A stretch of DNA of 64,000 nucleotides. It comes from an uncultured Planctomycetales bacterium (GTDB lineage: Bacteria > Omnitrophota > Gorgyraeia > Zapsychrales > JAHFFX01). The DNA lies in the NCBI GenBank assembly GCA_964372915.1, contig CAYJRN010000001.1:36305-100304 (forward strand). The letters are read 5' to 3'. Under the pieces are notes generated by a model. The model did not search any database. It had not been told where the DNA came from and was given only the letters and a program-made list of their open reading frames with translations. The translations under genes were made by a program, and so were the position numbers. Positions within the stretch are counted from its first letter, which is position 1, and each line of letters begins with the position of its first letter. This document shows positions 1 through 64,000 of this stretch, piece after piece.

Positions 1-487
1 CGGCATTTCGGGAGCAGGAAAAAAACTTGTAAGTGATCTTCTGTTCGTTGAGGTTAACGAGAATTTTAAGGCCTACAAAGTTTTGAAGCATCAGCACGCG
101 CCCGAGATCAATTACTACTTGTCGCGCTTGAGCGGAAATCCTGTGAATGTCGCCTTTGTTCCGCATCTTTTGCCCATGAGCCAGGGAATTCTCGAGACGA
201 TTTACGTGCGGCTTAAAGATAAGTTATCGGTTGAGAAATTGCACGATATCTACACAAAATTTTATAAGACAGAGAAGTTTGTTCGGCTCATGGAACCCGG
301 CGTGCAACCGGAAGTCAAAAACGTGAGCGGCACCAATTATTGCGACCTTGGCTTCGAAGTCGATGCCGGTAAAAAACTCTTGGTCATTACCAGCGTCATT
401 GACAATTTAATGAAGGGGGCTGCCTCTCAGGCCGTGCAGAACATGAACATCATGTGTGGGTTCAAGGAAACGGAAGGTTTGGGATGA
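1..487 (+). CDS. argC: N-acetyl-gamma-glutamyl-phosphate reductase, C-terminal part (gene starts upstream of window)
   Basis: The translation ends in the conserved ArgC C-terminus (..VIDNLMKGAASQAVQNMNIMCGF..). The ORF is open to the window edge. Its stop overlaps the argJ start as ATGA. Confidence 0.8.
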   Translation, partial: GISGAGKKLVSDLLFVEVNENFKAYKVLKHQHAPEINYYLSRLSGNPVNVAFVPHLLPMSQGILETIYVRLKDKLSVEKLHDIYTKFYKTEKFVRLMEPGVQPEVKNVSGTNYCDLGFEVDAGKKLLVITSVIDNLMKGAASQAVQNMNIMCGFKETEGLG

Positions 488-1623
488 AGATTATCAAAGG
501 GGGAGTCAGTAGCGCGCGAGGGTTTACTGCCAACGGAATCTCCGCCGGCATCAAGCGTTCCGGGAAACTTGATTTGGCGCTCATCGTTTGTGATCACCCC
601 AGTCCTTGCGCGAGTGTGTTCACCAAAAATTCGATCAAGGCCGCACCGATTGTCGTCACGCAACAAAAAATGCGCGGCTCCCGAGCGCAGGCCGTGATCG
701 TTAACAGCGGCAACGCCAATTGTTTCACGGGTCAGTTCGGGATCCTTTATGCCCAAAAATCAACAGAAAGAATCGCAGAACTCTTAGGGATCAATGCCGA
801 TCATGTGCTCGTGGCCTCCACGGGAATCATCGGCAAGCCGCTTCCCTATCTGAAAATTGAAAGGGCCGCGCCGGCGCTGGTCAAAGCTTTAAGCAAGAAT
901 GGCGGAGGCAAAGCCGCCCGCGCGATTCTGACCACTGACCTGGTTCCCAAAGAGATTGCCGTGGAAATTAAGCTCGGCGGCAAAAAGGTTGTCATCGGCG
1001 CCTGTTCTAAAGGATCGGGCATGATCCAGCCCAACCTGGCCACGATGCTGTGTTTCATTACGACGGACGCGGCCATCAGCGCTAAACTTCTTAAGAAAGC
1101 CTTGGCGAATGCCGTTGATGCTTCGTTCAATTGCATTACGGTCGATGGGTGCATGAGCACGAACGACATGGTCACGATCATGGCGAGCGGGCTAGCCGGC
1201 AACCCAACGATTGCCCACGCCAATAAAGATTACGAAACGTTCTCTCAAGGCTTGAACTTTGTTTGTCTTAGTATGGCCAAAAAAATCATTGATGATGCCG
1301 AAGGAGGAACTAAATTTATCTGCGTCACCGTCACCGGCGCAAAAACCGAGCAACAGGCCAAAGCGGCCGCCATGGCGGTTGCGAATTCCAATTTAGTCAA
1401 GTGCGCCGCCTTTGCTTCAGATCCCAATTGGGGTCGGGTCGCGGCGGCCGTAGGCTCAGCGGGTTTGAACGTCACTGAGAAAAATTTGAAAATTCATTTC
1501 AGTTCTTTTAAAAAGAAAAACATCGACATTTTTGTAGATTTGAATTTAGGCAAAGAACAATCAACGGTGTATACCTCAGACCTATCATTGGAGTATGTGA
1601 AAATCAATGGACGATATAATTAA
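484..1623 (+). CDS. argJ: bifunctional glutamate N-acetyltransferase / ornithine acetyltransferase
   Basis: MKIIKGGVSSARGF..ATMLCFITTDAAI.. contains the ArgJ self-cleavage ATML/T motif. The start is chosen at MKII, which overlaps the argC stop; the track ORF begins 30 nt earlier. Confidence 0.85.
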   Translation: MKIIKGGVSSARGFTANGISAGIKRSGKLDLALIVCDHPSPCASVFTKNSIKAAPIVVTQQKMRGSRAQAVIVNSGNANCFTGQFGILYAQKSTERIAELLGINADHVLVASTGIIGKPLPYLKIERAAPALVKALSKNGGGKAARAILTTDLVPKEIAVEIKLGGKKVVIGACSKGSGMIQPNLATMLCFITTDAAISAKLLKKALANAVDASFNCITVDGCMSTNDMVTIMASGLAGNPTIAHANKDYETFSQGLNFVCLSMAKKIIDDAEGGTKFICVTVTGAKTEQQAKAAAMAVANSNLVKCAAFASDPNWGRVAAAVGSAGLNVTEKNLKIHFSSFKKKNIDIFVDLNLGKEQSTVYTSDLSLEYVKINGRYN

Positions 1624-2461
1624 AAAAGCCTCTGTTTTGGTAGAAGCGATTCCTTACATTCACGCCTTCCGTCGTAAAGTATTCGTCATTAAATACGGCG
1701 GCAGCATCCTCGATAACGCCGTTATTCGAAAGAACGTTCTTGAGGACATCGTATTTTTAAGTTACGTCGGGATCCGCACCATCTTAGTGCACGGCGGCGG
1801 ACCTCAGATTAGTACAAGGGTCAAAGAAAGCGGGCTCAAATCCGAATTCCATGATGGGATCCGGGTGACCGATGCCGATACGCTTAAGATCGTGAGCGAA
1901 GAACTGGAAAAACTCAACAAACAAATCGTGGCGGAGATCAAGGCCCTTAAAGGGGATGTTACCGGTTTAAAAGGTCAGGAGAATATCATTTACGTAGAAA
2001 AAAAACAGTCGGCCAAAGATTTGGGGTTCGTGGGAACGATCACCAAAATCAATCAGGACGCCATCGACCAGCATTTGAAAAAAGGCCACATCACGGTCGT
2101 TTCTCCGATGGGGATGACTCAGGAAAAACAAACACACAATGTCAATGCCGATGAGGTGGCCAGCGCCATTGCGGGGTCCTTGGAAGCCGAAAAATTTGTA
2201 CTCTTGACTAACGTCAAGGGAGTTTTGAGCAATCCTGAAGACCAGGAATCGCTCATTTCCAGTTTAACGGTTGATGAAGTCAACAACCTCATCAAGAAAA
2301 ATGTCATCTCGGGTGGAATGATCCCAAAAGTCAATTCCTGTGTTCAGGCCCTTCGTGGGGGCGTCAAAAAAACGCACATCGTTGATGCTCGGCTTCACCG
2401 CGCGTTACTCCTTGAGATCTTTACCGACCTTGGGGTTGGAACCCAGATCACCAAAGAATGA
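1607..2461 (+). CDS. argB: acetylglutamate kinase
   Basis: The VIKYGGS..VHGGGPQI.. amino-acid kinase signature is present, and the gene sits in arg-operon context. Confidence 0.85.
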   Translation: MDDIIKKASVLVEAIPYIHAFRRKVFVIKYGGSILDNAVIRKNVLEDIVFLSYVGIRTILVHGGGPQISTRVKESGLKSEFHDGIRVTDADTLKIVSEELEKLNKQIVAEIKALKGDVTGLKGQENIIYVEKKQSAKDLGFVGTITKINQDAIDQHLKKGHITVVSPMGMTQEKQTHNVNADEVASAIAGSLEAEKFVLLTNVKGVLSNPEDQESLISSLTVDEVNNLIKKNVISGGMIPKVNSCVQALRGGVKKTHIVDARLHRALLLEIFTDLGVGTQITKE

Positions 2462-3642
2462 AAAAAGACGATATCTTTGAGGCATACCAGACGCATGTTC
2501 TTTCGACGTATTCCCGGATGCCCGGTATTTTTGTGAAGGGCAAGGGAATGGACTTGATTGACTTGACGGGCAAGAAATTCTTGGATTTCTTTTCAGGCTG
2601 GGGTGTCAATAACGTCGGCCACTGCCATCCGAAAGTGATGTCGGCGGTGCGCAATCAAATTGGGAAACTCATTTTTGTTCCCAATAATCTTTATCATCCC
2701 GGCCAAGCCAAACTGGCCAAAGAAATTGTACGCTGGTCGTTCCCCGCGAAAGTTTTTTTCTGTAATAGCGGGGCGGAGTCCATCGAGGCGGCCATCAAAT
2801 TTTCCCGCGCGTATGGTAAGGGAGAGCGCTTTGAAATCATTACCATGCTCAATTCCTTCCATGGCCGGACCATGGGCGCCATTTCAGCAACCGGGCAGAA
2901 GCAATATCAGGAAGATTTTCATCCGCTCCTGGAAGGATTCAAGCACGTTCCATTGAATGACCTTGGCGCGCTTAAAAATGCAATCACCGATAAAACGATT
3001 GCTATCTTGCTCGAGCCGGTGCAGGGGGAAGGCGGAATCTATGTGGCCACGGCCGAATACATGAAAGAAATTCGCCGGATCTGTGATGAGAAAAACATTC
3101 TTCTTATCTTGGATGAAGTCCAGACCGGCATGGGCCGCACCGGAGAAATGTTTTGTTTCAAGCATTATGGTATTGTTCCGGATTTGATGATCCTGGCCAA
3201 ATCCTTAGGGGGCGGACTTCCCATCGGAGCGCTGGTTGTCAAAAAAGAATTGGCGGAAACGCTAAAACCAGGCATGCACGCTTCGACCTTCGGCGGCAGT
3301 CCTTTGATTTGCCAAGCCAGCCTCGGAGCTTTTAAGGCGATTGAAAAAGACAAGATGCTGAAAAATGTGAAAGTGATGAGCCCCACCTTGATGCAGAAAG
3401 CTCTCGATTTAAAGCAAAAATACGAATGCATCACGGAAGTTCGGGGTTTGGGACTTATGGTCGGAATTCAATTGAATAAAGAAGGCAAATCCATCGTTAA
3501 TGAATGCTTCACTAACGGGCTCATCATCAATTGCACACAAACAACCGTGCTGCGGCTCATGCCGGCTTTGAATGTAACGAAGAAACAGATCAACAAGGCG
3601 TTTTATATCCTTGAGCGGGCCTTCGCGAAAGTGATGAAGTAG
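2458..3642 (+). CDS. argD: acetylornithine aminotransferase (class III PLP aminotransferase)
   Basis: Class III aminotransferase motifs (..ILDEVQTGMGRTG.., lysine in ..AKSLGGGLPIGA..). It is translationally coupled to argB. Confidence 0.8.
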   Translation: MKKDDIFEAYQTHVLSTYSRMPGIFVKGKGMDLIDLTGKKFLDFFSGWGVNNVGHCHPKVMSAVRNQIGKLIFVPNNLYHPGQAKLAKEIVRWSFPAKVFFCNSGAESIEAAIKFSRAYGKGERFEIITMLNSFHGRTMGAISATGQKQYQEDFHPLLEGFKHVPLNDLGALKNAITDKTIAILLEPVQGEGGIYVATAEYMKEIRRICDEKNILLILDEVQTGMGRTGEMFCFKHYGIVPDLMILAKSLGGGLPIGALVVKKELAETLKPGMHASTFGGSPLICQASLGAFKAIEKDKMLKNVKVMSPTLMQKALDLKQKYECITEVRGLGLMVGIQLNKEGKSIVNECFTNGLIINCTQTTVLRLMPALNVTKKQINKAFYILERAFAKVMK

Positions 3643-3643
3643 T

Positions 3644-4561
3644 ATGAACAGGAATCTTATCAACATCGAAGACTTGAATCCGCCAGAGGTCAGCCAATTG
3701 CTCGAACTCACGAGGGAACTTAAAAGTAAAAAAGGACAAAAGTCCCGGGAGTTGGAAGGCAAGACCATCGCCCTTTTGTTCCAGAAACCGTCCAATCGCA
3801 CGCGGGTTTCATTTGAAGTCGGCATCTGGCAGTTGGGGGGAAACTGCTTGTACTTGAGTCCCCGGGAAATCCAACTGGGAGAACGCGAGTCGGTCGCGGA
3901 TGTTGCCCGGACGCTTTCGCGTTTTGTCGATGGGATCGTAGCCCGCACCAATGCGCACCAGGATGTCGTCGATTTGGCGCGTTACGCGGGGGTGCCTATC
4001 ATCAACGGCCTTTCGGATCTGCAGCATCCCTGCCAGGCCTTGGCGGATCTGTTCACGATTCTCGAAAAATTAAATACCCTCAAAGGTATTAAGGTCGCGT
4101 ACGTAGGTGATGGGAATAATAATGTCTGCCACTCGCTGATAGTTGGCTGCGCGCTCACCGGGGCACACATAACCGTGGCGTCTCCTAAAAAATACGAACC
4201 GCTTTCTAGAATCGTTGCCCAGGCAAAGAGAATTGCGAAAGGCGCCTTAAGTGAAGTCACGCTGACTGATGATCCGCAAAAGGCCGTGAAGGGTGCGCGT
4301 ATTATTTACGCCGATACTTTTGTCAGTATGGGACAGGAGGAAGGAGCCCAAAAACGCTTGAAAGACCTCAAAAATTATCAGGTCAATGCTAAGCTTACAA
4401 AACTTGCGGACAAAAATTATTATTTCATGCATTGTCTACCGGCGCATCGCGGGCAAGAAGTCACGGAAGACATTATCGACGGTCCGCACTCAATCATCTT
4501 TGAGCAGGCAGAAAACCGTTTGCATGTTCAAAAAGCTATTTTGAAATTTTTATATAAATAA
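3644..4561 (+). CDS. argF: ornithine carbamoyltransferase
   Basis: STRTR carbamoyl-phosphate motif and HCLPAHRGQEV ornithine-binding motif are both present. Confidence 0.85.
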   Translation: MNRNLINIEDLNPPEVSQLLELTRELKSKKGQKSRELEGKTIALLFQKPSNRTRVSFEVGIWQLGGNCLYLSPREIQLGERESVADVARTLSRFVDGIVARTNAHQDVVDLARYAGVPIINGLSDLQHPCQALADLFTILEKLNTLKGIKVAYVGDGNNNVCHSLIVGCALTGAHITVASPKKYEPLSRIVAQAKRIAKGALSEVTLTDDPQKAVKGARIIYADTFVSMGQEEGAQKRLKDLKNYQVNAKLTKLADKNYYFMHCLPAHRGQEVTEDIIDGPHSIIFEQAENRLHVQKAILKFLYK

Positions 4562-4577
4562 AAGAAGGAATGTCTCT

Positions 4578-4859
4578 ATGGGTTTATTGTTCGAATGGGA
4601 CAATGATAAAGCAAAGAAGAATCTAGAAAAACATGCTGTTTCTTTTGAGGAGGCGGCGACTGTTTTTGAAGATTCGTGGTCTATCACAATTCTTGATCCA
4701 ATTCATTCTTTAGTTGAAGACCGCTTCGTTATTCTTGGTCATTCACACAAACATCGATTACTGGTTGTAGCGCATACTGAACGAGGTGATCATATTCAAA
4801 TCATCAGTGTCCGCAGATCAACTAAAAAAGAGAGGGAAGATCATGAAAAAAATAGCTAA
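4578..4859 (+). CDS. brnT: BrnT-family type II toxin (DUF497)
   Basis: 93 aa. ..EWDNDKAKKNLEKHAVSFEEAATVFED..RFVILGHSHKHRLLVVAHTERGDHIQIISVRRSTKKE matches the BrnT fold signature. Confidence 0.75.
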   Translation: MGLLFEWDNDKAKKNLEKHAVSFEEAATVFEDSWSITILDPIHSLVEDRFVILGHSHKHRLLVVAHTERGDHIQIISVRRSTKKEREDHEKNS

Positions 4860-5061
4860 AAAAAATGGCGGGCAGGACATTTTACCGGAGTACGATTTTT
4901 CCTCGGGAGTCAGAGGAAAGTATACAAAACGATTTAAAGAAGGAACAAACGTAGTCATTCTTGATCAAGATGTCGCAAGAGTATTTCACGACAGGATATC
5001 CGTCAATGCGGCCCTGCGGGCTCTGGTAAAAATCATCCACCATCAAGAGCAAAAAATTTAA
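4843..5061 (+). CDS. brnA: BrnA-family antitoxin (RHH-type)
   Basis: 72 aa from the internal ATG at 4843, which overlaps the brnT stop. ..ILPEYDFSSGVRGKYTKRF.. is a typical BrnA motif. The ORF track extends the frame back to 4786. Confidence 0.65.
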   Translation: MKKIAKKNGGQDILPEYDFSSGVRGKYTKRFKEGTNVVILDQDVARVFHDRISVNAALRALVKIIHHQEQKI

Positions 5062-5095
5062 TTGGATGACCAAGCTTTAAGCAAAGGAATATACC

Positions 5096-6259
5096 ATGAA
5101 AAAAGTTGTTTTAGCTTATTCGGGAGGGCTGGACACCTCCTGCGCCATTCCCTGGCTGAAAGATAAAGGCTACGACGTCATCGCCATGATTGCTGACCTC
5201 GGGCAAGAAGAAAATTTCGATGAGATCCGTGCGCGCGCTCTTAAGACGGGTGCAAGTAAAGTTTATATCCTGGACCTTAAGAAAGAATTCGTCGAAAAAT
5301 ATGTTTTTGCGGCCCTTAAGGCCGGAGCGGTCTATGAGCGGAAATATTTTATGGCCACCTCACTCTCCCGGCCCATCATCGCCAAGTATCAAGTTAAGGT
5401 CGCGCACAAGGAAAAGGCCGATGCGATTGCGCACGGATGTACCGGCAAGGGCAATGATCAGGTCCGTTTTGAAGTCACGGCCAAACTTCTTGATCCCGAG
5501 CTTGAAACAATCGCACCTTTAAGGATGTGGGAATTCAAAACTCGGGATGAGGAAATTGATTACCTCAAGTCCAAAGGCGTTACCATGGAAGTCACGAAAA
5601 AGAAACCCTATTCCATCGATAAAAATATTTATGGAATGAGCATCGAGGCCGGAATCCTGGAAGATCCCTGGGTCGAACCGCCGGAGGACATTTATCAAAT
5701 GACCGCGTCACCGGAAAAAGCCTCTAAAAAACCGACCTACATTGAAATCGAATTCGAAAAAGGAATTCCCAAGAAGATCGATGGGAAATTCTTAAACGGT
5801 GTCGAACTCTTGAAAAAGCTCAATCAATTAGGCGACAAGAACGGCATTGGGCGCGTTGATATGGTCGAGAATCGCCTGGTTGGGATTAAGTCTCGCGAAA
5901 TTTATGAATGCCCTGCGGGAACAATTCTTTATCACGCGCATCAGGAATTGGAAGCCATGGTACTGGATCGAGAAACCATGCATTATAAACAAGGGGTGGC
6001 GCTCAAATACGCCGATCTCATTTATTATGGACTTTGGGAAACGCCGCTTAAAAAACAACTGGACCAATACATTGAAGAAACGCAAAAACGGGTGACGGGA
6101 ATCGTTCGCCTCAAACTTTACAAAGGCAATTGCACCGTGGTGGGGCGTAAGTCGCCGTATTCCCGATATAAAGAAGAATTGGCCACGTATGGCAAGAAGG
6201 ATACCTTCGACCAAAAGTTGGCCGAAGGGTTCATTAAGATTTGGGGAATGCCTTACTGA
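5096..6259 (+). CDS. argG: argininosuccinate synthase
   Basis: MKKVVLAYSGGLDTS PP-loop ATPase start with overall ArgG length and motifs. Confidence 0.9.
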   Translation: MKKVVLAYSGGLDTSCAIPWLKDKGYDVIAMIADLGQEENFDEIRARALKTGASKVYILDLKKEFVEKYVFAALKAGAVYERKYFMATSLSRPIIAKYQVKVAHKEKADAIAHGCTGKGNDQVRFEVTAKLLDPELETIAPLRMWEFKTRDEEIDYLKSKGVTMEVTKKKPYSIDKNIYGMSIEAGILEDPWVEPPEDIYQMTASPEKASKKPTYIEIEFEKGIPKKIDGKFLNGVELLKKLNQLGDKNGIGRVDMVENRLVGIKSREIYECPAGTILYHAHQELEAMVLDRETMHYKQGVALKYADLIYYGLWETPLKKQLDQYIEETQKRVTGIVRLKLYKGNCTVVGRKSPYSRYKEELATYGKKDTFDQKLAEGFIKIWGMPY

Positions 6260-6333
6260 TTGTGTCACGTGTCACGTTTCATGTGTTACGTGACACTTAA
6301 CACGTAACACATAACACAAAAAAGGACTTTAAT
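6260..6333. repeat. intergenic cluster of ACGT-core short direct and inverted repeats between argG and argH
   Basis: tgtGTCACGTGTCACGTttcatgtGTTACGTGACACttAACACGTAACACataacac: GTCACGT twice in direct orientation plus the inverted ACGTGAC, and GTTACGTG with the inverted CACGTAAC. Confidence 0.6.
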
Positions 6334-7689
6334 ATGAGCTCTAAACTCTGGGGTGGACGGTTCACCAAAAAAACAAATCCTCTGGTGGAGGAATTCACAA
6401 AGTCCATTCATTTCGATAAAAAGCTCGCGGAATGCGATTGTATTGGCTCATTGGTACAAATCAATATTCTTAAAAAAGCGAATCTTTTGACAGTGAAGGA
6501 ACACAAAATACTGCGAGAAGGACTCGATGAGATCCTGGCCTCGGTCCGTAAGGGTAAATTCCGGATCGATGAATCCTTCGAGGACATTCACACCTACATC
6601 CAGCATCTCTTGGAAAAAAAAGTGGGGAAGGTTGCCTTGAAATTACACACCTGTCGATCTCGTAACGACCAAGTCGTTTTCGATATGAAATTCTATTGCC
6701 TAGAACGTCTTACTAGCACCATGGAACTGATAGCAAGCTTCCAGAAATCTTTAGCAAAGATGGCAACTGATCACGTTGGGACTTTCATGCCCGGCTATAC
6801 GCACTTGCAACATGCCATTCCTATTCATCTTGTGACATATTTGTCGAGCTATATGAAAATGTTTCACTCTGATTGGAAACGGCTTAAAAATATTTTTAAT
6901 AACATCGAATTAACGCTTGGGGCGGGGGCGTTAGCGGGAACATTTATAGAGTCCCGCCACTATAACGAAGCCGTTAAATTACTATTCTTAAATAAAAAAG
7001 AATGGATTAAACCATCAACCAATTCTATATATACCGTTAGCGATAGGGATTTCGTTATTGAAATTTTGAGTGCCTTGTCTATTCTTGGCATGCACCTGTC
7101 GCGCCTTTCAGAGGATTTTATTCTGTGGTCGACTAAAGAGTTTGACTTCATTAATATTGATGAATCGTTTTGCACGGGAAGTTCCTTGATGCCGCAAAAA
7201 AAGAATCCCGATGTCCTCGAGTTGATTCGAGGTTATACCGGGAAACTCTACGGGAATCTGCTGAACGTTCTGGTTATGATGAAGGGGTTGCCCATGTCCT
7301 ACAACCGCGACATGCAGCACGATAAGGAGCCGCTCTTTGACTCCTTTGAAATCGTCCAAAGCGAACTTAAAGTTTTGACGGAGCTCTTGAAAAACGTCAC
7401 CTTCAAAAAAAGTAGCATCGAAAAGCAGCTCGATGACGAATCGTTATATGCTACTGATCTCTCGGATTATCTGGTACAACAAGGTGTCGCTTTTAAGGAA
7501 GCGCATACGATCATCGGACGGCTCATCGCGTTCAAATTGAAAAAACAAAAAGACATTATCCGGATGAGCGCGGAAGAATTAAAACAGTTTCATCCTCTTT
7601 TGACTCCTGCGGTGATAAAAAAGCTGATTGATCCGGAATACTCCGTGAACTCGAAGAAATCCGTTCGAAAAAGCTTTAAAAAGGTTTAA
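6334..7689 (+). CDS. argH: argininosuccinate lyase
   Basis: MSSKLWGGRF.. start and the fumarase/aspartase family signature (GSSLMPQKKNPD). Confidence 0.9.
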   Translation: MSSKLWGGRFTKKTNPLVEEFTKSIHFDKKLAECDCIGSLVQINILKKANLLTVKEHKILREGLDEILASVRKGKFRIDESFEDIHTYIQHLLEKKVGKVALKLHTCRSRNDQVVFDMKFYCLERLTSTMELIASFQKSLAKMATDHVGTFMPGYTHLQHAIPIHLVTYLSSYMKMFHSDWKRLKNIFNNIELTLGAGALAGTFIESRHYNEAVKLLFLNKKEWIKPSTNSIYTVSDRDFVIEILSALSILGMHLSRLSEDFILWSTKEFDFINIDESFCTGSSLMPQKKNPDVLELIRGYTGKLYGNLLNVLVMMKGLPMSYNRDMQHDKEPLFDSFEIVQSELKVLTELLKNVTFKKSSIEKQLDDESLYATDLSDYLVQQGVAFKEAHTIIGRLIAFKLKKQKDIIRMSAEELKQFHPLLTPAVIKKLIDPEYSVNSKKSVRKSFKKV

Positions 7690-7693
7690 TCTC

Positions 7694-8950
7694 ATGCATG
7701 ATTTCAAATTTAAAAATGACGAGCTGTACTGCGAAGATGTAAAAGTGTCGGCCATCGCAAAAAAGGTAGGCACGCCGTTTTACTTGTACAGCCACCACAC
7801 GCTCGTGGACCATTTTACCAAGATCGAGAAGGCCTTTGCGCCGGTCAATCCTTTGATTTGTTTCGCGATGAAGGCCAACGGCAACTTGGCGGTCTTGAAA
7901 ACCCTTCTCAATCAGGGCGCCGGGGTCGACATTGTTTCGGTCGGGGAACTGCGTAAAGCGCTCAAAGTCAAAGCCAACCCTGAGAAGATCGTCTTTGCCT
8001 CGGTGGGCAAGACCGAAGAGGAAATCGCCTTCGCGATCAAAACCGGAATACTATTTTTTAACGTGGAATCCGTTCCGGAATTAGAAGAGATCAATCGCGT
8101 TGCCAAGAAACTTAAGACCAAAACCCACGTGGCCTTACGGGTTAATCCGGACGTCGAGACCGGCACGCACAGTTTCATCACGACGGGAACGCTCAAAAAA
8201 AAATTTGGGATCGATCTGCGCTCAACCCGCGAAATCTTGAAAGCGCAAAAGCAGTATCCGTTTATAAAAATTAACGGGCTTCATATCCACATCGGGTCGC
8301 AGCTCACGAGTAAGGATCCCTTCGTTACGGCCATTGGCAAGATCATTGAATTTATTGAAACTTTAAAAAAAGATGGGATTCATATAGAATACCTCGATAT
8401 CGGAGGCGGGATGGGGATCATCTACAAGGATGAAAAGCCCCAGACCGCGCAGGAGTACGCGGATGCGGTTTTGCCGCTCCTTAAAAACAGCGGACTCAAA
8501 ATTATCATGGAGCCGGGAAGATTTATCGTGGGTAACGCCGGCATTTTCGTCACCAAGGTCTTGTACATCAAAAATAACGGCTACAAAAAATTCATCATTG
8601 TTGATGGGGGGATGAATGACCTCATCCGACCATCGTTGTACGACGCTTATCACGAAATTGTTCCACTGAAACAGCAGGCAGCCAGAAAAGATCAATTCGA
8701 TGTGGTAGGTCCGGTATGTGAAAGCGGCGACTTCTTCGCGCAGGACCGGGAGTTGCCGGTCGTTCAAAAGGGAGAGCTTCTGGCCGTCATGAGCGCCGGG
8801 GCCTACGGATACGTGATGTCCAGTAACTATAATGCCCGCGGCCGCGTGGCTGAAATTTTGGTCAAAGGTAACAAATATTCCGTCGTTAAAGAACGCGAAA
8901 CATTTCAAGACCTTGTCAGAGGGGAAAAGATACCCGCATTCTTAAAATAA
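7694..8950 (+). CDS. lysA: diaminopimelate decarboxylase
   Basis: Orn/DAP decarboxylase fold motifs (..FAMKANGN.., ..GPVCESGD..) and length match LysA. Confidence 0.85.
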   Translation: MHDFKFKNDELYCEDVKVSAIAKKVGTPFYLYSHHTLVDHFTKIEKAFAPVNPLICFAMKANGNLAVLKTLLNQGAGVDIVSVGELRKALKVKANPEKIVFASVGKTEEEIAFAIKTGILFFNVESVPELEEINRVAKKLKTKTHVALRVNPDVETGTHSFITTGTLKKKFGIDLRSTREILKAQKQYPFIKINGLHIHIGSQLTSKDPFVTAIGKIIEFIETLKKDGIHIEYLDIGGGMGIIYKDEKPQTAQEYADAVLPLLKNSGLKIIMEPGRFIVGNAGIFVTKVLYIKNNGYKKFIIVDGGMNDLIRPSLYDAYHEIVPLKQQAARKDQFDVVGPVCESGDFFAQDRELPVVQKGELLAVMSAGAYGYVMSSNYNARGRVAEILVKGNKYSVVKERETFQDLVRGEKIPAFLK

Positions 8951-8951
8951 A

Positions 8952-9800
8952 ATGAACAGAATTCCATTCACAAAAATGGTCGGGGCAGGCAATGATTTTA
9001 TCGTGATTGATCTCATAGGGGCACGGCCTGCCGTGCCCCTACAACCAAATCGATTACGGAACCTGGCGATTAAAATGTGCGCCCGCGAAACCGGCATCGG
9101 TGCCGACGGATTGTTGATCCTTGATAAATCGAAGAAAGCCGATTACCGCATGCGTGTCATCAATGCGGACGGCTCGGAAGCGGAGATGTGCGGTAACGGT
9201 GCGCGTTGCCTGGCCGTTTACATCGCCCACAACAAGAAACCGAAGAAAAAATCGTTCACGATCAAAACACTCTCCGGCATTCTTCTGGGAGAGGCCAAGG
9301 ATGAAACCGCCGCTGTGCGTTTAAGCGACCCTAAGGATTATCAGCCGAACATCAACATTCTGGTCAACGATCAGAGAAGAACGGTAAGTTATATCGACAC
9401 GGGGGTTCCGCATACGATCCTTTTTGTGGACAGCCTTGACAAAATCGACGTGAACACCCTCGGCCCGCTCATCCGCAACCATCCGCGCTTCGCGCCGCGG
9501 GGAACCAACGTCAACTTCGTTGAACAAATCGGCAAGGACATGGTGGCCGTGAGAACCTACGAGCGGGGCGTGGAAGCTGAAACCAAGGCCTGCGGGACGG
9601 GAAGCGTGGCTGCGGGAATCGTTGGTTTCTTGAAATCCCATGCGGGCACGCACATAAAAGAAAAAGCCTCGATGAAAGTATTGACCAAAAGCACAGAGGT
9701 TTTGAACGTTTCCTTTAAACTCCAAAATAACCATATCACCAACGTGTGGCTAAAGGGGAGTGCCAAATTCATCGCGAAGGGAGAATATTACTATGTTTAA
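8952..9800 (+). CDS. dapF: diaminopimelate epimerase
   Basis: ..GAGNDFIVID.. and ..MCGNGARC.. catalytic cysteine motifs. It carries an in-frame GC-rich palindrome insertion at 9016-9041. Confidence 0.85.
   Translation: MNRIPFTKMVGAGNDFIVIDLIGARPAVPLQPNRLRNLAIKMCARETGIGADGLLILDKSKKADYRMRVINADGSEAEMCGNGARCLAVYIAHNKKPKKKSFTIKTLSGILLGEAKDETAAVRLSDPKDYQPNINILVNDQRRTVSYIDTGVPHTILFVDSLDKIDVNTLGPLIRNHPRFAPRGTNVNFVEQIGKDMVAVRTYERGVEAETKACGTGSVAAGIVGFLKSHAGTHIKEKASMKVLTKSTEVLNVSFKLQNNHITNVWLKGSAKFIAKGEYYYV
9016..9041. repeat. GC-rich palindrome TAGGGGCACGG-cctg-CCGTGCCCCTA embedded in-frame in dapF
   Basis: The same 11-bp arms recur at 39377-39403. Here they encode ..IGARPAVPLQ.. within DapF. Confidence 0.7.
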
Positions 9801-10677
9801 GGGTTCCATCGTCGCCATCGCCACACCATTTAAAAATGGACGTATCGATGAGACGGCGCTAAAAAAATTGGTAGAGTTTCAAATCAAGAATGGAACCAGC
9901 GGCATTGTTCCCTGCGGGACGACGGGAGAATCCCCGACTTTGTCCACGGCCGAACATGAATGGGTGATTGAACTCTGCATCAAATTCGTCAACAAAAGGA
10001 TTCCTATTATCGCCGGAACGGGCTCCAACAGCACCGAAGAGGCTGTTTCCTTGACTAAACACGCGGCTCAAGCCGGAGCGGATGGAGCTCTTATTGTTTC
10101 GCCGTACTACAACAAACCGACGCAAAAAGGGCTGTATTTGCACTTCAAGGAAATCGCCCATAACGTTGATATCCCCATCATTCTTTATAACATCGCGGGA
10201 CGCACCGGCGTGAATATCGAGCCGGCAACGATCGCCAAACTGGCCAATGACTGCAAAAATATCATCGGCGTCAAAGAAGCTTCAGGCTCTCTCGAACAAA
10301 TGGCCGTCATCAAAAATCTTTGCGGGGACCGATTCCTGTTGTTTTCCGGAGACGATGCTTTGACTTTGCCAGTTTTAAGCATTGGCGGCCTGGGGGTCAT
10401 TTCGGTTCTTGCCAACATCGTGCCGCGTGAGGTCGCTGATCTTATTCACTCCTTCGAAAACGGAGATATTAAAAAGGCTCAGAAGATTCACAATAAGCTT
10501 TTGCCCCTGGTCAAAGCCGTGTTCCTCGAGACTAATCCCATTCCAGTTAAAACCGCGATGGGATTGATGGGACTCTGCATGGGCGATTTGCGTTTACCGC
10601 TATGCTCCATGTCGGATGAAAATTTGGACAAATTAAAAAAAGCTTTAAGAGAATACGGATTACTAAAAGGGAAATAA
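9793..10677 (+). CDS. dapA: 4-hydroxy-tetrahydrodipicolinate synthase
   Basis: MFKGSIVAIATPF..GTTGESPTLS.. with the DapA lysine region. The start is chosen at MFKG; the track ORF begins at 9760. Confidence 0.85.
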   Translation: MFKGSIVAIATPFKNGRIDETALKKLVEFQIKNGTSGIVPCGTTGESPTLSTAEHEWVIELCIKFVNKRIPIIAGTGSNSTEEAVSLTKHAAQAGADGALIVSPYYNKPTQKGLYLHFKEIAHNVDIPIILYNIAGRTGVNIEPATIAKLANDCKNIIGVKEASGSLEQMAVIKNLCGDRFLLFSGDDALTLPVLSIGGLGVISVLANIVPREVADLIHSFENGDIKKAQKIHNKLLPLVKAVFLETNPIPVKTAMGLMGLCMGDLRLPLCSMSDENLDKLKKALREYGLLKGK

Positions 10678-11405
10678 TGATTAAACTTGCGGTCAGCGGC
10701 GCCCGGGGAAGGATGGGGCAGAGAATTTCTCAACTGGCGGGCGAAGACAAGGCCTTCAAAATAAAAACGCTCCTGGAAAGCCCTAACCACCCGGAAGCTC
10801 ATGGAGAATTCTATGGTGTCAAAGTAAGCACAGACGCCTCTTCCCTCAAGGGCTGTGATGTCCTTATCGAATTTACCGCTCCCGGCGCGACGATTGAACA
10901 CGTTCAAACCTGTGTCAAACTCAGCGTTAAAATGGTCATTGGGACGACGGGTTTAACGGCCGAGCAAATCAAAATCATTAAAAAAGCCTCGGCAAAAATC
11001 CCCATTGTCTTTTCCTCTAATATGTCGGTTGGAGTGAATATCCTTTTTGGCCTGGCGAGGGAAGCGGCAAAAAAGACCGCCGGCGCTTATAGAATGCGGC
11101 TTGTGGAAGCGCATCACATTCATAAGCAAGACGCGCCTTCGGGCACGGCAAAGACCATTGCCGAGATTGTTGAGACTGCCTCTAAGAAAAAAGTGGACGA
11201 CATTCAATCCATCCGGGAAGGGGAGATCGTTGGAGATCACGATGTGATCTTTGAAAGCCCCGTGGATACGATCACAATCCGCCATCATGCCAAGACCCGC
11301 GACATTTTCGCCGCCGGGGCGCTGGTGGCCGCTAAATTCCTCTCAAAGAAGGACAAGGGATTGTTTACGATGGAAGAGGTCCTGGAGCAACTGCTATGCC
11401 TGTGA
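10677..11405 (+). CDS. dapB: 4-hydroxy-tetrahydrodipicolinate reductase
   Basis: MIKLAVSGARGRMGQ.. NAD-binding start; ..EAHHIHKQDAPSGTA.. DapB signature. Confidence 0.85.
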   Translation: MIKLAVSGARGRMGQRISQLAGEDKAFKIKTLLESPNHPEAHGEFYGVKVSTDASSLKGCDVLIEFTAPGATIEHVQTCVKLSVKMVIGTTGLTAEQIKIIKKASAKIPIVFSSNMSVGVNILFGLAREAAKKTAGAYRMRLVEAHHIHKQDAPSGTAKTIAEIVETASKKKVDDIQSIREGEIVGDHDVIFESPVDTITIRHHAKTRDIFAAGALVAAKFLSKKDKGLFTMEEVLEQLLCL

Positions 11406-12562
11406 CCATTGAATTTTCCGAACGCCTCAAACAATTGCCGCCGTATTTGTTTCTGGAAATCGATAAGGCCAAACGTGCGGCGATGGCCGCCGGACGGGAC
11501 GTCATCGATCTGGGGATTGGCGACCCTGATACCGGAACACCACAACAAATCATTGACGCGCTGAAAGAAGCGGCCCAGAACCCAGCCAATCATCACTATG
11601 CCTTCGATGCCGGTATGCCGGAATTGCGCCGGCAAATTTCCGTTTGGTTTAAGAAGCGTTTTAAAGTTGATCTTAATCCCGACACGGAAATTTATCCCGT
11701 CATCGGATCTAAAGAAGGACTCTCCCATCTGCCGATGGGGATCGTAAATCCCAAAGACAAAGTGATTGTTCCTGACCCATCCTACCCGGGATATCCCGCG
11801 TCCGTGATTTTTGCCGGCGGGAAAGTCGTCTCAGCGCCTTTAAAAGAGCGCAATGGCTTCTTGCCGGACTTAAATAAAATCAAAGATCTGTCGGGGGTGA
11901 AGATGATGTTTGTCAATTACCCTAACAACCCGACGGCGGCGGTGGCGACCCAAGAGTTCTATACGGAGCTCGTCTCTATCGCCCGCGACAAAGGGATGAT
12001 CCTGGTCTCGGATATGGCCTACTCTGAAATCTATTATGATAACGAAAAACCCTTAAGCATTCTCGAGATTGAAGGCGCCAAAGAAGTCGCCATTGAATTC
12101 CATTCGTTTTCTAAAACCTATTCGATGACCGGCTGGCGGATCGGCTGGGCCTGCGGGAACCCCACGCTGATCGCGGCGCTCGGCAAGGTCAAGTCCAACG
12201 TCGATTCAGGAATTTTTCAGGCGATCCAAATCGCCGGGATGCGCGCTCTTCAACTGGATGAGCTGGAGGTCCAGCATCTTCGTGAAATGTATCAAGAACG
12301 CCGCGATGCCCTTATTAACGGTTTACGCTCGATTGGCTGGAAAATACCTTCTCCCAAAGCCACATTTTACGTCTGGGGAAAAATCCCGAAGAAGTTCTCA
12401 AATTCCATGGCAGCGGCCCAAGCGTTCCTCGATGAAGCTGATATTGTCGCTACACCGGGTGTGGGATTCGGCAAAAGCGCGGAAGGTTACATTCGCATGA
12501 CCATCACGATGCCCAAGGAACGCATCAATGAAGCCGTCGAACGTTTACGAAAGGTTTTGTAA
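11396..12562 (+). CDS. PLP aminotransferase, probable LL-diaminopimelate aminotransferase (DapL-like)
   Basis: ..LPPYLFLEIDK..IDLGIGDPD.. N-terminus is typical of DapL-type enzymes, and the gene sits in a DAP/lysine cluster. A general aspartate aminotransferase cannot be excluded. Confidence 0.55.
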   Translation: MPVTIEFSERLKQLPPYLFLEIDKAKRAAMAAGRDVIDLGIGDPDTGTPQQIIDALKEAAQNPANHHYAFDAGMPELRRQISVWFKKRFKVDLNPDTEIYPVIGSKEGLSHLPMGIVNPKDKVIVPDPSYPGYPASVIFAGGKVVSAPLKERNGFLPDLNKIKDLSGVKMMFVNYPNNPTAAVATQEFYTELVSIARDKGMILVSDMAYSEIYYDNEKPLSILEIEGAKEVAIEFHSFSKTYSMTGWRIGWACGNPTLIAALGKVKSNVDSGIFQAIQIAGMRALQLDELEVQHLREMYQERRDALINGLRSIGWKIPSPKATFYVWGKIPKKFSNSMAAAQAFLDEADIVATPGVGFGKSAEGYIRMTITMPKERINEAVERLRKVL

Positions 12563-12997
12563 TTGGCGATCTGTTTTCTTGCTCTAGGTTCAAATCTGGG
12601 AAAACGTGAAGAGCACATTCAAAACGCCATTGAAGAGCTGAAGAACGGTGGCGCGCACGTTCAGAAAGTTTCCGGGATCATCGAAACCAAACCCCAGGGC
12701 GGCCCTCTTCAAGGCGATTATTTGAACGCCGTTGCCAAAATCGAAACTCAGCTTCCCCCGCAAGAATTACTGCAATTGATCCAATCCGTTGAGCAAAGGC
12801 TCGGCCGAGAGCGCGCGGTCCTCAACGGCCCGCGCACCATTGACATTGATCTTCTTATCTATGATCATTTGAAAATTAACACCCCTCAACTGACAGTGCC
12901 TCACCCTCGAATGCTACAAAGAGAATTCGTTATGATTCCTCTCTTGGAAATCGCCCCCGAACTTACCGCGGAACTCGCCCATGCCTATCATCCGTAG
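12563..12997 (+). CDS. folK: 2-amino-4-hydroxy-6-hydroxymethyldihydropteridine pyrophosphokinase
   Basis: ..LALGSNLG..GPRTIDIDLL.. HPPK motifs. Confidence 0.8.
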   Translation: MAICFLALGSNLGKREEHIQNAIEELKNGGAHVQKVSGIIETKPQGGPLQGDYLNAVAKIETQLPPQELLQLIQSVEQRLGRERAVLNGPRTIDIDLLIYDHLKINTPQLTVPHPRMLQREFVMIPLLEIAPELTAELAHAYHP

Positions 12998-13829
12998 TGT
13001 CAAAAAAATGCAAGAAATAAGCGAGAAACTTAAAAAGGAGGACAAAAGCATCGGTTTTGTCCCGACGATGGGATATCTGCATCAAGGGCACGCCTCGCTT
13101 CTTAAGGCCTCTCGCCAAGAAAACGCGGTAAGTGTCTTGAGCATTTTCGTTAATCCAAAGCAGTTCGGCAAAAATGAAGATTTTTCCAAATACCCTCGGG
13201 ATTTTAAAAAAGATGAATTATTGGCAAAAAAAGAAAAAGTTGATATAATCTTTTATCCGTCGGCCGACGATATGTACTCAACGAGACATTTGACGAACCT
13301 GACCGTGGAAGGGATTTCAAAAATTTTGTGCGGAAAATTCCGTCCGGAACATTTTCAAGGTGTGACAACGATCGTCGCGAAACTTCTTAATATCGTCAAT
13401 CCCGACATCATGTATTTGGGCCAAAAGGATGCTCAGCAGGCCATTGTCATCAAAAGAATGGTAGAAGACCTTAATTTCCCGACACGCATCAAAGTCTTGC
13501 CGACCGTTCGCGAGTCCGATGGGTTGGCCATAAGTTCCAGAAATGCTTACCTCAATTCCCGTCAAAGACAAGCAGCCCCCATCCTTTATCAAGCCTTGTC
13601 CCAAGCCAAAACGGCGATTCTTCAAGGCGAACGAAACCCGCAAAGAGTTAAAGGTCTGCTTCGCTCGCTCATTCAAAAAAACAGTATAAGCCATACGGAT
13701 TATATCGAATGCGTTGCCGCCGACTCTCTGGGTTCCCTCAAAAGACTCGAAGGGACGGTACTCATCACCCTGGCCGCATGGTTCGGGAAGGCCAGGCTCA
13801 TTGATAATATCGTCGTGAAAATTCCATGA
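12981..13829 (+). CDS. panC: pantoate--beta-alanine ligase
   Basis: ..VPTMGYLHQGHASL.. HIGH-like motif and ..LGQKDAQQ.. are present. Confidence 0.9.
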   Translation: MPIIRSVKKMQEISEKLKKEDKSIGFVPTMGYLHQGHASLLKASRQENAVSVLSIFVNPKQFGKNEDFSKYPRDFKKDELLAKKEKVDIIFYPSADDMYSTRHLTNLTVEGISKILCGKFRPEHFQGVTTIVAKLLNIVNPDIMYLGQKDAQQAIVIKRMVEDLNFPTRIKVLPTVRESDGLAISSRNAYLNSRQRQAAPILYQALSQAKTAILQGERNPQRVKGLLRSLIQKNSISHTDYIECVAADSLGSLKRLEGTVLITLAAWFGKARLIDNIVVKIP

Positions 13830-14653
13830 TCCGGAAAACCAAAAAAATCAAGATTGGAATTATCGGCTGCGGGGCCATCGGATCTCGCATCGCCCAAAGC
13901 ATCACCCAGGATTTCAAGGATGACTGCCGCTTGTCGGGTCTATATGATATCGACCCTCTCAAGACGCAAAAACTCGCGCAAGCAGTAGCCACGCCCCGGG
14001 TCGTTCAACATTCCTTGAAAGAACTCATCCAATCTGCGGAATTCATCGTAGAGGCCGTTACCGCTAAAAATACCAAGGATATTATTAAAAAGGTGCTGCG
14101 CGCCAAAAGGAGTATCCTGGTCATGAGCGTAGGACATCTTTTGAACGCTAAAGATATTTTTCAGTTAGCCGATAGAAATAAGTGTGAACTCTTAATTCCT
14201 TCCGGCGCCATTGCCGGGATTGACGCCATCAAGGCGGCAAGTTTAAAAAATATCAAAAGCATTACCTTAACGACCCGTAAACCTCCCTCGGGGTTTGCGG
14301 ATACTCCTTATATTGCTCAAAAACAGATCGTTCTCAAGGACATCAAAAAAGAAACAACCATCTTTGAAGGAAAAGTGGACGAAGCGGTCAAATATTTTCC
14401 CAAGAATATCAACGTGGCGGCAACCGTGGCCCTGGCCGCCAACGCCCAGGACAAGCTCTCTGTGCGCATCGTCACCTCACCGGAATTCAAAACGAATTCC
14501 CATGAGATTGAAGTCATCGGTGATTTTGGACGGATGGTCACGATGACCGACAATGTCGTATGCCCCGACAATCCAAAGACGAGTTACTTGGCCGTCTTGT
14601 CCGCGATTCAAACGCTCAAGCAATATCTTAAGGGGGTTAAACTCGGTACTTAA
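13826..14653 (+). CDS. aspartate dehydrogenase-like NAD(P) oxidoreductase
   Basis: N-terminal Rossmann GIIGCGAIG followed by a C-terminal Asp-dehydrogenase-like domain. Its position beside panC suggests it supplies a beta-alanine/aspartate precursor. Confidence 0.5.
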   Translation: MIRKTKKIKIGIIGCGAIGSRIAQSITQDFKDDCRLSGLYDIDPLKTQKLAQAVATPRVVQHSLKELIQSAEFIVEAVTAKNTKDIIKKVLRAKRSILVMSVGHLLNAKDIFQLADRNKCELLIPSGAIAGIDAIKAASLKNIKSITLTTRKPPSGFADTPYIAQKQIVLKDIKKETTIFEGKVDEAVKYFPKNINVAATVALAANAQDKLSVRIVTSPEFKTNSHEIEVIGDFGRMVTMTDNVVCPDNPKTSYLAVLSAIQTLKQYLKGVKLGT

Positions 14654-14686
14654 CTTTACTTAACTTACGGAGGGAGGTGAACAACA

Positions 14687-14938
14687 ATGGCACAAAAAGT
14701 CGCTAAGGTGGGAGTCAAGAAACAAAAAGGCTACCTGTATTTTGTCGACAAGCATGGGGACGTTTCCTGCGCAAAGATGGCTCGCGGCAACAAAAAAGGA
14801 GGCGCTCCTAAGAAGGTCGCTAAGGTGGGAGTGAAGAAGCAGGGCGGCTATCTTTACTTTATCGACAAGCACGGTGATATCTCCTGCGCCAAAATGGTGC
14901 GTGGAGGAAAAAAGAAGAAGGCCGCAAAAAGAAAGTAA
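14687..14938 (+). CDS. small lysine-rich protein built from two tandem ~38-aa repeats (hypothetical)
   Basis: MAQ-KVAKVGVKKQKGYLYFVDKHGDVSCAKMARG is followed by an almost identical KVAKVGVKKQGGYLYFIDKHGDISCAKMVRG. A strong SD (ggagggaggtg) lies upstream and a perfect GC hairpin downstream. Confidence 0.5.
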   Translation: MAQKVAKVGVKKQKGYLYFVDKHGDVSCAKMARGNKKGGAPKKVAKVGVKKQGGYLYFIDKHGDISCAKMVRGGKKKKAAKRK

Positions 14939-14954
14939 CATCGTCTTAAAACCT

Positions 14955-14984
14955 GAAGGGCGCCCCGCCATGGCGGGGCGCCCT
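14955..14984 (+). terminator. perfect GC-rich palindrome (probable intrinsic terminator) after the small repeat protein
   Basis: AAGGGCGCCCCGCCATGGCGGGGCGCCCTT is fully self-complementary, though no clear T-tract follows it. Confidence 0.5.
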
Positions 14985-15006
14985 TGCAATTGTCCGCAAT
15001 AAAGAA

Positions 15007-17793
15007 ATGAATACCGATTTTATCGTCATCCGCGGGGCGAAAGAGCACAACCTCAAAAACATCCACCTGAAAATCCCGCGCAACCAGTTTATCGTCATCA
15101 CGGGTTTAAGCGGTTCAGGGAAATCCTCACTGGCCTTCGACACCATTTACGCCGAGGGACAACGCCGTTACGTCGAAAGTCTTTCCGCGTACGCCCGTCA
15201 ATTCCTCGAACAGCTTCAGAAACCGGACGTCGAATCCATCGAAGGCCTTTCGCCGACGATTTCTATTGAGCAAAAAACCACCAGTCGCAATCCCCGCTCG
15301 ACCGTCGCCACCCAAACAGAAATTTACGATTACCTGCGTTTGCTCTTTGCCCGTATCGGCACGCCTTACTGTTATCACTGCGGGAAAAAAATCGAACGGC
15401 AGACCGTCCCTGAAATCGCCAACCAAATCCTCGAATGGGAAGAAGGGACCAGCATCAATATCCTCGCGCCTTTAATCCGCGGCCGCAAAGGAGAGTATCG
15501 GCAGATCCCCAAACAGGTGGCCCAAGCCGGATTCGCGCGCGTCCGCGTTGATGGCAAAATTCACGAGGTGAGCGAGAACATCAAACTTGATAAGTTCAAG
15601 ATTCACCATATTGAAGTCGTTGTTGACCGTCTCACCATTAAACCCAACATCCGTAAACGCCTGACCGATTCCATCGAGACCGCACTTCAAACCGGAAAAG
15701 GAATTCTCCTCGTGGATTTTAACGCCCAGGCGCCCGACAAAACCTTCAGCGAAAAATATGCCTGCGTTGACTGCGGCATCAACGTCTCGGAAATCGAACC
15801 CAGAATTTTTTCCTTCAATTCTCCTTACGGGGCCTGCCCCGCCTGCAACGGTCTCGGCACCAAGATGGAAATCGACCCCGAACTCATTATCCCGGACCCT
15901 GCCAAACCCTGGATCCAGGCGATTGTCCCCTGGTCAAAAGCCGGACGCGGATTCATGTTTTATTACAAAGCCGTGTTCCGCGAGATCGCCCATATTTACA
16001 AGGTCGATCAACAAATCTCTTACAAGGACCTCAACAAAAAATTCAAAAATATCATCCTCCATGGTTCCGAACATATTATATGGGGAAGGCAATTCGAGGG
16101 AATTCTGGCGTATCTCGAACGCTTATTTAAAGAGACCGGCAACGAATGGCTCAAGGATGAGCTCTCCAAATTCATGTCGGTCTTACCGTGCCCGGACTGC
16201 CAAGGCCATAGACTTAAACCCGAATCGCTCGCCGTTAAAATCGCCGAAAAAAATATCGCGCAAATCACCGCCGGCTCCATCAAGGAGGTCAAACAATTTT
16301 TCCTGAATCTCCCGCTGACGCGCGATCAAAAAACGATCAGCGAGCAAATCCTTAAAGAAATCATTCGGCGTTTGGACTTTTGCATCAATGTGGGACTTGA
16401 ATACTTGAGCCTCGATCGCAAAAGCGCCACGCTTTCCGGCGGAGAAGCCGAACGAATTCGGCTGGCCACACAAGTCGGCTCAGGGCTTATGGGCGTTATC
16501 TACATTTTGGATGAACCGAGTATTGGTTTACATCAAAAAGACAATGAGCGCCTACTCTCAACACTACAATCCTTGAGGGATTTGGGAAACACCCTGATCG
16601 TCGTTGAACACGATGAGGCCACCATCCGAGCCGCCGATTACATCATTGATCTTGGCCCCGGCGCCGGGGAGCATGGCGGGGAAATCATTTACGCCGGCGA
16701 TGTTGCGGGTCTTTTAAAATCGAAAAAATCTTTGACCGGCCAATACTTGCGCAATCAGCTCAAGATTCCAACGCCAGAAAAAAGAAGAGAGATCGTCAAG
16801 GCCCCGCAGGTAAAAATCATCGGGGCCAAACAGCATAATCTTAAAAATATTGATGTCTCTTTTCCGCTGGGAACATTCATCGCCATTACCGGTGTTTCCG
16901 GATCTGGAAAATCAACTCTCATTGATGGCATCCTCTATAAGGCGCTGGCGCAAAAATTGTATCGCTCCCGAGAGAAAGCCGGCGAACACAAAAGAATTGA
17001 GGGAATTGAAAATTTGGATAAGGTTATTGTCGTGGATCAATCACCGATCGGACGAACGCCGCGCTCGAATCCGGCGACCTACACCGGTGTTTTCAGCCCC
17101 ATCCGTGATCTCTTTAGCCAAGTCCCTGAAGCCAAGATGCGCGGATATAAACCCGGACGTTTTAGTTTCAACGTCAAAGGCGGCCGCTGCGAGGCCTGCG
17201 GGGGCGATGGCATCAAAAAAATCGAAATGCACTTTCTTCCCGATGTTTATGTGGAATGCGAAGTCTGTCACGGACGCCGTTTCACCGAACAGACGCTCGA
17301 CATCCACTTCAAAGATAAAAATATCGCCGAGGTCTTGAACCTTTCGGTGGTGGAGGCCATTCAAATCTTTGAAAACATCCCGCGCATCAAAAACATTTTG
17401 GAAACTCTCAACGACGTGGGGCTTGGTTATATCAAACTCGGTCAACCCGCGACCACTCTTTCCGGCGGGGAAGCGCAGCGCGTGAAACTGGCGAGCGAAC
17501 TCTGTAAGACCGCGACCGGACGCACGCTTTATATTTTGGATGAGCCAACGACCGGGCTGCACTTTTTTGATGTGGATAAACTGCTTCGCGTTCTGCAACG
17601 CTTGGTCGACCGCGGCAACACGGTTCTGGTCATCGAGCACAATCTCGAAGTCGTTAAAAACGCCGATTACATCATTGATCTTGGGCCCGAAGGAGGCGAT
17701 AAAGGGGGACACGTGATCTTTGCCGGTTCCCCAGAAAGCTTGATCAAAAACAAAATCTCCCACACCGCCCGTTATCTCAAGGAATTGCTCTAA
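15007..17793 (+). CDS. uvrA: excinuclease ABC subunit A
   Basis: 928 aa with two ABC ATPase modules ([12 protein letters not shown].., [10 protein letters not shown]..) and zinc-finger cysteines. Confidence 0.95.
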
Positions 17794-17836
17794 CCTTCAT
17801 GAACCTCGGCTGGAAAAAGCATTCAAACCTGTTATA

Positions 17837-20374
17837 ATGTTTCTTATGCTTCAGAACGTCAAAATACATCTTATTTTTTTACCTACCGCCTTCCTAATTC
17901 TTACAGCGTCCTTTTATCTCTGGGCACAACCCGCGGGAACCTCCATGGGTATTCAAACTTCTCAACTGGCCGTTCAACCAGCCGGTTCTGAACAGGAAAA
18001 GGAACTCTTTCTCATCGCTCAGCGGGCCTTCGATGATGGTTTCTATGACGTAGCGATGCGTTACATCGACCAATTCCTGCGGGAATATCCTCAAAGCGAC
18101 AAAAAAGTCCAAGCCGGGATCCTTTTAGGCCAATGCTATTTTTTTAAAAACCAGTATCTAAAAGCCTTTGACATCTTTCAGCCACTTTTGCAGAGTTCGG
18201 AATTCAAAGACGCAACCCTTTTCTGGCTGGGAGAAACTTATCTGAAGGGTTCAGATTACTCCAAGGCTGAAAAACAATACCGCCAAATCCTCGAGGTCTA
18301 TCCTGATTCTCCGTACGCGCCGCAGGCCTATTATTCCCTGGGATGGGCCTACTTTGACCAGAAAGAATATCAAAGCGCCCGCGACATTTTCATCCAACTT
18401 GTCAAAAAATTTCCCCTTCATCAACTCGCGGAAGACGGGATGTTCAAAGTCGGAGAATCCGAATACAATCTGCATGGATACGACAACGCGATCCAATACT
18501 TTCAAGATTATATCTTCAAGAATCCTAAATCTCCGCGCCATGACCAAGCTTACTTTTACACGGCGGAGTCGTATTATTATTCGGGGAAATTCACCGAGGC
18601 CGTTGACTACTACGCCAAAGTGATTGAAATCTCCACCGACTCCAAACTCGTTGTGATGGCCAAAGTCAGCACCGGCTGGAGCCATCTCAAACAAAAGAAT
18701 TACGAGCCCTCGCAGAAAGCCTTCGAAGAGGCGCAAACCTTTGCCAAACAAAAAGGGATTTTGAGCGATGACATTTACCTGGGACTCGCCAACCTTTATT
18801 CTGAAATGGGACAAAATGATAAATCGCTACAGGCGTACAACGAACTCATTAAAAACTTTCCCGACAGCCCAAGACTCGCGGAAAGTTATTTAGGAAAAGC
18901 CAACGTTCAGTATCTGCTCAAGGATTACAAATCGGCCATTGAGACTTACCAGCGGGTGATTGAACATTTTAAAAAAGCTCCAGAAGACAAAGAGATCGTT
19001 GAAAAAACGTATTTCGGAATGGCCTGGGCCTACCTCAAAAGCGGAGACATTGATTCGGCCATCAAGAACTTCGAGAAAATCATGGACCAGACGCAAAATA
19101 AGATCGTAAAGGTCAGCGCCTTGACGCAGATCGGCGACGCCTACCAGGACGCAGGCAATCTTCAAAAAGCCCTGGAGGTCTACGACAAAATCCTAAGAAA
19201 TTTTCCCGACAGCCTTTACAGCGACTATGTTCAATTCCGGCAGGGTATCACGCTTCTTAAAATGGACAAGGCCGAGGCCGCAATTCTTGCTCTGCAGACT
19301 CTACGAACCAATTTTCCCAACAGCAAATTTTTAACCGAAAGCAAATATTATCTTGGGGTGGCGTTCTTTAAAAAAACCGATTGGGCGAGGGCCAAAGAGA
19401 ATATCGAAGATTTCCTTAAAGAATCCCCCAAGAATTCCGAGTACCTCACAGAAGCCAATTACCTTCTGGCCTTAAGCCTCTTCAATCAGGATAAGGCGCA
19501 GGAGGCTATGAAAGTATTCGAAAAAATCCTCAAGGATCTTCCAGCCGAAGAAAACTTGGTCCGTCAATGTGAACTTGGGATCGCCAAGTGTTTCTATAAA
19601 TTGGGCGACACTCAAGAGGCCGTCAAGAGATTCAAAGCCGTCATCTATAAATCCCCTAAAACCGAGACCGCTCTTACCGCCCTCATGTGGCTGGGCGATT
19701 ATTCGCTGGAGCTTCCCAATTTCGAGAACGCCATACGCTATTATCAACAAATCCTCAAAGATTATCCCGGAAATAACCTCACGGCCTTAACCCATTACAA
19801 GCTTGGCCAGGCTTTCCAGGGAGAGAACCAGCTTGATGAGGCCATCAATGAATACAAACTCATCGATGATCCCAACGATAAAGAACTCTACGCCAGGGCC
19901 AAACTTGCGGTAGCGGATATCTTTTCCAAGGAGCTTGATGCAGCCACAGCGATTGAGACCTATGAGAGTATCGCGGTCCACTGTCCCGAGATGAGGCGTG
20001 ATGCTTACCTGAAAATCGCCGAAGCCTATCAAGCGGAAAAAAAATTTAGTAAGGCACAGGAAGCGCTCCAAAACGCCTTAGCCTCCCAAATCGCCTTGAG
20101 CCAACTCACGGATGCGGAACTGCAATTTAAGCTTGCCGATAATTTTGAATTGTTGAACAAAAGCAAAGAGGCCACTGATACTTACCTAAAAATCGCTTAT
20201 CTTTACCCAAAGGAAAGTCACTGGGTCACCAAAGCGTACTTGCGCGTCGCGCGGATTTTCGAGGACCAAGAGGACTGGGAGAATGCCCAAGTCATTTATG
20301 AAAAAATCATCAAGAGCGGAACAGAGGAAGTCAAATACGCTCAAGAACGATTAGATGGGATTAAGAATAAATGA
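17837..20374 (+). CDS. large secreted tetratricopeptide-repeat protein
   Basis: N-terminal hydrophobic signal/anchor followed by roughly 800 aa of TPR-like repeats. It lies immediately upstream of the tolQ/exbB-like gene. Confidence 0.65.
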   Translation: MFLMLQNVKIHLIFLPTAFLILTASFYLWAQPAGTSMGIQTSQLAVQPAGSEQEKELFLIAQRAFDDGFYDVAMRYIDQFLREYPQSDKKVQAGILLGQCYFFKNQYLKAFDIFQPLLQSSEFKDATLFWLGETYLKGSDYSKAEKQYRQILEVYPDSPYAPQAYYSLGWAYFDQKEYQSARDIFIQLVKKFPLHQLAEDGMFKVGESEYNLHGYDNAIQYFQDYIFKNPKSPRHDQAYFYTAESYYYSGKFTEAVDYYAKVIEISTDSKLVVMAKVSTGWSHLKQKNYEPSQKAFEEAQTFAKQKGILSDDIYLGLANLYSEMGQNDKSLQAYNELIKNFPDSPRLAESYLGKANVQYLLKDYKSAIETYQRVIEHFKKAPEDKEIVEKTYFGMAWAYLKSGDIDSAIKNFEKIMDQTQNKIVKVSALTQIGDAYQDAGNLQKALEVYDKILRNFPDSLYSDYVQFRQGITLLKMDKAEAAILALQTLRTNFPNSKFLTESKYYLGVAFFKKTDWARAKENIEDFLKESPKNSEYLTEANYLLALSLFNQDKAQEAMKVFEKILKDLPAEENLVRQCELGIAKCFYKLGDTQEAVKRFKAVIYKSPKTETALTALMWLGDYSLELPNFENAIRYYQQILKDYPGNNLTALTHYKLGQAFQGENQLDEAINEYKLIDDPNDKELYARAKLAVADIFSKELDAATAIETYESIAVHCPEMRRDAYLKIAEAYQAEKKFSKAQEALQNALASQIALSQLTDAELQFKLADNFELLNKSKEATDTYLKIAYLYPKESHWVTKAYLRVARIFEDQEDWENAQVIYEKIIKSGTEEVKYAQERLDGIKNK

Positions 20375-20456
20375 CCGCCGCACCCCGTCAACGGCGGGGT
20401 GCGGCGGCGGAGCTTAGCCCCACACCCAGCTACCAATTTTATTGCTGGGTGTGGGG
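20375..20456 (+). terminator. two consecutive strong hairpins after the TPR gene
   Basis: CCGCCGCACCCCG-tcaa-CGGCGGGGTGCGGCGG at 20375-20407; CCCCACACCCAGC-13 nt-GCTGGGTGTGGGG at 20418-20456. Confidence 0.6.
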
Positions 20457-20525
20457 TTCAATTCGGCTCGCCGCTTATGTTCACTATCGTTCCATAAGTG
20501 GCGGCCTCATTGAAGGAGGTTTCTT

Positions 20526-21215
20526 ATGGGAATTTGGGAAATGAGCGGATGGGAAATGATGAAGGCCGGGGGGCCGATCATGGCGCCGATCCTGTTGTGC
20601 TCCTTACTTTCTTTGATTATCGTCATTGAAAAGTTGTGGTACTTGGCATCCCTGAACGGAAATACACAAAAGTTAAAAAAGGAAGTCTTTGAGGATGTCA
20701 AAAACAATAACCTCAAAGAAGCCATCACCAAGTGCGAAAACGCTCCTTCACCCGTTGCCAAAATTCTTAAAAGCGGAATCCTCAAATTTGGTTCCTCACC
20801 GGAAGAAATTAAGGAAGCCATGGAAGATGTCAGTCTCTACGAGATCCCAAAGCTGGAAAACAGGATGGGGGCTTTAGCCACGATTGCCCACATCGCACCC
20901 TTACTAGGTCTGTTGGGGACGGTCACGGGAATGACAGGGAGTTTTTATATGATCCAGATGAAAGCCAATTCCATGAATCCCCTGACGCCCGGGGATCTCG
21001 CCGGAGGGATTTGGGAAGCGCTGATCACAACGATTGCCGGATTGATGGTGGCGATCCCCAGCTATGTCCTCTATAATTATTACCTCGCTCGCATCAACAC
21101 AATCATTCTCGATATGGAAAGAGCCGCCACAGAACTCGTCAACTTTCTTTCTCAATTGACAGAAAAGCAGACCGCCGAAAACTTCAAAAAGGAAGACATT
21201 CCCCTTGAGATTTAA
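20526..21215 (+). CDS. MotA/TolQ/ExbB-family proton channel
   Basis: 229 aa with three TM segments; typical TolQ/ExbB length and the ..IAPLLGLLGTV.. motif. Confidence 0.8.
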   Translation: MGIWEMSGWEMMKAGGPIMAPILLCSLLSLIIVIEKLWYLASLNGNTQKLKKEVFEDVKNNNLKEAITKCENAPSPVAKILKSGILKFGSSPEEIKEAMEDVSLYEIPKLENRMGALATIAHIAPLLGLLGTVTGMTGSFYMIQMKANSMNPLTPGDLAGGIWEALITTIAGLMVAIPSYVLYNYYLARINTIILDMERAATELVNFLSQLTEKQTAENFKKEDIPLEI

Positions 21216-21600
21216 ACGCCGACTTAAAATCGAACAAGGCCTCAACACCATCGATATCGCTCCGATCATCGACGTCGTTCTTCTACTGCTCATTTTTTTT
21301 ATCCTGACATCTTCTTTCGCGGCCCAGGCAGGGATCAACGTAAAATTTCCCCGAACGGTCACGAGCGACATCATTAAAGAAGAGAACCTCCTCCTCATCA
21401 TTTCCAGCGAGAACGTTCTGTATCTCGACAACACAATCGTGACATTTGAAGAGTTAAGGAAAGAATTGAGTCATTACGCGAACTCAAACCGGTCGCTCCT
21501 CATTAAGGCTGACCGCCGTTCTTCCGTAGGAAGGATCGTGGAAATATGGAACCTTTGCCGGCGATTGGGCATCGAAAAAATCAACATCGCCACCAATTAA
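21205..21600 (+). CDS. ExbD/TolR-family protein
   Basis: 131 aa with a single N-terminal TM (..IDVVLLLLIFFIL..) and a periplasmic ExbD domain. Confidence 0.8.
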   Translation: MRFKRRLKIEQGLNTIDIAPIIDVVLLLLIFFILTSSFAAQAGINVKFPRTVTSDIIKEENLLLIISSENVLYLDNTIVTFEELRKELSHYANSNRSLLIKADRRSSVGRIVEIWNLCRRLGIEKINIATN

Positions 21601-22019
21601 AACCTTCTCTCTTAAATGCCGCACTGATTGCCGTAATCCTGCATTTGGGCGTCTTGAATATTTTTACATTTACATTCGCCTCTAAAACAACGAATCGTCA
21701 ACCGGTTTTTCTTTTTCTTGGGGCTATTTTGCAAAAACAGGACTTTGAGGAAATGGCCTTAACCCCTCAAACAACCCGCATCATATCCCAAGAAACGGAT
21801 TTTTTAGGACAGAACACAAATCCTAGGCTTGAGCCCTCATCCACAGGTCTTGAGAAACCTCCCATCACGCCGCGTAATCTGTCCAAAAATCAAAAACAAT
21901 ATCTTAAAACTCAATTTGAGGAGGAGATAGAAATGCCGCTCAAAGAAAACAAACCGAAAGCTGATGCCGCCCTTGAAAATACCGCTCCTTATGTTCCTCT
22001 GAGGTCAATTTTCCAATGA
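21546..22019 (+). CDS. membrane-anchored Pro-rich protein, TonB/TolA-like N-terminus without recognisable C-terminal domain
   Basis: Basic N-terminus, one TM (NAALIAVILHLGVLNIF), then a low-complexity P/T/E/K-rich region. The start is uncertain, and the ORF overlaps the exbD 3' end. Confidence 0.4.
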   Translation: MEPLPAIGHRKNQHRHQLKPSLLNAALIAVILHLGVLNIFTFTFASKTTNRQPVFLFLGAILQKQDFEEMALTPQTTRIISQETDFLGQNTNPRLEPSSTGLEKPPITPRNLSKNQKQYLKTQFEEEIEMPLKENKPKADAALENTAPYVPLRSIFQ

Positions 22020-22261
22020 TTTCCATTGACCTGGACCTCGCCTTGAGCTTGTATATTTCTTTGATCCTTGTTCTTGTATTCATGGGAACCATCGCTTATA
22101 ATTGTCATAGAGGAAAGAAAGAAGACGTCATTTACCAAAAATCCCGGTATTTAGAGCAGTGTCCTTATTGCACGCACATATTCTTTGATTACCATGAATC
22201 GTCACTGAAAGTTTGTCCTCAATGCAAAAGTTACCTTACAGTTGAGAAAAGGCTTAAATGA
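22016..22261 (+). CDS. small membrane protein with C-terminal CxxC..CxxC zinc-ribbon
   Basis: 81 aa: TM helix followed by CPYC..CPQC. Confidence 0.4.
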   Translation: MISIDLDLALSLYISLILVLVFMGTIAYNCHRGKKEDVIYQKSRYLEQCPYCTHIFFDYHESSLKVCPQCKSYLTVEKRLK

Positions 22262-22596
22262 AACTTAACAGAGGACCCCAGAGGGAATCCGGCGTCATTC
22301 TGATCATGGTACTGATGATCAGTTTACTAATGAGCATCTTTGTGATCGGTATTATCAGCACCAGCGTGAGCGGAGTGATTTCCGCAGAGCATCAAGTGGA
22401 CCGAATGAAGGCCGAGGCAACCGCAAGGGCAACGGATGCCTTAGCTTACTATAGACATTTCAATAACGACTTTACCACCGTTAATACTCTTTCCTTGCCT
22501 ATGGATAGCAAAACTTTCTCAGCAACCGCAAGCGCTGGATCTTCCGGCACTGGCCCCAACGGAACCACTCCTTACAGCAGTACCGTCAATTATTAA
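22258..22596 (+). CDS. PilX-N-like pilus-associated protein (hypothetical)
   Basis: N-terminus QRESGVILIMVLMISLLMSIFVIGIIS resembles the PilX_N hydrophobic segment. The rest is Ser/Thr/Gly-rich. Confidence 0.4.
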   Translation: MKLNRGPQRESGVILIMVLMISLLMSIFVIGIISTSVSGVISAEHQVDRMKAEATARATDALAYYRHFNNDFTTVNTLSLPMDSKTFSATASAGSSGTGPNGTTPYSSTVNY

Positions 22597-22717
22597 TATT
22601 TCCCATTTCCTCTAAAAAAACTCCAAATTATTGTGAATCCCATTGACAAAGTAAGTGCGTTATAGTCTAATGAAATAAATTATATATAACACGCTTTTCC
22701 AAAAAGGTGTACTCCTC

Positions 22718-22906
22718 ATGCGACATCTTCTGGATGTTGAAGAATTGGCAAAGTATCTTAAGCTCAAGAAGCAGACCATCTATAATTGGCTAAGCGACAG
22801 CAAGATTTCAGGCATGAAAATCGGCGGCGTGTGGCGATTTGACAAACGAGAAATCGACCTGTGGTTAAAATCTCAATCTCGAAAGATAAAAAATCCCAAT
22901 GGTTAA
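22718..22906 (+). CDS. excisionase/AlpA-family helix-turn-helix DNA-binding protein
   Basis: 62 aa; ..ELAKYLKLKKQTIYNWLSDSKISGMKIGGVWRFDKREIDLWL.. is the Xis-type HTH_17 pattern. A candidate promoter TTGACA-17-TCTAAT lies at about 22644-22672. Confidence 0.6.
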   Translation: MRHLLDVEELAKYLKLKKQTIYNWLSDSKISGMKIGGVWRFDKREIDLWLKSQSRKIKNPNG

Positions 22907-24473
22907 ACGTTTAAGCGTCTTTTTCGGCAATAACGCATTGAGTATTGCCGAAATGGACAACCAATCCATTGTAAAATTTGCCTCAATTCCGCACAATCTT
23001 TTTGATCTGACGGGTCCTCGCCAAGGCAAGGATGCCCCGGAGGACATTCGACTGATTGCTGCAATTCAAAAAACGTTACGGGAACAAAAATTTACCACAA
23101 CCGAAACCTATTTATCCCTACCTACCAAAGATATCATCTTCCGCTCCTTCGTCATTCCCTGGGTTTACCCCGGCGAAGTTAAAAATGTCGTTGAATTTGA
23201 AGCAAGGAAATACATCCCGTTTAAACTGGAAGAGGTTTCCTATACCTTTCACACTTTCATCTTCAATGAAAAATCCGTCCGGAAAATTCGGGTGTTCTTC
23301 GTGGCAATCCGCCAAGACATTCTTGACAAATACTGCAATATCTTGGAACAGGCGAATCTTAAAATATCCTTCTTGGAACCGGCATCAGTGAGTTTGATCC
23401 GGGCTCTTGTTTCCAAGAACAAAATCCCACTAAACCAAAAAATTGCCCTTCTGGAAACCAATAAGAGGGAAGGGAAGATCATCATCATGGATCAAGGCAT
23501 CCCGCAATTCATCCGCGATTTTAAATTGCTGTCGGCGAATTTGCCAAAGGCGGATAATGATCACGCGTTGTTTAACTTAAAGCTGTTTAACGAAATTCGT
23601 ATCTCTCTGGATTATTACGCTCGGCAATATACGCAGGGAAAAGTGTCGACCATCATTCTGGTCTCTGAGAAGGAATCGCCTGAACTTGTACAGACAATCA
23701 GTAAGGATTTAGGAATCCCGACAAGCTCTCTAGGGGTCGACGCCATCCTGGGAACCGAGGATGCCTTCAACATTGAATTTTTGAACGCCTATGGAATCGG
23801 TTTAAAAGACACCGTCAACCTGGCCGTCAAGTTCGACTTGGCGCAAAAATCCATCAAGGCACAGAAAAGTGAATTCCGTTTCGAACTCTCTAAAGAAAAC
23901 TTGCTTGCTCTTGTAAAAGTAGGTGGGGTCTGCCTGACCCTCATCGTGCTTAGCTTTTTTGGTTCGAACTTTTTACTTATGGACATGCAAAAAAAAATCT
24001 CCGAGCTTGACAGCCAACAAGGAATACTTCGGGACCTCGGTCTCGAACAAATAAATCAAAAAACTGAAGAAACACGCAAAAAAATTGATGGCTATCAATC
24101 GGTCCGCCTTAAGACCAGCACCGCTTTTTTCCTGACGAAAATCGCTCTGGTGCTTCCTAAAGGGGTATGGATTCAAGAAATCTCCTTGCGTTATCTGGAT
24201 CCGACTAAGGCGGAGTTCAATGCCTCTAAAGGCATTTCCAACGCAGAAGAAACCGAACCGGACAAAATTCTTCATAAAATGAATCTTACGCTCAGCGGAC
24301 TTGCGTTCGACAGCAACGCCAATCAGCAAATCAAACTCGTTTATAATTTGGTAAAAAGTCTCAAGGACAACACATTATTTTCCACAACGTTCGACGATAT
24401 AAAACTTGCCAGCGCGCAACCGAGCCAAGTGGAGCAATATACTGTGACCTCGTTCAAAATCGAATGCCAATGA
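22899..24473 (+). CDS. pilM: type IV pilus assembly protein PilM fused to PilN-like C-terminal module
   Basis: Actin-like PilM N-domain with ..EARKYIPFKLEEV.. The C-terminal ~180 aa carry one TM (..VGGVCLTLIVLSFFG..), a coiled coil and a PilN-like periplasmic region. Confidence 0.7.
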   Translation: MVKRLSVFFGNNALSIAEMDNQSIVKFASIPHNLFDLTGPRQGKDAPEDIRLIAAIQKTLREQKFTTTETYLSLPTKDIIFRSFVIPWVYPGEVKNVVEFEARKYIPFKLEEVSYTFHTFIFNEKSVRKIRVFFVAIRQDILDKYCNILEQANLKISFLEPASVSLIRALVSKNKIPLNQKIALLETNKREGKIIIMDQGIPQFIRDFKLLSANLPKADNDHALFNLKLFNEIRISLDYYARQYTQGKVSTIILVSEKESPELVQTISKDLGIPTSSLGVDAILGTEDAFNIEFLNAYGIGLKDTVNLAVKFDLAQKSIKAQKSEFRFELSKENLLALVKVGGVCLTLIVLSFFGSNFLLMDMQKKISELDSQQGILRDLGLEQINQKTEETRKKIDGYQSVRLKTSTAFFLTKIALVLPKGVWIQEISLRYLDPTKAEFNASKGISNAEETEPDKILHKMNLTLSGLAFDSNANQQIKLVYNLVKSLKDNTLFSTTFDDIKLASAQPSQVEQYTVTSFKIECQ

Positions 24474-24480
24474 CGCTTAT

Positions 24481-25059
24481 TTGATGAAAATATCCGACTT
24501 AAGTAAAATCGACCTAAAGGACATTGATCTCAAAAAGATCCAAGAGAGCTTGCTGCAAAGGCCGGAGCTTTTGATCAATCTCGGGATCGCTTTCTTTGCG
24601 GGGATCCTGATTTTTAATATTGTCGGTGGGCGGATGAACGAGGCCAAGAAACTTAAAGGGAAAATGGCCGAACAGAAAAAAAAAGTCGCTGCCATCAAAA
24701 CTCACGAGGTCACACAAAAAGAGTTCAAAGAATTGATAGATCATCTTCCCGCCGGTATCCTCGAAGACAGCTTGGTGGATCATCTGACCGACTTCGCCGG
24801 AAAAAGGAACATTCAGATACAGTCTTTTTCTCCCGCCAACAAAACCCAAAAAAATTATTACACTCAGATGACAGTCCTGTTGAAGGTAGCAGCCAAAAAT
24901 TATAAGGACATGATCCTTTTTCTCAACGATATCGAAAGCTCCCCTTACAATCTCAGGATTGACCGCTGGACAGGGACCATGGAAGCAGAGAAAGATGAAG
25001 GGAAAGAAGGGATCATCGTTGCCCAGCTTGAAATTAATGCTGTAAATTTTGTCAAATGA
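24481..25059 (+). CDS. pilO: type IV pilus assembly protein PilO-like
   Basis: N-terminal TM, coiled-coil and a periplasmic domain; its position between pilMN and pilP supports the call. Confidence 0.5.
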   Translation: MMKISDLSKIDLKDIDLKKIQESLLQRPELLINLGIAFFAGILIFNIVGGRMNEAKKLKGKMAEQKKKVAAIKTHEVTQKEFKELIDHLPAGILEDSLVDHLTDFAGKRNIQIQSFSPANKTQKNYYTQMTVLLKVAAKNYKDMILFLNDIESSPYNLRIDRWTGTMEAEKDEGKEGIIVAQLEINAVNFVK

Positions 25060-25589
25060 CGAACCTTTTTATCCTCATGATGACACTTGGTATCATCTTA
25101 AATCCCTATCGTGCTTTTAGCCAAGAGGCTTCCAAGTCCCAAGCCGCGGAGAATGGTGAAAGCAAAGAGCTATCGTTTTCTCTTTCAGATTCTGATTTTA
25201 ATTCGCTCGTTAATCCTTTTCTGGATCAGTTTCCCAAACCCATAGAACCTGTGGCTGCGCCAGCCCCTAATTCCGTAACGACACCCACGAGCTTGCCATC
25301 GAATCAAGAGGCTGTTGCAACACGGCTCCCGACAGAGACTCCCCCGACTTTAAAACCCGGATCAACCACTTCATCTCAGTCCGTCAAATCCAGTAAGCCC
25401 CAGGAGATCACGTTTCCGAACTTCACTATCAACGGTTTAGTATGGAATACAGATAAACCTCAGGCGATCATCAATAGCAATGTTGTTAGCGTGGGAGACA
25501 GCATCGAGGACTCTGTCATTGTCGATATCAACCAAACAGGTGTGGAGGTTTTACGTGAAGGAAAAAGGTTTAAAATTTTTTATAAATGA
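25056..25589 (+). CDS. pilP: type IV pilus assembly protein PilP-like
   Basis: Signal peptide, Pro/Thr-rich linker, then a C-terminal beta-domain (..GLVWNTDKPQAIINSNVVSVGDSIEDSVIVDINQTGVEV..) typical of the PilP secretin-interacting domain. Confidence 0.5.
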   Translation: MTNLFILMMTLGIILNPYRAFSQEASKSQAAENGESKELSFSLSDSDFNSLVNPFLDQFPKPIEPVAAPAPNSVTTPTSLPSNQEAVATRLPTETPPTLKPGSTTSSQSVKSSKPQEITFPNFTINGLVWNTDKPQAIINSNVVSVGDSIEDSVIVDINQTGVEVLREGKRFKIFYK

Positions 25590-25632
25590 GCAGAAAATAA
25601 AAATTCTTAAAAAACTTTTAGAGGGAAGTCGG

Positions 25633-27120
25633 ATGAAAATAAAAAAAACAGCTTTATTCATGATTATCCTGCTGCTGAGCGTGAAAGGCGGGGCGGCGCC
25701 GGCCTCGGATGAAAAACTTCAACCAACCTCCGTGGAGAATCAATTCATTTATCCCGAATTCTCTAAAACCATCTCGATGGATTTTAAAGACGCGGCCCTC
25801 ATCGACGTTTTAAAAATCCTCTCTCAACAGTCTGGCTTGAATTTCATCAGTTCTCAGGAGGTCGCTGGGAAAAGGGTGACCTTGTTTTTGAACAATGTTC
25901 CCGTGGAGGAAGCCCTGGAAAGAATCTTAACCGCCAATGGCCTGACCTATGAAATCGCGTCGGGAAGCGGGATATTCATCGTCAAACCTCTGGACAAGCC
26001 GGCCAAAAATACCATCACGAGAATCTATAAACTGAAGCACGCTTCCGTCTCCTCTTCAAAAATCAACAAAACCATCGACATATCCTCTGCTATCGGAAGT
26101 TCAGAGTCCACTGCCGGCGGCTCCGGCATTATCGCCGCCCTTAAGAGCGTTCTAACGCCCAGTGGTTCCATCGTGGAAGACCCTCGGACCAACAGTCTCA
26201 TCATCACAGATATTGCCGTCCAGTTTTCCCTCATAGAACAAACACTCGCGCGTTTGGACGTTGAGGTTCCGCAAATTCTCATAGACGTGGAGATGCTGGA
26301 TGTATCCAAAAACACGGCTGATCTTATCGGCATCAAGTTTGGATCCACCCCTTTGACATTCAAAGGCGGAGAACGCAGTGTCTTATATCCATGGGACCAA
26401 AATAAACTTCTGCGTAAAGGTTTTACTTTCGCGGAGGAGTACCGCGTAGGAACAGTGAGTGCCGCGGGATTACAAATGACCCTGCAGTTTCTAAGAACAC
26501 AAAGTGATACAAAAAATCTGGCCCGACCAAGAATCCTCACTTTAAACAACGAAACCGCTGAAATCAAAATTTCCACCAACGAAGCCATTGGTCTTGCGAC
26601 GCAAAATTCCGGGTCAACAGGAACAACCACGCAGACCAAGCAGGCTGAGCGGGTGCAGACGGGCATATTTTTAACCGTCACGCCGCAAGCCAATCTTTTA
26701 ACCGGTGAAATTACGATGGCTATCGTCCCGCGGGTCATCCAAGCTCGAACAGGCGCCACCTTTGAAGGAACAACGTTCAAGGACGCCGAAGAGAGAGGGT
26801 CGCAATCCGTTTTAAGAGTTAAGGACGGAGATACCATCGTCCTGGGTGGCCTGGTAAGATCTGACAGCGTCGGCACCGTGACAAAAGTCCCTTTTCTGGG
26901 AGACATCCCGATCATCGGCAGGGCCTTTCGCCACAATGACCTAGCCAAGACCAACAGGGAACTCATCATTTTTATTACTCCGCGCATTGTTAAAGATGAG
27001 GCTTCCTTCCCAGCGGAAACCAAAGTGTCCTATCAACCCCTGTCCCGGAAACAGAATATTCCAACAGCAAAACAAAAAGAAATTAATAAAGCCATTTTTA
27101 TGATAGAAAATCAAAAATAG
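25633..27120 (+). CDS. pilQ: type IV pilus secretin
   Basis: Signal peptide, N0/N1 domains and the conserved secretin C-domain (..VKDGDTIVLGGLV..VPFLGDIPIIGRAF..ELIIFITPRIV). The start is chosen at MKIKKT with a GAGGGAAG SD; the track ORF begins at 25480. Confidence 0.85.
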   Translation: MKIKKTALFMIILLLSVKGGAAPASDEKLQPTSVENQFIYPEFSKTISMDFKDAALIDVLKILSQQSGLNFISSQEVAGKRVTLFLNNVPVEEALERILTANGLTYEIASGSGIFIVKPLDKPAKNTITRIYKLKHASVSSSKINKTIDISSAIGSSESTAGGSGIIAALKSVLTPSGSIVEDPRTNSLIITDIAVQFSLIEQTLARLDVEVPQILIDVEMLDVSKNTADLIGIKFGSTPLTFKGGERSVLYPWDQNKLLRKGFTFAEEYRVGTVSAAGLQMTLQFLRTQSDTKNLARPRILTLNNETAEIKISTNEAIGLATQNSGSTGTTTQTKQAERVQTGIFLTVTPQANLLTGEITMAIVPRVIQARTGATFEGTTFKDAEERGSQSVLRVKDGDTIVLGGLVRSDSVGTVTKVPFLGDIPIIGRAFRHNDLAKTNRELIIFITPRIVKDEASFPAETKVSYQPLSRKQNIPTAKQKEINKAIFMIENQK

Positions 27121-27131
27121 GGCAGCTCCTT

Positions 27132-28862
27132 ATGGCACACTTAAAATTAGGCGAGATATTAATCCAGCAAGGCATTATTACGGAAGAGCAGTTTAATAAT
27201 GCCATCAATGTCAAGAAACAGAGCCCAGAACGCATCGGCGAAATCCTGATCAAGCAGGGAGTCGTGACGGAAGAAGATATCATTGTGGCCCTGGCAACAC
27301 AATTGATGATTCCTTATTCCTCCCCAAAAAACGATCTCTTAAAACCGCAGGCTAACCAAGGATTAGACAAACTTATTCCCAAGGAATTTTCCGAAAAAAA
27401 CACTGTCCTGCCCATATCAGTGGCCAATAATATCCTCACCGTGGCCGTTTATGATCCGTTGGATTTGATGCTGATTGACAACTTAAAAAGGATCACGGGC
27501 TGTGAAATCAATCTTGTCCTTGCCACTAAGATTGAAATCACACGCGCTTTGCAACAATTCTATGGAATCGTCAAAACAAGCGGTAGCCTACTCTTAGGTG
27601 AAGCGGTACAGAACACCTACTCTGCCGAAAGTACCGTTGGGATCTCCCATAGAATAGAAACCTCTTCCGATGAGGCCCAATTAAGTTTGGACAAACTCAT
27701 CGCCAAGGCCGAGGAAGCTCCCGTCATTAAGCTTGTTGATCTCATCATCCGCCAGGCCATCGATGAGCGCGCCAGCGATATCCACATCGAGCCTTATAAG
27801 GACCGCATTCGATTGCGCTATCGTATCGATGGGGCCTTATTCGAAATCCCACCGCCGGCACGGCATTTGCACCTGCCGATCATCTCGCGTATCAAAATTC
27901 TTTCCAAATTGGATATCGCGGAAAAAAGACTCCCTCAAGACGGCGCCATCTCCGCAAAACTGGAGAATAGGACCGTAGACTTAAGAATCTCAACGATTCC
28001 CACCATCTGGGGAGAAAAAGTCGTTATGAGAATTCTGGATAAGGAGGCCGTGCCCCTGGAGTTGGCTCAACTGGGCTTTGATGCCAAGCAATCGGAAATT
28101 TTAAGAAAGGCTTTGAAATCCCCTTATGGACTATTTTTTGTGACCGGTCCTACCGGCAGCGGGAAATCCACCACCCTGTATTCCGCCTTGAATGAAACCA
28201 TAGACCCCACGAAAAACGTCATAACCGTTGAGGATCCCGTTGAATTCAAGATCGAGGGGATCAACCAGGTCGGCGTCAAATCGGATATCGGCCTCACCTT
28301 TGCCTCGGCCTTGCGCGCGTTTTTGCGTCAAGATCCGGATATTATCATGGTGGGGGAGGTTCGCGACCTTGAGACCGCGCAGATCTGCGTGCGCGCAGCT
28401 CTGACCGGACACTTTGTTTTGAGCACGCTGCACACCAACGACGCCTCCTCGGCCATCACCAGGCTCATGGACATTGGAGTCGAATCTTACCTTCTTACCC
28501 CTTCGCTTATTTTGGTTCTGGCTCAACGCCTGGCCAAACGCTTATGCCAAAAATGCAAGGAGCCCTACGAGCCGACGGTTGAAAATACCGGAGGGCTTAC
28601 GATCAAAAGTGATCTCATATACCGCGCCAAGGGCTGCCAAGAATGCAACCATACCGGCTACAAAGGCCGCCTGGTGATCGCCGAAGTGATGGCTCTCAAC
28701 GACAAAATCCGACAATTGATTGCTGAAAAGGCAACTTATACGCAAATCAAGGACGAAGCAAGAAAAAATGGAATGGACACGTTATTTGAAAGTGGCATCA
28801 AAAGAGTGGAAGATGGTTTGACGAGTCTGGAGGAAATCCTAAGCATCACGACCCTTATCTAA
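27132..28862 (+). CDS. pilB: type IV pilus assembly ATPase PilB/MshE-like with N-terminal MshEN (c-di-GMP-binding type) domain
   Basis: GspE ATPase core (Walker A GPTGSGKST, Asp box, His box, tetracysteine CQKC..CQEC). The N-terminus carries two tandem 24-aa motifs, KLGEILIQQGIITEEQ.. and RIGEILIKQGVVTEED... Confidence 0.9.
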   Translation: MAHLKLGEILIQQGIITEEQFNNAINVKKQSPERIGEILIKQGVVTEEDIIVALATQLMIPYSSPKNDLLKPQANQGLDKLIPKEFSEKNTVLPISVANNILTVAVYDPLDLMLIDNLKRITGCEINLVLATKIEITRALQQFYGIVKTSGSLLLGEAVQNTYSAESTVGISHRIETSSDEAQLSLDKLIAKAEEAPVIKLVDLIIRQAIDERASDIHIEPYKDRIRLRYRIDGALFEIPPPARHLHLPIISRIKILSKLDIAEKRLPQDGAISAKLENRTVDLRISTIPTIWGEKVVMRILDKEAVPLELAQLGFDAKQSEILRKALKSPYGLFFVTGPTGSGKSTTLYSALNETIDPTKNVITVEDPVEFKIEGINQVGVKSDIGLTFASALRAFLRQDPDIIMVGEVRDLETAQICVRAALTGHFVLSTLHTNDASSAITRLMDIGVESYLLTPSLILVLAQRLAKRLCQKCKEPYEPTVENTGGLTIKSDLIYRAKGCQECNHTGYKGRLVIAEVMALNDKIRQLIAEKATYTQIKDEARKNGMDTLFESGIKRVEDGLTSLEEILSITTLI

Positions 28863-28904
28863 ATTTACACAGCGTTAATGACCAACGGAAGACAGGAGTA
28901 ACTC

Positions 28905-30158
28905 GTGGCAAAATTCTCATACGTCGCCAAAGATTCAAACGGCAATACAATCACCGAAGTAACCGAAGCCTCCGACCAAGAGGCGCTCATTGAACAACTA
29001 CAAACGCGAGGATATTTTATTGTCAGTATCCAAGCGGCTGCCCAGTCTGCCAAAGCCGCCTCAAAAGAAAAAGAAACAGAAAAAATTGTTCCTCAAAAAA
29101 ATAGAGGAACTTTCACTCATAACAATATCCTTCTTGAGGACCTGCTGGTTTTTGGACGGCAACTGGCCACCATGCTTGAATCCGGCGTGACTCTTTTGCG
29201 AAGCCTGGACGTTATCGCTTCTCAAGTGGAAAGCAAACAATTTTCAAAAGTCTTAAATGAAGTTAAAAGTGATGTTGAGGGGGGGGCGGCCTTAAGCGCC
29301 GCGCTCGCCAAACACCCTAAAGTTTTTAACAAATTCTGGGTAAGCTTGGTGGAAGTAGGAGAGGCCTCCGGGACCATGCCGCTGGTTTTGGAGAAACTCG
29401 CCTTTTATTTGGAACAACAGGAAGCGTTCAATTCAACCATTATTTCAGCCATCATCTATCCCGCGATCCTTTTTGTTGTAGCAATTGGGGCCATTGCCTT
29501 TTTCGCCTTTTTCGTAGGGCCTCGCTTCGAAGCCATCTTCAAATCCTTCGGCGTCAAGTTGCCCTTCATTACCGTGGCGCTCCTTACCACCTTTAATTTC
29601 ATCAAAAATTATTTCTTATATTTAGTCGTTGGAATAGCCGTTATGGTCTTTATATTCAAAAAAATCCTCAACACCCCTAAGGGAAGACTGTATTTTGAAC
29701 GGTTCTGCTTCGGGATGCCGCAATTCGGTAGGGTTTTTAAACTCATCATCGTTGAACGTTTCGCTTCCCAGATGTCCATCCTTGTTGACAGCGGCGTTCC
29801 CATCCTTTACGCCCTTGACATCACCCAGCGTCTGGTCAATAACAAGACCTGTGAACTCATCGTCGGAGATATTAAAGAAGCCGTGCGTGAAGGGGAACTT
29901 TTGGTGGCCCCTATGCAAAAAAGTGAATTTTTTCCTCCGATGGCCATTCAAATGATTATGGTGGGCGAGGAAACCGGGGAACTGAGCAAAATGCTCAAGC
30001 ATGTCTCCGCCTTTTATCAGCGTCAAGTGGAAGCCTTCATGAAACGGTTTGCCACGATGATAGAGCCGTTCATGCTGGTTTTTATGGGCGCGATTATCGG
30101 TGTCATCCTTGTGGCTATGTTTCTGCCGATGTTCAATTTGAGCCAGTTGGGCCGTTAG
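28905..30158 (+). CDS. pilC: type IV pilus inner-membrane platform protein PilC/GspF
   Basis: Two GspF repeats and the conserved ..EAFMKRFATMIEPFMLVFMG.. C-terminus. Confidence 0.9.
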   Translation: MAKFSYVAKDSNGNTITEVTEASDQEALIEQLQTRGYFIVSIQAAAQSAKAASKEKETEKIVPQKNRGTFTHNNILLEDLLVFGRQLATMLESGVTLLRSLDVIASQVESKQFSKVLNEVKSDVEGGAALSAALAKHPKVFNKFWVSLVEVGEASGTMPLVLEKLAFYLEQQEAFNSTIISAIIYPAILFVVAIGAIAFFAFFVGPRFEAIFKSFGVKLPFITVALLTTFNFIKNYFLYLVVGIAVMVFIFKKILNTPKGRLYFERFCFGMPQFGRVFKLIIVERFASQMSILVDSGVPILYALDITQRLVNNKTCELIVGDIKEAVREGELLVAPMQKSEFFPPMAIQMIMVGEETGELSKMLKHVSAFYQRQVEAFMKRFATMIEPFMLVFMGAIIGVILVAMFLPMFNLSQLGR

Positions 30159-30225
30159 TTGAAGTTAAAAATTTCCTAACCGCTTCATTGCCTTAGGTTA
30201 AAGAAAATCTAAATATCTTTTGCAT

Positions 30226-30254
30226 CGGGAAAAAAACCTATTATAATTGAAGTA
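30226..30254 (+). promoter_or_regulatory. candidate sigma70-type promoter for the pilin genes
   Basis: TTGCAT-16 nt-TATAAT lies about 100 nt upstream of the first pilin ATG. Confidence 0.35.
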
Positions 30255-30358
30255 GAGCAGATAGAAAGGAGGGATGTGCGCACATAAAACACAAAAGAGC
30301 GGGAATTAAACTTTGTTCAAAAAATAACTATAAATTATATAAGCCTTTAGGAGAAAAA

Positions 30359-30775
30359 ATGAGAAAAACAAACAGAAGTGGTTTTACGTTACTAGAAATC
30401 ATTGTTGTTATTATCATCGTGGGTGTTTTGGCCAGTTTGGCCTTGCCCAGATTCTTCTCAACCGTTGAATATTCTAAGGCGACGGAAGCCATGGTGTCTA
30501 TGGTGACAATCCGCCAATCCATCGAGCGATGCTATTTGATGAGAAATAGCTACGCCGCTCCTTGCAATAACTTCAACAACCTGGACGTGGAAAACCCCGG
30601 GAACTCGCCGAACAACCACTTCACTTATGCCATCGGAAGTGCTGCTGGGGCCTACACGATCACAGCCACTCGCAACACTCGTAACGGCGGTGATAACACA
30701 AGTTTGATCCAGGTCACCTTCAACGGAACCACGATCACAAAATCCGGTACGGGTACGTTTGGCGCGGTTCAGTAA
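30359..30775 (+). CDS. pilA: type IV pilin (prepilin with G|FTLLE leader cleavage motif)
   Basis: MRKTNRSG|FTLLEIIVVIIIVGVLASLALP.. Class III signal peptide with a conserved hydrophobic N-helix. Confidence 0.8.
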   Translation: MRKTNRSGFTLLEIIVVIIIVGVLASLALPRFFSTVEYSKATEAMVSMVTIRQSIERCYLMRNSYAAPCNNFNNLDVENPGNSPNNHFTYAIGSAAGAYTITATRNTRNGGDNTSLIQVTFNGTTITKSGTGTFGAVQ

Positions 30776-31175
30776 AAACGGTTTTACCTTACTGGAAGTC
30801 ATTGTCGTTATTATCATCGTTGGTGTCTTGGCCAGTTTAGCGCTGCCCAGATTCTTCTCAACCGTTGAATATTCTAAGGCAACGGAAGCCATGCAGACTC
30901 TAGGCATCGTCCGCCAATCCATCGAGCGATGCTATTTGACGACATCTACCTACGCCGCTCCTTGCGATAACTTCAACAGTCTGGACGTGGAAAACCCGAG
31001 CAACTCGCCGAACAACCACTTCACTTATGCCATCGGAAGCGCTGCTGGGACCTACGCGATCGTAGCCCTTCGCAACACTCGTGACGGCGGTGATGGCACA
31101 AGCTTGATCATGCTCACCTTCAACGGGGCCACGGTCACAAAATCCGGTACGGGGGTATTTGGCGCAGTTAAATAG
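30759..31175 (+). CDS. type IV pilin, tandem near-identical paralog (TTG start overlapping upstream pilin stop)
   Basis: (M)ARFSKNG|FTLLEVIVVIIIVGVLASLALPRFFSTVEYSKATEAM.. About 85% identical to the upstream pilin and offset by exactly 400 bp. No in-frame ATG exists before the cleavage motif. Confidence 0.65.
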   Translation: MARFSKNGFTLLEVIVVIIIVGVLASLALPRFFSTVEYSKATEAMQTLGIVRQSIERCYLTTSTYAAPCDNFNSLDVENPSNSPNNHFTYAIGSAAGTYAIVALRNTRDGGDGTSLIMLTFNGATVTKSGTGVFGAVK

Positions 31176-31244
31176 GAACTCATATAGTCGCTACCTATCT
31201 TGGTCGTTCCTTAAACGGCTAAGAATGAAAAGAATTATGAAGAT

Positions 31245-31667
31245 ATGAAGACCTTAAAAAATAAAAGCGGTTTTACCCTCATCGAAACCATTGTGACAAT
31301 CATTATCATAGGAGCTCTGGCGGCTTTAGCTTTACCGCGTTACCAATCTGCCATTGAATCCATGCGATCCCGTGAAGGAGTGAGTCTTTTGACTAGTCTT
31401 CTGGCGGCACAAAAAAGATATGCCTTGGAAAACGGGGGAGTTTACACAAACGATATCAACAGTTTGGATATCACTCTGCCGCCCCCAAAATATTTTAATA
31501 ATATCGGAACCGGAAGCTCAATCCTTGCTACCAGCGACCCTATCACAATCCTTCAGCGCAACAACACGGAAGCCAATTATGGAAACTATGAACTCTCGGT
31601 TACGGCGGCAGGAGCTATTTCCTGCTCCGGAGGATCAGGAGGTATATGCCAAAAAATCGGATACTGA
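31245..31667 (+). CDS. type IV pilin-like protein
   Basis: MKTLKNKSG|FTLIETIVTIIIIGALAALALP.. Confidence 0.7.
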   Translation: MKTLKNKSGFTLIETIVTIIIIGALAALALPRYQSAIESMRSREGVSLLTSLLAAQKRYALENGGVYTNDINSLDITLPPPKYFNNIGTGSSILATSDPITILQRNNTEANYGNYELSVTAAGAISCSGGSGGICQKIGY

Positions 31668-32071
31668 GTTTACAAACTTCCGCAAAAAACGGATTTACCC
31701 TCGTAGAAATGATGGTGGTGGTTGTTATTATCGCCATCATTGCGGGCTTTGCTATTCCTAATTACCAAAAATCCGTGGAGCGTGCCCACTTGAAAACAGC
31801 CATTTTAAATCTCACCGCTGTTCACGGGGCTCAACAAATTTACCGCGCCCAAAATAACACGTATTGGGGAACCGGGAACGTATCGGCCATCAATTCCAAC
31901 CTGGGGTTGAATATCATCGAAAACGGCATGACCTATACCTCCACCCTTGGAGGAGTAAATTTCACGGTCACCGCCGTCCGCGGGGGTCCTTCCGGCGCAT
32001 TCACTGTTACCGTGATAAACTCAATGCCGCTCTCGACCAGCAATCCGGGATGCACAGGGACCTGTCCTTAA
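31646..32071 (+). CDS. type IV pilin-like protein
   Basis: ..AKNG|FTLVEMMVVVVIIAIIAGFAIP.. The ATG at 31646 gives an unusually long leader, so the start is uncertain. Confidence 0.6.
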   Translation: MPKNRILSLQTSAKNGFTLVEMMVVVVIIAIIAGFAIPNYQKSVERAHLKTAILNLTAVHGAQQIYRAQNNTYWGTGNVSAINSNLGLNIIENGMTYTSTLGGVNFTVTAVRGGPSGAFTVTVINSMPLSTSNPGCTGTCP

Positions 32072-32110
32072 ATCTCATATAAAAAAAAGGAGAGCTGACC
32101 CGCGATCCTC

Positions 32111-32482
32111 ATGACTCATGTAAAAACACAAAAAGCTTTTACTATCGTGGAAGTTCTGGTGGCGGCGGTCATCTTCAGCATAACGGTCTTAGGGGTTTTC
32201 TCTACGATCGCGGCCATTCGCAAACCCGCTGCCGTATCGGAACGAACGCTGGTGGCGGCCTATTATGGCCGCCAGGTTCTGGAAGACCTTCGCGCCAAAA
32301 TTGATAAGAGGGATTGGAATACCGGATTGCTCAGTACCGGTACGCACAATTACGGTACGGCCATCATTCACGGCGTCAGTTATGCCGCAAGCTATCTTGT
32401 TGAGAATGCCCCCGAGGCCACTTTGCCGGCGGGGGGTTTAAGAAAAGTCACCTTAACCATCACCTGGACGGAATTGCCTTAG
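32111..32482 (+). CDS. minor pilin / pseudopilin (PilV/GspI-like)
   Basis: MTHVKTQKA|FTIVEVLVAAVIFSI.. prepilin-type N-terminus. Confidence 0.5.
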   Translation: MTHVKTQKAFTIVEVLVAAVIFSITVLGVFSTIAAIRKPAAVSERTLVAAYYGRQVLEDLRAKIDKRDWNTGLLSTGTHNYGTAIIHGVSYAASYLVENAPEATLPAGGLRKVTLTITWTELP

Positions 32483-32483
32483 C

Positions 32484-33125
32484 ATGACGATCTTTAAAAA
32501 AATAAGCCATTGGGGCGTCGGAGCCATGACGCTCACGGAACTTTTGGTCTCGGTCGTTCTGATAGGTATTGTGATGTTGGGGATGGTCTCTATCGACTAT
32601 GCCACCAAGCAATCCCAGCAAACAACCACACGCTTGGGGTTAGTGGCTATACGAACGGGTGCCATGATGCTGAATATCAGCAAAGCGCTGTCTTTAGCCA
32701 CAGGCGATAAGACTAACGTGGGAATTAAAGCTAGCGCCGCCGCCAGCCCTTTTAATGGTCCGACCGATTTATGCGTTCGGCAAGACTTGAATGGCCTAGA
32801 AACGCCCAACAACACTCCCAATGACCTGACAGATGACACGTGGCGATGTTATACAACGTTCCTTAGACAACTCTTTGCGTGTCGACTTCCTGCTGCCAAC
32901 GCTTGTGCTACTATCCTGCTTCCTAATACTAATTATGTAGGCCCTCTGTACAGCCTGACGGTGAGTGTCGTGACCAACACAACCGTCGGCACTGAAAGTT
33001 TTTATGTCGAAATAACCCTTACCAATAGATATACACCAACCGCGGCAACAGATCCTTTGAATAATCCTGATTACATTCTCCAATCCCGCGTTTATCCGGG
33101 GGCCCATAGCTGGTCAATTCCCTAA
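32484..33125 (+). CDS. minor pilin / pseudopilin (PilW/FimT-like)
   Basis: ..GA|MTLTELLVSVVLIGIVMLG.. Prepilin-type N-terminus with Met at +1 and Glu at +5. Confidence 0.45.
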   Translation: MTIFKKISHWGVGAMTLTELLVSVVLIGIVMLGMVSIDYATKQSQQTTTRLGLVAIRTGAMMLNISKALSLATGDKTNVGIKASAAASPFNGPTDLCVRQDLNGLETPNNTPNDLTDDTWRCYTTFLRQLFACRLPAANACATILLPNTNYVGPLYSLTVSVVTNTTVGTESFYVEITLTNRYTPTAATDPLNNPDYILQSRVYPGAHSWSIP

Positions 33126-33148
33126 ATAACTTTGAGCCGATTCAGCGC

Positions 33149-33180
33149 GGGCCGATAGCTCAGTTTGGGAGAGCGCCTGA
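33149..33180 (+). tRNA. 5' half of an interrupted Ala-like tRNA (acceptor 5' strand, D-arm, 5' side of anticodon stem)
   Basis: GGGCCGA-TA-GCTC-AGTTTGGGA-GAGC-G-CCTGA. Its acceptor 5' strand pairs perfectly (including G3:U70) with the 3' half at 33409-33443, not with the intact tRNA in between. Confidence 0.55.
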
Positions 33181-33262
33181 GAAAGCAAGCAGCACCAAAT
33201 TTCCTTTAAAAGACATCGCGGTATTTGGTGCCGCACTGACTCTTTCTGAAATAAATAACCTT

Positions 33263-33336
33263 GGGTCGGTAGCTCAGTTTGGGAGAGCGCCTGCTCCGCA
33301 AGCAGGAGGTCGGGGGTTCGATCCCCCCCCGATCCA
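33263..33336 (+). tRNA. complete tRNA, Ala-like (G3:U70 pair), apparent anticodon CGC
   Basis: GGGTCGG TA GCTC AGTTTGGGA GAGC G CCTGC TCCGCAA GCAGG AGGTC GGGGG TTCGATC CCCCC CCGATCC A. The cloverleaf is canonical, with an unusual C at position 33. CCA is not encoded. Confidence 0.8.
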
Positions 33337-33408
33337 TGAAATATTTTTCCAACAGAAAGATTTGGTGCAGTACTGACAACCTCCATATATTTTTTAAGGA
33401 AAGTCAGT

Positions 33409-33443
33409 GCAGGAGGTCGGGGGTTCGATCCCCCCTCGGTCCA
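33409..33443 (+). tRNA. 3' half of the interrupted Ala-like tRNA (3' anticodon stem, variable loop, T-arm, acceptor 3' strand)
   Basis: GCAGG-AGGTC-GGGGG-TTCGATC-CCCCC-TCGGTCC-A. Compensatory changes relative to the intact tRNA (C4:G69, A7:U66) match the 5' half at 33149-33180. Confidence 0.55.
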
Positions 33444-33491
33444 TTTAAGTTACCCAGAGACCCAGGAACCCAGAAACCAGTTTTTTAAAAA

Positions 33492-34232
33492 ATGCACCGT
33501 TTCTTCTGCGGACATAGTAACATCCAAAAAAACTCGTCGATTGAGCTGACCGACCCGAAAGAAATCCATCATCTCAAAAATGTTCTTCGGCTTAAAAAAG
33601 ACGACCAGGTGGTTGTCTTTAATACTGACGGAAGGGAGGCGGTCGGGAGCATTCTTTCCTTAAGTCCTCATGCGGTTCTCATCCGTGTCGATTATTTAAG
33701 GCCGTCAATTCCTCACAAAACAACCCGGGTGATTTTGGCCTGCGCCATCCCGAAAAAATCAAAATTTGAAACGATTATTGAGAAGACGACGGAATTAGGC
33801 GTGGATGAAATTATCCCACTTTTGACACAACGCACGATTGTGAATCTTAAAGGGGACCAAGCGATAAGAAAAAGCTGGCGCTACCAAACCATTGCCACCA
33901 ATGCCGCCAAACAATGTGGACGCCGCGACGTTCCTCATATTCATCCCGCGACCAAATTCTCCGATATACTCAAATCCATAGACTCCACGACCACCGGCTT
34001 TATTCCCAATCTTTCTCAAAAAGGTCAGAACATCGTTAAAGAAATACAATCGGTCCGGCAACCTAAGAAAGTCATATTCTTAATCGGCCCCGAAGGCGAT
34101 TTCACGCCGGAGGAAACCGCTGCCGCGATGAAGGTGGGCCTTATACCGGTATCGCTCGGCCCCCTGGTGCTCAAGGTGGACACCGCCGCCATTGCGGTCA
34201 TAAGTCTGGCCAATCTTTTCTTCAACCAATGA
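33492..34232 (+). CDS. rsmE: 16S rRNA (uracil1498-N3)-methyltransferase
   Basis: PUA-like N-domain followed by a SPOUT C-domain (..IFLIGPEGDFTPEE..). Confidence 0.8.
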   Translation: MHRFFCGHSNIQKNSSIELTDPKEIHHLKNVLRLKKDDQVVVFNTDGREAVGSILSLSPHAVLIRVDYLRPSIPHKTTRVILACAIPKKSKFETIIEKTTELGVDEIIPLLTQRTIVNLKGDQAIRKSWRYQTIATNAAKQCGRRDVPHIHPATKFSDILKSIDSTTTGFIPNLSQKGQNIVKEIQSVRQPKKVIFLIGPEGDFTPEETAAAMKVGLIPVSLGPLVLKVDTAAIAVISLANLFFNQ

Positions 34233-36034
34233 TGAAAAAACTTTCTCTCATTCAATGGTCCTGGCCTTTAAGGATTTTTCTTTTAGCTTTGGGTTTACGC
34301 CTCGTTTATCTTTGGGCTCTCAAACATTTTTATTTCTTTTATGACCATCCCAGCAGCGATGTAACCTATTACCAGCGTTGGGCAGAAGAAATTCTCATCG
34401 GAGCAAAAGCTCCAAATGTTTATTACGGCCTGCCGTTTTATCCTTACCTCTTGGCCTTCCTTAAATTATTCACCCTCGGAAATGTTTTGGCCTTAAGATT
34501 TTTTCACCTGGTCATTGGAAGCGTCAACTGCGTCCTTACCTATTTCGTGGCCCGCAAAATATTTGAAGAAAGGGTTGCGAAACTCTCAGCGCTGCTATGC
34601 GCCGCCAATTTTATTCTCATTCATTACGACGGACTGATGATGCCGGTGACCTTCATCATCACCTTGAGCCTTTCAATCATCCTTCTTTATGAGTATTTGG
34701 AACACCGAAAGAAAAAAAGGGAGTGGTTCATTTTGGGGATTCTCATCGGCCTGGGAGCACTCGGTGACGGAAAATTTATTTTATTAACGGCATTCTTGAT
34801 CTTTTATCTTTTAAAAACATTCAAGAAAGAACTTACGCTCATCAAGCCGCGCGTCGTTTATCCGCTCATCCTGGGTGTCTTCATGGTTCTCTTTGTCACG
34901 ACGCTGCGCAATCGCGTCATCGGAGGGGACTGGGTTTTGGTCAGCGCCCAAGAGGGCTTAAGTTTTTATGTCGGCAACAACCCTAAAGCGACCGGGACCT
35001 TTGAGAACCCCGACTTCATCCGGCCGACCCACGAAGGACAAGATATGGATCAGAGGATCATGGCCGAACAGACCTTGAAGCGCTCCTTTTTAAAACCTTC
35101 TCAAGTTTCCGCCTTCTGGCGTAACCAAGCCCTGCAATTCATTTGGAATTCTCCGCGACAATATCTAACCCTTCTTAAAAATAAATTCCTGGCCTTTTGG
35201 TCGGACGATGAGGCGGCGTATGATCTTGATCTTTTGTTTCAAAGAAACTGGAAACACCTTCTGGATATCAATCCTTATATTCTCATCGCCCCGTTAGGCC
35301 TCATCGGAATCATTTTCACCCGACGGGAAAATAAAAAAACAGCCTTACCGTTTTATTTCATCTTAAGCCAGCTTGTCTTCACGCTTATTTTCTTTCTCAC
35401 CCATCGCCACCGGACAACGATTTTGCCGCTTCTCATCATCTTTGAATCCACCACGCTCTTTTGGCTATGGGAGAACATCAAATCCAAGAATTACAAAAAT
35501 CTGATGATCGTGCTGGCGAGTTGTGTGGTCATGCTGATTGTGTTTTGGCCGCGGGCCCTTCAAAGCCAATCGATCGATTTTCTAAAATTTTCCAAAACAG
35601 CAGCTATTCTTGAAAAAGAGGGCAAGCTCAAAGAAGCCCGCGAGCACTATCGCAGCGCCTTAAAAATTTATCCTCAAGACCCCAATCTGTGGGTGAATCT
35701 TGCCAATACCTACGCCAAAGAAGAAAACTATTCTCAAGCCCTCAAGTATTATCTCCGGGCCCTGACACTCGCGCCTTATCATGTCGATGCCCTTTACAAT
35801 CTGGCATTTTCTTACGAAAAACTTGAAGATTTCAAAGCCGCGATTCCCTTATACACCCAAGTGATCCAGCTAGACCCTTCCAGTCACGACGCGCACTTCC
35901 GTTTGGGACTCGTGTATCAGTCCCTCAATCAATGTTCACAGGCCAACCAACACTTGGCAGAAGTTATTCGCCTGATGCCGAGCTTAAAAAACCATATCTC
36001 CAAATTTTTTAAAGACTGCCCAACCCATCATTGA
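34229..36034 (+). CDS. polytopic membrane glycosyltransferase (GT39/ArnT-PMT-like) with C-terminal TPR repeats
   Basis: About 430 aa with multiple TM helices, then TPR repeats (..AREHYRSALKIYPQDPNLWVNLANTYAKEENYSQALKYY..). Confidence 0.55.
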   Translation: MMKKLSLIQWSWPLRIFLLALGLRLVYLWALKHFYFFYDHPSSDVTYYQRWAEEILIGAKAPNVYYGLPFYPYLLAFLKLFTLGNVLALRFFHLVIGSVNCVLTYFVARKIFEERVAKLSALLCAANFILIHYDGLMMPVTFIITLSLSIILLYEYLEHRKKKREWFILGILIGLGALGDGKFILLTAFLIFYLLKTFKKELTLIKPRVVYPLILGVFMVLFVTTLRNRVIGGDWVLVSAQEGLSFYVGNNPKATGTFENPDFIRPTHEGQDMDQRIMAEQTLKRSFLKPSQVSAFWRNQALQFIWNSPRQYLTLLKNKFLAFWSDDEAAYDLDLLFQRNWKHLLDINPYILIAPLGLIGIIFTRRENKKTALPFYFILSQLVFTLIFFLTHRHRTTILPLLIIFESTTLFWLWENIKSKNYKNLMIVLASCVVMLIVFWPRALQSQSIDFLKFSKTAAILEKEGKLKEAREHYRSALKIYPQDPNLWVNLANTYAKEENYSQALKYYLRALTLAPYHVDALYNLAFSYEKLEDFKAAIPLYTQVIQLDPSSHDAHFRLGLVYQSLNQCSQANQHLAEVIRLMPSLKNHISKFFKDCPTHH

Positions 36035-36120
36035 TTCCAGCGGCATTCCTGCCTGATTTTCAATCGGGTTAAGTTATTTATTTACAACAACTTATGGGCC
36101 TCAAAGAACGCATAAAATAT

Positions 36121-36149
36121 TGACAATAGATACCAGCTCATTTATAATA
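36121..36149 (+). promoter_or_regulatory. consensus sigma70-type promoter upstream of recA
   Basis: TTGACA-17 nt-TATAAT, about 130 nt upstream of the recA ATG. Confidence 0.5.
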
Positions 36150-36277
36150 GGCACTTCCTCGAATACTCAATACCGCGTCAAAAAAATTTGACAAAACTCC
36201 CAAGTATTGTACTGTGTTGAGGTTTGTATACAAAAACCATTAACCCTTTAAGACAGACACAACAAGGAGAGACCACG

Positions 36278-37306
36278 ATGGCAGAACACAAAAAAACAGT
36301 AACCGCAATCACGGAATCCGACAGCAAACACAAAGCTTTGGAACTGGCCTTGGCCCAGATTGAAAAACAATTCGGGAAAGGTTCCATCATGAAATTGGAC
36401 AGCAGCGTGAATCTTAACATTGCGGCGATCCCAACGGGATCATTAAGTCTGGATGTCGCGTTGGGGATAGGGGGCGTGCCCAAAGGCCGTATCATTGAAA
36501 TCTATGGTCCGGAATCTTCCGGAAAAACGACTCTAACCTTAAGTGTCATCTCGCAGGTGCAGAAAATGGGCGGGGTCGCGGCTTTTATCGACGCCGAACA
36601 CGCCTTTGATTCCGCTTATGCAAAGACCGTTGGAGTTCAACTGGACGATCTTCTGATTTCTCAACCGGATACCGGCGAACAGGCTTTGGAAATCACCGAA
36701 ACTTTAGTGCGCTCCAGTGCGGTTGATCTTGTCGTCATTGATTCCGTGGCGGCCCTTACTCCCCGGGCCGAGATTGAAGGGGAGATGGGCGATGCCCATA
36801 TGGGTTTGCAGGCGCGTCTCATGTCGCAGGCTCTCAGAAAATTAACCGCCGCCATCAGTAAATCCAAAACTTGCGTTATTTTTATTAACCAGATCCGCAT
36901 GAAAATCGGGGTGATGTTCGGGAATCCCGAAACGACGACCGGAGGCCGGGCGCTTAAGTTTTACGCCTCGGTGCGCATTGATCTTCGCAAAATCGAGTCG
37001 ATTAAAATGGGCGAAGAGTTTGTCGGCAATCGCGTTAAGGCCAAGGTCGTCAAGAACAAGGTGGCGCCGCCTTTCAAGGAGGCCGAATTCGAGATCTTCT
37101 TTAACGAGGGGATTTCCCGCACCAGCGACATCCTGGATTTGGGCGCGAAGACCGAGATCATCCAGAAGAGCGGCTCGTGGCTTTCCTATGAGAACGAAAA
37201 GATCGGACAGGGACGGGAAGCGGCCCGTAAATTCCTGCAGGACAACCCTAAAATCCTGACCAAGATCGAAAAACAAATTCTCGAGAAGATGATGGTTAAA
37301 AAATAA
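36278..37306 (+). CDS. recA: recombinase A
   Basis: ..[10 protein letters not shown].. Walker A, L1/L2 loops and a characteristic C-terminus. The start is chosen at MAEHKK with an AAGGAGAG SD; the track ORF begins at 36224. Confidence 0.95.
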
Positions 37307-37312
37307 AGGTTT

Positions 37313-38812
37313 ATGACAAAAACTCCCATGGCGATTGGCAATGCAAAAAAACTCTACCCCGTAGTTTTAACGATTGGACTGGTGACCTTGGGCTTGAATG
37401 TGTGCATGGCACCACCCAGCGCCGGGCAGACCCAATCTGAACCCGAATTGACAACGGCGATCGAAAAGGTCGCCGCCAGCGTTGGTCCGGCGGTTGTCGC
37501 CATTCAGTCCGATAGGACCGAACACATCCAAGGCATCAATCCATTCCCAGGAAGCCCGTTTGAAGACGATCTTTTGAATCGCTTCTTCTCGGATTTTTTT
37601 GATGAACTGCCGGACAGAGAGTTTAAAAAAACATCTCTGGGTTCCGGCGTCATTATCGATCCACAAGGCTACATTCTCACCAACGAGCATGTCGTGCGCG
37701 ACACCGACAAGATCACCGTGACACTGCCGGATGGCCGCGAGTTTCAAGGGAGCGTCAAAGGGACAGACCCGCGTTCAGATCTGGCCGTGGTTAAGATAGA
37801 CGCGTCGAATCTTCCCTCGGCCAAATTGGGAGATTCTGATATTCTCAAAACCGGACAATGGGTCGTGGCCATAGGAAATCCGTTTGGAATCTTTCTACCA
37901 AATACGGAACCCGCGGTTACCGCCGGCGTCATCAGTGCCTTGCACCGCTCGCTTCCTGGTAATCCCATCAAAGTCGATACGGATTATACGGACCTCATCC
38001 AGACCGACGCCGCGATCAATCCGGGTAATTCCGGCGGGCCGCTGGTCAACCTTCATGGAGAAATCATCGGTATCAATGTCGCCATTTTCTCGATCTCCGG
38101 CGGCTATCAGGGCATTGGTTTTGCGATTCCCAGCAATACAGCCCAGAGGATCGTCGGACATTTGATTGAGGGTACGGCCGTGGAATACGGATGGATTGGC
38201 GTGGGCGTTCAAGATGTGAACGCGCGCCTCGCGGATTTTTTTGACTTAAAATCCAAAGAAGGGGTTGTGGTCACAAAAGTGATTGACGACAGTCCGGCCC
38301 AAACGGCGGGAATCAAGGATGGGGATATTATTGTTTCTTATGAGGAGAAACCCATCAAGAATACTGTCATGCTCATCAAGATGATCGGCAATACATCCAT
38401 CGGTAAAACCGCGAAAGTTGAAGTATGGCGAGACAAGGGCACTAAAATCTTTCAGGTTAAAGTTGCCAAACGTCCTGGTTTTGACAGCCGTGAACAAGTG
38501 ATCCCGGAAAAAAAACAAGTCCCGGAAACTTCTCAAAAAGATTTTCTCAACTGGCGCGGCGCCACAATCCGCAACATTCCTCCGGATGTAAGATCAAAAA
38601 TTGCCGCGCCTGATGCCGAAGGCGTCATCATCGTGAGCGTCGAGAACAACAGCCCTGCCCAGGAAGCAGGTTTACGCAAAGGTGACATGATTGTCAGCTT
38701 CAACAAGAATCCGGTCAAGGATATCAATGGCTTGAATGTCCAGATAAAAAAGGTCAAAGGAGATTGTCTTGTACGGACCATCCGAGGATTTTTTGTCGTT
38801 AAAGAACAATAG
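37313..38812 (+). CDS. htrA: periplasmic serine endoprotease DegP/HtrA with two PDZ domains
   Basis: Trypsin-like catalytic triad region (..GNSGGPLVNLHGEIIGIN..) and two PDZ domains. Confidence 0.85.
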   Translation: MTKTPMAIGNAKKLYPVVLTIGLVTLGLNVCMAPPSAGQTQSEPELTTAIEKVAASVGPAVVAIQSDRTEHIQGINPFPGSPFEDDLLNRFFSDFFDELPDREFKKTSLGSGVIIDPQGYILTNEHVVRDTDKITVTLPDGREFQGSVKGTDPRSDLAVVKIDASNLPSAKLGDSDILKTGQWVVAIGNPFGIFLPNTEPAVTAGVISALHRSLPGNPIKVDTDYTDLIQTDAAINPGNSGGPLVNLHGEIIGINVAIFSISGGYQGIGFAIPSNTAQRIVGHLIEGTAVEYGWIGVGVQDVNARLADFFDLKSKEGVVVTKVIDDSPAQTAGIKDGDIIVSYEEKPIKNTVMLIKMIGNTSIGKTAKVEVWRDKGTKIFQVKVAKRPGFDSREQVIPEKKQVPETSQKDFLNWRGATIRNIPPDVRSKIAAPDAEGVIIVSVENNSPAQEAGLRKGDMIVSFNKNPVKDINGLNVQIKKVKGDCLVRTIRGFFVVKEQ

Positions 38813-38830
38813 CTATGGACTTATTGACGG

Positions 38831-39379
38831 TTGTTCCCCCCAAAGACGTTTTTTCCGAGAGAACAATCGTCGAGATATTGGTCTTCCTTTATGTCCTTTG
38901 ATAGGAAAAGACCAATAAGCGGGGATTCCAAACGGTTGAGCCGGGCAAGAGACAGCGCCTATCGGCTTCTAAAAGTCAGACAGCGTAGCGAAAAGGAACT
39001 CTATGAGAGGTTACAACAAAAAAATATACCGGAAGAAATCATTCAGCAAACGATCAATCATCTTAAAACAATTCCTCTCTTGGATGACCTGGAATTCGCA
39101 AGATGGTGGGTGAGCACTCGCCTATTAAAACCCTTCGGTTTTAAAAGAATCCAAACAGAGCTGCGACAAAAAGGCGTTAGCGAGGAAATCATTCGGGACG
39201 CTTTGTCGCAAGCCTTGCAAACAATCAATGAGCAGGATTTGATCGAAAAGGTCATAAAAAAACGTTGGCCGCGCTATCAAGGAATTGACGCGATGACGCG
39301 TAAACGCCGGTTGTTTGACTATTTAGCCCGACGGGGATTTTCGATAGAAGCGATTCAACGGGCAATGAAAAACCTGTAG
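38831..39379 (+). CDS. recX: RecA regulator RecX
   Basis: RecX three-helix repeats (..AYRLLKVRQRSEKELYERLQQKNIPEEII..). The start may instead be the internal M at 38891. Confidence 0.75.
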   Translation: MFPPKTFFPREQSSRYWSSFMSFDRKRPISGDSKRLSRARDSAYRLLKVRQRSEKELYERLQQKNIPEEIIQQTINHLKTIPLLDDLEFARWWVSTRLLKPFGFKRIQTELRQKGVSEEIIRDALSQALQTINEQDLIEKVIKKRWPRYQGIDAMTRKRRLFDYLARRGFSIEAIQRAMKNL

Positions 39380-39403
39380 GGGCACGGCGCCGCCGTGCCC
39401 CTA
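39377..39403. repeat. GC-rich palindrome TAGGGGCACGG-cgccg-CCGTGCCCCTA (second copy), probable terminator between recX and alaS
   Basis: Perfect 11-bp arms overlapping the recX stop codon; identical to the arms of the copy inside dapF. Confidence 0.65.
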
Positions 39404-39413
39404 CGCAAAACCA

Positions 39414-42041
39414 ATGACCGCCAACGAAATCAGAACAAAATTTTTGGACTTCTTTGCTTTAAAAGGCCATACGATTGTACCCAGCGCCTCGCTGGTTCCA
39501 GCGGAATCGGAAGACACAACGGTTCTGTTTACTACCGCGGGAATGCAGCAATTCAAGCGCCAATTCTTAGGACACTTGGAAGGCTACACGCGGGCTGCGT
39601 CGTGTCAGAAGTGTTTACGCACCGATGATCTGGATAAAATCGGTAAAACGCCTTATCATCACACCTTCTTTGAAATGCTCGGGAACTTTTCTTTCGGCGA
39701 TTATTTTAAAAAAGATGCTATCAAGTGGGCCTGGGAATTTTTGACCAAAGAAATGGAGCTACCAGCCGAAAAACTTTGGGTCTCGGTTTACGAAGATGAT
39801 GATGAAGCTTATAACGTTTGGCTTAAAAACATCAAAGTCCCGGCAAAAAAAATTGTAAAGTTGGGGGATAAAAGTAACTTTTGGCCGGCGGAGGCCAAAG
39901 AGAAAGGCCCCAACGGCCCATGCGGACCGTGTTCGGAAATCTTTTATGATTATGGAAAGAATAAAGAGAACCCTTGCTCAAATGAGGAATGTAATCCCGA
40001 TTGCAGCTGCGGACGGTTCTCGGAAGTCTGGAATCTTGTTTTTACACAATTCAATCGTAAAGACGGCGGCGTTTTAGAGCCATTACCGGCGAAGAATATT
40101 GACACCGGCATGGGCCTCGAGCGTCTGGCCGCGGTGGTGCAGGGAAAATATAGCAATTATGGGACAGACAATTTTACCGTCATTTTAGGTGACATCAAAG
40201 AGGCTATAAAGACAAACGGCGCCAACCTTTACGAGAGCGAATACTGTATCGTTGCCGACCATATCCGGGCAATTACTTTCGGTATTGCCGATGGGGCGGT
40301 TCCGTCTAATGAAGGCCGGGGTTATGTTATACGTAAACTCATTGTGGATATAACCGATTTGTGCGTCTTGGCTGGTGTGCAGAAGCCGATTGTTTATACC
40401 TTTGTAGATGCAGTGGTCAAAATCATGGGCAAATCTTATCCAGAAATTACGACCAAGGCCGATGAAATCAAGTGTTTGGTTAAACGTATTGAAAAAGGAT
40501 TTATAAAATTACGCCATAAACGCGTGTCGGAGCTTAAAGAACGCATCGCCAAGACCAAAGACAACGCACAAGTTTTAAGCGAGTTGTTCTTCTTATACAG
40601 GGATACGCATGGCTTGACGATTTATACCATTTCCAAAGTGGCTACGGAAACAGGGGTTTCACCTCTTATTTTAGCGGAAGCTCGTGTAATTTTTGGAAGC
40701 AAAATGGATAAGCAGAAAAACCGTTCCCGCGCCGCAAGCAAAATGACTGGTGACGTGTTTGCCAACGCGGAGCTCAATTTGAACGTGCCCAAGACCGAAT
40801 TCCTCGGCTACGATGAGAAAAATTATTCTAGCGAAGGAAAAATCCTTAAATTATTCGTCAATAATCAAGAAGTTCAAACCATCCAACACGGTGACAAGGT
40901 CAAAATAGTTCTCGATAGAACTCCATTCTATGCTGAATCCGGCGGACAGGTCGGTGACACGGGGCTGCTTACAAAGAAAGGCGGACGCATCAAGATCACG
41001 GATACTCAGAAGATCGCCGATGTGTTTATCCATACCGGATCTGTAGAGGAAGGAATCTTTAACGTGAATGACCAAGTCCTCGCGCAAATCGATGTCGAGC
41101 GACGATTGGCGATTATGCGCAACCACACGGCCACACATCTTTTGCAGGCGGCGCTGCGTCGGGTTTTGGGAACTCACGTGCAGCAGCAAGGATCACTCGT
41201 GGCGCCGGACCGGCTGCGTTTTGATTTCACGCATCATCAAGCCGTGAGCAAAGAGCAATTGCGGGAGATCGAGTCGATCATCAACAATCAAATCAAAGCC
41301 GGTCATCAAGTGGATAAAAAAATCATGGACCTCAAAGCAGCCAAAGAAAGCGGGGCCACGGCTTTTTTCGCCGAAAAATACAAAGACGTCGTACGGGTCG
41401 TTTCCATCGGTGATTACTCAAAAGAATTATGCGGTGGGACACACTTAAAATCCACCGACCAGATCGGTCAATTGAAAATAGCCGGCGAAGGTGCCGTCGC
41501 TCAAGGGATCCGCCGTATTGAAGCGCGAACCGAAACCGGAGCGCGTGAATTCATCCGTGAACGAGAAAAACAAGAAGCCGGGCGCATCGAATCTGAGACC
41601 AAACGTCTACAAGAATTAGAAAAGAAAAGGGAGGGGGATCGCAAGACTTTTGAAACTTTCAAAAGTTCACTAGAGAAAATCATTAAAGACGCCGACACAA
41701 TTCATAATACAAAAGTCATCACCTATACCTTTACGAATTCGGATGCCAACCAGCTAAAAAAATTTTCTGATTTGATCAAACAACAGGTTCCATCGGTTGC
41801 GATTTGTATGGGTTCGACTTTTAACGACAGCGCGTCTGTAATAGTTGGCGTCTCTGGCGATCTCGTGGAAAAAGGAATCAGGGCGAATGAACTCATCAAG
41901 GACATTGCCCCTCTCATCAATGGCAACGGCGGCGGCCGACCGGAATTGGCGCAGGCCGGAAGCAAAGATCCCTCCAATCTCAGCTCAGCCATTGCGCAAG
42001 CCAAAAAAATCTTGCTGACTTCTCTAAAAAATTTGAAGTAG
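39414..42041 (+). CDS. alaS: alanine--tRNA ligase
   Basis: 875 aa with class II motifs, the HxxxH..CGGTH editing-domain motif and a C-terminal DHHA1 domain. Confidence 0.95.
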   Translation: MTANEIRTKFLDFFALKGHTIVPSASLVPAESEDTTVLFTTAGMQQFKRQFLGHLEGYTRAASCQKCLRTDDLDKIGKTPYHHTFFEMLGNFSFGDYFKKDAIKWAWEFLTKEMELPAEKLWVSVYEDDDEAYNVWLKNIKVPAKKIVKLGDKSNFWPAEAKEKGPNGPCGPCSEIFYDYGKNKENPCSNEECNPDCSCGRFSEVWNLVFTQFNRKDGGVLEPLPAKNIDTGMGLERLAAVVQGKYSNYGTDNFTVILGDIKEAIKTNGANLYESEYCIVADHIRAITFGIADGAVPSNEGRGYVIRKLIVDITDLCVLAGVQKPIVYTFVDAVVKIMGKSYPEITTKADEIKCLVKRIEKGFIKLRHKRVSELKERIAKTKDNAQVLSELFFLYRDTHGLTIYTISKVATETGVSPLILAEARVIFGSKMDKQKNRSRAASKMTGDVFANAELNLNVPKTEFLGYDEKNYSSEGKILKLFVNNQEVQTIQHGDKVKIVLDRTPFYAESGGQVGDTGLLTKKGGRIKITDTQKIADVFIHTGSVEEGIFNVNDQVLAQIDVERRLAIMRNHTATHLLQAALRRVLGTHVQQQGSLVAPDRLRFDFTHHQAVSKEQLREIESIINNQIKAGHQVDKKIMDLKAAKESGATAFFAEKYKDVVRVVSIGDYSKELCGGTHLKSTDQIGQLKIAGEGAVAQGIRRIEARTETGAREFIREREKQEAGRIESETKRLQELEKKREGDRKTFETFKSSLEKIIKDADTIHNTKVITYTFTNSDANQLKKFSDLIKQQVPSVAICMGSTFNDSASVIVGVSGDLVEKGIRANELIKDIAPLINGNGGGRPELAQAGSKDPSNLSSAIAQAKKILLTSLKNLK

Positions 42042-42052
42042 CCAGCACTGCC

Positions 42053-43327
42053 TTGCGCTTTGCGAAAGGCTGTAAAGAAAGCACTCTCAAAATGAAAATC
42101 CTCAAGCAAGGCGGCAAGGGAATCGAAAAACTTTTTGACCGCAACCTCTACGCGCGCAAAAAGCACGTCGAGGAGAAAGTGCGCCGTATCATCGATGAGG
42201 TCCGAATAAAAGGCGACGAGGGGGTCCTTAAGTACACCCAAAAATTCGATAAGGTCAAACTCACGACCAAAATGATCCGTGTCGATGAGAGTGAGATCAG
42301 CGGCGCCTTCCAGAATATCACCAGCGATTTTGTGACGACGCTTAAAGTCATCATCAACAACGTCGAGGTTTTTTATAAGAAACAATTAAAGAAACCGGCG
42401 CAAGTGAAAGACACGGAAGGCATCGTCCTTAAGGAAAACTTTTTATCGCTGGAATCGGTGGGCATTTACGTCCCGGCGGGAACGGCGCCCTTGGTTTCCT
42501 CCGTCTATATGACCGTCATCCCGGCCAAGGTTGCCGGGGTCAAAAGAATTGCCATCGCTACCCCGCCGGACAAGGAGGGGCGTATCAACCCGTATATCCT
42601 GGCGGTCGCGAACCTCCTCAAGGTCAACGAAATTTATAAGATGGGTGGGGCCCAGGCCATTGCGGCGCTGGCCCTGGGAACAAAAACCGTTCCCAGGGTG
42701 GACAAAATCATCGGCCCCGGTAATATGTACGTGACCGAAGCCAAGCGCCAGCTCTTCGGCTATGTTGATATCGATATGCTCGCCGGCCCGACGGAATTGG
42801 TCATCATCGCCAATCGCGCCAGCGATCCGGAATACGTCATTGCCGATCTTGAGGCGCAAATGGAACACATTGGAGGACTTTCGATTTTGGTCACACCCTC
42901 GAGACAACTCATCCGACAAGTGAAGAAGAGAGTTTCGAACGGCTTTGGTATTCTCGTCAAGAACATGGATGAGGCGGTCGCCGTTGTCAATCGCATCGCG
43001 CCGGAACACTTGCAGATTTTGACCAACAATCCTTTAAGCATCGCCAAAAGAATCGTCAATGCCGGTGCCGTCTTTTTAGGGCCTTACAGCCCGACGGCCG
43101 TTGGCGATTACGTGGCCGGACCCAGTCACGTTCTGCCGACCTTGGGAACCGCGCGATTCTTTTCAGGGTTATGTTTGTCGGACTTCATGAAGACGAGTCA
43201 CATCATTTCGTATTCCAAAAAAGCGCTCGAGAAGGTACGCGAGCCTTTGGAAAAAATCGCGAGTATAGAAGGATTACCCAAGCACTCTCAATCCGTCATC
43301 GTACGTTTCAATGGAAAGGATGAATAG
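42053..43327 (+). CDS. hisD: histidinol dehydrogenase
   Basis: ..GPYSPTAVGDYVAGPSHVLPT.. signature. The start may be the internal MKILKQ at 42092. Confidence 0.9.
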   Translation: MRFAKGCKESTLKMKILKQGGKGIEKLFDRNLYARKKHVEEKVRRIIDEVRIKGDEGVLKYTQKFDKVKLTTKMIRVDESEISGAFQNITSDFVTTLKVIINNVEVFYKKQLKKPAQVKDTEGIVLKENFLSLESVGIYVPAGTAPLVSSVYMTVIPAKVAGVKRIAIATPPDKEGRINPYILAVANLLKVNEIYKMGGAQAIAALALGTKTVPRVDKIIGPGNMYVTEAKRQLFGYVDIDMLAGPTELVIIANRASDPEYVIADLEAQMEHIGGLSILVTPSRQLIRQVKKRVSNGFGILVKNMDEAVAVVNRIAPEHLQILTNNPLSIAKRIVNAGAVFLGPYSPTAVGDYVAGPSHVLPTLGTARFFSGLCLSDFMKTSHIISYSKKALEKVREPLEKIASIEGLPKHSQSVIVRFNGKDE

Positions 43328-43961
43328 CATGGCCACTAAAAAAGCGCGGACAGCGCCAATCAATCGTAAAACTAAGGAAACCGTCAGCAAAGGCTTTTTG
43401 AAAGTTGATGGGACAGGCAAGACCAAAATCAAAACGCCCATCGGATTGCTTTCGCACATGTTGGATTTATTTTGTTTCCACGGATATTTTGATTTGACGC
43501 TGGATGTTAAGGGCGACACTCATGTTGACATTCATCACACGAATGAAGACATCGGGATTATTTTAGGAAAGGCCTTCAAGGATGCCCTGAAAGATAAGAA
43601 GGGCGTGCGAAGGTTCGGTTCCGCCTTTGCGCCCATGGAAGATACCTTGGGACATTCCGTTATTGATTTGAGCGGACGGGGGCACTTAAAATTAAATTTT
43701 GATTATGCTGGAGCCGTGCATACGGAATTAAAAGCCGAGGACGGCTATACTACCCAGCATTTAGAACATTTTCTGGATTCTTTTGCCAAGCAATTGGGAG
43801 CCACCGTTATCATTACGGTAAAAATCCCGACAGCCGTAAACCCGGACGTTCACACGGTAACCGAAACTGTCTTCAAATCTTTGGGCATGGCGTTGGATCA
43901 AGCGACACAGATCGATCCCCGACGGAAAGTTGTGCCATCGACTAAAGGGATTATTGATTAA
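43311..43961 (+). CDS. hisB: imidazoleglycerol-phosphate dehydratase
   Basis: ..LSHMLDLFCFHGYFDL..HHTNEDIGI.. motifs. The start is probably the M at 43329. Confidence 0.9.
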   Translation: MERMNSMATKKARTAPINRKTKETVSKGFLKVDGTGKTKIKTPIGLLSHMLDLFCFHGYFDLTLDVKGDTHVDIHHTNEDIGIILGKAFKDALKDKKGVRRFGSAFAPMEDTLGHSVIDLSGRGHLKLNFDYAGAVHTELKAEDGYTTQHLEHFLDSFAKQLGATVIITVKIPTAVNPDVHTVTETVFKSLGMALDQATQIDPRRKVVPSTKGIID

Positions 43962-44056
43962 ATTTAAACGTAGGACGTAGGAAGTGGGACGTGGGACGTA
44001 AAATCCAACGTCCTTACGTCCCAATGAACGAAGTGAACAGACGTCCAACGTAAATT
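43962..44056. repeat. intergenic cluster of GGACGT/ACGTCC hexamer repeats between hisB and hisH
   Basis: acgtaGGACGTaggaagtGGGACGTGGGACGTaaaatccaACGTCCttACGTCCcaatgaacgaagtgaacagACGTCCaACGTaa: four direct and three inverted copies, which can fold into an imperfect hairpin. Confidence 0.6.
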
Positions 44057-44662
44057 ATGATTGCAATTATCGACTACGGCATGGGAAATTTGCGCAGTGT
44101 GCAGAAGGCGCTTGAGAAAGTCGGCGCCCGCGCGCAGGTGACTCAGAATCCCAAGGAGATCCAAAGCGCCGAAAGAGTAGTTCTGCCGGGCGTAGGCGCC
44201 ATGGGTCCGGCGATGGAAAAGCTGCGGACGCTTAACCTTATTGATTCGATCAAAGAGTCGATCCGTTCCGGTAAACCCTTCTTAGGCATTTGCCTGGGGC
44301 TGCAGCTTTTGTTCGATCGAAGTTGCGAAGGCGGAGAGGTGCGCGGGCTTGGAATCTTGCGCGGCAGCGTGGAGCGATTTCAATCGCTCAAAGTCCCACA
44401 CATGGGTTGGAATCAGATCAAAATCAAAAACAAAACTTCCCTTCTTCTGAGAGGTATCAAGGATTCGAACAATGTCTATTTCTGTCACTCCTATTACGTG
44501 CGCCCCACCGACACGACGGTCGCGGCCGCCATGACGGATTATGGCGTTAACTTTGTTTCCGCGATCGCCCACAAGAACATCTTCGGCGTCCAGTTTCATC
44601 CCGAAAAAAGTCAATCTCTCGGACTGCAAATCCTCAAAAATTTCACTGAGGTCAAAGGATGA
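44057..44662 (+). CDS. hisH: imidazole glycerol phosphate synthase, glutaminase subunit
   Basis: Class I glutamine amidotransferase catalytic Cys in ..GICLGLQLL.., and the HisH N-terminus IAIIDYGMGNL. Confidence 0.9.
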   Translation: MIAIIDYGMGNLRSVQKALEKVGARAQVTQNPKEIQSAERVVLPGVGAMGPAMEKLRTLNLIDSIKESIRSGKPFLGICLGLQLLFDRSCEGGEVRGLGILRGSVERFQSLKVPHMGWNQIKIKNKTSLLLRGIKDSNNVYFCHSYYVRPTDTTVAAAMTDYGVNFVSAIAHKNIFGVQFHPEKSQSLGLQILKNFTEVKG

Positions 44663-45390
44663 TCGTCATCCCGGCCATTGACATCAAGGACGGTAAGGTC
44701 GTTCGTCTTTTGCGCGGAAAAGAGTCGGATATCACCGTCTATTCGGATGATCCAGTGGCGGTTGCAAAAAAATGGGAAACCGCCGGGGCAGAATTACTGC
44801 ACATTGTGGACTTAGATAACGCGATCCATGGAACGAGCAAAAATTTTGAGGTGATCACAAAAATTGCAACTTCCGTTCAAATCCCGGTGCAATTGGGCGG
44901 CGGCATCCGTAACAAATACGATGTTGCGCGATATTTTTCCAGTGGCGTCTCCCGCGTTATTTTGGGAACAAAAGCTATTGAAAACAAAAAATTCCTCGAA
45001 GAAGTCCTCAATGAATGGAAAGGACAGATCATCGTCAGTATTGATTGTTCCAATGGCATGGTGGCCCATCATGGTTGGACCGAAGTTTCAAATATAAGAG
45101 CTGTTGATTTTGCCAAAGAGTTGAAGGCTATGGGGCTTAAGTGTCTTATCTACACCGACATCAGCCGTGATGGAACGCTTCAAGGACCAGACATAGAGGG
45201 TTTGCGGGAGATATTAAATTCCGTGCCTATTTCGGTTATAGCTTCCGGTGGAGTTTCGAATATCGAAGACATTAAAAAACTTATCGAGCTCGAGGCCGAA
45301 GGTCTTTGGGGTGTCATCACCGGAAAAGCGATTTATGAAGGAAAACTCGATCTTAAGGCAGCGATCCAACTATGCTCACAAAAAGAATAA
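44659..45390 (+). CDS. hisA: phosphoribosylformimino-5-aminoimidazole carboxamide ribotide isomerase
   Basis: [17 protein letters not shown].. with (beta/alpha)8 HisA motifs. Confidence 0.9.
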
Positions 45391-46127
45391 TTCCCTGCCT
45401 CGATGTCAAGGACGGCCGGGTGGTCAAGGGCATCAATTTTGTGAATTTGAAAGACGCGGGCGATCCGGTCGAATGCGCCAAGGTGTACGATGAAAACCAA
45501 GCCGATGAACTTGTGTATCTCGATATCACCGCCAGCCACGAAAAGCGCTCGATTTTCTTAGATGTCGTTAAAAACACCGCTGAGCAGGTCTTTATGCCTT
45601 TGACGGTGGGCGGCGGCATCAAAAACGTGAATGATATTCGAGAATTATTGAAAGCCGGGGCCGATAAGGTTTCCATGAACACCGCGGCCGTGCAAAATCC
45701 AAAACTCATCAGTGAAAGCGCGCGGCAATTCGGCAATCAATGCATTGTGGTGGCCATCGACGCAAAAAAAGTCGGAAGTCATTGGGAAGTTTTTACTCAC
45801 GGTGGCCGCAGGGCAACGGGCAAAGACGCGATTCGATGGGCGAAAGAGGCCGAAAACTTAGGAGCCGGCGAGATTCTTCTGACCAGCATGGATTACGACG
45901 GGACAAAAAACGGATACGACCTGAGCTTAACAAAAGCGGCGTGTCAAGCCCTCAACATCCCCGTGATCGCCTCCGGCGGGGCAGGCGCGTTGGAACATTT
46001 TTACGATGTGCTTTCGAAAACAGGAGCGGACGCGGCCCTGGCGGCGTCGGTCTTTCACTTTGGCGAAATCCCGATTCCTAAAGTAAAAGAATTTTTAAAA
46101 AGCAAATCCATTGAGGTAAGGCTATGA
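45372..46127 (+). CDS. hisF: imidazole glycerol phosphate synthase, cyclase subunit
   Basis: ..[16 protein letters not shown].. HisF signature. Confidence 0.9.
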
Positions 46128-46483
46128 GCATGAAACCAGAAGAAAAAATCCTTTTGACCACGCGCACCCTCGACAAACTCAAATTCAACGATCAAAAAAT
46201 CATCCCGGTGATCATCCAGGATTACAAGACCAAGGAAGTGCTGATGCTCGCCTATATGAATCTGGAATCGATCAAAAGGACGATCAAAAGAGGGAAGGTC
46301 ACGTATTGGTCGCGTTCCCGTCAGAAATACTGGGTCAAGGGAGAAACCTCCGGGCATTTCCAGTTCCCAAGGGAAATCCGCTACGATTGCGACCTGGACA
46401 CATTACTCATTAAGGTCAAGCAAATTGGTTCAGCATGCCACACGATGAAGGGAAGCTGTTTTTATCGAAAACTTAAAATATAA
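46124..46483 (+). CDS. hisI: phosphoribosyl-AMP cyclohydrolase
   Basis: 119 aa with ..[18 protein letters not shown].. There is no fused HisE domain. Confidence 0.85.
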
Positions 46484-46537
46484 AAGGATATAGCGTATAG
46501 CGGTTAGCGGTCAGTAGAAATCAGTAACTCATTTACT

Positions 46538-48064
46538 ATGCGCTGTCCGCCATACGCTATCCCTAAAATTATGTTATATCCAAACCAACAACAATTCTTG
46601 AAGCTCACGAGCAAGGGTAACCTAATTCCGGTCTATGCCGAGGTCTCGGGTGACCTTGAAACGCCGGTCTCGGCTTATTTTAAAGTGGCAGAGAAAGCGA
46701 AATATTCCTTTCTTCTGGAATCCGTTGAGGGCGAAGAAAAGGTGGCCCGCTATTCGTTTCTCGCAAAAAATCCTGAGCTGGTTTTCAAAAGTCAAGGGAA
46801 TACCATGTCCATCCAGCGGTTAAGTGGAAAAAAAGCTAAAGTTGAACAATGCACAATCAAAACCACGCCTTTGGAATTCGTTAGAGCCATTATGAAGGGA
46901 TACAAGCTCGTGGACATTCCCGGGTTGCCAAGATTCTGCGGTGGGCTCGTCGGGTATATCGGCTACGATGTCGTTCGTTTTTTTGAACGGCTTCCCAATC
47001 AACCCAAAGATGATTTGAAACTTCCCGACATTCTACTTGTCCTTACCAAGGACTTGATCATCTTCGACCATCGGAATCATAAAATCAAAGTCGTGTCCTG
47101 CGTTTCGGTCAATCCCAAAGATTCCAAACAAGCGAAACTCAAAAAATATCGCCAAGCTCTTAAAACCATTCAAACATTGACCAATGAATTGCATCGTCCC
47201 TTGAAACCATCAAATGCCAGGTCCGACAAATTCCTTCCTCAAGTTCGGTCGAATGTCACTCAAGCCCAATTTGAAAAAAATGTTGAAACAGCCAAAAAGC
47301 ACATCAAGGCCGGCGACATTATCCAGGTCGTGTTATCCCAAAGGTTCTCTGTCCCCGTTAAGACGAACCCTTTTAACATCTACCGTTCTTTAAGAACTCT
47401 CAATCCTTCACCGTATATGTATTATCTCAACTTTGACGGATTGCAGATCGTTGGCTCCTCGCCGGAGCTTCTGGTGCGCTGCGAAGACGGCTTGGTCGAA
47501 ACGCGCCCCATCGCCGGCACAAGGGCGCGCGGCCGTGATGAAAAGGAAGACGAGCGCCTTAAGAAGGAACTTCTGCGAGACCCTAAAGAAAAAGCCGAAC
47601 ACATTATGCTGGTGGACTTAGGCCGTAATGACTTGGGAAGAGTTTGCGAGCGCGGAACCGTCCACATCAGCGAATTCATGGCCGTTGAAAAGTATTCGCA
47701 TGTGATGCACATCGTTTCGAACGTCAAAGGTAAATTAAGAAAGGACCAAGACGCTTTGGATGCGCTGCAGGCGGCGTTTCCGGCGGGGACGGTTTCCGGC
47801 GCGCCCAAAATCCGAGCCATGGAAATTATTGATGAGTTGGAAAATATGAAAAGAGGCCCCTACGCGGGCTGTGTGGGGTATTTGAGTTTTTCAAAGAACC
47901 TTGACACCTGCATCACAATCCGTACTATAGTGGTCACAGAAAAAAAGGCGTATATTCAGGCTGGGGCCGGCATCGTTGCCGATTCTGTCCCTCGAAAGGA
48001 ATATACGGAAACCGTGAATAAAGCGAGAGCTCAAATCATGGCGATTCAAATCGCCCACAGCTAA
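46538..48064 (+). CDS. trpE: anthranilate synthase component I
   Basis: Chorismate-binding enzyme motifs (..GAPKIRAMEIIDELE..GPYAGCVGY..). The start is probably MLYPNQ at 46571. No other trp genes are adjacent. Confidence 0.85.
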   Translation: MRCPPYAIPKIMLYPNQQQFLKLTSKGNLIPVYAEVSGDLETPVSAYFKVAEKAKYSFLLESVEGEEKVARYSFLAKNPELVFKSQGNTMSIQRLSGKKAKVEQCTIKTTPLEFVRAIMKGYKLVDIPGLPRFCGGLVGYIGYDVVRFFERLPNQPKDDLKLPDILLVLTKDLIIFDHRNHKIKVVSCVSVNPKDSKQAKLKKYRQALKTIQTLTNELHRPLKPSNARSDKFLPQVRSNVTQAQFEKNVETAKKHIKAGDIIQVVLSQRFSVPVKTNPFNIYRSLRTLNPSPYMYYLNFDGLQIVGSSPELLVRCEDGLVETRPIAGTRARGRDEKEDERLKKELLRDPKEKAEHIMLVDLGRNDLGRVCERGTVHISEFMAVEKYSHVMHIVSNVKGKLRKDQDALDALQAAFPAGTVSGAPKIRAMEIIDELENMKRGPYAGCVGYLSFSKNLDTCITIRTIVVTEKKAYIQAGAGIVADSVPRKEYTETVNKARAQIMAIQIAHS

Positions 48065-48236
48065 ATTAGCTGACCAGCCGGAGTGTTTCTTAACTGGTCT
48101 CCGACTGGTCATCCTGAAGCCCAAAGGACTGAAGGATCTAAAGAGATCCCTCGTCACTTTGTTCCTCGGGATGAGGGGTCGGGAAAAAAACTCCCCGACC
48201 CCTCAATCAGCTAGACAAAAAAAGAGAGGAATCACA

Positions 48237-48479
48237 ATGGAAGTACGCATCAGATTACAAAAAGCGGGCAAGCGGGCCAACAAAAGATACAACTACCGCG
48301 TCGTGGTGATGAGCAAAGCCGCCTCGCGCGATACCCGGCATCTGGATCTTTTGGGTTATTACGACCCCTCGAAGCAACCGGCCAGCTTGTCGATTAACAA
48401 AGAAAAATTAAGCGCCTGGGTCAAGAAGGGCGCCCGAATGAGCGACACGGTTCGCAGTTTATTATCAAAAAGCAAATAA
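48237..48479 (+). CDS. rpsP: 30S ribosomal protein S16
   Basis: MEVRIRLQKAGKRANKRYNYRVVV.. is canonical S16; SD AGAGAGGA. The track ORF 48159-48479 extends upstream of the true start. Confidence 0.9.
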   Translation: MEVRIRLQKAGKRANKRYNYRVVVMSKAASRDTRHLDLLGYYDPSKQPASLSINKEKLSAWVKKGARMSDTVRSLLSKSK

Positions 48480-48503
48480 TAAAAATTCCAATAACCAAGA
48501 GAC

Positions 48504-48545
48504 AATAACCAAAGGTGATTGATTCTTGGTGATTGGTTATTTTTG
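48504..48545 (+). terminator. probable intrinsic terminator after rpsP
   Basis: AATAACCAA...TTGGTTATT stem followed by TTTTG. Confidence 0.5.
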
Positions 48546-48558
48546 AAAGGACAACACC

Positions 48559-48840
48559 ATGCCACCCGATCAAGTCAATCCGCTCATGCATCTGATTCCG
48601 CCGATCGCCATCTTCGCCATTTTCTATTTCCTGATCATAAAGCCGCAAAAAGACAAACAGAATCACTTGAAACAAACGATCAACAATCTCAAGAAAAACG
48701 ACCAGGTCGTCACGGTGGGCGGTATTCACGGAACGATCATCAACATCAAAGAGACAACCGTGGTGGTGAGGATCGACGATGATGCCAAGATGGAAGTCGA
48801 TAAGGAAGCCATCAGCAGCGTGGCCAAGAACAGCGCTTAA
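48559..48840 (+). CDS. yajC: preprotein translocase subunit YajC
   Basis: 93 aa with a single TM and ..VVTVGGIHGTI.. YajC motif, immediately upstream of secDF. Confidence 0.85.
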   Translation: MPPDQVNPLMHLIPPIAIFAIFYFLIIKPQKDKQNHLKQTINNLKKNDQVVTVGGIHGTIINIKETTVVVRIDDDAKMEVDKEAISSVAKNSA

Positions 48841-48854
48841 TTTACGAGAAAATA

Positions 48855-51050
48855 ATGAACAAAAATCTCAGAACCAAAATATTGATCATCTTGGGGGTTA
48901 TCGCCGCTTCTTTGTATTTCACGTTTCCGTTCGAGAAACACATCAATTTAGGTCTCGACTTAAAAGGGGGGATGCATCTTGTCCTCAAAGTTGAGGACGA
49001 AAAACTTCCAGAAAACCAGCGCAGTGACGTCGTCTTACGCGCGATAGAAATCCTGCGCAACCGCATCGACAGCTTAGGCGCCGGCGAAACGCTCCTGCAA
49101 CGGCAGGGAGAGAACCAGATCATTGTCCAGCTTCCAGGAGTGACCGACCGCGAAAAGGCCTTGGCCATGATCGGCAAAGTGGCACAGCTCGAATTCAAAT
49201 TGGTCAAATCCGATTCCCTGGAACTCAAAGAAGCCCTCGCGGGACAAATCCCGGAAGGCTACAGCCTCAAGAGCGTCAAGAAAGAAGACAATGAATCTAT
49301 TTTGATTTCCAACACGCCTTCTTTAACCGGGGAAGCGATTGCCGATGCCAAGGTTGATTTTGATTCAGACGGCTTTGGTCAGCCCAAAATTTCTCTGACC
49401 TTAAGTCCCATCGGGTCAAAAAAATTCTCTGAACTTACTCAAAAACACGTCGGAGAACGGCTCGCTATCGTGCTCGATGGCGAAGTTCTTTCAGCGCCCA
49501 ACATTCGTGAGCCTATTTTAAACGGCCAAGCGGAAATCAGCGGGTCGTTCACTTTTGATGAAGCTTCTGTGCTGGCGCTCTCACTTCGTTCCGGCTCTTT
49601 ACCGGCACCGATGCATATAGAAGAAGAGAGGACGATCGGCCCACTTTTAGGAAAAGACTCGATCGCCGCCGGTATCCACGCGACCACTATTGCGGCGGTG
49701 GCGGTTTTTATCTTTATGGCCGTTTACTATTTATTCTCGGGAATCGTTGCCGATATCGCCTTGGCCGTCAACATGCTGCTCATCTTAGGAACCATGGGAT
49801 TTTTAAACGCCATGCTGCCAAGCGCGCCCATGACCTTGACCTTGCCCGGCATCGCCGGTATCATTTTAACCATCGGTATGGCGGTGGATGCCAATGTTCT
49901 TATCAATGAACGCATTCGAGAAGAGCTGGAGAACGGGCGCCCCTTACAGGCCGCGGTCAATACCGGCTTTCACCGCGCCTTTTCCGCCATTTTTGATTCC
50001 CACATTACCTCCCTCATTGCCGCGTTCATCCTGTACCAATTCGGATCCGGCCCCATCAAAGGATTCGCCGTGACCTTAGCGATCGGTATCATCACGAGTC
50101 TTTTTACGGCCGTCACGGTCACCAAAACCATCCTGGATCTCTTGCTTCACTTTAAGCTGGTCAAAACATTACCCATGCTTCATCTTTTTCGTAACCCTAA
50201 AATCGATTTTATTTCCAAACGTTATTTTTTCTACGCGATTTCCATCGGGCTTACCATTGCCAGCCTTTTTACCATCCTGACTAAAAAAGACACGGCGTAT
50301 GGCATCGACTTTGCCGGCGGGCAAATTCAAGAATATAAATTCCAGAAGCCGGTGGTAGATGAAATTCTGAGAAAGTATTTGAAGGAAGCCGACATCAACG
50401 ATGTCAGCATCCAGCAATTTGAGAAAACGCCGGAGATCGTCCTCCTGCGCACCGCCGAGGATACGTTCAACAAAGTCACCGAAGTTCTCAAAACCAAAAT
50501 GGCCGACAATCCTTTCGAGATCCTGCGTATTGAAAAGGTGGGACCGGTTGTGGGAGAAAACTTACGAAAGAGGGCTTTATGGGCTATCGCTTTCTCTTTG
50601 GTCGGTATTTTGGTCTACGTAGGATTTCGTTTCAAACATTTTGATTTTGCGACCGCCGGCGTCATTGCGCTTCTGCACGATGTCTTGATGGCCGCCGGCG
50701 TGACCGTCATGCTGGGACGGCAAATAGATCTTCTGGTTGTGACCGCGCTTTTGACGATCGCCGGTTATTCCATCAGCGACACCATCGTCACTTATGACCG
50801 TGTCAGGGAAAATCTCATTAAAACCAAGCGGGGCAATTTAGCCGAGGTCCTCAATTTAAGCATCAACCAAACCCTCGGCCGGACGGTCCTGACCGCGGGC
50901 GTCACACTTTTGTCGGTCATCGCGCTATTTCTCTTTGGAGGAGAGGTGCTAAATACTTTCGCGCTTACGCTTTTGATTGGATTCACCTGCGGGGCTTATT
51001 CCACGGTTTTTATCGCGTCGCCCTTGGTCCTCGCCTGGCATAAAAAATGA
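48855..51050 (+). CDS. secDF: protein translocase subunit SecD-SecF fusion
   Basis: 731 aa with a SecD periplasmic domain and 12 TM helices spanning both SecD and SecF modules (..GIDFAGGQIQEYKF.. starts the SecF part). Confidence 0.9.
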   Translation: MNKNLRTKILIILGVIAASLYFTFPFEKHINLGLDLKGGMHLVLKVEDEKLPENQRSDVVLRAIEILRNRIDSLGAGETLLQRQGENQIIVQLPGVTDREKALAMIGKVAQLEFKLVKSDSLELKEALAGQIPEGYSLKSVKKEDNESILISNTPSLTGEAIADAKVDFDSDGFGQPKISLTLSPIGSKKFSELTQKHVGERLAIVLDGEVLSAPNIREPILNGQAEISGSFTFDEASVLALSLRSGSLPAPMHIEEERTIGPLLGKDSIAAGIHATTIAAVAVFIFMAVYYLFSGIVADIALAVNMLLILGTMGFLNAMLPSAPMTLTLPGIAGIILTIGMAVDANVLINERIREELENGRPLQAAVNTGFHRAFSAIFDSHITSLIAAFILYQFGSGPIKGFAVTLAIGIITSLFTAVTVTKTILDLLLHFKLVKTLPMLHLFRNPKIDFISKRYFFYAISIGLTIASLFTILTKKDTAYGIDFAGGQIQEYKFQKPVVDEILRKYLKEADINDVSIQQFEKTPEIVLLRTAEDTFNKVTEVLKTKMADNPFEILRIEKVGPVVGENLRKRALWAIAFSLVGILVYVGFRFKHFDFATAGVIALLHDVLMAAGVTVMLGRQIDLLVVTALLTIAGYSISDTIVTYDRVRENLIKTKRGNLAEVLNLSINQTLGRTVLTAGVTLLSVIALFLFGGEVLNTFALTLLIGFTCGAYSTVFIASPLVLAWHKK

Positions 51051-51054
51051 ACTC

Positions 51055-52953
51055 ATGTTTCGTTCGCTCAAATTCTTTCTCCAGCAATCCGTTGCCCCTG
51101 ACGAGATTATCGCTAGATTAGCCGCCTTTGGCTACAAGCGGATGAAAAAAGTCGAAAGACCTGGGGAATATGCCCAGCGCGGCGGGATCGTTGATATTTT
51201 TCCCGTCAATTTCGATGGCCCCGTCCGCATGGAGCTGGACGACAATCAAATCCTCAAGATCGCCAGCTTCAACCTAGCCACCGGCGAATCCATCTGGGAT
51301 CATCAGATGGTTATCCTCCTCCCCCAAAAAACTCATGAGCAAACGCCATTTCTCTCCACGACACCCCTCGAATATTTTGTCGACATTAAAAATGGAGATT
51401 ATGTTGTTCACAACAACCATGGGATTGGAAAATTTTTAGGACTCAGTGATGCGACCGTGGATCCTAGATTGCGTGAACACCTCGTCATAGAATACCGCGG
51501 CGGCGACAAACTCTACGTTCCCAAACACGACATGCACCTCGTACAAAAATACGCGGCCTTCAGCAAAAAACCGCCGCGTCTCTTCAAACTAGGAACGAAA
51601 GAATGGCAGAGAGTCCGCAATCATATCCAAAAGCGTATTCAATTGATGGCCGCGGAACTTTTACATACGCAGGCCCTGCGCACGAGCCTTCCGGGACATG
51701 CGTTTTTAAAAGATACGCCCTGGCAGGCGGAGTTTGAAAAAACGTTTCCCTTCCAAGAGACGCCTGATCAGATAACATCCACACAAGAAGTAAAGACCGA
51801 CATGGAATCGCCCTACCCTATGGATCGACTTTTGTGCGGCGATGTCGGCTACGGAAAAACAGAGGTGGCGATGCGCGCGGCCTTCAAGGCCGTCATGGAC
51901 AATAAGCAAGTGGCCATGCTGGTGCCCACGACGATTCTCGCCGAGCAACATCATTACAACTTCAGCAAACGCCTTGAAGGTCTCCCGGTTAAGGTCGCCA
52001 TGTTGAGCCGTTTTCGGACCAAGCACGAGCAGAAAGAAATTCTCCAAGGTCTCGCGCAAGGAAAAGTGGATATCGTAATCGGCACGCACCGACTGTTGTC
52101 GAAAGACATTGATTTTAAGGACCTTGGACTTCTGATTATCGATGAGGAACAGCGGTTCGGCGTGCGGGCCAAGGAACGGCTTAAACACCTGCGGGTTCTG
52201 GTGGATGTTCTCACGTTGACGGCGACCCCGATCCCGCGAACTCTTTATATGTCGCTCGCCGGAGCGCGGGACATGTCGATTATCTCAACCCCGCCGCAAA
52301 ACCGTTATCCAGTGACCACGAACATCATCGAATTCGATGAAGACACTATTGAATACGCCATCCAAAAGGAACTCAAAAGAAAGGGACAGGTCTTTTTCCT
52401 TCACAACCGGGTGGAAGACATTGAAAGAATAGGAAATCTTATCAAACGCCTCAGTCACGGCGGCCGAATCGCCATCGGCCACGGACAAATGCCGGGAAGA
52501 CTTTTGGAAGAAATTATGCTAAGATTTCTATCCGGCGACATTGATGTGCTCGTGTGCACTACGATTATCGAGTCGGGGATCGACATCCCCAACGCAAATA
52601 CCTTAATCGTCAATGGAGCGGACAAAATCGGCCTCGCGGATTTGCACCAATTAAGAGGCAGGGTAGGCAGGTTTACCCGGAGAGCGTTCGCTTACTTCAT
52701 TGTCCCGCCCAAAGACGTATTGTCATTCGAGGCAAAGGCGCGCATCAAGGCGCTAGAGCGCTACAGTGAACTGGGGGCGGGATTTCAAATCGCCTTTGAA
52801 GACTTGAAGATTCGCGGGGCGGGGAATCTCCTGGGAGCACAACAACACGGATATATTTCCAGCGTCGGCTTTGATCTCTATTGCCGGCTTCTCAAAGAAT
52901 CCATCGAACACTTAAAACACATCAAAGGACAGGCTCATGCGATCAAAAATTAA
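51055..52953 (+). CDS. mfd: transcription-repair coupling factor, short form lacking N-terminal UvrB-homology module and C-terminal D7
   Basis: The RNAP-interacting motif GDYVVHNNHGIGKFLGL and ..EYRGGDKLYVPKHDMHLVQKY.. are followed by the SF2 translocase (GDVGYGKTEVA.., DEEQRFGV, ..HQLRGRVGR..). About 632 aa, against roughly 1150 in canonical Mfd. Confidence 0.75.
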   Translation: MFRSLKFFLQQSVAPDEIIARLAAFGYKRMKKVERPGEYAQRGGIVDIFPVNFDGPVRMELDDNQILKIASFNLATGESIWDHQMVILLPQKTHEQTPFLSTTPLEYFVDIKNGDYVVHNNHGIGKFLGLSDATVDPRLREHLVIEYRGGDKLYVPKHDMHLVQKYAAFSKKPPRLFKLGTKEWQRVRNHIQKRIQLMAAELLHTQALRTSLPGHAFLKDTPWQAEFEKTFPFQETPDQITSTQEVKTDMESPYPMDRLLCGDVGYGKTEVAMRAAFKAVMDNKQVAMLVPTTILAEQHHYNFSKRLEGLPVKVAMLSRFRTKHEQKEILQGLAQGKVDIVIGTHRLLSKDIDFKDLGLLIIDEEQRFGVRAKERLKHLRVLVDVLTLTATPIPRTLYMSLAGARDMSIISTPPQNRYPVTTNIIEFDEDTIEYAIQKELKRKGQVFFLHNRVEDIERIGNLIKRLSHGGRIAIGHGQMPGRLLEEIMLRFLSGDIDVLVCTTIIESGIDIPNANTLIVNGADKIGLADLHQLRGRVGRFTRRAFAYFIVPPKDVLSFEAKARIKALERYSELGAGFQIAFEDLKIRGAGNLLGAQQHGYISSVGFDLYCRLLKESIEHLKHIKGQAHAIKN

Positions 52954-53878
52954 ATTGTTTCAAAAATGCATTTTTATCCTTCTTGTCCTCATCGTCAGCC
53001 CGCGGGCCTTTGCCGTCAATGACGCCATCATCGCCATCGTCAACGACAATGTCATCACCCTCAAAGACCTAAATGAATTCCTTAATTCCATTTACATGCA
53101 GATGATGGCCGATGGAAAAAAAGACAGCGAAATAGAAGAAACGATGAAAAAAATGGAGTCCGAAGGCTTACAAAAACTCATTGAGCAAAAACTCCTCGTG
53201 GATGAGGCCAACCGCGAAGGGATGACCATTCGCCAAAGTTTTATCGATGACAGGATCAATGATATCAAGAAAAAATTTAAGACCAACCAGGAATTCGAAA
53301 ACGCCATGGGCCATGACGGTATCACCTTGGGGGATTTGCGTAACCGCATCATCGATCAGTTCAAAACCAAATTCATCGTGGAAAGGGCAGTGAAGGACAA
53401 AATCTTCGTCAACCCCCAGGAGGTCACGGATTATTACCAGCAACACATGACCGACTTTCAAAAGCCCGAACGCGTCGATCTTGATTCCATCTTCATCCCT
53501 TACGATGAAGAAAAAAAGACCTGGGCCATCAAGGCCGATCAAGTCTTACAAAAAATCAGAACCGGAACGGATTTTAGCGAAGCCGCCAAGGAATATTCCA
53601 AGGCCCCTTCGATTGGGCTGGTTGAACGCGGACAACTTTTGTCGGATTTGGAAAACGCCATCTTTAAACTCAATGTAGGGGAGGTCTCTTCAGCCCTGCA
53701 AGCGGAGAACGGCGTTTACATCTTTAAAGTCAAAGCCAAATACCCGCCGGAGGCTACTTCTTTAAAAGAAGCCAAAGACGAAATTTACAAAATTATCTTC
53801 CAAAGAAGATTCAGCGAGCGTTACCAAGAGTGGCTCGAAAAATTACGCAAAGCCGCCTATGTCGAAATTAAAAAATAA
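52937..53878 (+). CDS. periplasmic chaperone / parvulin-type peptidyl-prolyl isomerase (SurA/PrsA-like)
   Basis: Signal peptide, a SurA N-domain-like helical region, and a parvulin PPIase domain (..GEVSSALQAENGVYIFKV..). Confidence 0.65.
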   Translation: MRSKIKLFQKCIFILLVLIVSPRAFAVNDAIIAIVNDNVITLKDLNEFLNSIYMQMMADGKKDSEIEETMKKMESEGLQKLIEQKLLVDEANREGMTIRQSFIDDRINDIKKKFKTNQEFENAMGHDGITLGDLRNRIIDQFKTKFIVERAVKDKIFVNPQEVTDYYQQHMTDFQKPERVDLDSIFIPYDEEKKTWAIKADQVLQKIRTGTDFSEAAKEYSKAPSIGLVERGQLLSDLENAIFKLNVGEVSSALQAENGVYIFKVKAKYPPEATSLKEAKDEIYKIIFQRRFSERYQEWLEKLRKAAYVEIKK

Positions 53879-54809
53879 CCCCATCGGCATCACGATGGGA
53901 GACCCTTCGGGGATAGGACCGGAGATAATCGCCAAAGCCATTCGTCAACCTGCCGTCAAGAAACTGGGACGCTTCACCATCATCGGGGATCTCAAAATCT
54001 TCAAGACCTATTGCCCGCGGCTGCCTCAACACGTCAACTTCATTGACCTTCATAACGTCCCCGCTTCGAGGTGGACGATAGGCCGAGTGAACCGCCTCAG
54101 CGCCCGGGCTTCCCTTGAATACTTGAATAAAGCCGCCGAGCTTTTAAGGAAAGGAAGGATCAAAGGATTGGTGACCGCTCCTTTATGTAAAGAAGCTATG
54201 CATCTTTTGGGGCTCAAATTCCACGGACACACGGAATATCTTGCCGATCTCTTTAACGTCCAGCGCTTCGGGATGATGTTCGTCAGCGACAGATTAAAAA
54301 CCATGCTGGTGACCCGCCACGTCCCACTAGCCCGCGTGTCTTTGGCGCTTTCTGCCAAGGCAATTTATGAAACTCTATCGCTTGCGGATGAGGCGCTCAA
54401 AAAACTCTTTAAAATAAAAAGGCCCATTATTGCGGTGTGCGGACTCAATCCCCACGCGGGAGAGGGAGGAACTATTGGCAAAGAAGAAATCAAAAAAATT
54501 GTGCCGGCGCTAAAGAAAGCGAAATCGCGAGGGATTCGCGCCTTGGGGCCACTCTCCGGCGATACCGCGTTTAATCCACAACTCACCCATCGCTACGACT
54601 GCGTCGTCGCGATGTATCATGACCAGGGATTGATCGCCGTCAAAACCCTCTATTGGCAGAAGCTCGTTAATCTCACGCTGGGACTGCCGTTTATCCGCAC
54701 TTCTCCGGCTCATGGAACCGCCTTTGATATCGCCGGAAAGAATATCGCCGACCCCTCTTCCATGGTCGAAGCCATCAAGCTCGCGGCCCACTTGAGCCGT
54801 CGCTCGTAA
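53859..54809 (+). CDS. pdxA: 4-hydroxythreonine-4-phosphate dehydrogenase
   Basis: ..PIGITMGDPSGIGPEI.. and ..TRTSPAHGTAFDIAG.. PdxA signatures. Confidence 0.85.
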   Translation: MSKLKNNPIGITMGDPSGIGPEIIAKAIRQPAVKKLGRFTIIGDLKIFKTYCPRLPQHVNFIDLHNVPASRWTIGRVNRLSARASLEYLNKAAELLRKGRIKGLVTAPLCKEAMHLLGLKFHGHTEYLADLFNVQRFGMMFVSDRLKTMLVTRHVPLARVSLALSAKAIYETLSLADEALKKLFKIKRPIIAVCGLNPHAGEGGTIGKEEIKKIVPALKKAKSRGIRALGPLSGDTAFNPQLTHRYDCVVAMYHDQGLIAVKTLYWQKLVNLTLGLPFIRTSPAHGTAFDIAGKNIADPSSMVEAIKLAAHLSRRS

Positions 54810-55645
54810 TGTCTGCGTCTTTTTTAAACGCCTCGGAAACACGAAAAATCCTTCCCAAAAAACATTTGGGGCAAAATTTTCTCATCGATCCTAACATCAC
54901 CCGGAAGATCGTTGCTGCGTGTGATCTCAATACAGAAGATGTCGTCTTGGAAATTGGACCCGGGAAGGGAGTACTCACACAGGCGATCGCTCCTCACGTA
55001 AAACGTCTCATCGCCGTTGAGGCGGACCGAGAACTGGCCGCCGCCCTCAAAAAACATTTTACCGGTACAAACGTCACCATCCTTGAGAATGACGTTCTGC
55101 GTTTAAATTTTGCCGGGATCCCCCAAAACATCAAAGTCATCGCAAATCTGCCCTATTATATTTCTTCATCGATCATTATGCTTATCCTTGCGCAACGAGC
55201 TCGAATTACACAAAGTTTCTTGACGCTGCAGCGGGAGTTTGCCCAAAGACTATGCGCCAAAACCAACAGCAAGAATTACGGAGCATTGAGCTGCTTCGTG
55301 CAGTATTATGCCGAACCCAAAATTCTCTTTAAAATCAGCCATTCCTGTTTTCATCCCGTACCGAAAGTACAGTCCTGTTTCCTAAAACTGGACATCCGTC
55401 GCCGGCCGGTCCATGCGGTGAAGGACGAAAAATTCTTATTCCGGCTGATCCGTCAAACCTTCCAGCAACGGCGCAAGACCGTTTTGAATGCCCTCGCCGT
55501 TTTATATCCCAAAAGCCGCCTGGAAACCATTTTGAATGAAATAAACATTAGGCCCAACTGCCGTCCGGAAAATCTTCACCTGCAGGAATTCGTCCGTCTG
55601 GCCGATCGATTGCAAGAAGAAATGATGGCCGATGAAAAAAAATAA
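54809..55645 (+). CDS. rsmA: 16S rRNA (adenine1518/1519-N6)-dimethyltransferase
   Basis: ..LGQNFLIDPNI.. and ..EIGPGKGVLT.. SAM-binding motifs. Confidence 0.9.
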   Translation: MSASFLNASETRKILPKKHLGQNFLIDPNITRKIVAACDLNTEDVVLEIGPGKGVLTQAIAPHVKRLIAVEADRELAAALKKHFTGTNVTILENDVLRLNFAGIPQNIKVIANLPYYISSSIIMLILAQRARITQSFLTLQREFAQRLCAKTNSKNYGALSCFVQYYAEPKILFKISHSCFHPVPKVQSCFLKLDIRRRPVHAVKDEKFLFRLIRQTFQQRRKTVLNALAVLYPKSRLETILNEINIRPNCRPENLHLQEFVRLADRLQEEMMADEKK

Positions 55646-56483
55646 ATGTATTCTTTTCTTTTTGTTGCCTTTGGTTTTCTTCTTCTACGCGATGACCGCC
55701 GGCGATCGCCAACTGTTGGCCGGCGTCCACGCCGATTCCCTACGGGTCCATTTTATTGCCGTTGGTTATGGGGATGCTATCTTAATCCAACTGCCGCAAG
55801 ACCACAATATTCTGCTGGATGCGGGGCCGCAGGAGTCGGGTAATGTGCTTGCGCAATATCTTAAAAAAGCGGGTGTAAAAAATCTTGATAAAGTTATTAT
55901 TAGCCATCCTCACCGCAATCACTTTGGGGGAATGAAAAAAATCATAGACCAATGGTCACCGGAACATCTTTTGACCAACGGGCAGAGCGATGGGGAAGAG
56001 GGCTACGCGCAATTTCTTAAGGAGTGTGAAAAAAAAGGTATTGTCGTTAGCCATTTACGACGGCCCGCCAAGCTCCTTACGGGAACCTCTACCCACATCA
56101 CAGTTCTAAATCCTGACGCGCCGGGCGGCAGCGTTCATGACAATTGCCTGGTCCTTTGGCTCAAATTCCATGAAACTTCTTTCTTGTTGACCGCAGATAT
56201 TGAACCTGATCACCTCGATCGGCTTCTTGAACTTCATCCTTTCATTAAAAAAAACGCGGTTATCCAAATCCCGCACCATGGCTTTTCCTTAAGCGAAAAA
56301 CTCTTAACTCTTCCACCTGAAACTATTTTTGTCATTTCCACAGGAAACAATCCTTGGGGATTACCGGATGAAAATACATTAAAACGGCTGCCGGGGAAAT
56401 TATACCGCACCGATAGAGATGGGCATATTGTCTTGGAAAGTGACGGTCGCAATGTCCGAAAAATCAATCTTCCATCACCATGA
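55632..56483 (+). CDS. MBL-fold metallo-hydrolase (ComEC C-terminal-like)
   Basis: Signal/TM N-terminus; ..DAILIQLP..ISHPHRNHFGG.. metallo-beta-lactamase His motif. Confidence 0.6.
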   Translation: MKKNKCILFFLLPLVFFFYAMTAGDRQLLAGVHADSLRVHFIAVGYGDAILIQLPQDHNILLDAGPQESGNVLAQYLKKAGVKNLDKVIISHPHRNHFGGMKKIIDQWSPEHLLTNGQSDGEEGYAQFLKECEKKGIVVSHLRRPAKLLTGTSTHITVLNPDAPGGSVHDNCLVLWLKFHETSFLLTADIEPDHLDRLLELHPFIKKNAVIQIPHHGFSLSEKLLTLPPETIFVISTGNNPWGLPDENTLKRLPGKLYRTDRDGHIVLESDGRNVRKINLPSP

Positions 56484-56991
56484 TGCGTGGGTGTGGGTAG
56501 GATTGTGGATTTTGGGAATCTATGGAACCTTGGCGTGGGTAAGACCTGTCTGTGAATTCCTGAAAGTCCATACACCTTTTAGTGTACTGGTCAATCTTCT
56601 CTTTGCCGCACTTTTTCTTACGTTCCTCTTGCGATACCGAGATATCTTTAAGAATGATCTTGTCTTAACCCTCACGGCCGCGGCCTTAAGCCTTTGTACC
56701 GGAATCCTTCTTTATTTCCTCAAACTTCCGGAAGAACGCATTCATCTTCTGGAGTACGCCATTTTGGCGGCACTACTCTACCGGGCCATCCGTCAGGAAT
56801 ACCCGAAAGGCAGCGCTTATGGTATCGCCTTATTTTTAGGATCCCTGGTCGGCTGGGGAGATGAAATTATCCAAGATATCCTTCCCAACCGTTATTTTCA
56901 GGTTTCCGATATTCTGCTCAATGAGGCTGGCATCGTTTTGGGGTTAGGGTTTGCTTCTATGGTATTGGAGAAACCCATTCGTTCAAATTGA
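56419..56991 (+). CDS. VanZ-like membrane protein
   Basis: 4-TM protein with ..GWGDEIIQDILPNRYFQVSDILLNEAGIVLG.. VanZ signature. The start is uncertain; an internal M near 56452 is possible. Confidence 0.5.
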   Translation: MGILSWKVTVAMSEKSIFHHHDAWVWVGLWILGIYGTLAWVRPVCEFLKVHTPFSVLVNLLFAALFLTFLLRYRDIFKNDLVLTLTAAALSLCTGILLYFLKLPEERIHLLEYAILAALLYRAIRQEYPKGSAYGIALFLGSLVGWGDEIIQDILPNRYFQVSDILLNEAGIVLGLGFASMVLEKPIRSN

Positions 56992-57028
56992 CCTTGACAC
57001 GCGATAAAGTGGTGGTGATAATCAGCCT

Positions 57029-57412
57029 ATGGAAAAACGTATTTTTTACCACGACACGGACGCGGGCGGGATTGTGTACTATGGCAATTACCTCAAATAT
57101 CTGGAAGAGGCCCGTACGGAGTTTTTGGAAAAGAAAGGCTTAAGTGTCGGTTCCTTCCAAAAAAGAGGACTGCTGTACGCCGTCAGAAAATGTACGATCA
57201 CCTACCGCAGCCCGGCCCGCTATGGCGATACGCTTGTCTGCGATGCCAAGCTTAAAGAGGCCAAAGTCGCTCAACTCATCTTTGAACAAACCATCCATGA
57301 CAAAAAGACCGGACGCCTGATCGCTCAAGCGGAGGTCGCCTTGGCCTGCCTGAATGAAAAATTCAAACCCACCCAAATTCCCGAAGATTTAAAAGCGCAA
57401 TTATTAGAATGA
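57029..57412 (+). CDS. acyl-CoA thioesterase, 4HBT/YbgC family
   Basis: ..IFYHDTDAGGIVYYGNYLKYLEEAR.. hot-dog fold motif. Confidence 0.7.
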   Translation: MEKRIFYHDTDAGGIVYYGNYLKYLEEARTEFLEKKGLSVGSFQKRGLLYAVRKCTITYRSPARYGDTLVCDAKLKEAKVAQLIFEQTIHDKKTGRLIAQAEVALACLNEKFKPTQIPEDLKAQLLE

Positions 57413-57415
57413 AAT

Positions 57416-57431
57416 CTTGCCGCGCGGCAAG
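57416..57431 (+). terminator. perfect 16-bp palindrome CTTGCCGCGCGGCAAG after the thioesterase gene
   Basis: Starts 4 nt after the stop codon, so it is read as a terminator hairpin. Confidence 0.45.
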
Positions 57432-57526
57432 AATTCAGGATAGGCCTTGTCACCTCATTTCTTTGATGTTAAAATAAACACCAATAATTTTAATTATAGT
57501 TAATATTATTGTAAATATGAAAGCCG

Positions 57527-57820
57527 TTGTTTCCCATGCTTAACAAAGAAGAAATTTTGCATATCGCCGAGCTTTCCCGTATACATCTTAACAATGAAGA
57601 GCTTGAAATCTTCCAAAAAACGCTCGGGGATATCTTGCACTACATTGAAAAACTCAATGCGCTGGATGTGGTCAACATCAAGCCGACCAGCCACGTCTTA
57701 CCCCTCAAGGATGTTTTCCGCGAAGATCATCTCAAACCATCTTTGCAGCAAGAGGATGTCCTTAAAATCGCCGTGGCCCACGCCCAGGGAGCCTTCAAAG
57801 TCCCACAGGTCATCGAATGA
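57527..57820 (+). CDS. gatC: Asp-tRNA(Asn)/Glu-tRNA(Gln) amidotransferase subunit C
   Basis: ..[25 protein letters not shown].. The start is probably MLNKEE at 57536. Confidence 0.85.
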
Positions 57821-59259
57821 ATTTGAGCACTCTTACTGCCCACGAACTCTTGGACCTGATCAAGTCCAAGAAAACCACTGCGGAAGAAATTTATTCTTCG
57901 GTCTTAAATCGGATTTCCGCCGTTGAGCCGAAAGTGAAGGCCTACGTTCGCTTGCGCGATAAAGAAAAAAATGCCGCGGCGCTCAAAGAAAACTCTTTGA
58001 TGCCGGTCCCCATCGCCATCAAGGATAATATCTGTCTGAGTGGGGAGGAAACCACCTGTGCCTCAAAAATTTTAAAAGGCTTTAAACCACCGTACGATGC
58101 CACCGTCATCGAGAAATTAAAAAAAACGGGAAGTGTTTTTTTAGGACAAGCGAACATGGATGAATTCGCCTTTGGTTCTTCGACGGAGAATTCTTCTCTT
58201 GGCCCATCACGCAATCCCTGGAATCTTGATTGTGTTCCCGGCGGCTCCAGCGGCGGCGGAGCCGCCGCTGTAGCCGCCGGCGAAACCATCTGGGCTTTAG
58301 GCTCCGACACTGGCGGTTCAATCCGTCAGCCGGCGGCATTCTGCGGAATCGTTGGACTCAAACCCACCTATGGACGCGTGTCGCGTTACGGCCTCATAGC
58401 TTTTGCCTCGAGCTTGGATCAGATTGGCCCCTTGACCAAAGATGTGACCGATTCCGCGCTGCTTTTGAACATCATTGCCGGACACGATGAACGCGATTCT
58501 ACTTCCGCCGAAATCCCGGTTCCCGACTACACCAAATCCCTTGTCAACGATGTCAAAGGATTAAAAATCGGCATCCCTAAAGAATATTTCATTGATGGAC
58601 TAAATCCCGAGGTCCGAAAGGCGATGCTCGAGGCCATTGAGGTCTTTAAAAAATGCGGCGCTAGTGTTAAGGAAGTTCCTTTACCGCACACGGAATATGC
58701 CGTGGCCACATATTATATTCTGGCAACCGCGGAGGCGAGCTCGAATTTGGCGCGCTTTGATGGGGTTCAATATGGACTGCGCGCGCAGCCCACCAGCACA
58801 AGAAAGTCTCCGATCGTTGATATGTATGAAGAAACTCGCGGTCAAGGGTTCGGACGCGAAGCCAAGCGCCGTATCATGTTGGGGACCTATGCGCTGTCTT
58901 CCGGCTACTACGACGCGTATTATTTGCGCGGCCAAAAAGTGAGGACACTGATTAAAAATGATTTCGATAAAGTCTTTAGCGAAATGGACGCGATCCTAAC
59001 ACCGACCGCGCCGACGACAGCGTTCAAGATTGGAGAGAAGTCCTCGGATCCTTTGTCGATGTACCTTTCCGATATTTATACAATCTCGGCAAATCTGGCC
59101 GGTATTCCGGCCATCTCGATTCCCTGCGGTTTTTCCAAAAATAAACTGCCTATTGGCCTGCAGATCTTGGCTAAGCCTTTTGCGGAAGAAACGATTTTTA
59201 GAATCGCTTACGCGTATGAACAGCATACGTCTTGGCATCAACAAAGAGCTTCGCTATGA
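57817..59259 (+). CDS. gatA: Glu-tRNA(Gln)/Asp-tRNA(Asn) amidotransferase subunit A
   Basis: Amidase signature (..[26 protein letters not shown]..). Confidence 0.95.
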
Positions 59260-60692
59260 AAGAATTCGAAACCGTCATCGGACTCGAAGTCCATCTTCAA
59301 TTCAACACGGCCACAAAAATCTTTTGCGGTTGCGCCAACCGTTTCGGCGAAAAGCCCAATACCCTGACCTGCCCCGTGTGTTTAGGGCTGCCCGGAACAC
59401 TCCCCGTGCTCAATCGCAAAGCGCTTCAGTCTGCCGTTAAGGTGGCCTTGGCTTTGTCAGCGAAGGTCAACACCACCATCAAATTCGACCGGAAAAATTA
59501 TTATTATCCCGACCTGCCCAAAGGCTATCAGATTTCTCAGTATGATTTGCCAATCGCCAGTAACGGCTCTATAATCATTTCATCCAACGGCAAACAAAAA
59601 ACAATCCAAATTAAAAGGGCGCACTTGGAAGAAGACGCTGGAAAACTCATCCACGATGGGGAGATGAATTGCAGTCTCGTTGATTACAACCGTACCGGAA
59701 CGCCGCTTATGGAAATCGTCAGCGAGCCGGATCTTAGTTCCCCTCAAGAAGCGTATGATTATTTGACCACCTTGAAATTGACGCTCCAGTACCTCGAGGT
59801 CTCGGATTGTGACATGGAAAAAGGGAGTTTGCGCTGCGATGCCAACGTGTCCATCCGCAAGAAAGGCGAGACCCGACTCGGAACGAAAACCGAAATCAAA
59901 AATCTCAATTCTTTTAAAGCCGTCAAAAGCGCCTTGGAGTTTGAAATTGAGCGTCACAAAAATATGATCTCATCAAAAGAGAGAATCATCCAGGAAACAC
60001 GACTGTGGAACGATGAAAAAACGGCCACCTTCCCGATGCGCAACAAGGAAGAAGCTCACGACTATCGTTATTTTCCCGAACCAGACCTTGTCCCGTTCAC
60101 ACTTTCTGAGCAGGACATCGAAGAGGTTCGCCGGGCCTTACCGGAATTGCCGCACCAAAAGCTGGAACGGTTTTTGAAAAATTATGGTCTGGGAGAATAC
60201 GACGCAAAAATATTGGTTCAAGATAGAGCCGTGGCGGTTTTTTTCGAGGGCTGCGCGCCGCTTTGCCCCGAGACAAAAAAAATCTGCAACTGGATCATCG
60301 GTTCGCTTTCACAAGAAATGAACACGCGTAAAGTGAGCTTAAACGAATTGTCCATCAAGCCCGAAGGCCTGGTTGATCTTATCAAAAAGGTTGAGGACGG
60401 GACCGTCAGTAACCTCGTGGCCAAGGAAGTTTTGAAACAAATGCTGGATACCGGCAAAAACGCGGAGGCGATCATTCATGAGAAGGGATTGGCCCAAGTT
60501 TCCAGCACCGTAGAACTGGAAAAAATCGTCGCAGACATCATCAATGAAAACGCAAAAGTCGTCGAACAAATCAAACAAGGAAAAACAAGCGCCATGGGAT
60601 TCCTGGTCGGTCAGGCCATGAAAAAAACTCAAGGCAAAGCAAATCCTAAAATCTTAGGTGACATTATCAAGGGGAGGCTTAAAGATGCGTAA
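59232..60692 (+). CDS. gatB: Asp-tRNA(Asn)/Glu-tRNA(Gln) amidotransferase subunit B
   Basis: ..[16 protein letters not shown].. and a GatB/YqeY C-domain. The start is probably MKEFET at 59256. Confidence 0.95.
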
Positions 60693-62037
60693 AAAATGGG
60701 TGTGGTTTCTCGCGATCTTGTTGGCCATCGCTTCCATTGCTTCAATGGCTATTTCAGAGGAACAAAAAGAAGCAAAGAAAGAAGAACAGAAAAAAGAAGA
60801 ACCAAAGCTTTCGGCCAAAGATGACTTATATTCTCAAGTAGAACTCTTTAGCTATGCCTTGACCACGATCCAGTCGGAGTACATCGATGAGCAAAAACCC
60901 AAAGATCTCATTTACGGGTCGCTCAAAGGCATGCTGGCCTCGCTGGATCCCCACAGCCAGTTTCTTGATCCCGATGATTACAAGGAACTCAAGACCGAGA
61001 CGCAAGGGAAATTCGGAGGCCTCGGGATCGAAATCTCGATCCGCGATGGGATCCTGACCGTCATCACGCCTTTGGAAGACACGCCAGCCTGGAAGGCGGG
61101 AATCAAGGCCGGGGATCGTATCGTCAAGATTGGAGATGAACTCACCAAAGATCTGAGTTTAAGCGATGCGGTAAAAAAATTGCGCGGAACCCCCGGGACA
61201 TCCGTCAAGGTGACCATCCTGAGGGAAGAAGACTTTAAAATTCACATCTTCACGATTACCAGAGAAATCATTCATGTTCAGGACGTTAAAGACGTGCAAG
61301 TCCTGCAGGATAAAATCGGATACATCCGCCTGGTCGAATTCCGCGAAGACTCTTACGCGGAATTTCATAAGGGGCTGTTGAAACTCAAAGAAGAAGGGGC
61401 TGATAGTCTCATCCTCGACCTGCGTAATAATCCGGGGGGACTTTTGAACGTCGCCATCAAGATCACCGAAGAGTTCACTCCGGCCGGTGAAATCATCGTC
61501 TCCACCAAAGGTCGGCATGAATCCCAGAATACCGTCACCAAATCCAACAATACCAATAAGGATTTTATAGATTTGCCGATCGTGGTGTTGCTCAATGAGG
61601 GAAGCGCCTCGGGCAGTGAAATTTTGGCCGGAGCCCTTAAAGACAATCATCGTGCCATTGTCCTTGGCACGAAATCCTTCGGGAAAGGATCCGTGCAATC
61701 GGTCATCCCTTTACCGGATGGGTCGGGTTTAAGATTAACCACGAGTAAGTATTTTACCCCATCGGGGATCTCTATTCACGGCGTGGGAATCGTTCCGGAT
61801 GTCGAAGTGAAATTCGAAGTCAAGAAATCCGATAAGAAAGAAGAACAGTCGGACAGCGTTGAAGAAGTGTTCGATAAAGTCGAGAAAGAAGAATCTGAAA
61901 ATCCGGCAATGACCGAAGCCGGCAAGAAAGAAGAGGAGGCCAAAAAACGCCTGCTGGGCGACAATCAGGTGCAGGCGGCCTTGAGCGTCATCAAGGGAAT
62001 TCGAACCTACCATCAATTTCATCCGAAAGCCTCTTAA
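60658..62037 (+). CDS. ctpA: carboxy-terminal processing protease (S41 family)
   Basis: Signal peptide, PDZ domain and an S41 catalytic domain (..GSASGSEILAGAL..GKGSVQS..). The start is probably MRKKWV at 60685. Confidence 0.85.
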   Translation: MTLSRGGLKMRKKWVWFLAILLAIASIASMAISEEQKEAKKEEQKKEEPKLSAKDDLYSQVELFSYALTTIQSEYIDEQKPKDLIYGSLKGMLASLDPHSQFLDPDDYKELKTETQGKFGGLGIEISIRDGILTVITPLEDTPAWKAGIKAGDRIVKIGDELTKDLSLSDAVKKLRGTPGTSVKVTILREEDFKIHIFTITREIIHVQDVKDVQVLQDKIGYIRLVEFREDSYAEFHKGLLKLKEEGADSLILDLRNNPGGLLNVAIKITEEFTPAGEIIVSTKGRHESQNTVTKSNNTNKDFIDLPIVVLLNEGSASGSEILAGALKDNHRAIVLGTKSFGKGSVQSVIPLPDGSGLRLTTSKYFTPSGISIHGVGIVPDVEVKFEVKKSDKKEEQSDSVEEVFDKVEKEESENPAMTEAGKKEEEAKKRLLGDNQVQAALSVIKGIRTYHQFHPKAS

Positions 62038-62045
62038 AAACAAAA

Positions 62046-62990
62046 ATGGCAACCCGACGCAAAAAAAGGGATCATCGTAACTGGGTCATCGGTATTTTGG
62101 CCGTCATTGTCGCCCTGCAAGCGTACGCGATTTTTACCGATAAAGGCAGAGGCTGGTTCCAAAGAATCTCCTTTAAGAAAACACAAGAAGTCCAGCCGAC
62201 CATTAAAAAACCGCTGAAGCCAACGCCAGCGGCCCCCGCGGAAAAAAAACAAAAACCGGCAGCTATGATCAAACCCGCCGGAGTAAAACAAGTGCCGGCA
62301 CGAACCCCCGTTCAAGGAGCGGGGGCCAAGATCGCCATCATCATCGATGACTGGGGTTACAACGAAAGCCATTGTCAGTATCTCTCTCAAATCCAAGGGC
62401 CCGTTACGGTATCCATCTTGCCCAATCTCGCTCATTCGGTAGACGTGGCGGAATGCGCCTATCAAAACAAAAAAGAAGTGATGCTGCATTTACCTTTGGA
62501 GCCGCACCATAATTTAGAAAAGTATCCAGAAGGATACATCATCCGTACCTCGATGAGCAGGGCTAAAGTCAGGGAACTCTTGAAACAAGCCCTCAAGGGC
62601 GTTCCGCATGCCGTCGGCATCAACAACCATATGGGTTCGAAAGCAACCGAAGACCGGCGCTTGATGTCCATTATCTTTGAGGAACTCAAAAAGAATAATC
62701 TCTTTTTCGTGGATAGTTTCGTTACCAATGCCTCTGTCTGCGCAAAATTAGCCAAAGAAATGAAGATCCCATTTACCCAACGCGATATTTTTCTCGACAA
62801 TCGCAACGATCGGCCTTCCATCGAAAAACAGTTTGCCCAGCTCGCCCGAGTGGCCCAAGCCCGCGGGTATGCCGTTGGGATCGGTCATGACCGCACCCTC
62901 ACGCTTCAGATTATCAAGGAACAGACTGAAACCTTAAGGCAGGATGGATTTGAAATCGTCACCATTAACCGTCTCATCAATAATCAATGA
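62046..62990 (+). CDS. divergent polysaccharide deacetylase (YibQ-like)
   Basis: N-terminal TM, then ..AIIIDDWGYN..NNHMGS.. divergent PDA motifs. Confidence 0.6.
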   Translation: MATRRKKRDHRNWVIGILAVIVALQAYAIFTDKGRGWFQRISFKKTQEVQPTIKKPLKPTPAAPAEKKQKPAAMIKPAGVKQVPARTPVQGAGAKIAIIIDDWGYNESHCQYLSQIQGPVTVSILPNLAHSVDVAECAYQNKKEVMLHLPLEPHHNLEKYPEGYIIRTSMSRAKVRELLKQALKGVPHAVGINNHMGSKATEDRRLMSIIFEELKKNNLFFVDSFVTNASVCAKLAKEMKIPFTQRDIFLDNRNDRPSIEKQFAQLARVAQARGYAVGIGHDRTLTLQIIKEQTETLRQDGFEIVTINRLINNQ

Positions 62991-63967
62991 ACATCTTAGG
63001 CATAGAAACTTCCTGTGATGAAACCGCTGCCAGTATTGTCAAAGACGGCCGCTGGATTTTGAGTAACATCGTCTCCTCGAGCCTCAAACAACACCAGAAA
63101 TACGGCGGCATTATCCCTGAGATCGCTTCCCGTCGACAATTGGAATACATTAACGGGGTGGTGGAAGAAGCCTTTAAGGAAGCTAACCTGAAACCTTCCG
63201 ATATTGCCGCCGTGGCCGTCACGCAGTCTCCGGGATTGATTGGGTCGCTCTTGGTGGGGATTTCTTTCGCTCGAGCCCTGTCTTGGGCGACCAGCAAGCC
63301 GCTCATTGAAGTTGATCACATCCATGCGCATGTCTATGCCAATTTCCTCAAAGAAGGGAATACTCCTCATCGAGAAATCCCCAAACTTCCCGCGATTGGC
63401 CTCGTTGTTTCCGGCGGGCATTCAAGTCTCTTTCATATCAAAAATTTTGATGATTTCAAACTCTTGGGGCAGACCCGGGACGACGCGGCAGGAGAAGCGT
63501 TCGATAAGGTCGCAAAAATTTTGAATTTGGGTTACCCTGGTGGACCTATCATCGATCGCCTGGCCCGGGAAGGAGAAAACAAAGAAATCCAATTCACCTG
63601 CGCTAATATCCCAAACTCCCACGACTTTAGTTTCAGCGGCATCAAGACGGCCGTCTTGTATTACACCCGTAAGCATCAAAACAACCCGGAATTTTCCGCA
63701 AAGAAAGTGGCCTACTCGTTCCAGCAAAGCGTTACCTCGGCCCTTGTCAACAAAAGCATCGACGCCTGCCGACGAAAGAAAATTAAAACCTTGCTCGTGG
63801 GCGGAGGAGTAGCCGCCAACTCAGGGCTAAGAAAGCAGCTGACCCAGGGCTCTCAAGAAGAAATGATTGAGGTATTTTTTCCTCCTTTGCCTTTATGTCT
63901 TGATAACGCCGCCATGATCGCGGGATTGGCTTATCATTTATACCAAAAGAAAGGAGCCCAAAGGTGA
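62987..63967 (+). CDS. tsaD: tRNA N6-adenosine threonylcarbamoyltransferase
   Basis: MNILGIETSCDETAASIV.. Kae1/TsaD signature and ..GVAANSGLR... Confidence 0.9.
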   Translation: MNILGIETSCDETAASIVKDGRWILSNIVSSSLKQHQKYGGIIPEIASRRQLEYINGVVEEAFKEANLKPSDIAAVAVTQSPGLIGSLLVGISFARALSWATSKPLIEVDHIHAHVYANFLKEGNTPHREIPKLPAIGLVVSGGHSSLFHIKNFDDFKLLGQTRDDAAGEAFDKVAKILNLGYPGGPIIDRLAREGENKEIQFTCANIPNSHDFSFSGIKTAVLYYTRKHQNNPEFSAKKVAYSFQQSVTSALVNKSIDACRRKKIKTLLVGGGVAANSGLRKQLTQGSQEEMIEVFFPPLPLCLDNAAMIAGLAYHLYQKKGAQR

Positions 63968-64000
63968 CCAACGACACATTGACTGTGACGGTCAAAATCG

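Follow-up and report, generated by a model that had tools for sequence, protein, structure and literature searches.

A split tRNA-Ala(CGC) gene in an Omnitrophota genome probably houses a small palindromic mobile element with a spare tRNA-Ala(CGC) inside

We analyzed a 64-kb stretch of DNA from an Omnitrophota genome (hereafter the window) in which a tRNA-Ala(CGC) gene is split in two, with an intact tRNA-Ala(CGC) gene sitting between the halves. A pilin gene precedes this structure and rsmE follows it. We dismissed an assembly artefact because five Logan assemblies agree and one contig spans the whole structure. The sequence at the nested locus is identical in Logan contigs from five runs, and contig L047 carries the pilin gene through rsmE in one piece with 0 mismatches. 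An allele with an empty site was found in none of these five runs. All the features that an earlier sequence-only reading had listed here are present in the sequence, and several of them are interpreted differently below. The features are as follows; E1 denotes the inserted element, E2 a smaller member of the same family nested in it, and L016 and L045 are related loci to which we compared the window.

33123-33133, + strand: resident 5' flank TAAATAACTTT, which resembles the 5' flank of the inner tRNA, TAAATAACCTT (0 matches expected by chance)
33134-33145, + strand: degenerate third tRNA 5' fragment (F0), GAGCCGATTCAG, corresponding to tRNA positions 1-15 minus AGC and with G2A, and ending in CAG, as read from the letters
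33149-33179, + strand: 5' part of the outer tRNA, positions 1-30 (31 nt), 31/31 identical to the tRNA of L016 and L045
33180-33184, + strand: AGAAA patch that stands in for CTCC (outer tRNA positions 31-34) and destroys the anticodon loop
33185-33192, + strand: outer tRNA positions 35-42, GCAAGCAG, whose final CAG (33190-33192) is the left copy of the target duplication
33193-33230, no strand: left arm of E1, in which the tip CACCAAA, the loop TTTCCTTTAAAAGACATCGCGGTA and the complement TTTGGTG make a terminal hairpin
33231-33233, no strand: CCG, the left duplication copy around E2 (CAG at the same place in L045)
33234-33248, no strand: left end of E2, CACTGACTCTTTCTG, a 12/15 inverted repeat with 33353-33367
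33249-33262, + strand: cargo 5' flank AAATAAATAACCTT (14 nt)
33263-33336, + strand: intact inner tRNA-Ala(CGC), presumed to be a functional gene (ARAGORN; Rfam RF00005, 62.8 bits, E 3e-11)
33337-33352, + strand: cargo 3' flank TGAAATATTTTTCCAA (16 nt), pairing with the first bases of the adjoining 33353-33367 into a small hairpin
33353-33367, no strand: right end of E2, CAGAAAGATTTGGTG, the inverted repeat of its left end
33368-33370, no strand: CAG, the right duplication copy around E2 and in origin the triplet at the centre of E1
33371-33409, no strand: right arm of E1, in which TACTGAC, the loop AACCTCCATATATTTTTTAAGGAAA and the tip GTCAGTG make a terminal hairpin
33410-33412, + strand: CAG of tRNA positions 40-42, the target-duplication copy on the right
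33413-33443, + strand: outer tRNA positions 43-73, identical to the tRNA of L016 and L045

The resident 5' flank starts with the stop codon of a pseudopilin ORF (32484-33125). Downstream of the split gene lies a short tandem repeat, already noted in the sequence-only reading, with 3.4 copies of ACCCAGAA at 33452-33478. A scan for sigma-70 promoters around the structure returned no site. We also came across a 15-nt likeness to the tRNA 5' end within the pilin ORF (33097-33111), which is probably due to chance because the stretch codes for a conserved C-terminus (YPG.HSW.IP) common to L016.

The outer tRNA retains the acceptor 5' strand, the D arm and the 5' strand of the anticodon stem on its left side, and the variable loop, the T arm, the acceptor 3' strand TCGGTCC and A73 on its right side; the only segment missing is CTCC at positions 31-34. 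When joined via CTCCGCAA, the outer parts match the uninterrupted tRNA-Ala(CGC) of L016 at 74 of 74 positions, which is far beyond chance. The uninterrupted sequence is GCGCCTGCTCCGCAAGCAGGAGGTC. L016 is the syntenic pilin-tRNA-rsmE locus of another Omnitrophota genome with a single uninterrupted tRNA-Ala(CGC), and such a single uninterrupted gene occurs at 19 of 39 Omnitrophota loci. The ancestral state is directly visible in L016, and the earlier proposal that the outer pieces are one interrupted gene rather than decayed duplicates is borne out. The outer acceptor strands (GGGCCGA and TCGGTCC) pair perfectly, G3:U70 included. The limits of the pieces need small corrections. The left piece had been drawn to 33180, a base that is not tRNA; this part ends at 33179, and the continuation of the gene in GCAAGCAG had been missed. 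The right piece had been drawn from 33409, and its tRNA sequence begins with the CAG at 33410-33412, G33409 being the last base of the element. The GAAAG..GCAG motif described as common to both junctions dissolves on this reading: on the left it consists of tRNA positions 35-42 behind the AGAAA patch, and on the right it is made up of GGAAAGTCAGTG, with which the element itself ends, and the duplicated CAG. Split and with a damaged anticodon loop, the outer gene is presumably dead.

The inner tRNA carries G3:U70, A73 and C33 and does not encode CCA, as read from its sequence. Its RF00005 score compares with a gathering score of 29 and with 62.9 bits for the intact tRNA of L045. Its acceptor stem (GGGTCGG and CCGATCC) differs from the outer one solely by compensatory changes at 4:69 and 7:66, as had been reported before. 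C33 had been pointed out as unusual; we find it at at least eight loci, and judging from these it is a lineage trait and no defect. ARAGORN and RF00005 call the inner tRNA and neither of the outer parts. We presume that the inner tRNA is the working copy.

These observations bear on the simplest alternative, a decayed tandem array of three tRNA-Ala genes, in which the first copy would lack its 3' part and the last copy its 5' part, with no mobile element involved. Duplications of a partial tRNA 5' end with its flank do occur, both here (F0 at 33134-33145 together with the flank repeat) and in L045, where a 5' tRNA fragment spanning positions 1-42 lies upstream of the intact gene. However, the outer parts complement each other exactly, one spanning positions 1-42 and the other 40-73, so that they overlap by 3 nt, and they have a common acceptor-stem type that differs from that of the inner gene. 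They are also undecayed (66/66 identical to L016), and the spacers between the tRNA sequences are not tRNA flanks but the two arms of an element that is intact in L045. We regard an array of this kind as very improbable.

The undecayed halves and their perfectly pairing acceptor strands could also suggest a functional interrupted gene, with a 228-nt intron (group I-like or spliced by endonuclease and ligase) or with a split tRNA that is assembled after excision of the inner one. The whole region folds well (z -4.5), with the outer acceptor stem formed. Against this, no intron family, the group I model included, matched within 32900-33700 at E up to 10, and ARAGORN called only the inner tRNA when introns were allowed (-i). 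Clean excision yields a 75-nt cloverleaf with the loop AGAAAGCAA and no valid anticodon. All the junctions that we made in silico gave no tRNA or a "tRNA-???" with an aberrant loop. Because AGAAA replaces CTCC in the outer anticodon loop, no excision restores the tRNA. The break at 42/43 falls in the anticodon stem, outside the loop. In L045, a truncated tRNA fragment holds this element in its D loop, with a separate 3-nt duplication, and the interruption is not conserved, L016 being uninterrupted. With bacterial group I introns in tRNA anticodon loops and with archaeal split or intron-containing tRNAs, the locus shares an interruption of the tRNA gene close to the anticodon arm. Here, however, ribozyme models give no match, the exons do not join into a valid tRNA and the host is a bacterium. 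A tRNA intron with a nested tRNA, one of three options named in the sequence-only reading, is hence extremely unlikely.

The insertion proper occupies 33193-33412 and is made up of a 217-nt element and the 3-nt duplication behind it. In the window E1 and the nested E2 together measure 217 nt, or 113 nt once the cargo is subtracted, and in L045 they measure 110 nt; no ORF lies within the 217 nt. E1 itself is 80 nt long and consists of two inverted stem-loop units in the order unit(a), CAG, inverted unit(c). Its left arm aligns with positions 460-497 of L045 (64 bits with our covariance model R1, with covariation in the stem) and its right arm with positions 532-569 (73.5 bits with R1). E2 is 134 nt long. 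Its ends, written as CACTGACTCTTTCTG and CACCAAATCTTTCTG, agree at 12 of 15 positions, are the E1 tips in inverted order and enclose a 104-nt segment with the tRNA. The duplication around E2 is CAG/CAG in L045 and an imperfect CCG/CAG in the window. Two repeats described earlier find their place in this anatomy, which is observed directly. The 8-bp inverted repeat (33241-33248 and 33353-33360) and the direct repeat TTTGGTGC..ACTGAC, present as 18 nt at 33223 and 33360, represent the ends of the nested E2 together with the duplicated target that surrounds it. We considered the direct repeat as an 18-bp target duplication and rejected it, as it is better explained by an E1 stem, a 3-nt duplication and an E2 tip.

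The terminal inverted repeats match at 15 of 20 positions in both the window and the L045 copy, and at most one in 20,000 shuffles was as good. The element has a lower GC content (0.41 in the window, 0.38 in L045) than the whole window (0.475). As DNA, the L045 copy folds into a long hairpin with a z of -4.8, and the core of the window copy has a z of -2.7. Each end forms a terminal hairpin by a 7-bp stem between its tip and an internal complement. Among the six half-units that we aligned, compensatory double changes occur at five of the seven pairs, and 93% of the stem cells are paired, versus 12-52% when the partner columns are slid. The tips across units read CACCAAA, CACTGAC, CCCTGAC, TACTGAC and CGCCGAC.

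The comparison with L045 places this element at a second site. L045 is a metagenome contig from a different species that we retrieved by a tRNA search, so that its tRNA-associated position is subject to ascertainment bias. The two parts of the window element (33193-33248 and 33353-33409) align end to end with L045 460-569 at 90 of 110 bases (82%), whereas the two organisms' RsmE proteins share just 49% identity. In L045 the element interrupts a tRNA-Ala 5' fragment after the CAG at positions 13-15, in the D loop; in the window it follows the CAG at positions 40-42, in the anticodon stem. Deleting the element and one CAG regains the exact tRNA sequence in both cases, with the L016 tRNA as the empty-site reference for the window and the intact L045 tRNA copy for L045. 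As removal of the element plus exactly 3 nt restores the tRNA, we take this as the signature of insertion and not of joining at microhomologies; we saw sharp 3-nt duplications of this kind in two genomes only. Homology at a different site and the 3-nt duplications are both directly seen here.

We conclude that the insert is probably a small non-autonomous palindromic mobile element, similar to MITEs or REPINs, that holds a spare tRNA, and not an intron. A small tRNA-carrying insertion element was another of the three options raised by the sequence-only reading, and it is the one favoured by the evidence. We would reconstruct the events as follows. E1 would have inserted into the anticodon stem of the resident tRNA-Ala(CGC) gene, behind the CAG at positions 40-42, and duplicated this CAG. 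The smaller E2 is nested, in inverted orientation, at the central CAG of E1, again with a 3-nt duplication, and in the window E2 holds the 104 nt between its ends, namely a complete tRNA-Ala(CGC) gene and its flanks. A putative transposase acting in trans would have moved the element.

The same locus holds more remote relatives of the element. L013 and L017 have the module without a nested E2, about 70% identical to the right arm of the window. L009 has both halves, one of which scored 21.8 bits (E 0.068) with model R2, this half being outside the training set; its left tip adjoins a 12-nt tRNA-Ala fragment that likewise ends in CAG at position 42. Including L011 and L005, relatives of the unit lie within ~200 nt of tRNA-Ala(CGC) in seven loci (the window, L045, L013, L017, L009, L011 and L005), at variable positions. 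Within the 64-kb window we found one full copy and a weak solo unit at 42013-42065 (R1 18 bits, E 0.05-0.17), and in ~270 kb searched there were just two weak matches away from tRNA-Ala(CGC). The well-defined copies are all at the tRNA-Ala-rsmE locus, the remaining ones in other species. Pattern searches, blastn-short and nhmmer across the window and 41 rsmE loci revealed no copies of the spacers or element ends beyond the locus itself. Viral contigs scanned with both element ends gave 0 matches, BLAST of the elements against plasmids and phages gave nothing meaningful, and we found no transposase or autonomous partner with matching ends within the 64-kb window. Four more rsmE loci, collected through homologues (within L050-L055), have an ordinary tRNA or none, and lack the element. 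Because the next-best RsmE relative is just 55% identical, a comparison of the locus among near neighbours is impossible.

The family may either prefer the tRNA-Ala(CGC)-rsmE locus or have resided there for a long time. Since the well-defined copies all lie there, a resident structured element that was rearranged locally could account for their distribution no less well than a transposon. The palindromic module would then be a long-standing part of the tRNA-Ala(CGC)-rsmE transcription unit (for instance a leader RNA, a spacer RNA, a site of processing or a structure bearing a promoter), and the tRNA fragments would stem from local recombination, that is, illegitimate recombination and duplication at CAG microhomologies. 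In addition to the distribution, stems kept by compensatory changes are what a functional RNA would predict, and the L045 copy includes a promoter-like site, TTGGTA-16-TAGAAT, directed at the tRNA. L011, L005 and L014 moreover share a layout of tRNA, small palindrome and hairpin, like the 3' side of the inner tRNA in the window. This alternative does not account well for a tRNA interrupted at two different positions in two genomes and restored by removal of the element with exactly 3 nt, nor for the nesting of one family member inside another, where the 3-nt duplication recurs. Vertical descent of a neutral spacer also does not predict copies that are 82% identical next to RsmE proteins at 49%, and we found no Rfam family that matches the element. 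On balance we judge a resident module to be quite unlikely.

In the interpretation that we prefer, a mobile element, the closest known systems include miniature inverted-repeat elements. Prokaryotic MITEs are shorter than ~500 bp, have no transposase, carry terminal inverted repeats of ~4-30 bp and are flanked by direct repeats from target duplication; they are AT-rich and form stable stem-loops, as in Correia, Chunjie and QMITE (PMC10969869). For instance, an insertion of Chunjie-1 disrupted a phosphate uptake operon (PMC10969869). Our element is similar in length, in the lack of a transposase, in its terminal inverted repeats and in its flanking duplication, and it too is richer in AT than its surroundings, has a stable stem-loop fold and disrupts a gene. 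In contrast to those elements, it sits in a tRNA gene with a complete tRNA gene at its centre, and each of its ends is a conserved hairpin kept by covariation. The 2024 review of MITEs nowhere mentions tRNA, passenger or cargo (PMC10969869).

Passenger genes are known from mobile insertion cassettes (MICs, MIC231 type), in which two IS-type inverted repeats without a transposase enclose one or more passenger genes and are moved in trans by a related IS (PMC6199540). E2 is similar: its inverted repeats, too, enclose a passenger gene, here a tRNA, and lack a transposase. Unlike MICs, which span 0.7-3 kb and have protein-coding passengers (PMC6199540), E2 is only 134 nt, its passenger is a tRNA, and neither a coding sequence nor the ends of a known IS are present. 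In REPINs, which RAYT transposases move, a short spacer separates two REP stem-loops in inverted orientation (PMC3116915, PMC3337134). E1 is alike in having two inverted stem-loop units with a short spacer in about 80-110 nt, in folding as a whole into one hairpin and in stems kept by compensatory change. It differs in that the tips lack the GTAG or CGTC head that REP palindromes bear (PMC3733652), and in being flanked by a 3-nt duplication inside a gene rather than lying between genes. Duplications of 3 bp are made by IS5/PIF-Harbinger (PHIS) DDE transposons, with 5'-CWG-3' in the NuwaI group, which is eukaryotic (PMC4482050). The CAG duplication of our element has the CWG form and occurs together with terminal inverted repeats; by analogy, this likeness may serve only as a lead to the enzyme class of the putative transposase. 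Two further candidates were rejected. The core AAC...GTT of an integron attC suits L045 and not the window, and the ends of IS200/IS605-type elements are not inverted repeats of each other, as they are here.

Integrative elements that target tRNA genes carry only the displaced part of the tRNA; through a long att repeat, a hybrid gene is re-formed at one of the junctions. tRNA genes, including the region of the anticodon loop, are their classic integration sites, and our locus might be the remnant of such an element (tyrosine integrase, att in the tRNA) that lost nearly all of its content. The two situations are alike in that insertion into a tRNA gene is harmless because the element supplies tRNA sequence. 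However, an integrase ORF is absent, and the locus is bordered by the pilin gene and rsmE just as it is in relatives whose tRNA is uninterrupted. At the junctions the repeat spans 3 nt, in contrast to an att core of tens of bases, and is thus shorter than an att of more than ~15 bp. Moreover, the ends of the element are inverted repeats, and the restored copy is a whole, independent gene at the centre, not a hybrid at one junction. We give this origin almost no credence.

If the insert is a mobile element, the tRNA has an even chance of having travelled as a passenger inside it, and it is a weaker possibility that the tRNA was copied into the centre of the palindrome after insertion. The likeness of the cargo 5' flank to the resident flank speaks for a cargo of local or orthologous origin. 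The two compensatory acceptor pairs that differ, together with outer halves that show no decay, argue for earlier separate evolution of the cargo. The inverted arms would be able to pair around the inner tRNA in a 15-bp stem. Ordinary tRNA processing, by RNase P and 3' processing enzymes, would free the inner tRNA from the transcript, and it would then take over decoding. More speculatively, and on the whole unlikely, a ~80-nt palindromic Omnitrophota family would home specifically to CAG sites of tRNA-Ala(CGC), and one lineage of it would have acquired a complete spare tRNA-Ala(CGC) gene, so that the insertion replaces the gene that it destroys.

As far as we could find, no bacterial MITE or mobile insertion cassette with a tRNA passenger that landed in the cognate gene has been described; our literature search for a MITE or MIC with such a passenger returned none. 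For annotation, the locus is a warning: tRNA finders see a single normal tRNA and overlook the disrupted resident gene, and short-read assemblies break at this structure. If the element reading holds, this is a miniature non-autonomous element with a tRNA passenger that landed in the cognate tRNA gene. It would reveal a second route, beside integrase att sites, by which an element can occupy a tRNA gene while the host keeps the tRNA, and it would be a concrete case of tRNA gene replacement in which paralogues with differing acceptor stems are exchanged. If the family indeed homes to this gene, it would be a minimal "self-compensating" transposon and, at 134 nt, the smallest known mobile unit with a functional gene. 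For the Omnitrophota, it would add a new repeat family whose target triplet is clear and whose preference for a locus can be tested.

The tRNA-Ala(CGC) gene upstream of rsmE is interrupted, and a second tRNA lies within the interruption. This observation, made by the sequence-only reading, is confirmed, and the repeats, the inverted repeat, the C33 and the downstream 8-nt tandem repeat listed there were all found in the sequence. Read from the sequence together with the repeat analysis, the whole region is one nested structure.

Parts of the nested structure (window coordinates)
33123-33133, resident flank TAAATAACTTT, beginning at the pseudopilin ORF stop codon
33134-33145, degenerate tRNA 5' fragment, 12 nt, GAGCCGATTCAG, positions 1-15 minus AGC
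33146-33148, CGC
33149-33179, tRNA positions 1-30
33180-33184, AGAAA
33185-33192, tRNA positions 35-42, GCAAGCAG
33193-33409, insert, 217 nt
33263-33336, intact tRNA-Ala(CGC) within the insert (ARAGORN, Rfam)
33410-33412, CAG
33413-33443, tRNA positions 43-73

The inner gene is the only tRNA that ARAGORN and Rfam score at the locus (Rfam 62.8 bits; gathering score, 29). A third 5' fragment (33134-33145) follows the resident flank and precedes the outer gene; it, too, ends in CAG. Flank and fragment together repeat the flank and start of the inner gene (TAAATAACYTTGRGYCG; 0 such matches expected by chance). Between the outer 3' part and rsmE lies the tandem repeat ACCCAGAA x3.4 (33452-33478, TRF score 40). 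Every unit contains CAG, the target triplet of the element described below, and the last continues into CAGTTTTTT, which is similar to the tRNA sequence CAGTTTGGG; activity at CAG sites may have left this repeat as a scar.

The structure is real DNA and not an assembly product. Identical sequence occurs in the Logan assemblies of five sequencing runs, and one Logan contig (L047, ERR4904391) covers everything from the pilin genes into rsmE, the entire structure included, with 0 mismatches. The inner and outer tRNA share exact repeats of 24 and 27 nt, so that each junction is anchored in unique sequence. Several Logan contigs begin or stop at the edges of the tRNA copies: in the short-read unitig assemblies L001-L003, L048 and L049, edges fall at 33150, 33264 and 33409, and ends at 33292 and 33309. 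Public assemblies usually break this structure up, and similar cases may therefore be under-reported.

RsmE, encoded 48 nt downstream, matches only Candidatus Omnitrophota genomes. Identity reaches at most 52% in the species-representative collection and at most 55% in the large protein collection, and no close relative of the organism was found through RsmE in either. The gene order pseudopilin, tRNA-Ala(CGC), rsmE is conserved across Omnitrophota loci, and in 19 of 39 of them a single uninterrupted tRNA-Ala(CGC) lies directly upstream of rsmE. The search of related genomes for an uninterrupted version succeeded at the locus L016 (JAHFFX010000001), whose tRNA is identical at 74/74 positions to the outer 5' part, CTCCGCAA and the outer 3' part joined together, and sits behind a pilin gene with the same C-terminus as that of the window. 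Hence the outer pieces make up the resident gene of the locus, in an interrupted state. Between the inner and the resident tRNA, positions 8-65 are identical; the two differ only at acceptor-stem pairs 4:69 and 7:66, both compensatory.

In the anticodon loop UCCGCAA (33295-33301) the almost universal U33 is replaced by C33, and positions 31 and 39 are C31:G39. At least eight Omnitrophota loci share this form (the window, L005, L011, L014, L016, L021, L037 and L045), and at least 13 others have UUCGCAA with G31:U39. C33 of tRNA-Ala(CGC) is a conserved lineage trait, not a defect of the window gene. As to the surroundings, all 44 plausible ORFs of at least 200 aa in the window (1-64000) are on the + strand, and two - strand ORFs sit within larger + strand ORFs, so that the 64 kb are unusually one-directional. 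Two near-identical adjacent pseudopilin genes of 138 aa each (30359-30775 and 30759-31175) belong to a type IV pilus/type II secretion-like cluster with a secretin, an ATPase, a platform protein and several N-methyl pilins.

A tRNA intron, another option of the sequence-only reading, was rejected. A permissive Rfam scan of 32900-33700 matched no intron or ribozyme family, and ARAGORN with introns allowed still reported the inner tRNA only and no interrupted gene. Removing the insert and one CAG in silico left a 75-nt cloverleaf with the anticodon loop AGAAAGCAA, which ARAGORN called 'tRNA-???'; other cut points gave no tRNA. The resident gene has lost CTCC (positions 31-34), so no excision can restore it.

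An insertion is instead indicated by a second copy. One metagenome scan with the tRNA core as query found a single contig, L045 (Ga0066710_100678155), whose RsmE is 49% identical to that of the window and which therefore represents another species. Its order is a promoter-like TTGTCA-17-TATGAT, GGGCCGATAGCTCAG, a 110-nt insert, CAGTTTGGGAGAGCGCCTGCTCCGCAAGCAG, a 55-nt spacer, an intact tRNA-Ala(CGC) and rsmE. Without its central 104 nt, the window insert aligns end to end with these 110 nt (90/110 identical, 82%). The triplet before the element is CAG in both, at tRNA positions 13-15 in L045 and 40-42 in the window, and deleting the element with one CAG leaves the exact tRNA sequence in both; such a restoration is the classical empty-site test of a transposon-like insertion that duplicates 3 nt of its target. 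The terminal inverted repeats match at 15/20 positions in both copies (at most 1 in 20000 shuffles as good), the AT content of the element exceeds that of the window, and the L045 copy folds as a single long hairpin (z -4.8). A small non-coding palindromic element with inverted ends has entered tRNA-Ala(CGC) sequence at least twice, independently, with a 3-nt duplication. Inside the L045 element (492-519) is a promoter-like TTGGTA-16-TAGAAT oriented to the intact tRNA; its window counterpart is a poor match, and a promoter scan found no sigma-70-like promoter near the window structure.

Each half of the element comprises a 7-nt tip, a loop of ~25 nt (TTTCCTTAAAA...GAGGT), the tip complement, three bases (CNG), and then the tip sequence of the other half with half of the central palindrome. 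Across six half-units, the tip-to-complement stem shows double compensatory changes in 5/7 pairs, and 93% of stem cells are paired, compared with 12-52% when the partner columns are slid. Nesting is the simplest reading of the internal repeats. The outer element, E1 (80 nt in the window, 79 nt in L045), would be made of two arms with a CAG between them, and at this triplet a second family member, E2, would have inserted in inverted orientation; its flanks are CAG/CAG in L045 and CCG/CAG in the window. E2 in L045 is 28 nt long, with nothing beyond its two ends. In the window it has 134 nt, the ends CACTGACTCTTTCTG and CAGAAAGATTTGGTG enclosing a 104-nt tRNA-bearing segment, and the nested family member there holds a whole tRNA gene. 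The 18-nt direct repeat seen earlier is explained as E1 stem, duplication and E2 tip, and the 8-bp inverted repeat as the E2 ends.

More distant relatives occur at other Omnitrophota rsmE loci. L013 and L017 have a two-hairpin module without nested E2, directly behind a promoter -10 box and ~75 nt upstream of tRNA-Ala(CGC); the window right arm is ~70% identical to it. Outside its training set, the covariance model of the stem-loop unit gave four weak matches (L009, L011, L008 and window 42013-42065; E 0.17-0.78), and the second-round model added the remaining half of the L009 element (21.8 bits, E 0.068) and, in L005, the orthologue of the L011 match (E 0.009); these E-values are rough, and weak matches are leads, not proof. 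The L009 element lies between tRNA and rsmE, and its left tip CGCCGAC adjoins GTTCGCAATCAG, a 12-nt tRNA-Ala fragment (positions 31-42) ending in CAG. Given the window, L045 and L009, the left tip thus adjoins a tRNA-Ala CAG in three lineages. The intact L009 tRNA-Ala (632-704) has CAA at both target positions, 13-15 and 40-42, with a compensating stem change, and the fragment beside the element keeps CAG; this could be chance or target-site loss.

The weak solo unit at 42013-42065 (UGCUGAC-loop-GCCAGCA; first-round model 18 bits, E 0.05-0.17) is at the 3' end of ORF 39414-42041 and, if real, would be the one indication in this genome that a copy exists outside the tRNA locus. In several other Omnitrophota, palindromes that fold strongly (z -3 to -6) fill the tRNA-Ala(CGC)-rsmE spacer; in L011 and L005 they follow the layout of the window right arm, a small palindrome, 3 nt and a hairpin.

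Spacers with folding palindromes (locus coordinates)
L011, 2382-2445
L005, 2393-2470
L014, 2400-2480
L021, 1206-1327
L018, 1377-1518

A transposase provided in trans would move the element. DDE enzymes of the IS5/PIF-Harbinger type are known to produce 3-nt CWG duplications (PMC4482050); beside this class, an enzyme that reads structure would also be compatible with the conserved terminal hairpins. The outer gene is probably a dead remnant. The usual tRNA-processing enzymes release tRNA from transcripts, and they would free the inner tRNA from a read-through transcript; the element arms can pair around it (33233-33248 with 33353-33368). Because the outer halves are undecayed (66/66 against L016) and the inner gene differs at two compensatory pairs, both diverged as working genes before a recent nesting.

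Whether the tRNA was carried in within the element is evenly balanced; that it was copied into the palindrome centre later is rather doubtful. Its location exactly between intact E2 ends favours a passenger, and so does the divergence of the two copies as working genes. The inner gene has a 5' flank, TAAATAACCTT, that matches the resident sequence following the pilin stop codon, and the inner 3' flank and right arm are laid out as the tRNA-downstream region of L011, L005 and L014; both favour a local or orthologous origin. The two lines of evidence would be compatible if the cargo was captured at such a locus, in this or a related lineage, and then moved.

Compared on the structural criteria for prokaryotic MITEs (PMC10969869), the element agrees in size, inverted ends, target duplication, absence of a transposase, AT-richness and hairpin fold. 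That recent review mentions neither tRNA nor cargo or passengers, and we found no case of a MITE or cassette with a tRNA passenger in the literature. In layout the inner unit corresponds to a mobile insertion cassette (PMC6199540), but its size is far below that of such cassettes and it has a tRNA as passenger. Like a REPIN, the element is an inverted doublet of stem-loops, but it differs in lacking a GTAG/CGTC head and in having a flanking duplication. As with tRNA-targeting integrative elements, a functional tRNA is kept after insertion, but those rebuild a hybrid gene, whereas here a whole gene is carried. The insertion element that the sequence-only reading had offered as one option is supported by the L045 copy, the inverted ends and the 3-nt duplication, and can be sharpened: the evidence supports the insert as a nested MITE/REPIN-like element with a tRNA core.
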